Assembly: GCF_963676685.1 (NCBI RefSeq)
Contig: NC_092350.1
Location: 27,528,001 to 27,592,000, forward strand
Direction of reading: 5' to 3'
DNA length: 64,000 nt
Source: Mytilus edulis
Taxonomy: Eukaryota
Positions 1-64,000 of the stretch are shown here, piece after piece (positions within the stretch are counted from its first letter, which is position 1; each line of letters starts with the position of its first letter). Position numbers and translations under genes: made by a program. The notes under the pieces are model-generated. The model was not told the origin of the DNA. It saw nothing but the letters and a program-made list of their open reading frames with translations, and made no database searches.

Positions 1-80
1 TGATTCCCTATATAAGCAACCAATTTTTTCCCAAAAAGGGGGGGCGGGCCCCCTGCCCCCCCCCCCCCCTAAATCCTCTG
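1..80. mobile_element. Right half of the same MITE family (cut by window edge)
   Basis: tgattccctatataagcaacc...aaatcctctg matches 21487-21570. Confidence 0.8.
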
Positions 81-1287
81 CCTACCCCTACCTGTTTGAG
101 AACTTGAAAACCGTTGAGATCCCCACCCCTAAATTATATATATTCATATGTATGGGACAAAATAACAAATCATTTACATTTACTATGGGCAGGTCAGTCA
201 GACCTCACCTTTGATCCCTGTTGTAGTGAACATTTGTCTGATTCGTGTCTCATAACTTTTGTACTATAGAACACAAACTCAGTTTTCTTTCCAGGGAAAC
301 CAGTCCATTCATACTATTACATGTTCATACTAAGTTAACTTGAACTTCTAGCAGTCAAATAAAACCAAGGTTAACTACCAAGTAGAACGACTGCAATCAT
401 TAGGAACTTGTACCACTGCAGACTCACCATAAAAAAATATACATTGATATATGCATTGCTTTTGAAACATTGATAATATATAAATTATTTGCCTTAATAA
501 ATAAATCATTAGATAAACATGAATGTACTATATATGAATGTTTAATGTTGAGGCAACATTGCCACAGTTTTCGTAATTACGGTTGCCTTGGTTTTTGGTT
601 AACTGCCTTCAGCGCTTACAGCGCTTTGATTAGTATTTACAAACACTTTTAACCACTGTTATCTGGGTAAAAAAAAAAATACTAACAGCAATTAGTCGCT
701 CAAATTTCACAAATTGTCAAGTTTCTGTTTTATCCAAAAAAAAATCTTGAATTTAAAACTAAAAAATGTTACACTTTGTAAATTAAGATTTAACACCTAA
801 TCATTTTGAATTGTTTGTACAAATATTCTAAAAATTTTTTATAAAGTTTCTCATTGTAGTCAGAAAAAAACATTATGAGCTTATAGATTATACAGTTCAT
901 ATTTAGCTTAAGGTCACATGTTACATAGACACATGCTAAAATACCAGTATTTTCATTTGAAATTGTGAATTTTAATAGATTATTTTGAATGAAATGACAA
1001 CTATTTGATTGATATAGAAGTAATGATATATTAAGTGGTTATAACATCATGGGAAATCAGAGCTAGCAAATAAATTGATTTTTGTATTTGTAAAATGAAG
1101 TTACTAATAACTATCATAAATGTAAGAGTTTGTGATATATATTAGATATGCATCAAATCCAAATTTTATAGTAGCAATATAAGGAATTGAAAATGACAAA
1201 CGAGAGCAAAGAACTGCTATGTAGATCACTCACATATATTTATAAAAAAACCCATTTTAGATAGATTAATATTTTAAACCAAACTAT

Positions 1288-1682
1288 CATCAGACTCGGA
1301 CTTCTCTTGAACTGAATTTTAATGTGCGTATTGTTATTCTTTTACTTTTCTACATTGGCTAGAGGTATAGGGGGAGGGTTGAGATCTCATAAACATGTTT
1401 AACCCCGCCGCAATTTTGCGCCTGTCCCAAGTCAGGAGCCTCTGGCCTTTGTTAGTCTTGTATGATTTTAAATTTTAGTTTCTTGTGTATAATTCGGAGT
1501 TTAGTATGACGTCCATTATCACTGTACTATTATGCATATTTTAGGGGCCAGCTGAAGGACACCTACGGGTGCGGGAATTCTCGCTACATTGAAGACCCAT
1601 TGGTTGCCTTCGGCTGTTGTTTGCTCTATGGTCGGGTGGTTGTCGCTTTGACATATTCACCATTTCCTTTCTCAATTTTATC
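1288..1682 (+). mobile_element. 3'-end fragment of PLE family A
   Basis: Reverse complement of ~29136-29535 (atcagactcgga...ctcaattttat). Confidence 0.85.
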
Positions 1683-3959
1683 CTATGTCTTGATAGTGTT
1701 TATATGTATGAATAAGCCTATCAGGCAAGAATTAATATGTCTCTAAAGAAAACATTTTGTAATTGGGAATTGTTTGATGTTTATGTAGTTTTTTTTTTAC
1801 TATTGTATACTCCATGCATTTAGACATGACTTCTTTTTGTATAAATACTTGTTAGCTGGTGACCTTATAATTTTGATTCATGTAAGTTTAATCTCTAATT
1901 GAAGTATATCTCGCATCTCGTTTTAAGGAAAAATGTATTCACAAAAATTCTGAACTCCAAGGTAAATTCAAAGAGTGGAAACCAATGTACGGACAAAACT
2001 AAAAAAAAAAAAAAAAAATTCCTGCCTTGGTAAACAATTTTACTGTTAGGAGCTAGCTAAACAGCCTACTTGTATGATAGTTGAATATAGTTCTGTTACA
2101 GAACTTGATAATTGTCTTTAAATCTGTAATAATTTGCCAACCTTCCCTCTAAAACCAATTCGATGACATGCATGCAAGCCTGCTCCCTAGATCTAATCAA
2201 TTTAAAAAAAACTCATTTTGATTTACTATGAATAATGAATCATAATAATTCTAATATGTTTTATCTGAATGTTGATCTTTTAATTATAACATCAACTACA
2301 AAAAATGTATCCCTGTTCATAAATTGCATTATTTCAAAAGATTTAAAAAATACAAATGAAGGTAAATCATGATAACAAAAAATTCCATATCTATTGAGGA
2401 AATTGGTATATTTATTTTCGATTTTCTAAATGCATTCCTGTGTCCCTATTGACTTCAACCTCAATCAATCATAATAAAAAAAAACATCAAGTTCATCCAA
2501 CGTTATTACTGTAAATGAATAATGTAAATTAAGAAATTGTTTGAAGATTGGACAAAAATGCCAGATAAATTATTGCAATTGCAGAATAAGCTGCATATAG
2601 ATTTATGTATCGGATATTTGATTGACAGTTCTTATTTTCGCTATACTAAATTAGACACACAATTCGCTTTGGTTAAAACTTGGCTGAAATTTCTGAAATT
2701 ACAGTACCTCAATTTGAAGTTCTTCAAATTTTATTGTTTTGTAATTGATTATTTTGTAGTTAAGAGAAATAAAGGACACATTAAGGAATGCATCTCAATC
2801 ATATTGTGGTAAAGCTGGTCATTTTAAGCATCGATCATGATTAAAAAGTAGTCCTTACCTGATGAGATTTGCTCAATCTAAGGAAGGTTTAAACTTTAAA
2901 ACACTGCCAAGCTAAGGTTACAGAGGATATGGTTTTGGGAACAGCTGTTTTGATTTTAATTTTTGTTATTTTATTACTTTTGAAAAGATTATAAATATCA
3001 AAGTATTTATTGTAGTTGAGTTTGTTTTATACCATTTTAAGTGACTTGAAAAACCGAATTTACTGACTTTCTTTTTTTATGGCTGAAAAGGAGGACAAAA
3101 AATAGGAGCGATGTTTATTTTTTGTATTAGGCTTTATGTTTCAGAAATTAAAAGACTATATTTATACGTTCTTTACAGGTGCCTCTTGTACAGTTTCCAT
3201 CTGTTATCTCCTTTGTTCTTGACCTTATTGTCATCGACAGCGAGGGCTCATGAATATAGTTTTTGTCACACAAACTCTCACTTATTAGTAATAGGATACT
3301 TATATTTGCTATATGTTATTCTTTCACCTGACATAATTTCAATAATCAGTGATCATTGATAAAAGGTTTGTTTTCAAGTTGGTATCCCAGGTACTAAAAA
3401 GTAATCCTTTGACTTTACATTGTGTCTGGAATAATTGTAAATATTAAATTCAGAGGAGATGGTATGGTTGCTAAGGAGACAACTCCTAACCTGAGATTTA
3501 ATGACATAGAAATAAGCAAATATATTTTGGCATACAGCCCTCAACAATGAGCAAACTTCATACCACATAACAAGCTATAAAAGGTTAACAAATACAAAAC
3601 AGTTCAACTAGAAAACTAACAGTTATGTTCTAAACAAAATGATATATTACTGAGACTACTAAAGCTATGCATTATAAGCTGCTGACTTGCAACAGACACC
3701 ATTGTGACTTGACCGTTGATACTTTAAAATTCCAAAGATCTCTTAAAGAGCATACAATCTCAAGTTTCTTTTCGTTTACCAATACTATTAAAACATTGCA
3801 CTTTTCAATCCTTCACACAAGTATTCTCCATTCCAAACTTATATTATTATTCTTTAACTTCATGTTCTGCTACATAGATGATGTTCGCTCATTAAATATT
3901 TCAAAAGTTAGATAACTATTCCACCGAACACAAAAAAAAAGATGCAACAGATACAATTA

Positions 3960-4420
3960 AGACTGCCTCAATTCATGACTTGCATCTACATACTGACAAT
4001 GAAATTCGATTGAGAACACAGCTTTACAACAAAGAATGATTTCGGCTCCCATTTTGTGACATTTCCATTTCTATATACTAGCAACACTACAGCATATGCT
4101 GTATATATCTATTAGTTAATACGCCATTCTAGAGTTTGCATTTCCAATTATTATTTCCTTGATAGATGGCTGCTGCCCAAAAAGAAGTTTTTAAAACAAA
4201 GAATTTCTAGTGATGAAGTTGAAATCATTCTTATGAAATTTTTATGGACGCCATCGCGACAGTTTTGGGATATCTTTTTCCAAATGGTACTGGATATGTT
4301 CAAATTGCCGTGACCACAATCCAATCCCTTTTTCATCTAAATTAAATGAGACTAGTCACCGGGTTTGTATTGGCATCAGCAGCACGACAAAAGTACTGAA
4401 TACTGGCTACTGGATAGGAG
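3960..4420 (+). mobile_element. Highly degenerate PLE family B fragment
   Basis: Recognisable remnants: gacttgcatcta...tgacaatga, tttccttgatagatggctgctgc, tgaagttgaaatcattc...tttatggacgccatc. Confidence 0.65.
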
Positions 4421-7277
4421 ATACTCTTGGGAACAATTTTTTACTTTCAACTTTATTTAAAATTAAAATGATAATATTGCGAACCTGTCTGTCTGGCAAG
4501 GTTATCTGATCTTAACCGGATATAAATAGTTCATTTGAAAGCGTTGAAAAGTTTTCAAGGTAAGGGTTATTTCTCCGATACTTGAAGAAATATCTCAACT
4601 ATAATAATCGTAATGTCTCCATGTCCATCTTGTAGTATTCATCTGACCTGGACATCATTAACATGGATCTATATGAATCATTGACAATGTTAAGTATACA
4701 TAACGCTTGTAGTGAAACCTGTGTTCATCGTCTCAACACAAATTTGGAATAATTATGTAGGCATTTTCAGCATGTACCATGAGATTGCAGATTTAGATAA
4801 AAGATAGTTACTCAGTGCAAACATTTTCCTTTGATTAATTTTTGTCCTATTTGATTACCACTAAACTAAAGTCTTTCTATACAGGACTGTTAATGTTAAG
4901 TTTTAAGGTTCAACACATTGAAATAAGATTCCAACGAGGTTGTGTTTTAAATCAATCTAGTTCTGTTCAATCTCTGCATTTCCGTTTGCGTATACGAAGA
5001 CTTTTTATAAAAAGGAGATGCATGTTCCCTATCTTTATTTTTTGAGTATTCAATGATTTGAACAATAACCTTTGCATATTTGTCTACATTACAGTAAGTT
5101 TAAACCTGCTTTTAAACCATTTTTATCCCATCATATACTTGTGTCATGTTCAGTTCGAATATTTAGCAAATTTAATAAATGTACGAAAGTCTTACTTTTA
5201 TATAAGAAGAACCTTTTTGTTTTCATAGTGATAAAGATAATAACACAATGTTGACTGCTGTACCTTTTTTTTACATTTATAAATCCCTATTATGTCTGTA
5301 TGTTTTATCACACATCGTTTTCAATATAATATAACTGTATGCGACTTTCATATAAATAAAAGGATTAGAAAGCTATTAAAGCAGGTTAAATCCATCCTAC
5401 GTACATAAGAATATGCCTGTACAAAGACAGGAATAAGACAGTTGTAATCCATTAGTTTGATGAGTGTGAGCTTTTGATTTTGCCATTTGATAAGGAATTT
5501 TTTATTTTTAATTTTCCTCGGAGTTCAGTATTTTTGTGATTTAACTTTTTAATTAATCTTCCATTAGTTGTTACAATAGATTTCAAGAGCATTAATATAA
5601 TGAAAACTAAAATATCAAACACTTTCTTTTTCTTACGAATTACTTTATTTAAAGGCTATATGTCATCCTCTAATTGCACAGATTGTTTTTTTTTCGCAGA
5701 AAGACTCGATGCATACTATTTTAGAGACTGTAGTACAGTTTATTGGGCTGGTTTTGTAAGATTTATATGGCATTTTTTGCAGTTGTATCGGTAGCAAACC
5801 GTGGCTATTTCCCATAAAACAAATGCAGAAGTTGGATACCAACTTGGTCGGTATGGAGGTGATTTTTAAACTTAGAAAAACAAAAATGCTGTAATATGAC
5901 AATCATACAACATATTTATTCATTTAATCAACACAATGGTCGAAAACATTTACAAAAATGAGCAATGTAATGTATATCAGTTTGAAGGGACATTTTGTCC
6001 ATGGTATAACGGAAAAACTCATTGGAATTATAAGTTGATTTGACGCCATTTGAGTCCTATTCATATAAGAAAAAGATACCATTGGAACTTCATTTACATA
6101 GACTAGTTCCTCGCTCACTGTATAACCTAGAATAAGGCTATGATTTGATCAGTTAGACTCAGTCTGACGCTTTAAAAGAATTTTCAAATTTGTAAGTTAA
6201 ATAATGAAAAATCTGTATTTTGTATGAGAGTTAAACTAGGTAGAATAGTCTGTCTTTTCTGAATTAAAATATAATAGTTTGAAGGTCAAACGTATAATAA
6301 CCGTAACTTAATTCATAGTACTCACTATGTAGTTAACAAATGTCACAACTATTACCTCTTAAAAGTGAAACAGAAAAGAAATGTTATCAATCCCATGATT
6401 AAACTAGGTCAATTTACTATTTAACTTGGTTTAACCGTTTGTTGGTCTCATATGACGTCACTAATGTTGTTATAGCTTGGTTCCAATCCCGTTTGCTACT
6501 TTTGCAAATGAAATATGTTTTAACTAACCATCTATTTTATTAAGTAATACATAATACTAGTATTATGAACAGAACATCCAGGATCATGAAGGCAGCCTGA
6601 TTTAGATCAATACATCTTCCCAAAAAGATGAATATTAATGTTCATTAGAAACTTGAGAATCTACAATTTACTTTACAATTAAACACAAACTATCAAAAGT
6701 ATCCTACAGGGTAACTTTCCTTTTTGTTAAATTTTCGGAGTCGAATATATTTTAATGTTAAGTAAGCCACAAACATATTCACAAATATGCATTTTTTGGA
6801 TATGAATAAAAATTCTATTTGTTTTCTTTCTATTTGCTAATTTATATATAGGAGAACTGACAATGGACCAGAAGAATTCTAATGTTCATATGTGCATGGT
6901 ATTTTTCCAATTTTAATATTCCGGATTAAATTAGGTCAAAGGTTCATGAACCGCAAGGAAATGAAAGACAATTTGTTGTTCTAAAATACAAATGCAAAAC
7001 CTAACAAAACCTATACAGACACAGTAATTAAGATCACAGTTTGTTTTGTGTAAGGCTAAATGATCTGGGTTTTTTCTTTTAAAAAAATCATAGTAAAGAT
7101 CAGTAAACATCAAACAAAGCATACGATTGTGTAACATCTCACAAATGAACGTACATTTGTAGTCCATTTTCAAGAAATGTTATTCTCTCTCCACTTTAAA
7201 ATAATGCATATCTACATCATTTCCTGGTTATTTGTTGAATGCTTTACAATGATTTAACGCAATGAAATTACTGTTTC

Positions 7278-8300
7278 TCAAAACCAAATACATCCTATTA
7301 TATTTTTTAACATTTTCCTGAATTTTTTATCGACAAATACATATATAAATGGATTCGCCATGTGGTTCAAAATATAAAATCTTTCCACTATTTCCAAAAT
7401 AAATGCTTTCACAAAATATTGTTGAAGAATGTACCTCCCTAGCAACGCTTCTAAAATACTTAATGTCAAGATTGGCGAATAACTTAGCACAAACACTATA
7501 CTTATGATGCAGGATATTTTAGTTATTTTGCTTGAAATTATATGATTTGATCGAATGCCTAAAGTAATTCCATGTTCATTGTTTTGTTTGTTTTCTTTTT
7601 TCTGCATATTTATGAAATAGTTCCTGTATTTTATGTGAGAAAACACATGTACCCCAATCCTAGAATAACACAGAATTAAAAGCACAAAAAAGGTGAGAAA
7701 GAGAGCTCCCAAAATCACGCTGTAAACTCGTGTATAAACAGTTAATTCGAATTCGTCAGCAGACGTGCAATCAAAAGTAGTAAAGTTACTTGCCGAAGCC
7801 GAAATACGAACGCCATAAAAGAATAAGTTTGGCCACGCGAACACCATTGCAACACAACAATTAATTACTGCCATGTATTTAGCATTTTTTGTACACATTT
7901 GTCTACACAGGGGTCTACACGTTCGTAAATAGCGGTCAAGAGATATGGACATTAACATCAGTATCGAAGTACAAATAAACAGATAGTTCAAAGATCGAAA
8001 TAGTTTACATGCCACATCCGAATAAAAATTGTACTGGTATTCCAAGTCAAATATTTCAAAAGGTACTGTAACACCACAGACAAGTAAATCAAAAGCTGCC
8101 AGTCCTAATAACAGTATTCGGTGCGTCGATTGCTTTTTCTTCAAAAGGTATCCAAACAGTAAACAGTTACCTAGGCTTCCGGTTGACGAAAGCATTGCTA
8201 AATACGTTATGAGAATATGATTTCCTTCATTGATATGTTTTTCGTTCGGAATTGACTTCGAGATGTTAGTTAAATTTTTATCCTGTATAAAATCACACAT
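7278..8300 (-). CDS. Class A (rhodopsin-like) GPCR, peptide-receptor-like (CCK/orexin-receptor-like orphan), 340 aa, single coding exon
   Basis: Seven hydrophobic segments; TM1 GN (SLGNCLL), TM2 LAAFDLLVC..VPFE, TM3 C-K and SLDRY, TM4 W-P (FAWPN), ECL2 Cys (FDCT), TM6 FVLSYSP, TM7 NPFIY, helix 8 DKKFRK. Paralogous to the two other GPCRs here. Confidence 0.93.
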   Translation of the reverse strand: MCDFIQDKNLTNISKSIPNEKHINEGNHILITYLAMLSSTGSLGNCLLFGYLLKKKQSTHRILLLGLAAFDLLVCGVTVPFEIFDLEYQYNFYSDVACKLFRSLNYLFICTSILMLMSISLDRYLRTCRPLCRQMCTKNAKYMAVINCCVAMVFAWPNLFFYGVRISASASNFTTFDCTSADEFELTVYTRVYSVILGALFLTFFVLLILCYSRIGVHVFSHIKYRNYFINMQKKENKQNNEHGITLGIRSNHIISSKITKISCIISIVFVLSYSPILTLSILEALLGRYILQQYFVKAFILEIVERFYILNHMANPFIYVFVDKKFRKMLKNIIGCIWF

Positions 8301-8455
8301 ACTCCTTCATTTAGTCGTAAACTTAGTGTCAAATAAAATCATGCAGTTTGTCAGTATAATTAGTAAAATTGATAATCACACATACTCCTTCATTTAGTCG
8401 TAACTTAATGTCGAATAAAATCATGCAATTTGTCAGTATAATTAGTAAAATTGAT
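8291..8455. repeat. ~83-bp tandem duplication overlapping the GPCR start codon
   Basis: aatcacacatactccttcatttagtcgtaa...tagtaaaattgat at 8291-8373 and 8374-8455. Confidence 0.92.
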
Positions 8456-11299
8456 GATCGTTTTTGAAATATATATGAACTCATAATGTAGCTAGTCATC
8501 ATTAATTTGCCATATCCTCTATGCAATGTATCTTGCATTTAATCACGATGTAGCTATAGTCGTCATTAATTTTTCATATCCTCTATATTTTTATGAAGTT
8601 CAGCACTTTACAATAGAATAGTTTGAATGATTTCTAATATTACTATGCATAAATGCATAATTAGGTTAACTTTCAGGATTGTACATAAACTACCTAGCAA
8701 AGTAATATTATAAATCAATTGTGTTGGTTTATTTTATTTCAAACACATTTTATAAAGTTGAAAAGGAAGCAGGTTTCATAATACTGTTTTTGTTGTGTTA
8801 TTTACAATGATTTAGATTATATGTTTCCTTCTGTTACTATTTTATGTTGAGGTTTTTTGTTTTGCTTGATATCGAAAAGATTTGGTGAAAAGAAATAGCT
8901 TTCGCATTTGACCCTGTTGAACCGTACATTTTCTACTCTTTTCTATTTCTATATACTACTCCACAACCGTAAAATGAGACCTAAAAGTGATATATCCTTA
9001 AACGGAAGCAGCAAATTTCCTTTCAAACCTTTGATTTAACGATAGTAGTCAGTCGGAAACCAGGTTGAAATAGAACAAAAGAATCGAAGCTCTTTGTTAG
9101 AGAAGGCGATAAATGTTTACTGTATTGTTTACTATAGTGACAAAATTTTTAAAAGTTAATAGAAACAAACAAAATTGCAATTTTCTTCTCAAATACGAGG
9201 TGTTTTATTTTAAAAACACCATTTGCATAAGTTTTCAATTTATCTAGTACATAGTTAAGCAGAACAATTAGATATCAAGTCGACGACATGGGTATCTTTC
9301 AAGTTGGATGAAGAAAATGCATAACCTCCGATTTTTATGAAAAAATTACCACGGACGGAAAACATATCAATCTATTAGTTCAGTAATTTTCGTGTCTGCC
9401 CTTCCATAATGTGACTGAAGAAAAAATTCAAAAAATGGGTAACAATTGTATCGAAAAGAGAAAATCGAGTGCACCTTTTTATGTTAGGACGTGTTTGAGT
9501 TGAGTATTTTGTCTTGATATCGTACAAAGTAAGAATATTTCATACATCGTCTCGCTTCAGATTCTATCATTTTTATATATTAAAGCTACAGGTTGACTTT
9601 ATAACACAAGAAAATCACAGTTCTAAAAGATGAAATATATGGGTCAAGTGAAATACCTATCTAATGAGTCACAAAAACAGAGTTCGAATAGCTATTTTTT
9701 TTTACTGAAAGTACTTGACGACAGTCTTTCAAGTTGGATGATGAAAATCCATATCTTCGAAAAATTCTATTTTTTTGTGTGTGATTACTAGGGTTTATAG
9801 TCTTCTTACACTAAAAAAAATCTAGTCTGCCCTTCCACGAAATATTTAATTAGAATTTTTTAAAATGTTTATCAATTTTCGAAAATTCCACCTGACAACC
9901 GATCAGACAATAGTTTTAAGTTGAATCAATGCAGACAAGATTATTAACTGATGCTCATTAGCTAGTTGATACATTTGTCTTTTAAAATACAACTGACATA
10001 TAAGGATCGTAATGGTGCAATGTGGATAAATTTATCGGTTTCCAAGAGCAATATTGGTAGCGCGTCATCCCTACAATGGCTTCCATTTCTACGATTGTGA
10101 AAATGAACTGGCGTAATGGGGAGATAATTTTGACGAAGTAGACTCCTGACTGTAGTAATTTAGAGTAAACTGTAAGCGACTTCTTTTGATTTTGATATTC
10201 AATGATGGAGGGCCATTCAATTGTTCTCTGAAAAAAATATTTTTAATTTCTATTATTATTGTTTGCGATTTCAATGATTCTTTGCCATAATGTCACCATA
10301 ATGAGAGAAAATACAAAGAAAGTTGGGCATATTGAAGTATATGGTAAATCATTATAACATTAAAGGAGAACATAGGATGTTGTCCGGTCCCTACAATTGT
10401 AATAAAAATAAATCTATTCAAAACTATGTTATTTTATAGATAAATGAACAAGTTAATATAATCAGGATACTTAATTTCTTAAATTGCCTTTTTGCGTCAG
10501 TTTTTTTTAATCATATATTAGCAATAACTTCACACTTATCAAAATCATTGTAAAAAAACATTGTTATTGGAATACAAATGTATATCTTTCTTGGTATAGC
10601 TGTTGCAAATATGTTAAAATCTAAATGTCCAATTTTAGCAATTTTTGCAGTTCTGCATCACTGTACCTTAATAAGAAGTTTTGATGTCTTGTGAGTGCGA
10701 CATGATTGAATAATATAGATACTGATGTCTGACAATCTCATGCACATTTAAAGAATGGCATCTGGTAGATCATAATGCTTTATCATTTTAAATTCAAAAA
10801 GCAAAAAATGGGTAAAAGTCTAAAAGTAACTGTAGAAGTTGATTACACAAATTGTAACCTTGTTTTGCACATCTTGCTGGAAAACAAATAAGTTCAAAAG
10901 TACAGAAAAATATTAAAAATTTCTTCAAACGATTCTATGTGCACAATTTTAACATTTTAATTTACAAATCTTCGATGTAAACTGTATGAGATGTTAAAAC
11001 GTCTACCTTCTTTCATACATCTTACGGAAATATATTACAAGATCTTATAACATAGCAGGTGCACAACTTCAACATATATTCAATTCGCTCGTGTGAAGTT
11101 TCAAGTTTCTGGTTTGTTACTTTAGGAGCATTTTGTTACACAAAATGTGTACCCGCTTTCATGATTTTTGCTGAAAAAGTAAGTTCTCAAATCTGCAAAA
11201 ATGAAAAATCAATTGCTCAAACAATTTCTTAATAGCCGGTGCACAACTGCAAAATAATATCTTTAAAGGGAATGGTTTAAAACTATAGGTGTTGATATT

Positions 11300-11990
11300 T
11301 AACCGTATTTGGCACTTTTTTTAATTCTAGGTCCTCAATGCTCTTCAACTTTGTATTTGTTTTGGCTTTCTAACTATTTTTATGAATTATTCAAATAATA
11401 AGGATGTTCTTATCCCAGGCAGAAAACCCTAGCTGTATTGGGCACAACTCTTTGGAACTTTGTGTCCTCAACTTTGTACTTTGTACGCGTCTGGCGTATT
11501 AAATTTTAAACCTGGTACCTTTTGTTAGCTATAATTCGTGTGTTTCTCTGTCCTATATGTTCTCCCATTTATTTGTATTGTAGTCCTATCATGAAATGTT
11601 GTCATTTCAATGTTATATTTAACATTGCAATAAAAGCGGGCGGTTTGGCATGCCAAAAAACTAGGTTCAAAACACCTTTTTTTGTTTTTATTAAAATGTC
11701 TTGTACCAAGTCAGTAAAATGGCCATTGTTTTATTATGGTTCGTTTTTCTGTGTGTTACATTTTAATGTTGTCTTTCTGTTGTGTCGTAGTTCTCCTCTT
11801 ATATTTGATTTGTTTTCCTCAGTTTTAGTTTGAAACCCGGATTTGTTTTTTTCTCGATCGATTTATAAATTTTAAACAGCGGTATACTACTGTTGCCTTT
11901 ATTAATCTGAGCGTCACTGAGTCTTATTTAGACGAAACGAGCATATATCGTATCAAACTATTAGCCTGGTACCTTTGATAACTATTGATA
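11300..11990 (+). mobile_element. Nested retrozyme-like units with decayed hammerheads and an inserted composite repeat
   Basis: Unit 1 stops at ggctttctaactatttt (~11380) and resumes at tctgagcgtcactgagtcttatttagacgaaacg (11906-11939). The intervening 11382-11903 holds a second partial unit (cgcgtctggcgtatt...ggtacctt) plus another repeat body. Confidence 0.68.
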
Positions 11991-12639
11991 ACCACTACAT
12001 TTCGCACGCTTGCCTGTCCACCAGCTCCACAGAACAATACTATAATTCGACCAAAAATGCCTTCATCATACTTTATGTTTATTTAATACCTAATCTTGCA
12101 TTTGATATTTATCTTAATCTGCCTTGTATATTTCTATTCAGTTTTTTTATCATTTAAAGGTCCGTTAATGAAGAAACGCTATTTAAATTTTTGGTCTGCA
12201 AAGGTGTTTTTTTCTCGGATTAATCTTCAAGTGGAACGCTCAAGCTAGAATTGCTATACATCTCATGTATTTGTAAAGTGCTCATCTGCAACAATTCAAA
12301 TATACAAACATTACTTAATTTTAGGTATTTACAGATAGTTTTAACCAATTCAAACTAGAATTGTGGGCGAAAATGAAAAAAATGGTAACTACTGTTCAAC
12401 CCACACAGGTTCCGCATATTGTCATATCAAAGGAAAGTCGTGTTAAACAGAAGTGAAAATGTCTGTACCAAGTCAGGAATATGACAGTTGTTGTCCATTC
12501 GTTTGATGTGTTTTATCCTTTTATTTTGCCATTTGATTAGGGACTTTCCGTTCTGAATTTTCCTCGGAGTTCAGTATTTTGGGGATTTTACTTTTTATCT
12601 CAATTTAAACTGATACTTATTTTTTTCTTACAACTTTTT

Positions 12640-13200
12640 TATTCGAGCACCATCCAGAAACGCCTGCATACGGAGTATATATCTCCCAATTAATACAATA
12701 TTCCCACGCTTGCATGTTCTATCATGATTTCCTTGATAGAGGCTTACTACTCACAGGGAAGCTATTAAACCAAGAGTTCCAAAAGGTGAAGTTGAAACCA
12801 TCCCTTCGTAAATTTTACGGACGCCATCACCAGTTGGTTGACCGATATGGAATATCCGTTTCACATATGATATCGGATATGTTTCTTATGTTGCAACTAC
12901 AATCCCTTCCCTTTTCATGAATGTGACCTACCGAATTAGACTATTTACCGGGTTTGTTATAACATGAGCAACACGACGGGTGCCACATGTGGAGCAGAAT
13001 CTGCTTACTCTTCCGGAGCACATGAGATTACCCCAAGTTTTTGGTAGAGTTCGTGTTGCTCAGCCTTTAGTTTTCTATGTTGTTTATGTGAACTTTTATT
13101 TGTCTGCTTGTCTTTTTCATTTTTAGCCATGGCCTTGTCAGTTTATTTTCGATAAATGAGTTTGACTGTTCCTCTGGTATCTTTCGCCCCTCTTTTATAA
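12640..13200 (+). mobile_element. Penelope-like RT 3' fragment (family B) with 3' region
   Basis: AYGVYISQLI...FLDRGLLLTGKLLNQEFQ...LRKFYGRHH; downstream region homologous to 37431-37700 (-) and 43158-43365. Confidence 0.85.
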
Positions 13201-13539
13201 GTCTTTTGTAAACAAGATGCGCGTCTGATGTACAAAGCTGTTCAATTAAGTAATAAATTTTAAAAATCTTTACAAGAAATATAATTGTGACACCTAAATT
13301 ACTTTTTAGCAATTATTACGTGGTCGGTCTTCTAAATTTAGAAACAAACACAGAAGCCTATCAGTACATTATAATACCTATTATATATGGTATACCTTAG
13401 AATACTAGGTTTGCAAAAGGACTATTTTCATATCGAATGTTTTTTGACATTTATCAAAGCCCTCGAACCTTACCATATTGGTCCATCGATATCAAACTTT
13501 ATTTTGATATACCTTTGTACTTTAGCAACAAAAAAAATC

Positions 13540-13820
13540 CCATCGCACTTTAAGTGTGAGACATCGTCGCACTTTAGTGTAGACCATCGTACTTTAGTGT
13601 AGACCATCGCACTTTAGTGTAGACCATCGACCATTGCACTTTAAGTGTGAGACATCGTCGTACTTTAGTGTAGACCATCGCACTTTAAGTGTGAGACATC
13701 GTCGTACTTTAGTGTAGACCATCGCACTTTAAGTGTGAGACATCGTCGTACTTTAGTGTAGACCATCGCACTTTAAGTGTGAGACATCGTCGTACTTTAG
13801 TGTAGACCATCGCACTTTAG
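13540..13820. repeat. Minisatellite, 44-bp higher-order unit built from ~20- and ~24-bp subunits
   Basis: atcgcactttaagtgtgagacatcgtcgtactttagtgtagacc repeats at 13677, 13721 and 13765; shorter subunits upstream. Confidence 0.93.
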
Positions 13821-13862
13821 ATTCCTACAAATACATTGTATTTGATATTAAACTGTCGTATA

Positions 13863-14153
13863 TAGTAGTCAGCACTTTGGTGTTGACATGACTACCATTA
13901 ATTATATGGTCATTTTTTTTTATAAATTTTCTGTTACAAAACTTTGAATTTTTAGAAAAACTAAGGATTTTCTTATCCTAGGAATAGATTACTCTAGCGG
14001 TATTGGCACAACTTTTGGGGAATTTTAGGTCCTCAATGCTCTTCAACTTTGTACTTGTTTGGCTTTATAACTATTTTGATCTAAACGTCACTTATGTAGA
14101 CGAAACGCGTGTTTTGCGTATTAAATTATAATTCTAGTACCTTTGATAACTAT
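13863..14153 (+). mobile_element. ~290-bp retrozyme-like unit with decayed hammerhead (CUGAUGA core deleted)
   Basis: acgtcacttatgtagacgaaacgcgtgttttgcgta at ~14085-14120 lacks tgatgagtc; same 3' end (ctttgataactat) as the 36.8 kb copy. Confidence 0.75.
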
Positions 14154-14923
14154 ATAGGACTGCTATTGACAAAGTTTGACAAAATGTTCTGCAAAATTAC
14201 TGGTGCATTCCTCTAAATTTCTTTATGTATTTTTCATATTAATGTCGATCAGTTTTCTTATTGACTGCAGAGATTATTTCAATCACTTCATTATAAAAAT
14301 CAAGTAAATTTAACAAATTACTGAAAATGAACATTCGCAGTTCATTATGTGTGTCAATTAAGTTTATTGGGATATACTAGTACCGTTATATTAGACGTAT
14401 GCACTCAATGCAATACAAATGCAACTATCAGTAAGACTGATTGAATGATGCACAGCAGCAAATAATCCGAGCCTTACCAGGTTATCTATCATAAGAATAT
14501 ACTGTGATATGTTTTATTCATAATACTACTTTAGCTGGTATCTAAATAAATTGTTTGTTTTGAAGGTACCTAAATAAGCTAACTGCAAAACGAAAGTTTG
14601 AATTATATTTAACATGTTTATGATGATGCTCTATTCTTAGGAAGAAAATCACACAGGAGGGTTACATTGATAAACCAAATGAAAACATAAACATAATTGT
14701 AGATTAAAGGATACGGTTCCAGATATATAATCTAAATGTTGTTGACAATGCTTTTAGTGACAGAACAATCACATTTTTTTATCAGTAATATAAATGGATA
14801 CACGTGGGCTTTAGGATTTTTCCACTTTGTTTTTAATGCATTGTTTTACATCACCACTCAATTATCGTGTACTATATAAGGTAGAATTACAACTGTGAAA
14901 TTTGAACAGTCAAGCAGTGTACA

Positions 14924-16057
14924 ATGGGTTCGATGGAATGGTTCATGCTACAAGAAGTTGCGACGTTTAGAAATGAATCAAACATTAAAACTTTAAGTGA
15001 TTATAACAAAGAAGAAGCATTACGAAGACTGGCTCCATTAATATATTTAGTAGTTATATTTATAATCGGAATAGTTGGTAATACTGTAGTATTGATTGTT
15101 TATCCGCTTACATTTCCAAGAAATACACATAGAACATTCATCGTTGGACTAGCTATTTCTGATTTGCTGGTGTGTTTGATTACTATACCGTTCGAAATTA
15201 TAGAAATGAGATTTCAGTATACGTTCTATAACGTGGTAGCCTGTAAAGTATTCAGAAGTCTTTCGTATTGGTTTAGTCTAGTGTCAATGATAATTTTGAT
15301 AGGATCTTCGTATGAAAAATACAGACGAATTTGTAAACCAATGAAGAAACAGATGACCGTCAAAGCATGTAGGATATACATTGTCACAATTTTTGTACTG
15401 ACACTTTTGTTTGTTTGGCCTAATTTGTTGTTCGGTGGAATACGTTTAGTAAAACTTAGTAATAATATAACTGGACACGACTGTTCATTATCAGACGATT
15501 ATGCTAAAACACTATTTCCGGTTGTCTCTGAAGGTATACTACTCTTTTTCACGATCATTTGTATATGTTTTCTGATAGTGATATATTCAATAATTGGCAG
15601 AAGGATATATATTCAGTCAAGCTTCAGGAAACAATTTGAAACACATTCAAGAGATACTAATACAAATTATGACAGGTCTTCTTTGGGTATAGCTACTACC
15701 GACAGTGTGCATGCTGACACGAAAAAGTCAAAAAACACAATAGAACATGAAGTAAGCGAAAGAGTCAACAAAATTCAGATTCGTTCCGTGCAGAAATTAA
15801 CCAAAATAGTCTTTGTCATAAGTGTGGTGTTTGTTCTTAGCTATATTCCACATTTGACAATAAGCTTAATGACAGCAATCAAAGGAGGGTTTCTTTTGCC
15901 GCCCGGTCCTGTTGTATCAGCCGCTTTACCCATTATAGCACGTTCGTTCATAATTAATAATGTAGCTAATCCGATCATTTATGGATTTATGGACTCTAGG
16001 TTTAGAAAAAACTGCAAATTTCATCTTTTTAAGATATTCAACTGTAAACAGACGTAA
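14924..16057 (+). CDS. Class A GPCR, peptide-receptor-like orphan, 377 aa, single coding exon
   Basis: GIVGNTVV, LAISDLLVCLITIPFE, ACK, SYEKYRRICKP (DRY position), FVWPN, HDCS, FVLSYIP, NPIIYGFMDSRFR; N-terminal sequon NES; ATG in good context (acaATGG). Confidence 0.95.
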   Translation: MGSMEWFMLQEVATFRNESNIKTLSDYNKEEALRRLAPLIYLVVIFIIGIVGNTVVLIVYPLTFPRNTHRTFIVGLAISDLLVCLITIPFEIIEMRFQYTFYNVVACKVFRSLSYWFSLVSMIILIGSSYEKYRRICKPMKKQMTVKACRIYIVTIFVLTLLFVWPNLLFGGIRLVKLSNNITGHDCSLSDDYAKTLFPVVSEGILLFFTIICICFLIVIYSIIGRRIYIQSSFRKQFETHSRDTNTNYDRSSLGIATTDSVHADTKKSKNTIEHEVSERVNKIQIRSVQKLTKIVFVISVVFVLSYIPHLTISLMTAIKGGFLLPPGPVVSAALPIIARSFIINNVANPIIYGFMDSRFRKNCKFHLFKIFNCKQT

Positions 16058-16469
16058 ACCATGTAATGCCTCATGAATTAAAGAAGAATGTTTTATCCGA
16101 TCGGGAGGATTCTTAAGGCTTTTCAGAAACTCATTTCCAGAATCACAAATTTTTCTCCTATATTTCTTCAGCTTGAAGTTGGTACTCTCCCTTTTGGAGA
16201 AATAAGAAGAGCGGCTTCGCTGCATTGAAGGTCAATGGGAAGTCAACATTTATCTGTGTTCAAATCCCGTTGAACTAAATATGATATTTGGCTTATATAA
16301 ATGAAAATAGAAAATAATCATAATGGTATTTTGTCTTTCAACTGCAGCATGCAACGTTTCGGACGTGAGTTTCTAGAATGTCCTACATATCTTTTTTTCT
16401 TCTAATAAATGAAAATATTAAAAACAATATTTTACAATTTATTTTGTTTTAACAAATGACAATCGATAT

Positions 16470-16900
16470 AAGAAGATGTGGTATGAGTGCCAATGAGATA
16501 ACTCTCCATCCAAGCCTCAATTTGTAAAAGTAAACCATTATAGGCCACAGTACGGTCTTCAAAACGGAGCCTTGACTCACACTGAAGAGCAAGCTATAAA
16601 GGGCAACAAAAATAACTAGTGTACAACCATTCAACATTGTTCAAACTGGAAAACCATTTGTCTAATCTAAATTAAAAAAAAAACGAGAAACACTAATGTC
16701 TTATTAACCACATCAACAAACGACAACCACTGAATATAAGGTTCCCGACTTTGGACAGGTGCAAACAAATGCAGCGGGTTTAAACGTTTTAATAGTAATA
16801 GTACACATATACCGACCTTCAACTTCACCTGAAATAATTGAGTAACATCACAACATAGAAAAACATGTACTATTAAATTTCAATTGAAATGGCTTAACTG
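16470..16900 (-). repeat. Dispersed non-coding repeat family D (also 42250-42612, 56000-56392; partials at 3455-3620, 28347-28487, 57283-57400; opposite strand at 21575-21860, 40360-40477, 44835-45086, 49430-49620)
   Basis: Shared aagatgtggtatgagtgccaatgagacaactctccatccaag...ggagccttggctcacaccgaacagcaagctataaagggcccc. Confidence 0.88.
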
Positions 16901-19508
16901 TCAAAAGACATATGAAAAAATCAAGTGAACACACAGAGCAAATAAATTTGACACTATGTAAATACAATACAATAAGGGGTGAAATGTTAAACAATATCAG
17001 AAAGACAACCATAAACTTGGACGACAAATATATACGATTCGGTACGTTACCTAACAATAACTACAGATATTCAGAGGATTTATTCTCTGGTAACAATGAT
17101 TTATGTCCTTTATGAGACCTTCAGTCTGTCATGAAAATTTTCTTATAAAAATGTGAAGTGAAAGGAACACATCCTCCTTTCCTATTGTTAAGTTTCCCTC
17201 TACTGACGCCTATGTTCAACCTTAACGAGTGAACATTACCAATCAATTTGGTATATATATGCATGTTCGTAGTATATTAATAAAGCGTCAAGTTAATATA
17301 CGTTTAGGAAGTTTCCTCTAAATATTTCTTTGCCTTATCAATTTAAGTGGTATAAATGGTCATGATCATAGTGTTTTGTTTTGTATTGCATTGAAATTCT
17401 GTACAGATCATATACTGTTAGCATAACACATAGAAGCTACTTCCTGTACTTCTATGTACTAAGTGCTGTATCTATCATATTCCGAAGAATATTGGTATTT
17501 TGTAACTGTAAAATAAAATAAAAATGTTTAAATGTTATTTTCTTTAAATGTATGATTTGTTAAGTTCATTTTCTGATTAGAGGTAACCGTTGTGATTTCA
17601 CATGCTCTATCTAAACCTTTCACTTGTTCGTGTTGATGTTCTATATTTATGGAACATGGGAAGTGCCTAACGCACAGGCACTTGCCTCGAGAAAAAAAAG
17701 TGACTGTGGCCTAACGTTAACTTGATGATAATAACACAATTTGGTGTCATATGCAAAATTTAGCTGTGACATTCTGTCAACTCTTTGCTAATTCGAATTG
17801 GCGAAGATTTAAAGCTGGCCATACTATTTTGACATGACAATGCTGACATGTAGATGTGTTGGTGTTACTGTTGTAAGAAATTTAGATTCCTTCACTGTGC
17901 AACAAGTGTGTTACGATAATAGGCTGTTTGCCAATTCCCGTAATTGACCCTGTAATTAGAGATCCCTTCATTTAGTTGTCTCCCTTATGAGGGACATAAA
18001 TTATTATTTACAATGGAGAGCTAGCAGAAAGAGCAAATATGCCAGTGCGTAATGTGAGTAATCTTTAAGGTTTTCAAATCTTTTAATTACATTAATTTGT
18101 TGTTCAGCTTAAATACTTTTGTCATCAGAAATAATTTAAAATGAAAAATTAGTTAAACCGGTCCGCCGATACATCACTTTCAATTCATCATGTTTTGCAT
18201 TGGCAAAAGCCATTTTTGTCCGGTATGGAACCAGTCTACGATTGACAAAGGGAAGTAATTTGTTTAAAAAGTAAATTCACAAAAATACTGAACTTAGAGG
18301 AAAGTCCATAATCACATGGCAAAATCAAATAACAAAACGCATCAAAAACGAAGGACAAGACAGGCATTTTCAAATGTAGAAAATGGTGGATTAAACCTGG
18401 TTTTATAGCGCTAACCCTCTCACTTTGATGACAGTCTCATCAAATTCCGTTATATTTACATTGATGCGTTAACTAAACAGACACAATAAATAAAATAGTC
18501 AAAATATGGGTACATCAGTCATCATCGTAAAACAATTTTAAAAGGAACAATTTAACAGAACACAAAAATATCTATCTACAAACACATTCATTGATTTGTG
18601 TGTCTGACGTCAGAAAATTTTATACGTCACATAGATTTGTCGTTCGATGTACATGAACAATTTTAAAATTTACATAGGCATTGTTAATTGTTAGCATATA
18701 GGGTTAAAAAATCAAAGTATGTAAAAATAAATTTCAGAAATAGACCGAGATTGAAAATAGTCCAAAAGTTATATATAGAATTTATAAGAATCCACAAATA
18801 GTTAATTCCACTACGCGAAAAGTGTGTAATAACAGAATCAAATCGGTAATTGGCAAATGGACCATTTCCACATTAAATGTTTGAAGCGCGAGGCTTGCCG
18901 AGCTTTTTGAATATTCAAAATTTAGCTGTTGAGAGTTGAGAAATATCGTCATACACGAGTTATAGTGGTGGAATCTGTTTCGCTAATACTTTGTATCCTT
19001 CCTCTTCAAAGATTTGCATTACGTTGTGTTCCTTATATATGTGACGTCCTCATACATTGTCGCCCTTTTTAATGACGTCACAGTAAAAAGATTCAGAAGA
19101 AAACAAGAAAAATTGACGTCATAATTAAATTTCGACCAATCAGTTGTCGAGAACAGATATTTCACTAGTGAGAAGAAATATTTTTCTCACACCGATTCAA
19201 AAATAAGAAGAAAGCACACACATTAAATAATACTGTTTCTTTGATATTTAACTCGTATTATGTTATGCCATATGACTATGAGTAATGAGTAAAACATTTT
19301 CAATTTGATATATTTATACACAGTCACTACATATGTACATTTGGTTACATTATGGTCATACAGCAAGGACATACTTCGTTAAAAGTCTTTATTCTGAGGT
19401 AATATTAAATCGCATGACTTACGTTCATACAAAATGATATATTCTTATCGTAAAGTATACCGAAATAATATTTAAACGTCTTATTGGCTTTCATAATAAA
19501 ATCTATTT

Positions 19509-20102
19509 TTAACTGAATGCTCCATCAAACCAGAACAAGCACGTGTTTGCTGCAACATGGTCGTAGACACGGTTTGCAAATGTTTTGCAATTGCTAAACA
19601 GTTCATCGAACTCTTTATTCAGCTCATTTTTATTGTAAAGCCAGCAAATCAAATCATTTACACTTTTGCTTCCTGAATCACTTTTTACCAAGTTTATTGG
19701 CGTTCGTCTGTATGTCTGTATATGCTTACATCGGACAGCTGACTCTAACTTGCTTCTCTGTATTGAGATGCAATCCGTATGTTTTTCAATTGACCACCAC
19801 CAAGATTTAGTTTTAAAGATAATGAAAAGATGGTACATAGTAAATGATGTCAATTGCCAGTTGTTTAAAGGTACTTTATATGCGTATACATTTAAAATAC
19901 GTTCCTCAGCATCCACAAGGGAAGAAAGCTTACCTAATCCTGCGTGTTCGATATAATAGTTTATTCCAAATTCATTGTCGGCCTCTGGGTCGAAATATAT
20001 CTGGTTCGACCAGCCTCCTTTTGCACTTTTTCTTTTCCTATACGTTTGACTCTTACTTTTAACTTTAGATCTGCTCGAAAAGGAGGACTTGCTTGCACCC
20101 AT
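19509..20102 (-). CDS. Putative N-myristoylated permuted papain-fold (PPPDE/DeSI- or LRAT-like) protein, 197 aa
   Basis: Internal ATG of the 224-aa ORF has strong Kozak context (acgATGG) and follows a splice-acceptor-like ttttctttctatgtgcattgtag. Begins MGASKS plus a K/R-rich stretch. Motifs ILNVY, YHLFIIF (H91), WWWSIEK, FDELFSNCKTFA (C172). AATAAA on minus strand at 19388-19393. Confidence 0.78.
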   Translation of the reverse strand: MGASKSSFSSRSKVKSKSQTYRKRKSAKGGWSNQIYFDPEADNEFGINYYIEHAGLGKLSSLVDAEERILNVYAYKVPLNNWQLTSFTMYHLFIIFKTKSWWWSIEKHTDCISIQRSKLESAVRCKHIQTYRRTPINLVKSDSGSKSVNDLICWLYNKNELNKEFDELFSNCKTFANRVYDHVAANTCLFWFDGAFS

Positions 20103-21407
20103 CGTGATCAAACTTTTTGACTTAACTACAATGCACATAGAAAGAAAATCAATAGAAATCATAATATTTTTGCAATAATTCATATTTGATATTAATATGC
20201 AGTAGTTTTTACAAAAACAATATTAAAACGGTTGATGCATGGTGATTTGGTAAATTGTGCCTACATTGCAAAATCAATGTGTATATATAGTTCTTTCTGC
20301 AAAAGTGTTTAATCAGTTTGTCCTTTTGATTTTGTCATGACTTCATCGGTCATTTTTCGATGTATGTTTAAGTTGCCCCCTCTGTATCAGTTTTATTTGT
20401 TTAATTGCACAGTTTTTAATATTATAACAAGGAAAATGACGGATGCATTTACTATAATCGGAGGAGGAACTGCGTGTTCAATCAGAGTGCACGATTTCAA
20501 AAACGGCATTAATCTGTTTAAAGGTTGCAGTTTGTATTGTTCATTTTGTTTATATTTGAATTCCCGTCTGTATTGGCTGATTCTCTTCCTGGCTCAATTA
20601 CTAAGTTATATGTGCGGTTTTTTTTTGTATTGTCATGGTTTTTGTTTTTACCATTATATTGTCTGTTTACCTTTACAAGAGAGGTACAAGAGATACTAGA
20701 GGGACATTCAAACTTACATGTATTAGTCGAAAATAAACTAACAACGCCATAGCTAAAAAGAAAAAAAGACCAACCGAGTATGACAAACAAATTCAATAGT
20801 ACTATACAAACACCAAAAACTTGCGGTGATCGCTAGTGCTTCGTTAGAGTAAGCAGATACTGCTTCACATGTGGCACCCGTCGTGTTTAAGTTATGATTT
20901 GTGATTGTTCACTGTTTGTGCTGTCTCTGTTTTCACTTATTGTTTTTGTTGAATCTGCTTTTTAATGAAATAAATATGAAAAGTAATGATTTTACTATTT
21001 TATTTTAATTGTTTTATACATTATTTGTTGTTTTTTTTTGGGGGGGGGGGGAACGGGTGGGGGGGGGGAAAACTTGATAGGGACTTAAAGCAACAACTTT
21101 TTTCTTTAATACGGCGAGAGCATTTCTTGCGCGAAATATTTCTGAACGATTTCTAACAAACCCATTGAAAAGCACATGTTATAAAAAGAGAACCCTGTAG
21201 CTTTTTATCGGACCACTTGTTTATTGATAGTTCAGAACTTACTGCTTTTACTATGAATCTGTTTCTTGAAATTTTTGTTCAGCTTGAAGTTTACGAATTG
21301 AAATGATTTGATATAATTCAAAAGCTTTTTTTTTTTTTTATCATTATGTTAAATGCAGACAAGAGTGTTGGCGCCTTCAAACTAGTTTTGACACGCCTCA
21401 TTCTATA

Positions 21408-21570
21408 CAGTGGCGGATCCAGAAATTTTCATAAGTGGGGGCCCACTGACTGACCTAAGAGGGGGCCCGCTCCAGTCACGCTTCAATGATTCCCTATATA
21501 AGCAACCAAATTTTTTCCCAAAAAGGGGGGGGGGCCGGGCCCCCTGGCCCCCCCTATAAATCCGCCTCTG
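21408..21570. mobile_element. MITE with TIRs cagtggcggat / atccgcctctg
   Basis: 163-bp GC-rich element with terminal inverted repeats; its 3' half also occupies positions 1-80; no clear TSD. Confidence 0.8.
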
Positions 21571-22087
21571 TTATATGTGCCTGTCCAAATTAGGAGACAC
21601 TAGTGGTTGCATGTCGTTTGTTGTGTATATATCGTTACTATTGTTCGTTCATTGTTTGGTACATAAAACAGGCCGTTAGTTTCCTCGTTAGAATTGTTTT
21701 ACATTTGTCAATTCGGATCCTTTTATTGCTGATGAGTATGTGGTATTGGTTATGCTCATTATTGAAGGCAGCACGGTGAACTTAAGTTGTAAACTTCTAT
21801 GCTCTTTTTCTCTGTTGAAGAGTTGTTTCTTTGCAATCATACCACATTTTCTTATTCTTATATATATCTAACCAAGAGCAGTCTTTTTTTCCTTAAAATT
21901 AAACACGGCATAAAATGAGGGCTTTGGTAAAATGCCCTATTTGATGCTCGTTTTTTCTTTTTAGAGGGTAAAAAAGGAAAGTGAGAAAAATCACTCGGTA
22001 ATTCTCACATGGATAAGTTTTCAGGAATCCAAAATTTAATCAATTTTCCATCTTGTGTTTGTAGATTTGTAAAAACAGTAGCAACTC

Positions 22088-22350
22088 CCTTGACACCATT
22101 TGCGAGTATGGTCTCGAGGAAACGATGATAGTCCGTCGGAAGGGGAAGATAAATGGCTGACCCGTGTTAAGAGAGAGCCATATCGCTTGCACGTAACTTA
22201 CAGACACCCTTGTAGAATTTGAAAAAGAGCAGGGTAATGCCGCTACAAGGCAGCACTCGCACCCGCAAAGTGAAAAGGGAATTATATAATATAAGTTGCA
22301 AAAATTGTTTCCAAATCAACTATAAATAAATATGTTTAAACTAAACTAAC
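22088..22350 (+). mobile_element. 5'-truncated SINE (V-SINE-like core) with (aaact)n tail
   Basis: gtccgtcggaaggggaagataaatgg...cttgcacgtaa core; ends aataaatatgtttaaactaaactaac. Confidence 0.5.
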
Positions 22351-23433
22351 GGACAGTACAGTATACTGTCATGGATTTTAGATTATAAATGGTTTACCGT
22401 TTCTTTTTTTGGATTCAAGTCGTATGCTTTGTTTTAAAACATTTTATCCTTCCTTATGAACAGGCTGAAATAAGGGGTGTCGATACAGCGTCACATTGTA
22501 TTATCACTTTCGTGATTTTGATATATATATATATATGATGTATATTGATCGGGATAAGTTCTTTGAAAATCATAAAAACTAACCGTGCTTGTTTTAAAGA
22601 ACAAAATGAAATGTATTCACCTAAAAATTTGTCATTTTTAAAAAGTAGAATAATAATAAGTAAGTAATACATGATCAGCAAAATTGGCTTATCTATAAAA
22701 CTAAATTGATGTTGGATCTTATCCGATTGGTAAATCTGCGCAATTGTAAAATTTCAGATTTGAAGATTCCGTAATGGATATCGTAATGTATAATATTATA
22801 GGTATGGAAATGCGTTTCACAGATTTAGTACAAAGAAAAAACAAACCAAAAAAGAAAATGACAGTTTTTGGTAAAAGTTGAACTTACCTTTTACTGTCAG
22901 TGTAAAAATCTCCTTGACTTCATAAAATTAGCAACTTTAATTATTAAGCGGTTTAGCTTCACCTCAAATGGCAACAATTTGCTTCGGGTATTTGTCCCTC
23001 TTTCCGCTATTTGTAACAATCACTTTCTTGTACTGTTCATGATGACGTAAAAACCTATACATGATCTTCGTGTTGGTGCTTTTTCCCGGAAAAAAATATG
23101 ACGTCACATCGCAAATGTCTACTGAACGTTAACATATATGTCACTATGACATACCACCAACGACCAATACCATGTCAACCGGGGTAGTTCAACGTAATTA
23201 GAATCTCGTGTATTCCTGTGACATTATGTTGCCAGATAGTATATATAGGGATGATACCCAGGCTGATATGGAAAAGGCCATGTATTAATCGCTTTATCAT
23301 ATACTTCCGACAATAGTTTTATGTAAGGCAAATAAACAAATGCAATAACTAAAACAGTCAAAAACTGTATAAAGAAGTTAAATTATGAATCAAATATACT
23401 ATAATTGTCCAACAACAGCATCACTACCTCCAT

Positions 23434-23661
23434 AGTGGGTCTCATTAGGGTCTAAGCGTGACGCGGGATTGCCGATTGTTTATAACCGTGAAACGTGAAA
23501 GTCGAATTATTGTGCCGTGAAAACGGGAACTGAAGTCTAGCGGGACACGGGAAATTACAAAAAAAAAAAATGAAAATTGCTTACGTACATAGCGTAAGCG
23601 GGATACGGGAATCTGACAAAACAGTAAGACCCGGGATCAGAACCCCCCAATGAGACCCTCT
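23434..23661. mobile_element. 228-bp MITE inserted into another repeat
   Basis: TIRs agtgggtctcatt / aatgagaccctct; the empty site is visible in the host-repeat copy at ~55195-55230. Confidence 0.82.
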
Positions 23662-24419
23662 CAATATATATGTATGGTAACATTTCCTATAGAGGCATTT
23701 TGAAACATTGAAAATTTGGAAGAGTTCTATGATAATTATTACTAACTGTTTGTTGAACTATAAAATGATTCTTAATTGCCCTTGGGCTGATATTGATGTC
23801 TCGGGATGATACGACATATGATACGGATTTTGCCATGTATTATTCTCTATATATTTAACGTGAGGGTACCAATATTGCACCTACTTTGACCGTTTTTTCA
23901 CTTACGTTTTTTTTTATAATCCTGACAAAGTTAACATATGTGTTTATTTTGTAGATGTATCCTTATTTACTATATAGTTACACCAATATAATTTTGAATC
24001 CGTATTGAATCGTAGAAAAGTGGACTTGAACCGACCTCCAAACGTCGGATCCACAATTCTGTAATGTGGAGTACCAACTTTGCATCAATGCTTAAATTCA
24101 CAGATGTTTTGTTCTATTTCTTCAAATATTTATAACAATTTGACATTAGTCCGTGATTACTCTTAATTTTTTAAGAAATGGATGCTTGTAACATATTCAA
24201 TTTGTTCATTTTTAAAAAGATGATTTTTTGAGAACGTTGCATGGCGACGTTTCCGAAGATTAACTTTTTCAAGTGAATGTTTCATTTGTTAATATTAACT
24301 TTGAACGTGAAAATATGTTGAAAGCCGTTTACTATGTCAAAGTTTATCATAAAAATACAAACTGGTAAGTCTCAAAGAAAACTTGTAAGATTTCCGCATA
24401 TGGAACGCCGACACTGTCT

Positions 24420-25100
24420 TATTATGACATTTCTCTTTATATGATGTTCATTTGCCATTATGTTATGTCATTTTACCCTTATTTGATGTGCAAATGACAT
24501 TATATGATGTGCACTTGTCCTTATATGATGTACACTTGTTATTATATGATGTGAACTTGTCCTTATAAGATGTACACTTGTCATTATATGATGTGAACTT
24601 GTCCTTATATAATGTCCAAACACATTTATATGAGATGCAAACATCTTTATATCATGTCCACAATTCATTATATGATGTGCTTTTTCCATTATGTTATGTG
24701 ATTGCGTCCTTATATTATGTGATGCTTTCCTTGTACGATGTAGAAACGGCATTATGTGATGTGCAATCACCTTTATACGATATGCAATCACCTTTATATG
24801 ATGACAATTTTACATTATCGGATGTGCAAATTATCTTATATGATGTGCAAATGGTCTTATATGATGTGCAAATTATCTTATATCATGTACAGATGTCTTT
24901 ATATTATATGCAAACTTCTTTATATGCTGTGAACGTATACTTATGTTATGTGCTAACATCGTTACATGATGTGGTAAGGTCATTATATTACGACAATGTA
25001 ATATCATAGGTTGTGGTTCGGTTTACATCTTTACATGGTGTCAGAACATCATTCATTATGATGATGTCGAAACATCATTAAGATGATGTGCATTCATCGT
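24420..25100. repeat. Degenerate 21-bp tandem array within a dispersed element
   Basis: ttatatgatgtgcaaatNNNN period gives heptad-periodic ORFs on both strands. Array and flank 25050-25175 recur inverted at 28670-28935. Confidence 0.88.
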
Positions 25101-27127
25101 CCTGATGGACAATGAACATGATTACAATTAAAGCGATTACTCACTACGTCAGAACTGATTCCGATCTGCTTCTGCGGAGTTACAATTAATCAGGCTCAAA
25201 TTTTTTGCTGTCGTTTCGAAAATGGTTGAGATTTAAAAAGAGATAAACCTTGGCATCTTAGTACCTCGTTTTAAGATTTAAAAAATCACATCTGATATTG
25301 TTGGAAAAATGTCAAAATATATGAATTGTAACGTTTTGTTTTAATCGACTGGTCTAAAATAATAAACATACGGAGTCTGCAATAATGAACATACGGTCAA
25401 AACTATTAAATTTAAGAAATAATTCTTTTATTTCATGCTCTATGCTCATTTTAACAAGGTAGGGCATTATATTTGTCAATTTATGTACACCATAAAAAAA
25501 AATTCTGAGAAGTTAATACACGAATTTCTAGTAAAATGTATGTACATTGATGTACATTTTGCCTTGCTGATTATTTTAGCTGTTCGAGTTTCTCTTTATA
25601 TACTCTCAAGATAGACATAAAAGAATGGGAAAAAAATCGGACTTTGATATATATAAGCAATGGCTCGTATAAGGGACCAGTCATTTGTAACCCCCAAAAG
25701 GAGGGATAGGAAACAATAAAAGGGGACTTTAATTTCATCATTTTTTTAATGTAAAGGTGCATTCGATTTTATATAGTTATAGATTTGCGGTATATGGCGA
25801 TGTCTTCAAAATCCGTAGGCATCAATGTTTACGCCTCGTTCCGCTCGCCTCAATTGTTAAAACATGAATCCTTAGTTTCAACAATTTCACTAGCAGAAAA
25901 TGTTGCATCTGAAGCTAATATCGAACGAAGGTGTGGTAAATATTAATGAGACCATAACTGGCAAATCCAAATTAAGTTCGTGAAGTCGCACACAACTTCC
26001 ACACTTGAAGTTCTCGATCCACTACTGACGCAATATTTTAAACGTATAATGCATTTAGATACTTAATACGATTTTTTTGTTATTACAAACAAAAGTATTG
26101 AAAATGTGTGTATATGTGTTTGTGTGTAATTGTTCGGTGATGGCTTTTATTTTGGGAAGAGGGGGGTTGAAATTTGTAGGTCTTTGGAAAAGGGGGTATT
26201 CATTGACCTTTTTCCTTCTTCAAGGTGTAGACTTGAAAAAAAGAGAAAAAGTCCACTGTTTCCCAACGTCCCCACCCCAAATGAAAGAAAATTACCATAA
26301 TTATTACTTATTTATTTATTTAAACATTCCAATGTGTTTTTACCAAAGAGATTTCTACTTACGTATCTTTCGTTTTTGACTGGTAATCAAGATAATAGCC
26401 AATAAAACAATAAAACTCTGAAGAGCCAAAATTGCCCAAAAAAGACCTTAATAAGTTTACTATAGAGTATTATCAGACACATTGCACTATGTTTTTTTAA
26501 ATCAATTATTGTTTCCAGGATTAACGCAAAATATTAAAAGCCGCTGTCGAAAATCTTCACTTTGAAAAATGCAAAACACAACTCTCTATCTGTAAGAGAA
26601 CAATAGGTCTCAGTAAACAATAAATAAATGCATTGTTCAAGTTCATTTAAACACCAATCTGATTAGATTCAGGTATTGTGTATCTAGGCTTTGCTTACGC
26701 CGATCTGAAAACGCTCAATTCAAGACCATTTGGGAATTTGGGATTCTATGGTTTTGTCGGATTGATCCACACCTTCAAAAATATGAAGGCTGAAATTTCA
26801 TTGGCTGAAGTAATATTAACCAGGACAGAAAGTAAAACGAAGTGTTATCAGATCCTTTATCCAAAGCTTAGACAGATGATCTGTACATTATATATTAATC
26901 ATTTGTAAGACACCGACTGTAGTGTGGGTAGGAGCACGTGTATTTCCTTGATGAACTTCAATAAAAAAGAACATGGTTATTTTTTTCTTAATTTCATTAT
27001 TGTTTTATTTTCCCCAGATTTTAAATGGAAACAATCTATTTCGCTTCCCTTCTGAAAATATAAAATCGCTTTCAAGAAATTTGGCAATGTTGCCCCTCTC
27101 ACCAAAACCTTTATATTGCGGGTTATT

Positions 27128-27410
27128 GCATGTGGTGGTGCTTTCGTGGTAGCATGTTCGCAAAGAGTGAGAGAGGTCATGGGTCGACCCCCAGCTGGGT
27201 CAATTCCAGAGACGTTCAAATTGATATTTGCTGCTTCCCTGCTTAGCACGCAAAATTAAGGAATATGAGCAAAAGCTGGTCGGCTCGGAATCAGAAGAGT
27301 TTGTCCGGGTAAGGTGATATGTCTTCCTTTTGAAATATACCTTGTGAACTAGCATGTTACAAATATAGCTCAGGTCTAGTACAAAGCAGGGTTACTAGTA
27401 ATATTCATCT
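27128..27410 (+). mobile_element. tRNA-derived SINE (core resembles mollusc MetaSINE-type)
   Basis: Decayed tRNA-like head with B-box-like gggtcgaccc (27181-27190), followed by aaattgatatttgctgcttccctgcttagcacgc...ctggtcggctcggaatcag. Subfamily assignment is from memory. Confidence 0.6.
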
Positions 27411-27832
27411 CACATTACAGCTATTTTCCAAATGCATGTAGTTTAAAGGTTTGATTGGCTTGATTGCTTTGTTTTTATAACTGTTTGCTCATGCATTTTA
27501 ATTAAGTTTTACAATTCTAATTAACAGCTAGGCTGGTTTTCAGCTTGTATGATGTTAATGAATGCTTGAAGAAACATTTATACAAACAAAGCAAGCAAGC
27601 CAACCAAACCTTTAAACTACATACATTAGGAAAATACAATGTAGCTGTAACATGTTCTTGTACGAATATGCAAATCAATTTGCCGCTGCACATCAAGCAT
27701 CCATCCATAACCATCTATATTGAAGTTGTGAAATATATGCACGAAAACATAATAAAAAGCTGAAAGCAAATGAAATACACCGAGTTGAAGTTCATTCCAT
27801 ATCTCCTTTAAACCATTTCGGATGAAAGAGAT

Positions 27833-27955
27833 GGACGCTCGCTGATCGAGTGGTCTGAATAGTCGAATTACTGTATCACTGGTCTGTCGACACTTAGGTG
27901 TGTGAGTTCGAATACCGCAGGTGGCAGGTAAGCTCGACTCCTATCTTAATTGACA
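27833..27955 (+). mobile_element. tRNA-derived SINE head
   Basis: A-box-like tgatcgagtgg (27843-27853) and B-box gagttcgaatacc (27904-27916); no canonical cloverleaf. Confidence 0.6.
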
Positions 27956-28669
27956 AAATATATATAAAAAGTATATACAAATATGTGAACATTACCCAAC
28001 CTGACCATTTCGCATTTCGCGAGCAGTACGTTGACTGAGCATGCGGTCTCCGAATTTGGATATTTTGGTATTATTCTGTGGAAAAAAAAATTGTTTCAAA
28101 GACAAATTAAGGAAGTACAAAACACTACATGTATACGTCATATCACAAATATTTACGACTTTTTATGGTTTTGGAGGAGTAATACTACATTTTACATCTT
28201 ACCATTTATATTATTCAATAACGTTTTATAAAACAAACCATCTCGCCATGTATTATGCATGAGTATATAATTTTATAGCTATTGGTGTGAAATATTTTTA
28301 AAACTGACTGTGAGTTCAATGGTGTATTGTGCAATGAATAGAAATAAGAAGATGAGGTATGAGAGCCAATGAGAAAACCCTCCATCCAAGTCATAATTTG
28401 TAAGAGTAAACAATCATAGGTCAAAGTACGACCTTCAACACGTAGCCTTTGCCAAACCCAAATAGCAAGCTATAAAGAGCCTCAAAAATTGTTTTATCAT
28501 ATTTTCGCCACAGCCGCAAATTTCTCCAATTCGCTCCTGTATTTATTGATCTTAATCTACCTCCGAAATGTTTGAAACGTTGATTTTGTTAAAGTGCATT
28601 GTCTCATTTTTCCTATTAATTGCACTCTCGCTAGTGATAGACGCATGTTTGAGCCTGGTTTATAGTTTA

Positions 28670-28935
28670 CAGAAGCAGATCGGAATCAGTTATGACGTAG
28701 ACAGTTATCATTCTAATCGTAATCATGTTCATTGACCGTAACGACGATGAAAGCACATCATATAATGACGTTTCGACATTATATAATGAAGTAAACCAAA
28801 CCACATCATATAAGATTACAAGCACATAATATGTACGCATCATATAAGTATATTTACACATGATGTAAGTATATTTGCACATAATATAAGTAAATTTGCA
28901 CATCATATAAGGATCTTTGCACATAATATAAGTAC
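28670..28935. repeat. Second, inverted partial copy of the 21-bp-array element
   Basis: agaagcagatcggaatcagtt (28671) is the reverse complement of aactgattccgatctgcttct (25153); followed by cacatcatataag units. Confidence 0.85.
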
Positions 28936-28959
28936 ATTAAATTTTTCATGACTTGATAA

Positions 28960-30795
28960 ATATCAAAACTCAACGTTATAATTTTTTATCTAAAGATATC
29001 GATACAGCTGATGTACTAAGAGCAAAAACTACAAGACATGGACTAAAATCATTTTGTTATAGTGCTGCACAATTATGGAATGAGCTGCCAAACCACATAC
29101 GACTGGAAACTTCTCTAATTCAATTTTCCGATTTAATAAAATTGAGAATGGAAATGGGGAATGTGTCAAAGAGACAACAACCCGACCAAATAAAAAACAA
29201 CAGCAGAGGGTCACCGACAGGTCTTCAATGTAGCGAGAAATTCCCGCACCGGAGGCGTCCTTCAGCTGGCCCCTACACAAATATATACTAGTCCAGTGAT
29301 AATGAACGCCATACTAATTTCCAAATTGTACACAAGAAACTAAAATTAAAATTAAAATAATACAAGACTAACAAAGGCCAGAGGCTCCTGACTTGGGACA
29401 GGCGCAAAAATGCAGCGGGGTTTAACATGTTTGTGAGATCTCAACCCTCCCCCTATACCTCTAACCAATGTAGTAAAGTAAACGCATAACAATACGCACA
29501 TTAAAATTCAGTTCAAGAGAAATCCGAGTCTGATGTCAGAAGATGTAACCAAAGAAAATAAACAAAATGACAATAATACATAAATAACAACAGACTACTA
29601 GCAGTTAACTGACATGCCAGCTCCAGACTTCAATTAAACTGACTGAAAGATTATGATTTCATCATATGAACATCAGGCACAATCCTTCCCGTTAGGGGTT
29701 TAGTATCATACCATCATAACATATATGAGAAGAACATAACCCGTGTCATGCCAACAACTGTTTTTAGAATAAATGTGTTTAGTTCCGATGCAAAGACCTT
29801 ATCAGTGACTCAATATTAACGCCAAACTATGCAATCTTTAATGACTTGACAACAGTATCGTAATTATATCCCTTCTTAATAAGTCTATTCAAAGGTTTTG
29901 TAAGTTTCTGAGGTGAATACTGACACCTTCGTGCTTTATAAAGAATATTACCATAAAAAATTGGATGTGAAATACCTGAACGTATTAGAAGTCTGCATGT
30001 TGAGCTATATTTACGAATGATGTCTTTATACCGATGATAAAATTTAGTAAATGTTTTGACTAGTTTGTGATATCGAAAACCCTGGTGTAATAATTTTTCA
30101 GTAATACATAAATTTCTCTCGTTAAAATCGAAAACATTGTTACATACACGAGCGAATCGTACAAGTTGAGATATATAAACACCGTAAGATGGTGACAAGG
30201 GAACGTCACCATCTAAAAACGGATAATTAACGATAGGAAATGAAAAATCATCCCTTTTATCATAAATTTTAGTATTCAGCTTTCCATTAGTGATATAGAT
30301 ATCAAGATCGAGAAAAGGGCAGTGGTCATTGTTAGTATTAGCTTTATTTAAAGTAAGTTCAACAGGATAAATTTCATTAATATACATACTGAAGTCGTCA
30401 TTATTGAGAGCCAAAATATCATCCAAATATCTAAAAGTATTATTAAATTTGTTTATCAGATGTTGTTTCGATGGGTCTTTGCTTAATACAGACCTAGAAT
30501 GGCAGTTTATGCCAATGACATGCATCCAATTAGTTACTGTACCTTGTGATATGAGCTTAGTTTGGCTTTTTGCTGCTTTCATTCAAAATTTGTTCGCTTT
30601 GATTTTATAATGTTTCTGCATGAACAGTATTTTATATTGCTTATGTACTTCAATGCTATATGTTTTTTTGTTGTCTTATTGTAATGTATGTAAAAACTAT
30701 CTTTGTTTAAATATGTATGTGCGTTTGCATGTTGTGTGTGTGTGTATGTAGGTATCGACAATAAATAAAAATTTGATTTGATTTGGTTTGTTTGA
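28960..30795 (+). mobile_element. 3' end of a CR1/L2-type LINE, interrupted by the PLE at 29139-30482
   Basis: GLKSFCYSAAQLWNELPNHIRLETSLIQFSDLI is a typical RT C-terminal tail. It continues in frame after the insertion as QT*NGSLCQ*HA (degenerate W-N-G-x-x-C-x-C). AT-rich 3'UTR ends in aataaa plus a (tttga)n-like tail at ~30760-30795. Confidence 0.72.
29139..30482 (-). mobile_element. 5'-truncated Penelope-like retroelement (family A): RT C-terminal half plus ~690 bp 3' region
   Basis: Uninterrupted frame with FRYLDDIL, CPFLDLDI, KIYDKRDDFSFPIVNYPFL, YGVYISQLVRFARVC; stop at 29827 with no GIY-YIG. Flanked by ttaata at 29133-29138 and 30483-30488. 3' part is near-identical to 1288-1682. Confidence 0.88.
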
Positions 30796-31904
30796 ATGGT
30801 TTGAATTTGGTAACCATTTTTTCTCCTTCAGTGAAGCCAAAGCTTAGAGGGCGACAGTTTTTTGTTGTTTGTTATGATGTAGAAATATCCAGCCATGTTC
30901 TGTTAGAAAGGAAACGTTACGATAGATGGGCTGGTGTTTTAAATACAATTAGATAAATTTGTTTCATACTTTTGCATAACATATAATAGTTTAATTCATG
31001 CTATTATTTTATTTTGATTTTATCCTTAAAAATAACAATACAAAAAGTACTGGTCACGGGGCTTTTTTAGGCTACAAGTGGTGTAAAAACTCTTGTATGG
31101 GAGTAAAAAGAAACCTTAAAATATGATAATCTAATTTGTTGAAGGAAGATAATAATCAATTTATTTCAAGTTATTTTTTTGGGGAGATCAAAAACAAGTT
31201 TCATGAGATAATTCTTACTTTTCATTTCTGAAAGCAGATTTCTCAACCTTTCTGGTTTTTTTCCATTCTGTCATTTTTATTAACTACAATTTAGTGCATA
31301 TACTTAAAGAATTGTTCTGAGAAGTCTTAATATTTTCCTAGTTGTAGCCGTACAAAATGTACAACACAAACATACTAGCTATACAATGTCTAATAATGTT
31401 TGATTGACAAAAGATGTCAATGATGAAAACCAATTAAATAGCATAATAATTTTATTGTTTTCTTAAATTTCTCAGATCCAAATCTATAGGATATAAAACC
31501 GCATTAGTCATAACCGTTGTGACATTATTGTTGTTTTAGAAAATTGGTTAAGAACTATCAATCTATTTTCCATTACCAAAGAATAATGTAAATAAACTAT
31601 TTTTTACTGATGTTTACTATTGTCTTTGAAACTTGAATTGATAATGTGATTTTATATTCAGAATGCACCGTCTCTGCTTCAAACTAATAATTACTAGGAA
31701 ACATTTCAAAGCAAACGGAAGTCCTAAGCAAACACTAAGTTGTTTATTTGCAATCATTGGTTCTTTTGATACTTCTGCAGGTAAATGACACATGTGACTT
31801 ACTTGATTAGCGGTCACCGTCTAGTTTTTCAACTAACAGCTTTTAAACAGCAACCGTTACGAAAGACCACGACACTCTTATTTATTTTACGAATTTAAGA
31901 TATT

Positions 31905-32936
31905 ATGACCAACAAGACTTTAGAGGAATATAGTGAAGAGGAAGCCAATCGCCGGCTGATTCCAATTATCTACCTTTGCATACTGATGACTGTTGGGATA
32001 ATAGGGAATGCCCTTGTTCTCATTATATATCCTATGAAATTTTCGGTCAGTACACACAGAACATTCATTACTGGACTTGCAATACCGGATATTCTAGTTT
32101 GCCTTGTAATCATTCCATTCGAAATAGTAGAAATGCGATATCAGTATAGATTCTACAATGCGATATTATGTAAATTGTTTAGAACATGTTCACATTGGTT
32201 TGGCATGGCCTCTATATTTGTACTTACTCAATTATCTTATGATACATACCAAAGAATCTGCAAACCATTCAAGGAACAAATTTCGATTAAAAAGGCAAAG
32301 ATTTACATCGGAGGTGGATATATTATAACGTTTTTCTTATCTAGTTTAAGCTTTTTTGGGAGTGGTATTCGAATTGTGTCGCTCGACAACTTTACCGTAG
32401 GACATGATTGTTCCCTTGCTGATGAATATGTTGATACCTTACTTCCGGTCATTGGTGAGGGTATCCTGACGCTATTGATTTTTACTTGTATTTTCTTTCT
32501 AGTATTGATTTATTCTCTAATCGGAAGAACGATATTTATACAATCAAGATTTAGAAGACAATTTCGCGCCGACCCGTCACCAGAATCACGGGAATCTAAT
32601 GCAACTAACAAAATATTCACTATTTCAGAGACAAAACATTCAGAAAAAACAAATCAAAAATCGCTGGAATCACCATTAAACCGTGTCACTAAGATTGCAT
32701 TCGTGATAACTGTCGTGTTTATACTTAGCTTCATACCACATGCGATTATAAGTTTATTAACAGCATTGAAAGGTTCTTTTCTAGTAGAACCCGGATCTGT
32801 GGCTTCTTTGATCATGCCTATATTAGCACGATCTGTGATGATAAATAATGTAGTCAATCCTATTGTTTATGGTTTTATGGACAAGCGTTTTCGACAAAGT
32901 TGTAATATGATGTGGATTTGCTGTAGGTCTAGATAA
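31905..32936 (+). CDS. Class A GPCR, peptide-receptor-like orphan, 343 aa, single coding exon; closest paralog of 14924-16057
   Basis: GIIGNALV, LAIPDILVCLVIIPFE, LCK, SYDTYQRICKP, HDCS, FILSFIP, NPIVYGFMDKRFR, C-terminal Cys cluster (candidate palmitoylation). N-terminus KTLEEYSEEEANRR matches KTLSDYNKEEALRR of the paralog. Confidence 0.94.
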   Translation: MTNKTLEEYSEEEANRRLIPIIYLCILMTVGIIGNALVLIIYPMKFSVSTHRTFITGLAIPDILVCLVIIPFEIVEMRYQYRFYNAILCKLFRTCSHWFGMASIFVLTQLSYDTYQRICKPFKEQISIKKAKIYIGGGYIITFFLSSLSFFGSGIRIVSLDNFTVGHDCSLADEYVDTLLPVIGEGILTLLIFTCIFFLVLIYSLIGRTIFIQSRFRRQFRADPSPESRESNATNKIFTISETKHSEKTNQKSLESPLNRVTKIAFVITVVFILSFIPHAIISLLTALKGSFLVEPGSVASLIMPILARSVMINNVVNPIVYGFMDKRFRQSCNMMWICCRSR

Positions 32937-33964
32937 AACCGTGTTTGATATCCGGTATAATACATATTATGGATATGTTTGGAATAAAAAGGCAGTGGGT
33001 CTTGAAGAAAAGGTTGACTAGAAACTTGACAACTGACATATACAAAATAATCAGATATAAAGAAAAGCCGACTTCAATCATTTTTTTATTATTTTAAAGG
33101 ACAGATTGTAATGTAAAAGAAGATGTTTGTTGGTTTTTAAGGTTTGTGTTGCTGTTTAAAACTAAAGAAACTGGTATTAAACTTTACAGAGTTAGTTTAA
33201 CATTTGTTATTATTATATGTTTTGTTATATTATATTTCGTTTTTTTTTTTTTATTAATAAAAGTGATAAATTTGTTTTTTAAAATCTTGTTCCTGTGTGT
33301 TTTCTGTTTAAAACAAAATTAAAGTTTAAAAAGTGGGTGAACTCTACGAGAAACAAGCATTCTGAGAGTATTGCATGGCACTACATAGTCCCCTACATTA
33401 TATTGGAACACAATGCTAAATTGTTCTATAACTTGTCATGGTGTAAACAAAAAGAAAACATCAATTCGTTATATTTAAGCATGACTAATACAGTGTGAAA
33501 AACTGATTATATGAGTGAATTTTTCAAGTCCAAGGACGATAACACGCACAAAATTATGGATAATCAGACCGAAACAAAAAATGAAGTTGATCTGTAACTT
33601 GTCATGATAAAACTATATACCAATTATCAATCAATACCTTCAAGCATGATGAAAGAAGTCAGAAAACACTCTTAGCATTCGATATGATGTAATGAAATCT
33701 ATATATATTTTTAAATTATAATCAAATATAATTATTAGTTCCAAATATTTTTACTTTCATTTGTCACAAACTAATATAGATTTGTACATGTATCTTATCT
33801 ATAAAATGTCAACCCAATGTAATGTAATGAAATTTATACCTTAATAAAAATAGATTATTATCTTATAAAAGGAATTCACTTAATAATTTTTCTATATATA
33901 TATTATTCAGAAAATTAGTTTATACAATATAACAAAAAAAACATTCTGGTACAGAATTGTGTAA

Positions 33965-34440
33965 ATGTTCGCCAACTTCGCCAACGTCGCCAACATTTAC
34001 GAAATCATTACTGTTCGCCAATGTTGCCAACGTTGCCAACATTTACGAAATCATTACTGTTCGACAACGGCGCCGACGTCGTCAACATTTACGAAATGAA
34101 TACTGTTCGCCAACGTCGCCAACATTACTTAATTATTACTGTTCGCCAATGTCTCCAACGTCACCAACATTTAAATCATTACTGTTCGTCAATGTCGCCA
34201 ACGTCCCATACATTTATGAAATCAATACTGTTCGCCAACGTCACCAATTTAAGGAAATCGTTATTGTTTGCCAACATAACCAATAATTATGTAATCATAA
34301 CTATTCGCAAACATTTACGAAATAATACTGTTCGCCAATGTCACTATCATCGCCAACCTTTACGAATCCTGTACTGGTCACCAATATTTACTCTTCGCCA
34401 ATTTTTTAGAAAGATTGATGTTCGCCAACCTTTACATAAT
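33965..34440. repeat. Tandem array of ~37-46-bp units with 9-bp subrepeats
   Basis: tactgttcgccaacgtcgccaacatttacgaaatcat repeated about ten times, decaying to the right. Confidence 0.9.
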
Positions 34441-35002
34441 TACTATTATTATACCTTACATATATTTCAAACAATTCTATTGGGTGAAACGTTATCACGT
34501 GACATGGAATAATTCAGTTAATTTTCATTCAATAGTAAGGAAGGACGAATAACCCTAGAAATTTACACCAGCGGTGAATAACCCTATTATTCACCGGTGA
34601 ATTATAACTTTTTGAGTTTGTTGATTTGTACTTGAGTTACCTCCCATGAAAATGACGTCACAGACGTAAATAAACAAAATGGCAGCGTTCACGTTACACT
34701 GGAAGCCCATCGACAGACGAGGAAATAAGGCATTGGACATGCATAGAGTTGAGAGTGCCAGCAGCCGATGATATCTCTTATAAACGGTCCTTTTCAGGGC
34801 CATCAATATTTTACAAAAAGATTCTACTTTTGTTGTAAATTTGAGAAATTCGAACACAAATGTATTTTCAAACGTCAGTCTGTGTAAATATTAAAAATAT
34901 AGACACTAGGTGTTCGAAATGCCCTTCCACTGTTAGTTCGGTATAATAAAACAATTGTGGCCCCTTAGAATCGATGAATATCCAAAATTGTCAACCCTTA
35001 AA

Positions 35003-35061
35003 AGTTATTTCACTTCGGGCTGTGCCCTCAGACTGAGGGCACAGCCCGAAGTGAAATAACT
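35003..35061. repeat. Perfect 29-bp-arm palindrome with 1-nt spacer
   Basis: agttatttcacttcgggctgtgccctcag-a-ctgagggcacagcccgaagtgaaataact. Confidence 0.95.
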
Positions 35062-36804
35062 GAAACACAATCTATTTCCTGCATGCAGAAGCAGCCGATT
35101 TCAGTGCTCTGTTTTCTCAAACACCTCTCCCTAGTTTTCCGTGTTGCAGATTTTGAGGCTTCATATGCAAATTTCTGGATACAAACTACTTTACACGACT
35201 TCCCCCGTATCATTTATATAAAATTAAAATTATATCATGGAAATAATCCAAATAACAGCTTCTTACTTAAAATTTATTGGCTTTAAAACTAGTTTTTCAT
35301 CAAAATATAAAGTGTCGCTCGGGGTGTCAAATTTTGCATCTCAAGGGGGCGAGATTTTTAATAAAAAATAGAATAGACTTCCATATAAACTGGTCTTTAT
35401 CTGATACTTTTTTATTCAAACACATCTACTATATTATGATTACATATTACAAACTGAAGATACTCTTATTTGCCTGTTATTTTAGTTTTATAAGACATGT
35501 GCTTTTGATTTAATAAAATGTAAAAAATGACTCAAACTATTTTGTTTTAAAGCTGGAAAATGACTTCTTTTCCTTTTCAGTCACTATCATGGTCAGAAAA
35601 AGTCACGGCTGTGGCTCAATGAAACGAAACATGTAGGAAAATCACAGAGCAGACCTCCTTATAAGATTTGGCCAAATAGTTTTCAAAAGTACCAGGATTA
35701 TAATTTTATACGCCAGACAAGCCATTAACTGTCAAACTCCATCATCATTGACATCAAAGTTATTCACCAGGTTCCCTTCAAAAGAACTCGTGCACACCGC
35801 AAAAGCGCTCACTCCAAAATTAATTCGATTACTCTCTCCAATGAAACACTCACCGTCATCTTTATCATCAAATGACAATACAACTTTAAGGAGACATGAA
35901 GACGACGACACTACTATTCTTAACGATTTCAAAACAGCGATTCAAAATCTTAAAAAAATAATCTGCCTGCTGATTTTTTTTAATCTTTTATCCAAATGGT
36001 AAAAGAAAGTAAATTTCCTTTAGACAATATTTCTCATCTTCTTTACCTAGAGACATTCAGATTTGTGTCAAAGAGAATAACATCCGAAATTTAGTACTAG
36101 TATCGGGAAACAACAAAGAGATTTTGGAAATCTGGCTACAGACTTTTTCAAGGTAATATTTTATATTTATCGGTGGACCAAAAAGTATTGGACACACTAC
36201 AGAAAACTTGTGTGAGCGAGGAATGGCCGATCACCAAGATGCAGGAATTAATTTTGCAGTTTCAAGCCAAAAGATACTATCATAATTCATCGCCATGGAC
36301 CTTGATATCCCAAAGTCAATTCTCCAGGCCTCGTTTATCCTGTATTTAATACATTACGTAACCAACAAAATGATGAGTGTATGTTATATGCTGACGAGGG
36401 AAAAGGTAACAGCAGGTACAATGTAGATAGATGACAATGATGGAGATGTAGATATGTTCGGTTTTGAAGATGGGATAACATTTAAGAAATAAAACCACTA
36501 ATAAAAGACCAAATAAGTATTTTGAATGATATAACTAACTTTTTACTAGGCAAACATTTATCGGGTACAGACAAGTTTTTGGAACTTTTCTTTATAAAAG
36601 GGTACACGAGGCGCTTAAAATTATAGGTCTACGATTGAAAAACTGTAAAGAGCTCGACATACGCCAGAAAAATGTGTCTTCAAAAGTTTGAAGGAATGGC
36701 AGGTGACAATTGGCGTTAATCGCGATTTGTATTTGTGATCAGTGGATTACAGGCGTCATTGTTTCAGCTAACGTAATTTTGTGGGAAATGGCTTTTCTTG
36801 TATC

Positions 36805-36983
36805 AATAGTTATCAAAGGTACCAGGATTATAATTTAGTACTTCAGACGCACGTTTCGTCTACATAAGACTCATCAGTGACGCTCATATCAAAATATTTA
36901 TAAAGCCAAACAAATACAAAGTTGAAGAACATTAAGGATCCCAAATTCAAAAAAAGTTCTGCCAATTATGGGTAAGTTAATCA
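36805..36983 (-). mobile_element. Retrozyme / PLE pLTR-like unit carrying the hammerhead
   Basis: Homologous to 13985-14153 and 11300-11532 (caatgctcttcaactttgta...ggcttt...HHR...ggtacctttgataactat). Confidence 0.8.
36841..36885 (-). ncRNA. Minimal type I hammerhead ribozyme, intact catalytic core
   Basis: Minus strand: gagcguca CUGAUGA GUCU-uaugu-AGAC GAAAC gugc GUC^ugaag. All core nucleotides present, 4-bp stem II, 2-bp stem III with near-palindromic loop, stem I with one mismatch. Confidence 0.85.
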
Positions 36984-37149
36984 ACTCGGTTCTTTCTAGT
37001 GCAAGTGACATATTTAGAACACAACCACATTATGTTAATAAAAACACAGTAGACATGTGTTATAAATGAAACCATGTCAGCCTCATGGAACATAATGGCA
37101 TGTTTCAACGTTAAAACCAAGATATCTTAGGCAGAGGTCAGACTTTGGG

Positions 37150-37430
37150 ATATCTTGGTCCATGGTGATGACGTCTAATATTATCTTTTGGCTTGGAACT
37201 TCAAAATTAAATCCGGCGTCTTTTGGATCTGCCATTCTGCGCTCACACAAGTTTTCTGGAATGTGTCCAATACTGTTTGGTCCACCCATGAATTATACAA
37301 ATTTACCGTGAAAAAGTCTGTAGCCAGTTTCCCCCTTGTTTCCCGATACCACATTTCCGATGTTATTCTTTTTGACATAAATCCAACCATCTCCAGATAA
37401 AAAAGAAGAGAAATATTGTCTAAAGGAAAT
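37150..37430 (-). pseudogene. Frameshifted coding remnant of an unknown, probably transposon-borne protein (second copy at 36012-36300 +)
   Basis: Both arms give related peptides across frameshifts: FPLDNIS..., GYRLF(H/Q)G, GGP(N/K)SIGH..ENLCER.MAD..DAG.NF.V.SQKI. Confidence 0.5.
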
Positions 37431-38225
37431 TTATTGTCTTAACTCATAAATCAGAAAATAAACTGACAACGCCATGGCTAAAAATGAAAAAGACAAACAG
37501 ACAAATAACAGCACACAAAAAACAACATAGAACACTAAAGACTGAGCAACACGTACCCCACCAAAAACTAGAGGTGATCTTAGGTGCTCCGGAAGGGTAG
37601 GCAGATTCTGCTTCACTTGTTGCACCCGTCGTGTTGCTCATGTTATTACCAACCCGGTAATAGACTTATTCGGTTGGTCACATTCATGAAAAGGGAAGGG
37701 GATTGTATTTACGAGAAACATAACAGTTATCATCTGTGAAACGGTTTTTCCATAACGGTCAACAAACTCGTGATGGCGTCCGTAAAATTTACGAAGGGAT
37801 GCTTTCAACTTCACCATTTGGAACTCTTGGTTTAATAGCTTCCTTGTAAACACCAACCCTCTATCTAGGAAATCATGATAGGAAATACAAGCGCGGGAAT
37901 ATCGTATCAATTGGGAGATATATACTCCGTATGCAGGCACTGCTGAAATTTTGCTACATCGAAAGTTCACAATTAGAAAGCTGAAATCATCTCGTATGTC
38001 GTAAAGTTTTCTTTTCAACCGACCCTCATTGTCAATTTCTAGGTGTTAGTCAGGATATGAGGCCTAATAATAAAGAAGAAACAAGTCGGCAAGAAAAGGG
38101 GTACAATCGGTTTCCATTGGAATGGCGACAGTCTGTTGAAAAACACGTCCTTCTAAAGTAACAAATATGTTGTCAATCAAGAAATCCATCATCTTGATAA
38201 TGTCAGTTTCAGAGATTTTTGTTGT
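37431..38225 (-). mobile_element. Penelope-like RT fragment (family B) with internal deletion and 3' region
   Basis: Minus-strand translation DFLIDNIFV...VFQQTVAIPMETDCTPFLADLFL, then jumps to HLEIDNEGRLKRKLYDIRDDFSF...AYGVYISQLIRYSRAC...LRKFYGRHH; the YxDD segment is missing. Confidence 0.85.
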
Positions 38226-41200
38226 TGTCATTTGATGATAAAGATGCCAGTGAGTGTTTCATTGGAGAGAGTAATTGAATTCATTTCGGAGTGAGTGCTT
38301 TTGCGGCGTGCTCGAGTTCTTTTTAGAGGATTCCCAGTGATGAACTTTGATGGAGTTTGACTGTTCGTGGCTTCTGGCAAATCTTATATGGAGGTCTGCT
38401 CTGTGATTTTCCTCCATGTTTCGGTACATTGAGCCACAGCCGTGACTTTTTTCTGACCATGATAGTGACTGAAAAGGAAAAGAAGTCATTTTCCAGCTTT
38501 AAAACAAAATATTTTGAGTCATTTTTTACATTTTATTAAATCAAAAGCACATGTCTTATAAAACTAAAAAAACAGGCAAATAAGAGTATCTTCAGTTTGT
38601 AATATGTAATCATAATATAGTAGATGTGTTTGAATAAAAAAGTATCAGATAAAGACCAGTTTATATGGAAATATATTCTATTTTTTTTTATTAAAAGCCT
38701 CGCCCCCTTGAGATGCAAAATCTGAAACCCCGAACGACACTTTATATTTTGATGAAAAAACTAGTTTTACAGCCAATAAATTTTAAGTAAGAAGCTGTTA
38801 TTTGGATTTTTTCCATGATATAATTTTTATTTTATATAACTGATACGGGGGAAGTCGTTTAAAGTAGTTTTTATCCAGAAATTTGCATATGAAGCCTCAA
38901 AATCTGCAACACGGAAAACTATGGAGAGGTGTTTGAGAAAACAGAGCACTGAAATCGGCTGCTTCTGCTTGAAGGAAATATATTGTGTTTCAGTTCCTTC
39001 CGTGCAATACATGTAATGGTACTAAGAATTCTAAAAAAAAGAAATTTTGATACTTGAACTTACTTTGATAGTTTTTCTTCGCTTCGGAATTGCCACCCCG
39101 TGTCAAACATAGCCGACAACCCACATGTGGCGTTCTACACGGTGAATTTGGACGGTACAGATTATACAGTATATCAACCACATCCTTTTCTATTACATTT
39201 TTTAGTTATCTGACACTTACAAAATGCGGACACTACAGTACATTTTGATAATTGTAATTTACTCCATCTGTAATAACTGGGTTATTAGGTAGCTGCTTAC
39301 AATAGAATTTGGTAATTGTAAAATTAATATTATATGGTCATTGGAAAATTGCTAAAGATCAGGAATAAAACAATACACGTATCGTACATTTTGCAATCTA
39401 TCTCAGTTAAAAATAGACTAGTATGTCAAAATTAAACGTTTAATTGTCAATAAGTATACTTTGGGATAAGAACACTTGACACTTTTAATTTGCAAAACAC
39501 TCATTTGCAAATCCGCCACCGCCTCAATTAAGAGCTACAATGTCAGGTATATAACCAAAATGTGCGGAATTACATGAGATTCAATAATTTCATTTTTTTT
39601 CTACTGTTACTATTATATTTATTTTGCTATTTGATTTATAAAAACATGGGATTTTTAATATCCCATGGAACAAATAAAAATCCTTTGGGATTCAAATTAT
39701 AAATATATAGATATAAAGTAATGTGTATGTTACAATGTATTCTATTTGGTAGTAAATTGTTATAAGATGAATCTTTTTAATTGAATATCTTTTTTCTTTG
39801 GAAATGTTTATTCAACATATTGTTCTATAACTGTTCAAAACTAAACTTTTAAATAACAAAGCAGATGATTTAAGTATCAATATATGTTTATTTATGAATT
39901 ATAGAATACTTTCTTGAAACATAATTATTTACCATTTGAAATCAATGAAAAACTCTATTATTAGGCTTAACATACTAATAGCTATTTAAGTAAATATATT
40001 TTTTTTCAAAATATCCCTCCACCCAAAACATTTATTTTAAAAGTTTTTTTCATCATCCAGCATTGTGTAATCGTATAGTCCACTTTTTGGTCATTCAGCA
40101 CAGAACATTGACATTATTGTGGTTTCAATATCTTTTGGTATTTAAAAGAACTTCAAATCATTGAGTGAGTGATGAAAATAATAACTGATCCAACTTTTGT
40201 CTTTGAATTTGTTCTGGTCTTGTTTCTAAGTTTTCTCCATTTATTATAGGTGATGAATTTCCATCCTTCTGAAAAAGAACCAATAAAATCTGAAGTTATG
40301 TATTATACAAAATTGTTTGCATACATGTAGCAATAATATGATTTTCAATAAAAATAGCTATGCGGTATGGATTTTACTGATTGTTAAAGGTTGTCCAGTG
40401 TCATCAGTTTCTAACCTCCTACATCCTTTGGTCTCTGATGGAGAGTTGTCAAATTAGCAATATACCACATCTTCCTATTCTAATACTATATAACAATCAA
40501 TTAATTTATTCTTCTTTATAACATTTGGGTATTTTCCCAAGTCATATATATATAATATACATATAAATATATATATAAAGATCAATGTTAAAACTTAAGG
40601 CAACAATAATAACATTCCATCATCACAAGAATTTGCAATATATTATACAAAACGCAAACAACAGAAACAATATTTCCTTAAGCTTTTTAAGTTCTGACAG
40701 AGTTCAACTTGTGTTTTATTTCAATGAAAAAATACCTTGAACTCTTTCAGTCAGGGTACTACTTGTACAAGTTATTTTTATTTACTTGAAGAAGTAAATA
40801 CAAATATACACATTTATAAGTAAATAAATAATGTTTGAATAATCTCCCCTTAATTTTCTCAAAAAGTTACTTGTATAAGTAAATTTTTCTTAAAATCCCA
40901 CAAAAGTCCTCAAGTTTTGAGATGTAAATTCATGCCTTTAATGATTTTTCCCAGGTTTGCCCAATTTTTTTTTTATAAAAGTTGAATGTTTCACCTCATT
41001 AATTCAACAAAGAAACTGATTGCACAAATATCTTAAGTATTTGCGCAAGGCCTTCAAAAATTGCTCCTTGGGGGCTTGAAAATGTAAAGTACATATAGAA
41101 AGCTATTAGGTGCGCAGAAAATAAAATAGCATCATGAGAAGCATTCAGTATTGTAGTACTTTGTTTGCAAACTTAATTTGTAACTGATATGTGCAAGTGA

Positions 41201-43157
41201 TGTAGGGTGCTAATTTTTTATATAACTAAAGTCTAATCAACAAAACAGCTAACACAATGGTTTGTACAGTTATCAGTCAATGTCAGTCATATAGTTACTT
41301 GCCAATCCGTAGTACTTACGGTTATTTCCTTTTTTGTAGAAGAGTTCGTGTTGTTCGATCTTGAATTTTAGCTGCTGTGTTTTTTAGACAGTTGATTTTT
41401 TGCTGTTGGCTATGTTATTCCCTGGCTTACTCGACTGAGGGGTTGTTTCAACTAGAGTTTACTGAATTAATTAATGAAGAACTAAAGATGAAAAAAAATG
41501 AGAAAAATTACAACCATGCTGAGTGAACTGTTTCAACTACAAGAGAGTAATTGCTCATTGATGACGATTCGTATACCTTTTTTGTGGTTTGGACAAACAT
41601 GCAAGTCAGTAAAGAACGTAGAGAATCAGAGAAACTGTACACAGATAAAATGATCACCAATGTTTTGTTTAATCGGTTGTAAAACCTGTTTGTAGCTTAC
41701 GTTTGTAATTGTATTGCATATGAAGACTTTACAATGTTTATTTCTTGTGTATAATTTTTGTAACTTCCATTTAAAACTGCAGTTTTGAGCTTCTTTTGTT
41801 TTTGAAATTACGACCATTGGACTTTTTTGGATAATTGAAAATTTGCGTTCTTTGAAATAGCTTACATAATTTTTTCGCCCTCAATGTTGAAATATTTAAC
41901 ACTGAACACAAGAAACAACTGCAAGTTACTCAATACAGTCCACCGTGATATGGAATTATGTATGCTATTTATTATATATTGAGATATTTGGTACATCTGA
42001 ATAAACAATCCGTCAGTACAGAGTTAACGTCCTGAATGTGCATGAAATAATTTCCACTGAACGATAAACAAACTAGAAACTATCAATCTCATTATGATGT
42101 GGTAGTATGTTAATTTGGATACTTTTGATTTGATGTATCGTACTTTGATTTTAATTCCAAGTACCTATTGAGTAGATATAGCCATGCATCAGTGATTATG
42201 TTAATTGTTAGACTACTTCATGCCTCAATGAGTTTTGATATAAGCGCTAATGTGTTATGAGTGCCAATAAGACAACTCTCCATCCAAGTCACTATTTGTA
42301 AAATTAAACCATTATAGGTAAACGTGCGGTTTTCAACATGGAGCCTTGGCTCACACCGAACAAAAAGCCATAAAGGGCCCCACAAATGACTAGTTTAAAA
42401 CCATTCAAACGGGAAAACCAACGGTCTTATCTATATAAAAAACGAGAAACTAGAAACACTTATGAATATAAACCACATCAACAAATGACAACTTCCTAAC
42501 ATCCGTTTTCTGACTTAGGACAGGTGCAAACAAACGCAGCGCGTTTATACGCTGTAATTGGTACCAATCTTCACCCTTATTTAAAACAAAAGCGTAACAT
42601 CACAACATAGAAAGTTTAGAATAGAACCACATGTTTTTAAGCAAGAAATGTTTGAACTGTGTATTTCTTGATTTTGGCATCTTACATTGTACATGAATAG
42701 AGTAATCTTTCTTTGAACTGTTTTTTTGTGTTTTTAGTGCAGGAATTCATAGATATACAAAAAATATTCACCTTGAGGTTTAATGTTTATTATTCCAAAC
42801 AATATACTTTTAATTATATAAATATTTTCCAAATTATTCCTATTTGTTAATCTTCATTTATGTTTCCATGTTTTTCAGGAATTGACTGATAACAACTGAA
42901 TCTAATAAAGCATCTTAAGTATTAAAAGCAAAGTAAGGAAATATGAAGATTTATAATCCAATGCATGACATAAAAAGAATCAGTAATGAACTTTAAAATT
43001 GGTACAAAGAAGAGGTATTACATCAGAGAAAACATTAAAGCAAAGTTTACAGATAGAAAACGTGATTGGGTGATTTAAACGATTGTCATAATTTTATTAA
43101 TAAAAGTCTGAATCATAAAATATGAAAATGCACATAGATTCCAGGCGAGCAACTTAA

Positions 43158-43365
43158 ACATGTGGAGCAGGATCTGCTTACCCTTCCGGAGCACCTCAGA
43201 GATCACCCCTAGTTTTTGGTGGGGTTCGTGTTGTTTATTCTTTAGTTTTCTATGTTGTGTCATGTGTACTATTGTTTTTTTCTGTTTGTCCTATTCATTT
43301 TTAGCCATTGTCAGTTTATTTTCGATTTATGAGTTTGACTGTCTGGTATATTTCGTCCCTCTTTT
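43158..43365 (+). mobile_element. PLE family B 3' tail only (other tail remnants at 20670-20887 -, 44500-44700 -, 51370-51550 -, 62380-62585 +)
   Basis: acatgtggagcaggatctgcttacccttccggagcacc...ttcgtccctctttt matches 12984-13197. Confidence 0.78.
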
Positions 43366-45591
43366 AAGCTCATCCCCTCTGTGTATGAATATAGATGACG
43401 CAATCATACCACATATCTATGTTTTTCGATTAGTCTGAAAAGCTCTAGATATTAAGTAGACGATTAAGCGGGTTTTGTGGATAGTCATTTGACGAATAAT
43501 TCAATTTTGATTTTAAAGTTGTTTTCCTTATGAAATCAATTCAAAATTTATGAAGTTATTAGTTTTTATGAGCATGTGCCTTCATTATCTTTAAAAACAT
43601 ATCTATTTAAGTTTGTTTTAAAATTCTACCAATATATATACATTCGTCCTGTGTGCATATTCGAAGCCTATACAGAGTCCTGAGTGCATTTTTTTATAGT
43701 CAGAAGGTCATCTAGAACAGTGCTGAGACGTTCCTTTTTTCATATTGTAAGAGCTGCAAATAAATCAACTTGCAAAAATTAGAAATAATTATGATAAATT
43801 TGTCAAAGCCAAGGAAAAAAAAACATTAACAGAAAAAGAGAAATCACAAGGAAAGTTCAAAAAGATAGTCACTAATCAAATGGCAAAATCAAAAGCTCAA
43901 ACGGATGGATAACAACTGTCATATTCCTGACTTGGGTACAGACATTTTCTTATGTAGTACATAGTGGATTAAACCTTGTTTTATAGCTAACTAATAAAAC
44001 CGCGCATAACAGTCGCGTAAAATTCCATTATATTGACAACGATATATATATTTGAACAAAACAGACATAATAGGTATTAATGACATAAATAGGGGTAAAG
44101 CTGTCAAAATTTTGTTATTATTTTATATCACTATAAAACAAAACAAATTTATATACAAACATTTACCATGTCCATATAACACAATACGTGTTGTTTAAGT
44201 ACAGAGCCACGCTATATGTAACAACGAAAAAAAAAAAAAAAACCAAACCCCATATATACATGTGATATTCCCGTATTATGCATATGGGAAGCTGTACATG
44301 CATCTTTGACCTTGTGAGTACTCTCGTGTGTTAACATTTCTTGCTATATAAGTGAAATATAACAAAAAAAATACATATTTTAACAAAGACTAATAGGGGA
44401 AAATCAATGGTGGTATTACATCTATAGACATTTTTAGCAAACATGAAAGACAAGAATACAACCATTATCATAGAATAATAACAAAATGACGGGATATATA
44501 AGTACAAAAGAAGGACTCAAGATACAAACGGGATAATCAAACTTATACGTCGAAAACGTACCGACAAAGCCATGTCAAAAAACAAAAATCGACCAAAAGA
44601 CAAACAACAGTATAAAAAACACATTGAATAAATCCAAAAGACTGATTCAACACGACCCCATAAAAAACGTGGTGATCTCATGTGCTCCATAAGAATAAGC
44701 GGATTGATAAATTATATCAAAACGATAAGGCATCACACAGCAGCGTAATGGTATTTAACATATAACAAAAGATGAAAATCATTAGGCAATCTTCCAAAAT
44801 TTGTCCTGCCTATCCCTGCAAATGAAATTTGTATTCACATGTCCTAAGAAAGGAGCCTGTTGGTCAGTAAGTGTCGTTTGTTGGTATGGTTACACAGACT
44901 AGACTGTTGGTTTTCCTGTTTGATTTTTTTTTCGATAGTTATTTTGGGGCCCTTGATATCTTGCTGTTCTATGCGAGCCAAGGCTCCGTGTTAATGGCCG
45001 TCATTTGACCTATACTAACTTTCTTTTTACAAAATGTGACCTGGATGGAGAGTTGTCCCATTTGCATTTATACCACATCTTCCTATTTATAACTATAAAT
45101 TTGTATATAATTATTCAATATTGCTGTTAAAAATGACATCAACGAGAGTCGTAGTAACCATCCTTTACGTAATGTTTGACTTGTAATACTTCATTTTATT
45201 GACTTTCCCAATATGATGGAGATACATTAGATCCGTTATCATTCCTATCTTATTTCATAGTTGTTCACATGTCTATCAATACACATTTATATGGAATTCC
45301 TGTCACGATTATAATCAGTAGTTCACCCTTTGGCAATGACTTCATGCAAGACAATTTAACTATATTAAAAATCCATTAAATATTTGCACTTTACCATCAT
45401 AGTCTTCTTTAGAAGACCCCAAGTACTATTTCATATATATTTTTTAATATAATTTAATTTTAGATGTAACTCTTCTTCTGAATGGCTGACAATGTTTTTG
45501 TCTATCAGCTTATTGACATAAATTAGTCATGTGACCATGACGTCAGCAACGTTTTCTTAATGATTTACTCCGGTTCAAAAGAATTAGATTA

Positions 45592-45740
45592 TAAGGAATT
45601 ACTGTAATACTTTTTCTGTCTATTCGAAATAAAAAAATGTGGTGCACACTTTACAATACCCCGCAACGCTGGTTCTCCAGTGTGCACCACATTTTTTAAG
45701 TTATTTCGAATGGACAGATAAATAATACAGTCATTCCTTA
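45592..45740. repeat. Imperfect inverted repeat, ~60-bp arms
   Basis: taaggaattactgta...ttcgaaataaaaaaatgtggtgcacact / agtgtgcaccacatttttt...tatttcgaa...tacagtcattcctta. Confidence 0.85.
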
Positions 45741-45957
45741 AATCTATAAATTATCATTTTCAAACGTTTATTTTGAAAATCTTTTATTTCTCTTCGGTTG
45801 TCTTTAATACTTTTAATATATCAGATATGAAATTATAGAAATAAGCAAAAAGCGGAAATTAATATATGAATCTGTATGTTGCAGTTAGACTGAACACGCA
45901 AATAATGTCAGTTTTGTTATTTTAAACTCACATTGATATATTCTACAAGGATAAAAC

Positions 45958-46560
45958 GTAAAATTACAAAATACTGAACTCTGAGGAAAATTCAAAACGC
46001 AAAGTCAATAATCAAATTCAAAATCAAAAGCGTAAATACATCAAACGAATGGAAAGAAACTGTCACATTCCTGACTTGGTACAGGTATTTTCATATGTAA
46101 CTTAAAGCTGGTTTTATAGCTAACTAAACCCTTTACTTGTATGACAGTCGCATACAGTTCTAAAATATTGACAACAAAATGGGAACAAAACACAAAGACA
46201 TTATAGGTACAAATGTAAAAATAGGGATACAGCAGTCAGCATTGTGTAATCTAAATTACTATGAAAACAAACAAATATATAAACAAAAGAAAAACGAAAA
46301 GGCATATGCCCACCACTGAAAACGAAAGATAAGAACACAACAGTTTACCATAGCACAATAACACAATTACGGTATGAATAAGTATCAAGCCACGTCAAAT
46401 GGGCATCATCAACAATAGACTAAACAGTTCAACTAATAATTTTCAAAGACAAACAAAACAAGAACAATTCAACACGTGTTTGATATGATAAACAACGTCA
46501 GTACCTAGAAGCTATACTTCAATACCATCGTGTATTATTTGTGAAGTTGATGCGGCATAT
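45958..46560 (-). repeat. Dispersed non-coding repeat family E (also 18268-18820, 43835-44200, 60400-60780; opposite strand at 5225-5550, 12460-12596)
   Basis: Shared aaaatactgaactccgaggaaaattc...aatcaaatggcaaaatcaaaagc...catattcctgacttggtacagg. Confidence 0.85.
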
Positions 46561-46582
46561 TTATCAACAAGTCCGTATATGT

Positions 46583-46875
46583 AAAGAGAAACAAGCGTAA
46601 CGTAATACATTTGTAAATAATATTTAAAAAAAAATGATGGAACAATGGATGCATGTTACTGCTGAGAAATGGAAAGTCGACACTTGAAAAGTTGAAATCA
46701 TCACAGTTTTGGTCATGGAACACACTCCTGGCAATGAAGTCTGTATTTGTATATAGTAAAGAGAAACAAGAGTAATGTAATAATCAATATTTTGAAAATA
46801 AAATGAAAGAACAATGGATAGATATTCTACTGCTGAGAAATGGAAAGATGACAATTGAAAAGTTAAAATCATCAA
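46583..46875 (-). mobile_element. Two tandem ~175-bp-period copies containing a degenerate PLE RT remnant
   Basis: aaagagaaacaag...actgctgagaaatggaaag...aaatcatc occurs at 46583-46702 and 46758-46873; minus translation DDFNFSSVDFPFLSSN. Confidence 0.6.
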
Positions 46876-48874
46876 ATATGGCATAGATTCTACTTTGAAG
46901 TCATCAGCATGTGTCAGTATCGAGGAGGAGATCCAGATATAACGCAGATTTTTCTAATTTCGAAAAAACCCTTTATCTCAAGTTCATCCGGATATTAGGT
47001 ATGTAAGGACTTGCTGAAATGAAGGTTATTGAGAGAGAGAATATCATCAATATATCAGAAAGTGATACGTAAGAACTATTTTAGATCCTATATCTGTTTT
47101 ATGTTTGAGAAAGGTCCAAATAAAATATGCTTCATGAGAGTATAAAAAACCAAGTATGCTAGTAATGGTGCACTACAAGTACATATTGGAAAACAGTAGT
47201 TCTGCTAAAATAAAAATCCAACAAACTCAAAAACTATATATGTTTTCGATCAAAACTTTCAGCATTTTGATAATATAAACAACGGCTTATTTTGTAATTT
47301 TTCAGATTGATTCTTGACTTGACACATTTTGTTCATGACTTGAAAAACGTAGTCTGTATCTACATGTTCACGTATTGTAGCAAAAACTCTGTTTGAAGCT
47401 CGGTGTAGTATCTTATTAAAAATTGGGATAAATAGTGTTAAGCGTAGAAAAATCGTAGGTTGATATTACTGTAGGATAAAGCTTGTTCTTCCAAAATTTT
47501 AGATTAAATATGAAGGATTTTTAAGAATCCACATCTGAATGACAACGCTGGATGAATATAACTCATATCAATATATCAGGAGACCATATTTGCCTTTGAA
47601 AGAATGCATGGTGGTAAGGACTTAAGACAGATGTTGAATCGAAAAACCCGGGCAAGTCTGTAACTGTTTGACAAAAGGGACTAACCGGTTATATATCTGT
47701 CTTTTCAAGGATGTTTGCGATGTAAGGTATCCGGTATAATGATTGGGTTAAACAATCACCATATATACAACGACCAGAATTGCTAATAAAAACCTTTGTA
47801 GTAAATCCAGTATTAGTATTAGTTTAAGTTGAATATAACCATGGATAAACAGTCTATGTGACTGGTATTTGCTGTATCGTAAAGGTCTCTGTAGTGGAAA
47901 CATATATGTCATACATTTCTTGCTACTAATGAAAAACAAAAATCATTCTAATGGTTTATCATTAAGTTTTGTGTTTAAGTTCTTTTTTTGACTTTTCTAT
48001 GTGTAGAAGACCGGATATATAAATAATCGTATTATTTCAGTAGTTAGGAGAGAGGGAAAGAGGATAATTATTCAATTAAAATGTTCACACCGTCGTAATA
48101 TATATCGAAAGGTAAAGTATAAACGACGTTTTATGGTTTACTTTTGTGCTTCACAACAGTATGGATTTTTTTTTTGAAGAATGAAGCCTTTCAGAATGTC
48201 TGCTAGAATTATTTAATTAAGACATGGACTGCGTCGGATACAAATCGACATTATGTAAAAACACACAAACACATGTATATGTATGAGATTTTGGTTGATT
48301 TTGGAACATTCCAATACGATATGGAGGATAAACAGTGGTCTGTTTTGTAAGGTTCATATGAGAACCTAATTGTCAAACAGTAATAGACTTTACCTATGGA
48401 ATTTATTTAACATGAACTAAGATACCAAATGTATTGATATTCATTTAGATAATATAATAATTTTAACTGATGTCGTGAGATCCGAGCATATAATGATAAT
48501 ACAAGAACGATATATGAAACTCATCAGGGTTTATTCAGGTGAACCAGCAATAAATACAGAAAATACAGTTATACTATAAACAATCAATGCCATCAATAAT
48601 GTCAACATACAATCAATACATGAGGTTATCGGAAGAGTGTTAGAATCTGCATTATGCGTAATACGTCACGGATTAATAATAAGGTACATATACAACATGG
48701 ACTGGTTCAGTTCTATATATTAGTGTTCAGTACCACAATCACATGATGATGTTAAATATTACCGTTTAAGAATAAAATTCAAACCGTCTTTTATTTGCTG
48801 TCTCGGTTTTATTTTCTTACCTGATTTATTAGATTTGAACATCTACTGTTGCTTGAATTCATACTAAAGTATAC

Positions 48875-49292
48875 TGTTTTACCTCTGTCTGTCCGTCCGT
48901 CCAATGAATATTTGTCGTCGCATCTTTCTCGAGAACTACATGACAAGGATTTCTGAAATTGTGTTTCAGGGTTTATATAAGTCAGCTATACTCTGTGATG
49001 CTTTTTGAAATTCATTACTCGACAACTTCCTGTTTACCGAACACTTGTATCATTTTACACATGATAGCCAACTTGAAAATTTTCGTCACATTTTTTATTA
49101 GGAACTACAATACAAGGTTTTCGGAAATTTGGTTTCAGGGTTTATATTTGTCAGGTATACCGTGTGATGCGTTTTCAGATTCATCACTCAACAACTTCAT
49201 GTTTACCAAACACTTACATATTTTGACACTTTTAGAATTATCCACTTGCGGCGGTGGTATCATCAGTTACCAATGGCTCGCAGTTTCATTTG
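48875..49292 (+). mobile_element. HINE/pearl-type (Helentron-associated) non-autonomous element
   Basis: (GTCY)n microsatellite at 48886-48902, two ~170-bp internal repeats (acaaggatttctgaaatt...ttcagggtttatat), then a short GC-rich 3' segment. Confidence 0.65.
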
Positions 49293-49299
49293 TTTTGCA

Positions 49300-51305
49300 T
49301 TTCGCTCAATAATCAAATAGCATGATTTGCATATTCTAGTGCATAGACTTATTATATAGTCTATTAAAATCAAAATGTTAAACAAGATAACATTCAAAGC
49401 ATTATTGATGCGCTTCCTCAGATATGAACGTTAGGCCGTTGGTTTTCTCGTTTGAATTGTTTTACAATTGTCCATGTTGTCATTTCGGTGCCTTTCATAG
49501 CTGGCTATTCGGTTTCGGCTTCGCTCATTGTTGAAAGCTGTATGATGACCTATGTCTGTCATTTGGTCTCTTGTGGAGAGTTTTCTCATTGGCAATCATT
49601 CCAAATATTCTTTTTTATATATAAATCTTCATGATCTTGCTACGGGACTGTTGGTTCATCATCATGATCATGTAAGTCTATATGGTGCGTGTCAAACGTA
49701 AATGACTTTTTATTACCATAACTTCTCTTTGATTAATTAGTTTGCTTTTCACATACGCCGGATAATTGCAGCCTTTTTTCCCTTCATTCGATATCGTTAA
49801 CTGTACAAGTAAAGAGCTAATTATGTGTTGAAGTTTTGTTAGAAACTTAATGTGTGGTGAAATTAGGCCAGGAATTAATTATGTGTTGAAATAAGGTCAG
49901 GGATCAATTATGTGTTGAAATTAGGTTATGAACCAATTTTGTGTTGAAATGGATTAATTGATACTGCATGTAAATAAATCTATAAAGTAAAATTTTCAAT
50001 GAAAGTCCCTTATCAAATATCTAAATCATGAGATAATGGTTTATCGAAATATGGATCACTCGTCTGAAGTAAATGATCGGACATATTCTGATAATAATTA
50101 GTTCTCTATAAACACTAAAACGATCATGATCCTTCAATTTTTCACTGTAAGTCAGGATCATAAAAAACAGTATAATTCAAAGAATGAAACAACTTCTGAT
50201 TCTAGACTTAGAGCATTTACATCGATTTATGAGTAAGGATATCTCTTTGATTTGTCCTTCCTCTCTTTGCATGATTTCATTACGGATTCAATGTCGACCT
50301 CGATCAAGTTGATAGGTTATGATTTTTTTCTATTTCTATGTGTAATGGAATGAAAAGCATTTGTTACTTTTAAACAGCGGTATACTATTGATGCTTTTGT
50401 TTGCAGATAATGTTAAGATCAAAATGACCGCTTAAGAATATCCGTGACAGTAAATGTTTTTTTCGCTATTTTCGGTCGATCATCTGACTCGATTTATAAG
50501 ATTTGAACATCTACTGTTGCTTGAATTCTTATATGTTATAGTTCTGAGAAAGTATGTAAGATTTGGTAATGAATTTTTAACATCTATCTTATGTTTATTA
50601 TCATCAATCTTTTGTTATCTTTACTAATGTTTTCTCTCAGAAGATCTTGTAATAAGACGATACTAGTGGACACACATTCCATTGTCGACTTACAAATGTT
50701 TGGGATTCTATACTTATCTAACGAACGGAGTGATTGATACGAGCAAGTGAATGTTACTTTATGTAATACGAATTTTTCAACAATTGCTATGATTATATGC
50801 TTGTTGCCAATAAGATGATATTACTCAATTAAAACAGTGCATTGATCAAACGTTTACATGAAATTGCTGCCTTTAAAATGACAAATATGAACATTATTGT
50901 AATTGGAGCTGAAAATATTACGTAATTTCAATGTCAATGTTTGATCTCATGACGATAGTTCGTCGTTTGAAAAAAAATGCAGGTATTATCCTTTTCAGTA
51001 CCAATTTCAAAAACAAATTATTAGAAAAAAATTCATCATTGTCATTTTCGCTCAAAGGTTCAATTATAGCACAATTAGCCTATTCAAGTACATAGACTAA
51101 AAATGACATTTTATCATCCATTAAAATCAAAATGTTAAACATTCTAACCATAAATGATGCACTTCTTCCGCCATGAACACTTTTACATCTTGCTACATGT
51201 CTATCGGTTCATCATCATGATCATGTTAGTCTATATGGTGTTTGTCAAGTATTACCATTACTTCTCTTTAAATAATTAGTCTCCTTTAAACATACGCCGG
51301 TTAAC
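49300..51305. repeat. Diverged direct duplication (49300-49765 vs 51050-51305); left copy carries a family D insertion
   Basis: Shared attaaaatcaaaatgttaaac, ggttcatcatcatgatcatgt, tattacca.(a/t)acttctcttt and acatacgccgg. Confidence 0.75.
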
Positions 51306-54300
51306 AACATCCTTGTCTCCTTTTATTTAATGTCTTCGAACCACGAACATAACAAAAAACCAGATTGACATGAGGTGTTGTGAACAGGTCAGATAACAAA
51401 TTAAAAGACTGAGCAACACCTACCCTTCCAAAAACGGTGATGTTCTTCTCGTGAAGAATTTACCGACAGTGCGAGGACTATATAGCGAGTCAAGGTCGTT
51501 GAAAACTCCATCATCATCTTGAAGAATAAACAGATCCTGCTTTACATGCTGCTGATAACTTATAGGAAAATAGGTAGATTATGTCCATTTGATTGACGCA
51601 AAAGGAGGGAGAACTAGTATGTACGGTTTTTTTCATCTCATGGTCATTGATGGTGTCGCAAAGAAGTTCAACATACATGGTAAGCCATTGTCACTTTGAT
51701 ACATCAGTTGATGACCTTACCAGGTTTCTTGTCGATACAATCAAATAGCTTTCCTTTCTATTTGATTTATTTGACAGTATACATTTTACTTAAATATTGC
51801 AAATTATTTACTCTTCATAAACTACACACCGGGTTATGCTAATATCTAACGAAATAATCAGTCAATCAAGTGAATATGAATGAAAACGGCTATTAGAAAC
51901 AATAAACAATTTCTGTTTTCCGCATGAATATTGAATATAGTTAACAGACAAGCATAAAACAAATCAAATTGCCTAATTACATCCAGTTTTCTATCCAATT
52001 TCAACAGTAAATTAGATATTTACTTTTTTTTTATCCATTCCTTTGTATCCAATTTATGTTACATTGATGGTGTTTTATTGGTTCATATTGCTATAGATAA
52101 CATTTCTCAAGCGCACATAATTGTAATCTCTGTCCTGCCTTTTATTTTTCACTCTATTCGGTCCTGCCTTTTTTTTTTAGTTTATCCTGACTTTGTTTTA
52201 CCTAAATTGTCATCCTGACTTTTTTTTTAAGTGTCTCATCCTGCTTTTTTTTTTACTCAAAATTCCTGTCCTGCCTAATTTTTTCAAATTTCATCCTAGC
52301 CCCCCTCCCCCCTAAAAATCAAATGGTAGCTCCCTAATACATAACTATATTTTCACTATTTTTGAACTATGAAACACCATTTAAAATAAAAAGAACAACA
52401 ACATAAATATTGGAACACAACTAATAGACATAGTAATTCGACGTCTACAATTTCACGCCTTTTATATAAACCGTTTCGTAAAATGTAAAATGTAACCAAT
52501 CTAATAGTGATTTGTTGTTGTTTTCAAACATGGGTGCCTGTTTAAGTCCTCATACAAACCTTTCAAGACTTCGTGTGAAAGTGTGTGTTTTCCATTCATT
52601 AAAAACAATAGTTATTGTTTTCATCATTATCAACCTTACTTATGACCACAAACGAATAGACGTCTACGTAAATAACACGAATGCTTAGTTTCCGTACAAG
52701 GCTTTTAACAAATCACTGTTTAAATAGACAGGAGAACAAAACCACCGTCTAATTAATACTTCAGACATTCAAAACGCATGCACTTTTCTGATATGAAAAT
52801 GTTTCGACAAAGCATTAAGTGATGGAAATGTTTTTTTTCTATACCACGATATATATCTGAGCTAATTGACATCTACTAGCACTGCATATAAAATATTTTG
52901 AAGTAGCCAAGAGTGAAGACTGTTAAATGTAGAGAATACAATTTCCAATTGACACGAAAAGAATGTATGCCTGCTACGGTAAAAAGTACGTGTCTGGTTT
53001 AATTATTGCTACACACTCATATAGCAGTGGTCATTTTTACGAAAAAAAACTTACTACTTGATAAACAAATTAGTATACTAACAAAACTTTAGTATTAAGA
53101 TTTTTTGTGAAACTGATAACTGATACATTAATCAGCAGGTTCAAAAATTTCGTTTCATGTGGTCTACTTGTAACTAATAAAATGATTTCTTTACGACAAC
53201 TGTTGCAGCATTTATTCTATAACACATACGATTGTTTTCCGTCAGTCGTATAGAACCAGTTTCAACACATCGTTCCGTAACCATTAACAAAGATCTTTTT
53301 GTTGATGGCATTGCTTGAATTGCCGTATCGTTAAGTTAATCGTTCGAATCGCGATCTCTGTTTTGTCATAAGATAAACCCCAAATGACGTTACAAGTTAG
53401 AGTAGATGAAAGAAAGACTGATGGTATCTCTGGAAAATTATAAGTACAATTTCTATAATATCAAATTTACCACACATGTAATTAAATGCAGTTCAAAGCT
53501 GACCACCACGTTCATAAGCAATAAGATTAACGTGTCATTGTAAGCGATAATCACTCTTTAACCATCAATTTCTCATTTCAATCAAAATCAAGGTCATTTC
53601 CATATTAAGCATTACGTATTCCCACAAGGACATTCATTCGTATATTTACGGCTCTTAGACGGTGGTTTTAATGTGTATTGATGATAGGCTACTGTATTGT
53701 GTTACATGTGACTGATTTTCTGAGTGCAACTGCTTTAAGCAATAGTGATATCCATTAGGAAGACATTTCTTGCCCTACATTAGATGGAGATGTAGATGTA
53801 ATGCGCTGCGCAATTGAGCTTGCTACATCTACTTTCTGGTTGACCTATATGTCTAAAATAAAGCTAAATATCACTGTCACGCATGTTAACATTTTATGGC
53901 TACCATTTTAATCTTATTAAATGTCTAATGGTTTGTCGTGATGAGAAGATAAGATAAATTTAAAAAAGATATTTCAAGCTTGGATTAGTTTTAAAACCAT
54001 AGAAATCTTACAGGATCTTTAGTATTCAAATGATTTGTCATAATTGGTTAAACGTCGAAAAAATCTTTGTACACGATTAATACTCCTTCTAGCAGTGATG
54101 AAAGACAATAAATATTTGAAAAATTCGTAAAACACGTTTTCGCTGCGACATTTTGAAGGTGCTTCCTTTAAACCTTGAAATATCTTTATTCAGACACTTC
54201 ACTTTGTAAAATTGCAACAACATGAAATTTGAAGCTGAACGACATCTAGAGGTTATAATTAATAATATCAGGCTTCTTTACACGACCATGCAAACGATTG

Positions 54301-54996
54301 TTTCATTTATCCGAATGATGTTTATTGACCGGGGACGTCTTTTTGTGACTTGTGAATCTCGTGAGTTGTATCCTGCAAACCTGCATAACGTCACCATATG
54401 GTACCATATGGCACGTTAATCACAAATCTAGAACGCCCGCTACTTACGGAATATGTTATTCGTAAACTATTACCGAATGTGTTTTTTTAGATGATATGAA
54501 AACTTACTCAAATCTGCTGGGCCTTGTTGACATTTTATTATATGCATCGAGTAATTGAAAGTGTTAATAATTCTTGTTATTTCATGACTAAATTTATCTG
54601 TTTTCTCATTGGTTAAGAGCACAGGAAATCCTCATTAATAACACGTTATATTCACCTCAGCAAAAATCCAAGAGAGTTATATAAGATTTGGAACAACTTC
54701 CGTGTACCAAAATATAGATATTCCAAGGCAACGTTAATGACGTAGGTTTACGACGTCAAGTAAATTCCCGTGTTTTCTTTTTCTTCTTGTATTCGGTGTA
54801 TTTTCTCATTTGTTGTGTTTTTGAATTAATATTTCAACTAATGAAAATAAGAAACAGCACAAGCCCATGAAATAATTAAAACTAAAAACAGGAAGCAGTT
54901 TCAAAAGTTTCTTCAACAAATAGTAGAAAATTGGATAAGGATACAAAATCATATAATACAACAATTGTTTAGCTTTGATTTCAGTTGATACATAGA

Positions 54997-55132
54997 GATT
55001 AATACATGGCCTTTTCCGTATCAGCCTGGGTATCATCCCGTGATCCCCATATCATCCCGAGGCGGGGTCGAGGTGCTGATATGGGTCGAGGGATGATACC
55101 CAGGCTGATATGGAAAAGGCCATGTATTAATC
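54997..55132. repeat. Long hairpin (~43-bp near-perfect arms plus imperfect inner stem) within a dispersed element
   Basis: gattaatacatggccttttccgtatcagcctgggtatcatccc ... gggatgatacccaggctgatatggaaaaggccatgtattaatc; right arm and downstream sequence recur at 23248-23770. Confidence 0.9.
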
Positions 55133-58100
55133 GCTTTATCATATACTTCCGACACTAGTTTTATGTAAGGCAAATAAACAAATGCAATAACTAAAACAGC
55201 ATCACTACCTTCATATATATTTATGGTAACATTTCCTATAGAGGCATTTTGAATCATTGAAAATTTGACAGAGTTTTATGATCATTATTACTCCATGTTT
55301 GTTGTACTATAAAATATTTCATAATTGTCAATGGCATTTGTTAGCAAGTGCTGAACTATCCCTACAAAAGTTCCCGTAAATTTTGATGTCGTCATAAAGA
55401 ATATCTGACGTCACAATGAAAAAGTAAACAACCGATACAGGAAACACCGGAAGTAACTTGCACGAGAGGCACTATTATGGTTTTTGTGCACGAGATGCAC
55501 CTGATATGGGTTATCAGCCCGGGTTGGAAATTATGGCTTGTGTACTTCCGCTTATTACACATATGCAAAAGCTATCATATCAATGCTAAGTATAGGATAA
55601 ACTGATTTATCAACGCCAGAGATATTACATTCACCCATTGGCCGTTCGGTGAATATCATATCTCTGGGACTGATAAATAACTGTATCAAACCCATAAAAA
55701 GTCAATTATGGTATAATGCCATTGTTACAGGATATTGTATATCCGTTTGAATTGTTTCATATTTGGTTATACCGAGTCTATTTTGAGCGTCCTATACAGT
55801 ATGGTTTTTCTCATTCTGAAAGGTCATATTACGCATATCCTCGTCATTTTGTGTTTTTTTGCCATGGGATTATAGAATATAGTAAACGGTGAGTATAACG
55901 TAAAAAGAAACATTTGCCTTTCCAATCACAGTTCCAATTATTAAACATTGTTGACAGAATGTTGATAAAAAAAAATGCTATTTGTATTATATCGATATAG
56001 AAAGATATGGTATGAGTGCCAATGAGACAACTCTCATTCCAAATAACAATTTATAAAAGTAAACCATTACAGGTCAAGTTACGACCTTCAACATGGAGCC
56101 TTGACTCACACCGAACAGTAAGCTATAAAGGGCCCCAACAATTAGTAATGTAAAACCATTCAAACGGGAAAACCATCGGTCTTATATATATAAAAACGAG
56201 AAACACGTATGAACTTCATAAACAAACTACTGTACATCAGATTCCTGTTTTAGGACATTTACAAACATTTGCAGCGGGATTAAACGTTTTTATGGTGCCA
56301 AACCTTCTCCCTTTTCTGAAACAATAGTATAACATCACAACATAGAAAAACACACTATAAAATATCAATTGGAAGGCTTAACTCAATCAAAATATAGATA
56401 TTCTGTCTGTATGTCAGATTAGCAATGGGTACATTTTTCTTGGATAACAAAAAACCAAACGTTTTATAGGAGGATAATTGTAGTAAAGTAAAAATCTATC
56501 GAATCTCCATGCATATTGTGTGATGCTTTTGGTCCAGTCTTAGACTATTTAACTCAAGCGTTGTTAGCGAATGTGTATATGCATTTACATAACTTGACCT
56601 TGAACTTTTCGGATGAAGGAGATATCCCGAAATCGTGTCCTGGCTATTTCAAAATTATTTTCCATTTCGTTTTTTTACTACTTAAAGGCTGACGCTATCA
56701 TGATTGCAAAGTACCTTTATTTTCTCATAGGCGTTAATACATGTAGTAGCCTTTTACAGATAAAGACTTTAGCACAGTTGATGTTAAGAACGACATAAAG
56801 ATATTTTTGAGTAAAATGAACTTTCCAAAAGCTCTTCTTAACGGAACTCGTACTTATTGCCTTCGCCTAACAATTCTGTACTTAAAATTATAAAATCGCT
56901 GCGCCCATACTACTCATTGATGAATTATAATGTCAATTGGTCTTTTATCTAATAAATTGACATACCTACATTTTGAACTTGCATTCACAAACTACCGGAT
57001 CATTTTATTCTAAGATTAGATTAATTTTAGTTCTCTCATTAATTTAACATTGATTAAATTTATCCATTCAATATTTTGACTCTAGTGCAATGTGGTTTGA
57101 AGATTTCAAACTATAAATCATTGATCTTTAATACTCATTCATGTGATACTGTTTGAATTAAATTTTTACCTTTTCGAAACATGTTAAGTTTGTAATCATT
57201 AATAGTAACTTAGTTAGCATTTTTTCTTTAAACTTTATTTAGGTGCGGCAAATTATCATCAAAGACAAACTATATACATATAGGAATATGTGGTATAAGT
57301 GGCAACTCTCCATCCAAGTAAAAAGTTATAAAAGTAAACCACTATAGGTCAAGGTACGGCCTTCATGACGGAGCCTTGGCCCACACCGAACAGCAAGCTG
57401 TATTTTAGTTTAAATGTTATTTGTTTTGATGTCTAAGATAGCACAATACACAAACATCTAAATTTGATCCAAAACCAAAAAAGAAAATATATTAACATTT
57501 CTTGCACTGATAATGAGTTTTGATGATAATTAGTTTTATAAACAAATGCACGTGTCTGACTGATAGCTTTATGGCCACTGATCAGCAATAAAATAGTTAT
57601 AAAAAAGAGGTAGATTAGGGATAAATGTACTTACGAAGATACTGAATTTCAAATTAAAAAACATTCTGTATTGGAGCTGCGAGAAGATGAAAACAAAACA
57701 ACAATTTCGAAAAATAGAGGTAATATCAAAATAATATACAGATGTTAAACACATGTAATTGAACAACAAATAATGTGTTGATGTGTATACTAGAGTTTCT
57801 TGAAAAGAATTTTTAAAATATATGTTTTAAAGAAAATACGAATTAAATATTTCATTTTCAAACTGCAAAACAAAAACCAAAAAAAAAAAAAAAACTACTT
57901 TGTGTAACACACCATATTGTCCTTGTATACTATTATCATGATTATAATTATAGAAATCCACCAATAGGGATCCTCTAAACTGACCAACTGATAATTTTGT
58001 GTAAAAATGCATAACTTACTTTTGTAACAATAAAAAAAAACAAAATATGTTATTCTATGTACTAAATGAATAAAATCCATATTGAAAAAAAAAAAACCAA

Positions 58101-61100
58101 ATGCAATGTGTAAGTAAACTTCTGAGATCATTAATAGTAAAGGTTGATCATGGTGGGCGGAGTTTTGACCATATCAGTAGCAACTGACTTACAGCAAGGT
58201 CAATAATGATATAACATCGCCCTCAAGATCTGATTTGGTATGCATAGGGTGTGCATTTTCTTTATTACGAAAACATTACTTTCTGTCATGGAAATGTAGT
58301 TTTCAAGGAATTTAGCACAGATGTATGCCCCTATATGCTTAATTTTTACACATGTGGTTCCTTGACCAGTTATCTGCAAAAGGGTGTCTCCGATTTCCAA
58401 AAACTGTTACACATCAATAAAACAAATTTCATACACAATTAAAGTTAGTGAACCATTATGAATTGAGGTTGCGCTCTTTGTTGAAGGTTAATGAGAGAAT
58501 ACAATACAATAGGCAAATTCTGCGACACCCTTTTGGAGGTGAAACTGTCATGACTATGTTATACAAGACTTTATAAAACATTTTGGGATGCTATGAATAC
58601 ATGTTACAAGGAAGCTAATTTCATTCAAGTGTAGACATCACTATATAGCAAATAATAACATTATAAATTTATTTGTAATAATGTCATAATGTCATAATGA
58701 AATTATCACCATTTGAAAGAGTTCTCTTTCTTCTCTCTGTCGGTACCTTATAAAATTTTAAGCTAGATAAAAGAAATAACATTATTTTAAAGTTGTCTGA
58801 TTAGGGGTGAAAACATCTTTGTATTGTACTTTCTTAATTATTTTTTTTACCTTAACATTCTTCTTTTTAGAAATATAAGTACTTTTAGGCGATTGTTAAA
58901 CTGTGACTATTAGAGAAACCATATTATCAAGATTAAAAAAGAAGATTACTTTAGCTGTCTGACGTAGAAATTATCTGCAAATATTGAAAATGGGATCTTA
59001 ATACAGTAGCGGAATAGAATTAAACTTTATCTCATTAATGTTGTGTTATCTTTTGTACTTTACAAGATTTTTCACTCGCCCTATTAAATCATTTGAAGGC
59101 AAATGTAAATTTAATTTGCAGTCTTCTGGCTAGACTTCTGTCGTTTTGTCCATAACATGAATAATAGTACATGGTTTTAACAGTAAGGCTTTTGGTGTTA
59201 TATTAAGACTCAAATATTTTTGAATTTGTTTACAGCACACTAATACGAGTTACTATACATTCAATTGTCATTACCGTACGCGACAGGCCTGTATATTGCG
59301 TATTGTGTATTTTGTCCATGGATTCATGAGTTTTTTGTCCATGGATTTATGAGTTTTAACAGCGGTATACTACTGTTGCCTTTATTTATTAAACGTAACA
59401 GACTTGAAGGACGAAATAAAATGAGATACTTGTTTGTTATAAAAGCGGTAGCGAATTGTCCTGTGCAAATGATTTTGATACATGTTGTACATCCATTAAT
59501 CTTACAAATGTTGAGCTTATAATATAGTTTTATCTTTATTATCAGATGTCAACGGAAAACACACATTTAAACGGATTTAAAGTCGAAAACAACTTATATT
59601 TGGAGACAAACGCAAACATAGACCACTTAATACTTTTGGAAATTAACGTTCTATCTAAAGCGGCTGTACTATCAACTGTTTCAAAGAAAGGCACACTTTG
59701 CTTCTATCAATTTCCAATCTTATAAATTAGTCATCATTATAGATATGCATTTCTGTTCGTTTTTTGATTATCCTAATAATGTATGTTAGCCTCATGCTAA
59801 TTTCTGTTGTTTGGTTTTTGTGTCACATTCCCACAATTCAGAAAATAACTTTAATGTTGTGATGTTGGTATGTATCCTTTCTGTATCTTGTACCTTTATG
59901 TCTTATCTCATGGATAAAGACGAAAACCCCAAACAATTGAGAATAAATTGAGGTGTGTGATCCAAATCAAACTTGTTTAAAACAGAGCAGATATCTTGCC
60001 ATTTAAATTTTAACAAAGACCTTACAAACATATTATAGAAAAATACCTGCGGTGACATGCAATGAATTAACTAAAGTAATAGCGTACAACATATTAAAGT
60101 TGCATAAATGTTACATGTGAAAAGATAGGCTTCGAATATTTAACCATGTTAACCTCACTATAATTTGTGCATGTACAGATTCAAGCTCTGTAAACCCTGT
60201 TTTGTCTTTGTTTACAAGGCTATAGGTTTTGAAGGAGTCTGGTGGTGTTTCATGGTATGATCATTTTCACTGTACAGTATTTTTGAAAGATTTAAAGAAA
60301 GAACTAATTCAAATAGTATCCGAAACGATATAAAACAAATTATCGGATTTGCATCTCGGAACATACTTGTGTTAATTATACACATATATATTATACAATG
60401 TAATTTAGCTAAACCGCTCACATGTATGACAGTTGCATCAACGATGCTTGAACAAATAAAACAAACAGACACAAGATGTACATGTAAACATGTCCAAAAT
60501 AGAGGAACAACAGTCAACAATGTGTTATCATCTTAATCACTATAAAAACAAACAAAGTAACAAAGAAGCACAATAAGGCATACATCAAATTTAAATCGTC
60601 ATTTTTTGTTTGTTATACTTTTTTATTTATCTTTGTCAAATCCAACCATAAAGGATTGAAAGATTTGAAGTATTTGGACCGAATTCGTACCCTGATAGAC
60701 ACTTGGTTTTGATAAACATTAAGTCGTAGAACTGCGTGTATGACGTCACACAGGTAGATATGAAATAATTTTGTCGTTCAAGGTTTGAACAGAATATAGG
60801 CTATATTATGAGTATAACAGGATTCGCAGTTTAATAGACATGGACATGTGATTTACGAGGAATGAGGAAGGGCAAAGTGTTACTTGTTGACTGTTGATTA
60901 TGTGTGAAATATATAATAGAAATATGTATAATTTTACAGATCAAAAATGTATTCATCAACATTTAAGAAACTGTCTTACTTTTTAATATGTGTTTGGGAT
61001 ACAATTTCGATATACACCACATTTTGGCAAAGTATGACACAATGATATCGTAATTTTATTTAAACTTACAATCTACCTCAACTGCCTGTTGTGTTTCATA

Positions 61101-61114
61101 GATATCAAAAGAAG

Positions 61115-61678
61115 GATATCTTGCTAACTACTGATGGTAGGTTGAATACCAAAATTTATGACAAACGCGATGATTTTAATTTTCCTATAGTCAACTATCC
61201 ATTTCTGTGTAGCAACATCTCAGCGGCACCAGCATATGGAGTATATGTATCTCAATTGATACGTCACTCTAGAGCTAGCTCAAAGTACGTTGATTTTGTT
61301 GAACGAGGAATACTGCTTTCTCAAAAGTTGATAAGACAGGGCTATGAATCATTCAAATTAAGGTCATCACTCAAGAAATTTTACGGTCGCCATCATGAGC
61401 TGATTGGTCGTTATGACAAACGTGTGTCAGAAATCATATCGGATATTCTTCCTGAGTCATAATTACCTTCCATCATTACCGAACTGAACAAAGAAATAAT
61501 TCGACGGGTGCCGTATACGGTGCAGGAAATGCTTACCCTTCTGGAGCACCTGATTTCATTCCCGGGTTTTAGTGGAGTTCGTGTTGTTTCTTAATTATCA
61601 TTTATAACTGTTGATGTAAATGTCCTTTGGTTTTGTGAGTCTTTGTTCACTCCTTGGTTTTGATTGTTATTGTCTTGC
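61115..61678 (+). mobile_element. Penelope-like RT 3' fragment (family C)
   Basis: DGRLNTKIYDKRDDFNFPIVNYPFLCSNISAAPAYGVYVSQLIR...LKKFYGRHH; stop at 61462, followed by a structured 3' motif related to family B. Confidence 0.85.
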
Positions 61679-64000
61679 TATCGTTCAAGAAAATGAAATA
61701 CTGTATTTCATGTTTTATATTTGATCGTTATTGATAACACTTGAAAGGTTTGCTACCTACTGTCTACTGACAAACACGGATACAATTTTTGTATTCCTTA
61801 ATGACATAAGGTGTTATTAATACAAGTTAAAATTTACTAATATATGAGATCCGATTGAGTATAATGCATTATATTATCAAATGAAGTAACTTCTTATATT
61901 CATTCTATTTCCGATATATCAATTACTATTCGAAAATTGATGCTTAAACGAGTGATTTGAACAACCACATAAATCAAGTGAACGTTTCTATTGGACGTTA
62001 TCAATCATTAGTTGAGAGTTAACAATATATTGCGAAACTGAATAATACACTTTTATATGGTATCTGTCGGATTGCATACGCCTTATGAAGTACATAACAA
62101 AAGGCAAATCAAACTGAAAGGGGCAGAGTTGATGGACAGAAATTACTATACTGATACATCAAAATACGTATATATTCTCTGGTTTCTGGTAAATAAGCCC
62201 TCAAAATAGGTATGTTGTATGTTTTTTTTTCGCGTATCGCTATCTAGTACATACAGTATCTCCTACTACATGTACGTATCTAAGATGTATTGGATCATCT
62301 TGCTTCAATGTCAATATTCCACTAGCATGATGAAGTGGTTAATATCAATCACCATGGACTGAGGTTGCCTTAAATATATCACCTCTTTGTAAATTTTAAA
62401 GACGCCTTCATAAGTTTGGTGAACCGTTACGTGATACCGGTTTCACAGATGATATGGAATATGTTTAATGCCGTAAATACAATCCCGTTACTTTTCCGCG
62501 ATGTGACCTACCGAATAAGACTTGTCACCCGGGTGTGTAGTAACAAGAACAATACGACGGGTGCCTCCGGATCTTCTTACCCTTCTTTCGCCACTCTATT
62601 TTATATAGCTTTTACCAATTTATTTTTATCATTGAACGCACCAAGTTATCACGACCTTTGATTACTTACATCTATTTCATTTGAACTTTGTTGATAGTTG
62701 TCTTATAGACATTCATACCACGTCTTCTTGTCTATTTATAGCAGATATATCATTTTTTATTTCCGGAAAAAAGTAAAGCAACTGAGGTCATTGCGTGATA
62801 AAAAGTACAATCCAATATTAGTTATAATACTGGAAATAAAAATCATACATGCATTCGTCATAATATGATATATTGGTAAACTAATTACTTATGCTACACA
62901 TTGAGGAAGTAATAATGTCATATTAGAACTATGAGTTATTTGAGAGCAATTTCATCTGTGTTGTACATTCCTCTCATTTTTACCAGATCGATATGTGTGA
63001 TGCTTATCGACGACGACGTGTTATAACCTCGGACGTCGCCTCCCATTTAGATTGCAATCAGATTCATGACTTGGAACAAACATGTTTCATGTCTACATAT
63101 GTACATTATATGAAATATAATATTTCATCATTTTGGTCGACAGATAGCAATCACGCGTTATTTTAAGTTGATGATCTATATGAAATGAAAAATCCATATT
63201 TGCACTTGTTTTCAACGATAATAGATTAAAAATTTCAAATGAATATTTAAATTTAAACAAACTTTAATTTGTTTGATACCGAAATTTCTGTTTGATGCAG
63301 TAAGAGTATTTCATTGAGTCTTTTTGTAGTTGTATTGTGATGTATTGGAATGAAAAAGTGTTGACAAGTTTGAAGCGCTTCATTCAAAATCAAAATCTGC
63401 TTCGTTAAATGCTTTTGTAATCAAATGTAATCAAAAGATTCACACAAAAGGTTCAATGTAATTTAATAATTATCAATAAATAATACAATTTCTTGCTAAA
63501 TAAAACGCATTGCATGCAATCATTTATTGAAAACATAATATCATAAACAGTTGTATATCAAGTCATATAGTATGTTTGCAATAATCTACACTTGTTTCAA
63601 TATACATGCGAAATTTTTAGCAAGCTGACATTTAACATATTTCCAAGTATTTATACGAGAGAGGTTTTAAATAAACAACCATAAAAGTTCAGCCTAAGTC
63701 TGAAGGGTTTGTAACCTTATACTAGGTACAATTACATTATTAATGAACTCGAAAGTTACAGACACATGAAGCATTTAAATATACATAAATTATTCAAAAC
63801 GTATCTGTATATTATGCTTATGTAATTTTATTTCATTGAAACTGTCTCAGTAAGGTAATTTGTTGTGTAATATCTGATTAACTGCGTCTTTAAGATAATT
63901 TTCGGAAAAAATGCTTACAAAACCCATTAATGAATAACTCTTTTAAGGACGTTTTATTTTTTATATTTGCAAAACAGAACTTTGTAAGTGCAGTGAAGTA

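Follow-up and report, generated by a model that had tools for sequence, protein, structure and literature searches.

The window, a stretch of 64,000 nucleotides of Mytilus edulis DNA, carries on its minus strand a gene for a 197-residue protein that is predicted to be a circularly permuted papain (NlpC/P60) thiol enzyme with a His-Glu-Cys active site, closest in fold to the PPPDE/DeSI enzymes. The family to which this protein belongs is large, unnamed and invertebrate, and its fold and chemistry are of a known kind. Part of the family likely carries a selected myristoylation signal at the N-terminus, and the mussel protein may act at a membrane on fatty-acyl substrates.

Gene model and transcription

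The minus-strand frame from 20183 to 19509 is open over 224 codons, and the 197 residues of the protein are counted from the ATG at 20102. The translation contains, in order, MGASKS, RSKVKSKSQTYRKRKSAK, ILNVY, YHLFIIF, WWWSIEK, and FDELFSNCKTFA; these motifs and the residue numbers H91, E106, and C172 had been quoted in a preliminary description of this DNA, and all are correct in the translated ORF 20102-19509. The start had been described there as a Kozak-optimal second ATG. The context is indeed strong (acgATGG, with A at -3 and G at +4), but the in-frame ATGs of the open frame are at 20183, 20159, 20135, and 20102, so this ATG is the fourth. It lies 23 bases past a pyrimidine tract and an AG at 20127-20126 and is the first ATG after this splice acceptor. 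The longer ORF of 224 residues was rejected as the product because its first three ATGs are upstream of the acceptor AG. The features are collected in Table 1.

Table 1. Features of the enzyme gene, with the neighbouring receptor genes as context.
Feature	Position	Strand	Basis or remark
Coding sequence, single coding exon	19509..20102	-	197 aa + stop; permuted NlpC/P60 (PPPDE-like) thiol enzyme, predicted
MGASKS, predicted N-myristoylation signal (Gly2, Ser6)	20085..20102	-	Family enrichment; 3/3 in-genome paralogues MGxxxS
Polybasic Ser-rich stretch, residues 11-28	20019..20072	-	10 K/R in first 30 aa; low pLDDT
His91, predicted catalytic base, start of strand 90-97	19830..19832	-	105/107 members
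Glu106, predicted third triad residue, WWWSIEK strand	19785..19787	-	106/107 members; 15 residues past His
Phe165 at the family's conserved Tyr position (Cys minus 7)	19608..19610	-	Tyr 96/107, Phe 8/107
Cys172, predicted nucleophile, start of helix 170-183	19587..19589	-	101/107 members
5' untranslated part of coding exon	20103..20125	-	Probable-RNA contigs end at 20113-20127
Splice acceptor, pyrimidine tract and AG	20126..20160	-	Contig ends; junction in M. galloprovincialis model
Probable 3' UTR, AATAAA at 19393-19388	19297..19508	-	Contigs reach 19297-19344; cleavage site not fixed
Class A GPCR, context only	7278..8300	-	Pfam 7tm_1, intronless ORF
Class A GPCR, context only	14924..16057	+	Pfam 7tm_1, intronless; depth 0 in all four runs
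Class A GPCR, context only	31905..32936	+	Pfam 7tm_1, intronless ORF

Four runs were mapped over 14000-21280. Three of them, X1, X3, and X4, are sets of contigs whose source runs are taken, as a guess, to be RNA. These contigs cover the enzyme gene from 19327 to 20127 (X1), 19297 to 20113 (X3), and 19344 to 20123 (X4, with a gap). The X1 and X4 contigs stop at the acceptor, and their 60 and 137 further letters are unmatched in 14000-21280, as expected of a spliced upstream exon. Splicing into an acceptor near 20125, which had been proposed as a check on the gene, is thus supported by probable-RNA contigs that cover the gene and break at that site. Furthermore, a public M. galloprovincialis model has the same VKSKSLITMG junction. 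The intron donor lies outside 14000-21280. In the raw RNA run X24, of which 12.4 million reads (about 19%) were mapped, the depth is 0 in the coding bins, suggesting that expression is low or restricted. The depth is 0 in the unique sequence at 14243-16186, which holds the GPCR gene at 14924-16057, and at 17159-17887; the remaining deep bins in 14000-21280 are repeats.

Family and conservation

A single-sequence search gave 16 homologues at E ≤ 4e-28, and a profile built from 14 sequences found 912, 562, and 176 clusters at E ≤ 0.001, 1e-10, and 1e-30, respectively, among 1.84 billion representatives; the best 150 of the 912 clusters were inspected, and the weakest may be other permuted-papain families. 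With this many relatives, the gene is real, far beyond chance. The closest named relatives are proteins of Mytilus edulis and M. galloprovincialis, the former differing from the window protein at 12 of 197 positions. Other named members come from Dreissena, Mercenaria, Mactra, Lineus, three Daphnia species, Caenorhabditis bovis, and the coral Oculina, and most records are nameless. Two members are already labelled 'PPPDE domain-containing protein' in UniRef. The nearest Atlas clusters are unnamed (for example, one of 548 members, mostly nematode, and one of 104, mostly arthropod), and the nearest named ones, to be taken as leads only, are PPPDE (0.89), CLN5 (0.83), TseH (0.82), and IcsB_M (0.82).

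The family had been called divergent, and this description fits, since the query has no Pfam match at E ≤ 1 and the family sits below the Pfam cut-off. Peptidase_C97 of Pfam matches 65 of the 107 aligned members at E ≤ 0.01, and the curated cut-off for PF05903 (29.2 bits) is narrowly passed by 3 of 40 longer members. Searches of NCBIfam and PHROGs gave no real match. The alignment consists of 107 single-domain members of near full length, chosen from 180 collected proteins. In it, H91 is kept in 105 members, E106 in 106, and C172 in 101, together with R132 in 106 and W103 in 101, and the full H/E/C triad is present in 100. The three residues proposed for the active site from the mussel sequence are therefore conserved in homologues.

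Two to four tandem domains are found in 31 of the 208 collected proteins with a domain match, and the second domain often lacks the His or the Cys in a rough motif check. The protein P0048 of Caenorhabditis bovis has four tandem domains, of which the first two have the His and Cys motifs and the last two are without the Cys motif in the same kind of rough check. In P0154 of Mercenaria (655 aa), a DZIP3-like HEPN domain precedes the family domain in a fusion. The family also shows lineage-specific expansions; the deep branches are not resolved in our quick tree of 55 chosen rows. A fringe match from Trypanosoma grayi (P0192) was rejected as a member, as it is without the NC motif. Insensitive pattern scans, which could miss distant relatives, found none in viral contigs (0 of 10 stretches) or prokaryote genomes (0 of 36). 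We found no description of the family in the literature, including the main text of the 2023 papain classification; the supplementary tables of that work, or Iyer et al. 2004, may list it.

Predicted fold and relation to known enzymes

The AlphaFold2 model of the mussel protein has a mean pLDDT of 87.8 and a pTM of 0.82. His91 starts a strand at 90-97, Glu106 is on a strand at 102-107, and Cys172 starts a helix at 170-183. The predicted model has the features of the superfamily: the His comes before the Cys and sits on a strand, the core is a five-stranded sheet, and the Cys opens a helix. In an exhaustive structure alignment with 48,161 chains, the best match is DeSI-1 (2wp7), with 115 residues aligned within 66-196 at an rmsd of 3.5 and a Z of 8.5, barely above the 7-8 quoted as typical for the top hit of an unmatched model. 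Next come TseH (Z 6.6), CLN5 (5.8), Aichivirus 2A (5.0), and PLAAT4 (4.5), with YiiX and BcPPNE lower, and each of the top five is a permuted NlpC/P60 protein. In PDB and BFVD, no Foldseek match reached E ≤ 0.001; the weak rows included CLN5, TseH, Ac81, DUF4105, and picornavirus polyproteins. When solved structures were searched by sequence, neither the query nor two profiles found a meaningful match. A second structure comparison could not include DeSI-1, so its absence there carries no meaning.

The model and its top match agree with the earlier assignment, and a circularly permuted papain fold, nearest to that of PPPDE/DeSI, is predicted. Given this match and the secondary structure of the model, we infer that His91 and Cys172 would be adjacent in space. 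The 'unusual WWW strand' of the preliminary description is the third core strand of the family and carries E106. Residues 31-62 (W31-x4-YF-x-P) are conserved and well predicted, and the DeSI alignment does not extend to them. The DeSI-1 dimer and the tandem-domain members prompted a homodimer prediction, which had a score of 0.00 and gave no verdict, and is evidence neither way.

The likeness to PPPDE/DeSI (MEROPS C97, PF05903) lies in the permuted core of residues 66-196, the His-before-Cys order, the NCxxF helix, and an aromatic residue seven before the Cys, as in the Tyr101/Cys108 pair given for PPPDE1 (PMC3142127). However, DeSI-1 has 14% identity to the mussel protein, for which Pfam has no match, and PPPDE1 has a Phe and a water where the mussel family has a conserved Glu at His+15. 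Unlike DeSI, the family also has the extra conserved N-terminal part (31-62) and the WWWSIEK strand, as well as the lineage-specific expansions and tandem-domain forms. Furthermore, the mussel enzyme has a single coding exon, whereas the DeSI-like matches in the same genome are split into exons elsewhere: DeSI-1- and DeSI-2-like exons are found on C3 and C9. The DeSI-1 His-strand exon of the genome gave no alignment with the family profile, and the Cys helix alone of the DeSI-1-type exon aligns with it (24 columns, probability 45.5, E 0.0002). The window gene was rejected as the mussel orthologue of DeSI-1 or DeSI-2 on account of these separate genes and the failure of the His-strand exon to align.

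The YiiX/YaeF enzymes (C92; 2if6 and 3kw0) share the permuted fold, at Z 4.0 and 3.6, and a His-Glu spacing of 15, as in His49-Glu64 of YiiX/BcPPNE (PMC3142127). They differ in being bacterial and viral, in another Tyr-Cys spacing, in the weaker fold match, and in having no Pfam match among the 107 members. LRAT/PLAAT proteins (PF04970; PLAAT4, 7zot) share the permuted fold (Z 4.5, 89 residues aligned), a His box, and an NC motif, and are membrane-associated enzymes acting on lipid acyl groups, as is proposed for the mussel protein. The LRAT motif is NCEHF, whereas the mussel family has NC[KQ]xF; Pfam LRAT matches 2 of the 107 members and not the query, and the predicted anchor of the mussel enzyme is an N-terminal myristate. 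An NCEHF match occurs elsewhere in the same genome (L009). CLN5 (6r99) and TseH (6v98) have the permuted NlpC/P60 fold in common with the mussel protein, with 12-14% identity, but CLN5 is lysosomal and glycosylated and TseH is a secreted bacterial effector, whereas the mussel protein, without an evident signal peptide, is predicted to be cytosolic. Permuted-papain ORFs of another kind are present at L008 (G000:C13:44954200-44954436) and L011 (G000:C1:43555994-43556083); they have the motifs HRWI...Y..F and Y.L..NNCH.FAN and a Cys-rich end 'CP.WC', and are possibly secreted.

Active site

According to Xu et al. (PMC3142127), the catalytic site of NlpC/P60 enzymes consists of four residues, namely a Cys, a His, a polar residue, and a Tyr; the site of YiiX is His49/Glu64/Tyr115/Cys128, and that of PPPDE1 is His38/Tyr101/Cys108, with Phe in the third position. 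In the mussel family, the polar third residue is present as E106, the His-to-Glu spacing is 15 residues in 97 of 104 members, and a Tyr or Phe is found seven before the Cys in 93 of the 99 members having both. Since the first spacing is that of YiiX and the second is that of PPPDE1, the family looks, from its sequences, like a combination of a true triad with a DeSI-type Cys helix.

The canonical Tyr before the Cys helix is present in 96 of the 107 members, but the window copy has Phe165. This Phe is shared with a sister, P0003 (59% identity, SH-aLRT 96), which retains H/E/C, and with six other members. Replacement of the equivalent Tyr in Cln5, Tyr258Asp, is reported to cripple that enzyme (PMC9012467). 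By analogy, the Tyr-to-Phe change at 165 may lower activity, although Asp is a harsher change than Phe. The β1-β2 loop has 16 residues in 92 of the 107 members, with conserved bulky hydrophobic residues at 79, 82, 84, 88, and 89, and this loop is described as building a hydrophobic S1 pocket common to permuted NlpC/P60 enzymes (PMC3142127). The basic residues K107, R116, and R132 are also kept by the family.

N-terminal region

A Met-Gly start is found in 40 of 147 representatives, compared with 20 of 502 (4%) for an internal M-G control, and 36 of these 40 have Ser or Thr at position 6, compared with 135 of 1101 (12%) for an internal Gly control. An MGxxx[S/T] start is therefore present in 36 of the 147 representatives, and the MG start itself in only about a quarter of them. 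All three paralogues in the genome begin with MGxxxS about 15 bases past a ttttcag or tttcag acceptor-like site, in the same layout as the window gene. Given this enrichment and the starts right after acceptors, myristoylation is likely a selected trait of part of the family, and the earlier reading of MGASKS as a myristoylation pattern gains family-wide support.

The window protein has 10 K/R in residues 1-30, whereas the 40 MG-starting representatives have at most 6, and the basic patch was rejected as a family feature on this count. Myristate combined with a basic patch targets acidic membranes, as in Src and MARCKS, and an anchor of this type had been proposed for the mussel protein. The basic cluster is indeed beside the myristoyl site, but it is a Mytilus addition. 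It contains RKRK, which fits a classical monopartite nuclear localisation signal. The patch is predicted to be either a second signal for membrane binding or a signal for nuclear localisation. Of the public models, one from M. galloprovincialis begins further upstream, with an in-frame MPWIEYYV that would leave Gly2 internal, and two others start with MG. No upstream coding exon for MPWIEYYV turned up in the window or in the 20 kb adjoining it, and a genome-wide pattern search found none either.

Mytilus copies

The nearest 90% cluster has eight records, of which three are frameshifted just past the Cys and two end at residue 101; two of the frameshifted records are probably one gene, and the early ends may be stops or contig edges. 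These near-identical Mytilus records (P0002, P0019, P0020, P0021, and P0024) are possible loss-of-function alleles. The three paralogues on C5 form their own clade (SH-aLRT 99 in the quick tree), apart from the window gene. In L003 (G000:C5:1513569-1514072) and L004 (G000:C5:57117397-57117840), the His, Glu, Tyr, and Cys are all retained. L002 (G000:C5:57864830-57865357) has an intact frame and an MGxxxS start, but the His is replaced by Gln and the Cys by Ser; judged by these residues, it is a catalytically dead copy, sister to the intact L004, which is about 750 kb away. In X1 and X3, the listed variants give synonymous/nonsynonymous codon counts of 5/5 and 3/7, against 114/477 sites. About 19% of sites are synonymous, so these counts, although small, lean to purifying selection.

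Neighbouring receptor genes

The three flanking GPCRs belong to a large and scattered family of intronless class A genes, with at least 109 matches genome-wide (796 candidates). A bigger cluster, with 16 listed copies at C7:34.4-35.1 Mb, lies about 7 Mb further on the same contig, and none of the four enzyme matches listed for the genome is in it. No GPCR ORF of the flanking kind was found within about 10 kb on either side of the three paralogues, which sit on another contig, and among the receptors listed for the family, the one nearest to them is some 7 Mb away. No GPCR ORF was found at 13 metagenome enzyme loci either, a weak test on short contigs. None of the three runs covering the enzyme gives any depth over the GPCR at 14924-16057, where the contigs show presence, not absence. 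With receptors of this kind numbering in the hundreds, a gene can be expected to lie between some of them by chance alone, and the place of the enzyme among the GPCR genes appears coincidental. The functional link to the GPCRs put forward in the preliminary description, and called speculative there, finds no support in the paralogues or in the coverage of the adjacent receptor.

Elsewhere in the window, at 29827-30582 (minus strand), 38045, 61064, and 12609, there are reverse-transcriptase-like retroelement fragments of one repeat family, with a KIYDKRDDF motif; they were found by eye, and the longest is without a Pfam match. Minisatellite arrays at 24437-24953, 13540-13820, and 33966-34274 have units of 21, 44, and about 46 bases, and the first and last give spurious ORFs. 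A tandem array with about 85-base spacing at G000:C8:8.23-8.32 Mb (L027-L035) was a chance match in a pattern search.

Proposed function

We suggest that the mussel protein is a membrane-held, likely myristoylated His-Glu-Cys thiol enzyme that acts on fatty-acyl esters or thioesters, of the depalmitoylase, phospholipase, or transacylase type, a proposal by analogy that we regard as having an even chance of being right. This reading comes from the lipid anchor predicted for the protein, from the conservation of a hydrophobic loop ahead of His91, and from the activities of the fold neighbours; the substrate class is read from those neighbours, and a shared fold shows no function. Fatty-acyl activity has been reported for four of the five best fold neighbours: PPPDE1, PPPDE2, and Cln5 are S-depalmitoylases on artificial substrates (PMC9012467), TseH had phospholipase activity in one of two assays (PMC12994826), and PLAATs are described as releasing fatty acids (PMC10318531). 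In the proposed mechanism, the Gly2 myristate and the basic patch would dock the enzyme on the cytosolic face of acidic membranes. E106 would orient H91, which would activate C172, and C172 would take the acyl chain as a thioester in a pocket formed by the hydrophobic loop 79-90 and residues 165-168. The acyl group would then be released to water or handed to an acceptor.

A fatty-acyl thioesterase or transacylase seems likelier than a deubiquitinase or deSUMOylase. A membrane-tethered isopeptidase or peptidase of the DeSI-1/2 kind, whether deubiquitinase, deSUMOylase, or other amide hydrolase, is by analogy a possible reading but on balance an unlikely one. In its favour, the fold is matched best by DeSI-1, Peptidase_C97 dominates the Pfam matches, the Cys-helix motif aligns with the DeSI-1-type exon of the genome, and the conserved K107, R116, and R132 could bind a protein substrate or a carboxyl terminus; DeSI proteins, moreover, are reported to take SUMO off a selected substrate (PMC4281951). 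However, the genome has separate DeSI-1- and DeSI-2-like genes, with a DeSI-1 His-strand exon that does not align with the family profile, the peptidase activity of DeSI is described as weak and its thioesterase activity as high (PMC9012467), and a predicted lipid anchor suits a membrane substrate. Another reading is that RKRK is a nuclear signal, that translation begins in an upstream exon, and that the protein is not myristoylated. The resemblance of RKRK to a monopartite signal and the M. galloprovincialis model with MPWIEYYV would fit this, but the two public models that begin with MG, the strong enrichment of MGxxx[S/T] in the family, and the failure to find the upstream coding exon make it very unlikely.

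The family could also be enzymatic while the Mytilus window copy itself is weakened or dispensable under relaxed selection. Phe at 165, the five of eight near-identical records that are frameshifted or end early, the loss of His and Cys in one of three paralogues, and the lack of coverage in the 12.4 million raw RNA reads of X24 point in this direction, and mussels are said to have many dispensable genes (PMC7653742). Nevertheless, we consider it decidedly unlikely: the window allele, the M. edulis model, and P0023 are all intact, Phe also occurs in P0003 with H/E/C kept and recurs in six other members, the variant counts lean the other way, and contigs of three probable RNA runs cover the gene. 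Most improbable is a functional partnership with the flanking GPCRs, in which the enzyme modifies them or makes their ligand and has been kept adjacent for that reason. Its position between three class A GPCR genes and its predicted membrane location agree with such a role, and a promoter might be shared with the head-to-head GPCR at 31905, since the 5' exon would lie on that side. Against this stand the paralogues without a GPCR ORF within about 10 kb, the 16-copy C7 cluster without a listed enzyme match, the GPCR-free metagenome loci (on short contigs), and the absence of coverage of the GPCR at 14924-16057 in runs that cover the enzyme. The GPCR partnership would have been the surprising part, and it is without support.

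As an extension of the fatty-acyl reading, the family might form a hitherto overlooked group of myristoylated lipid-acyl enzymes, with members from corals to molluscs, nematodes, and crustaceans, and might function in cell-autonomous membrane defence. Fatty acids would be stripped or transferred on pathogen-containing membranes or on acylated pathogen proteins. The lineage-specific expansions, tandem live-plus-dead domains, dead paralogues, broken alleles, and the HEPN fusion in Mercenaria resemble immune-like evolution, but we consider this extension quite improbable.

Significance

At least 562 clusters (E ≤ 1e-10) of predicted invertebrate permuted-papain enzymes, mostly missed by Pfam, are brought together by this family, which combines a YiiX-type His-Glu triad and a DeSI-type Cys helix, often with a myristoyl signal. 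The small single-exon proteins of the family, with their natural Tyr/Phe and dead variants, are simple test cases for deciding between isopeptidase and fatty-acyl thioesterase as the real activity of PPPDE-type enzymes.
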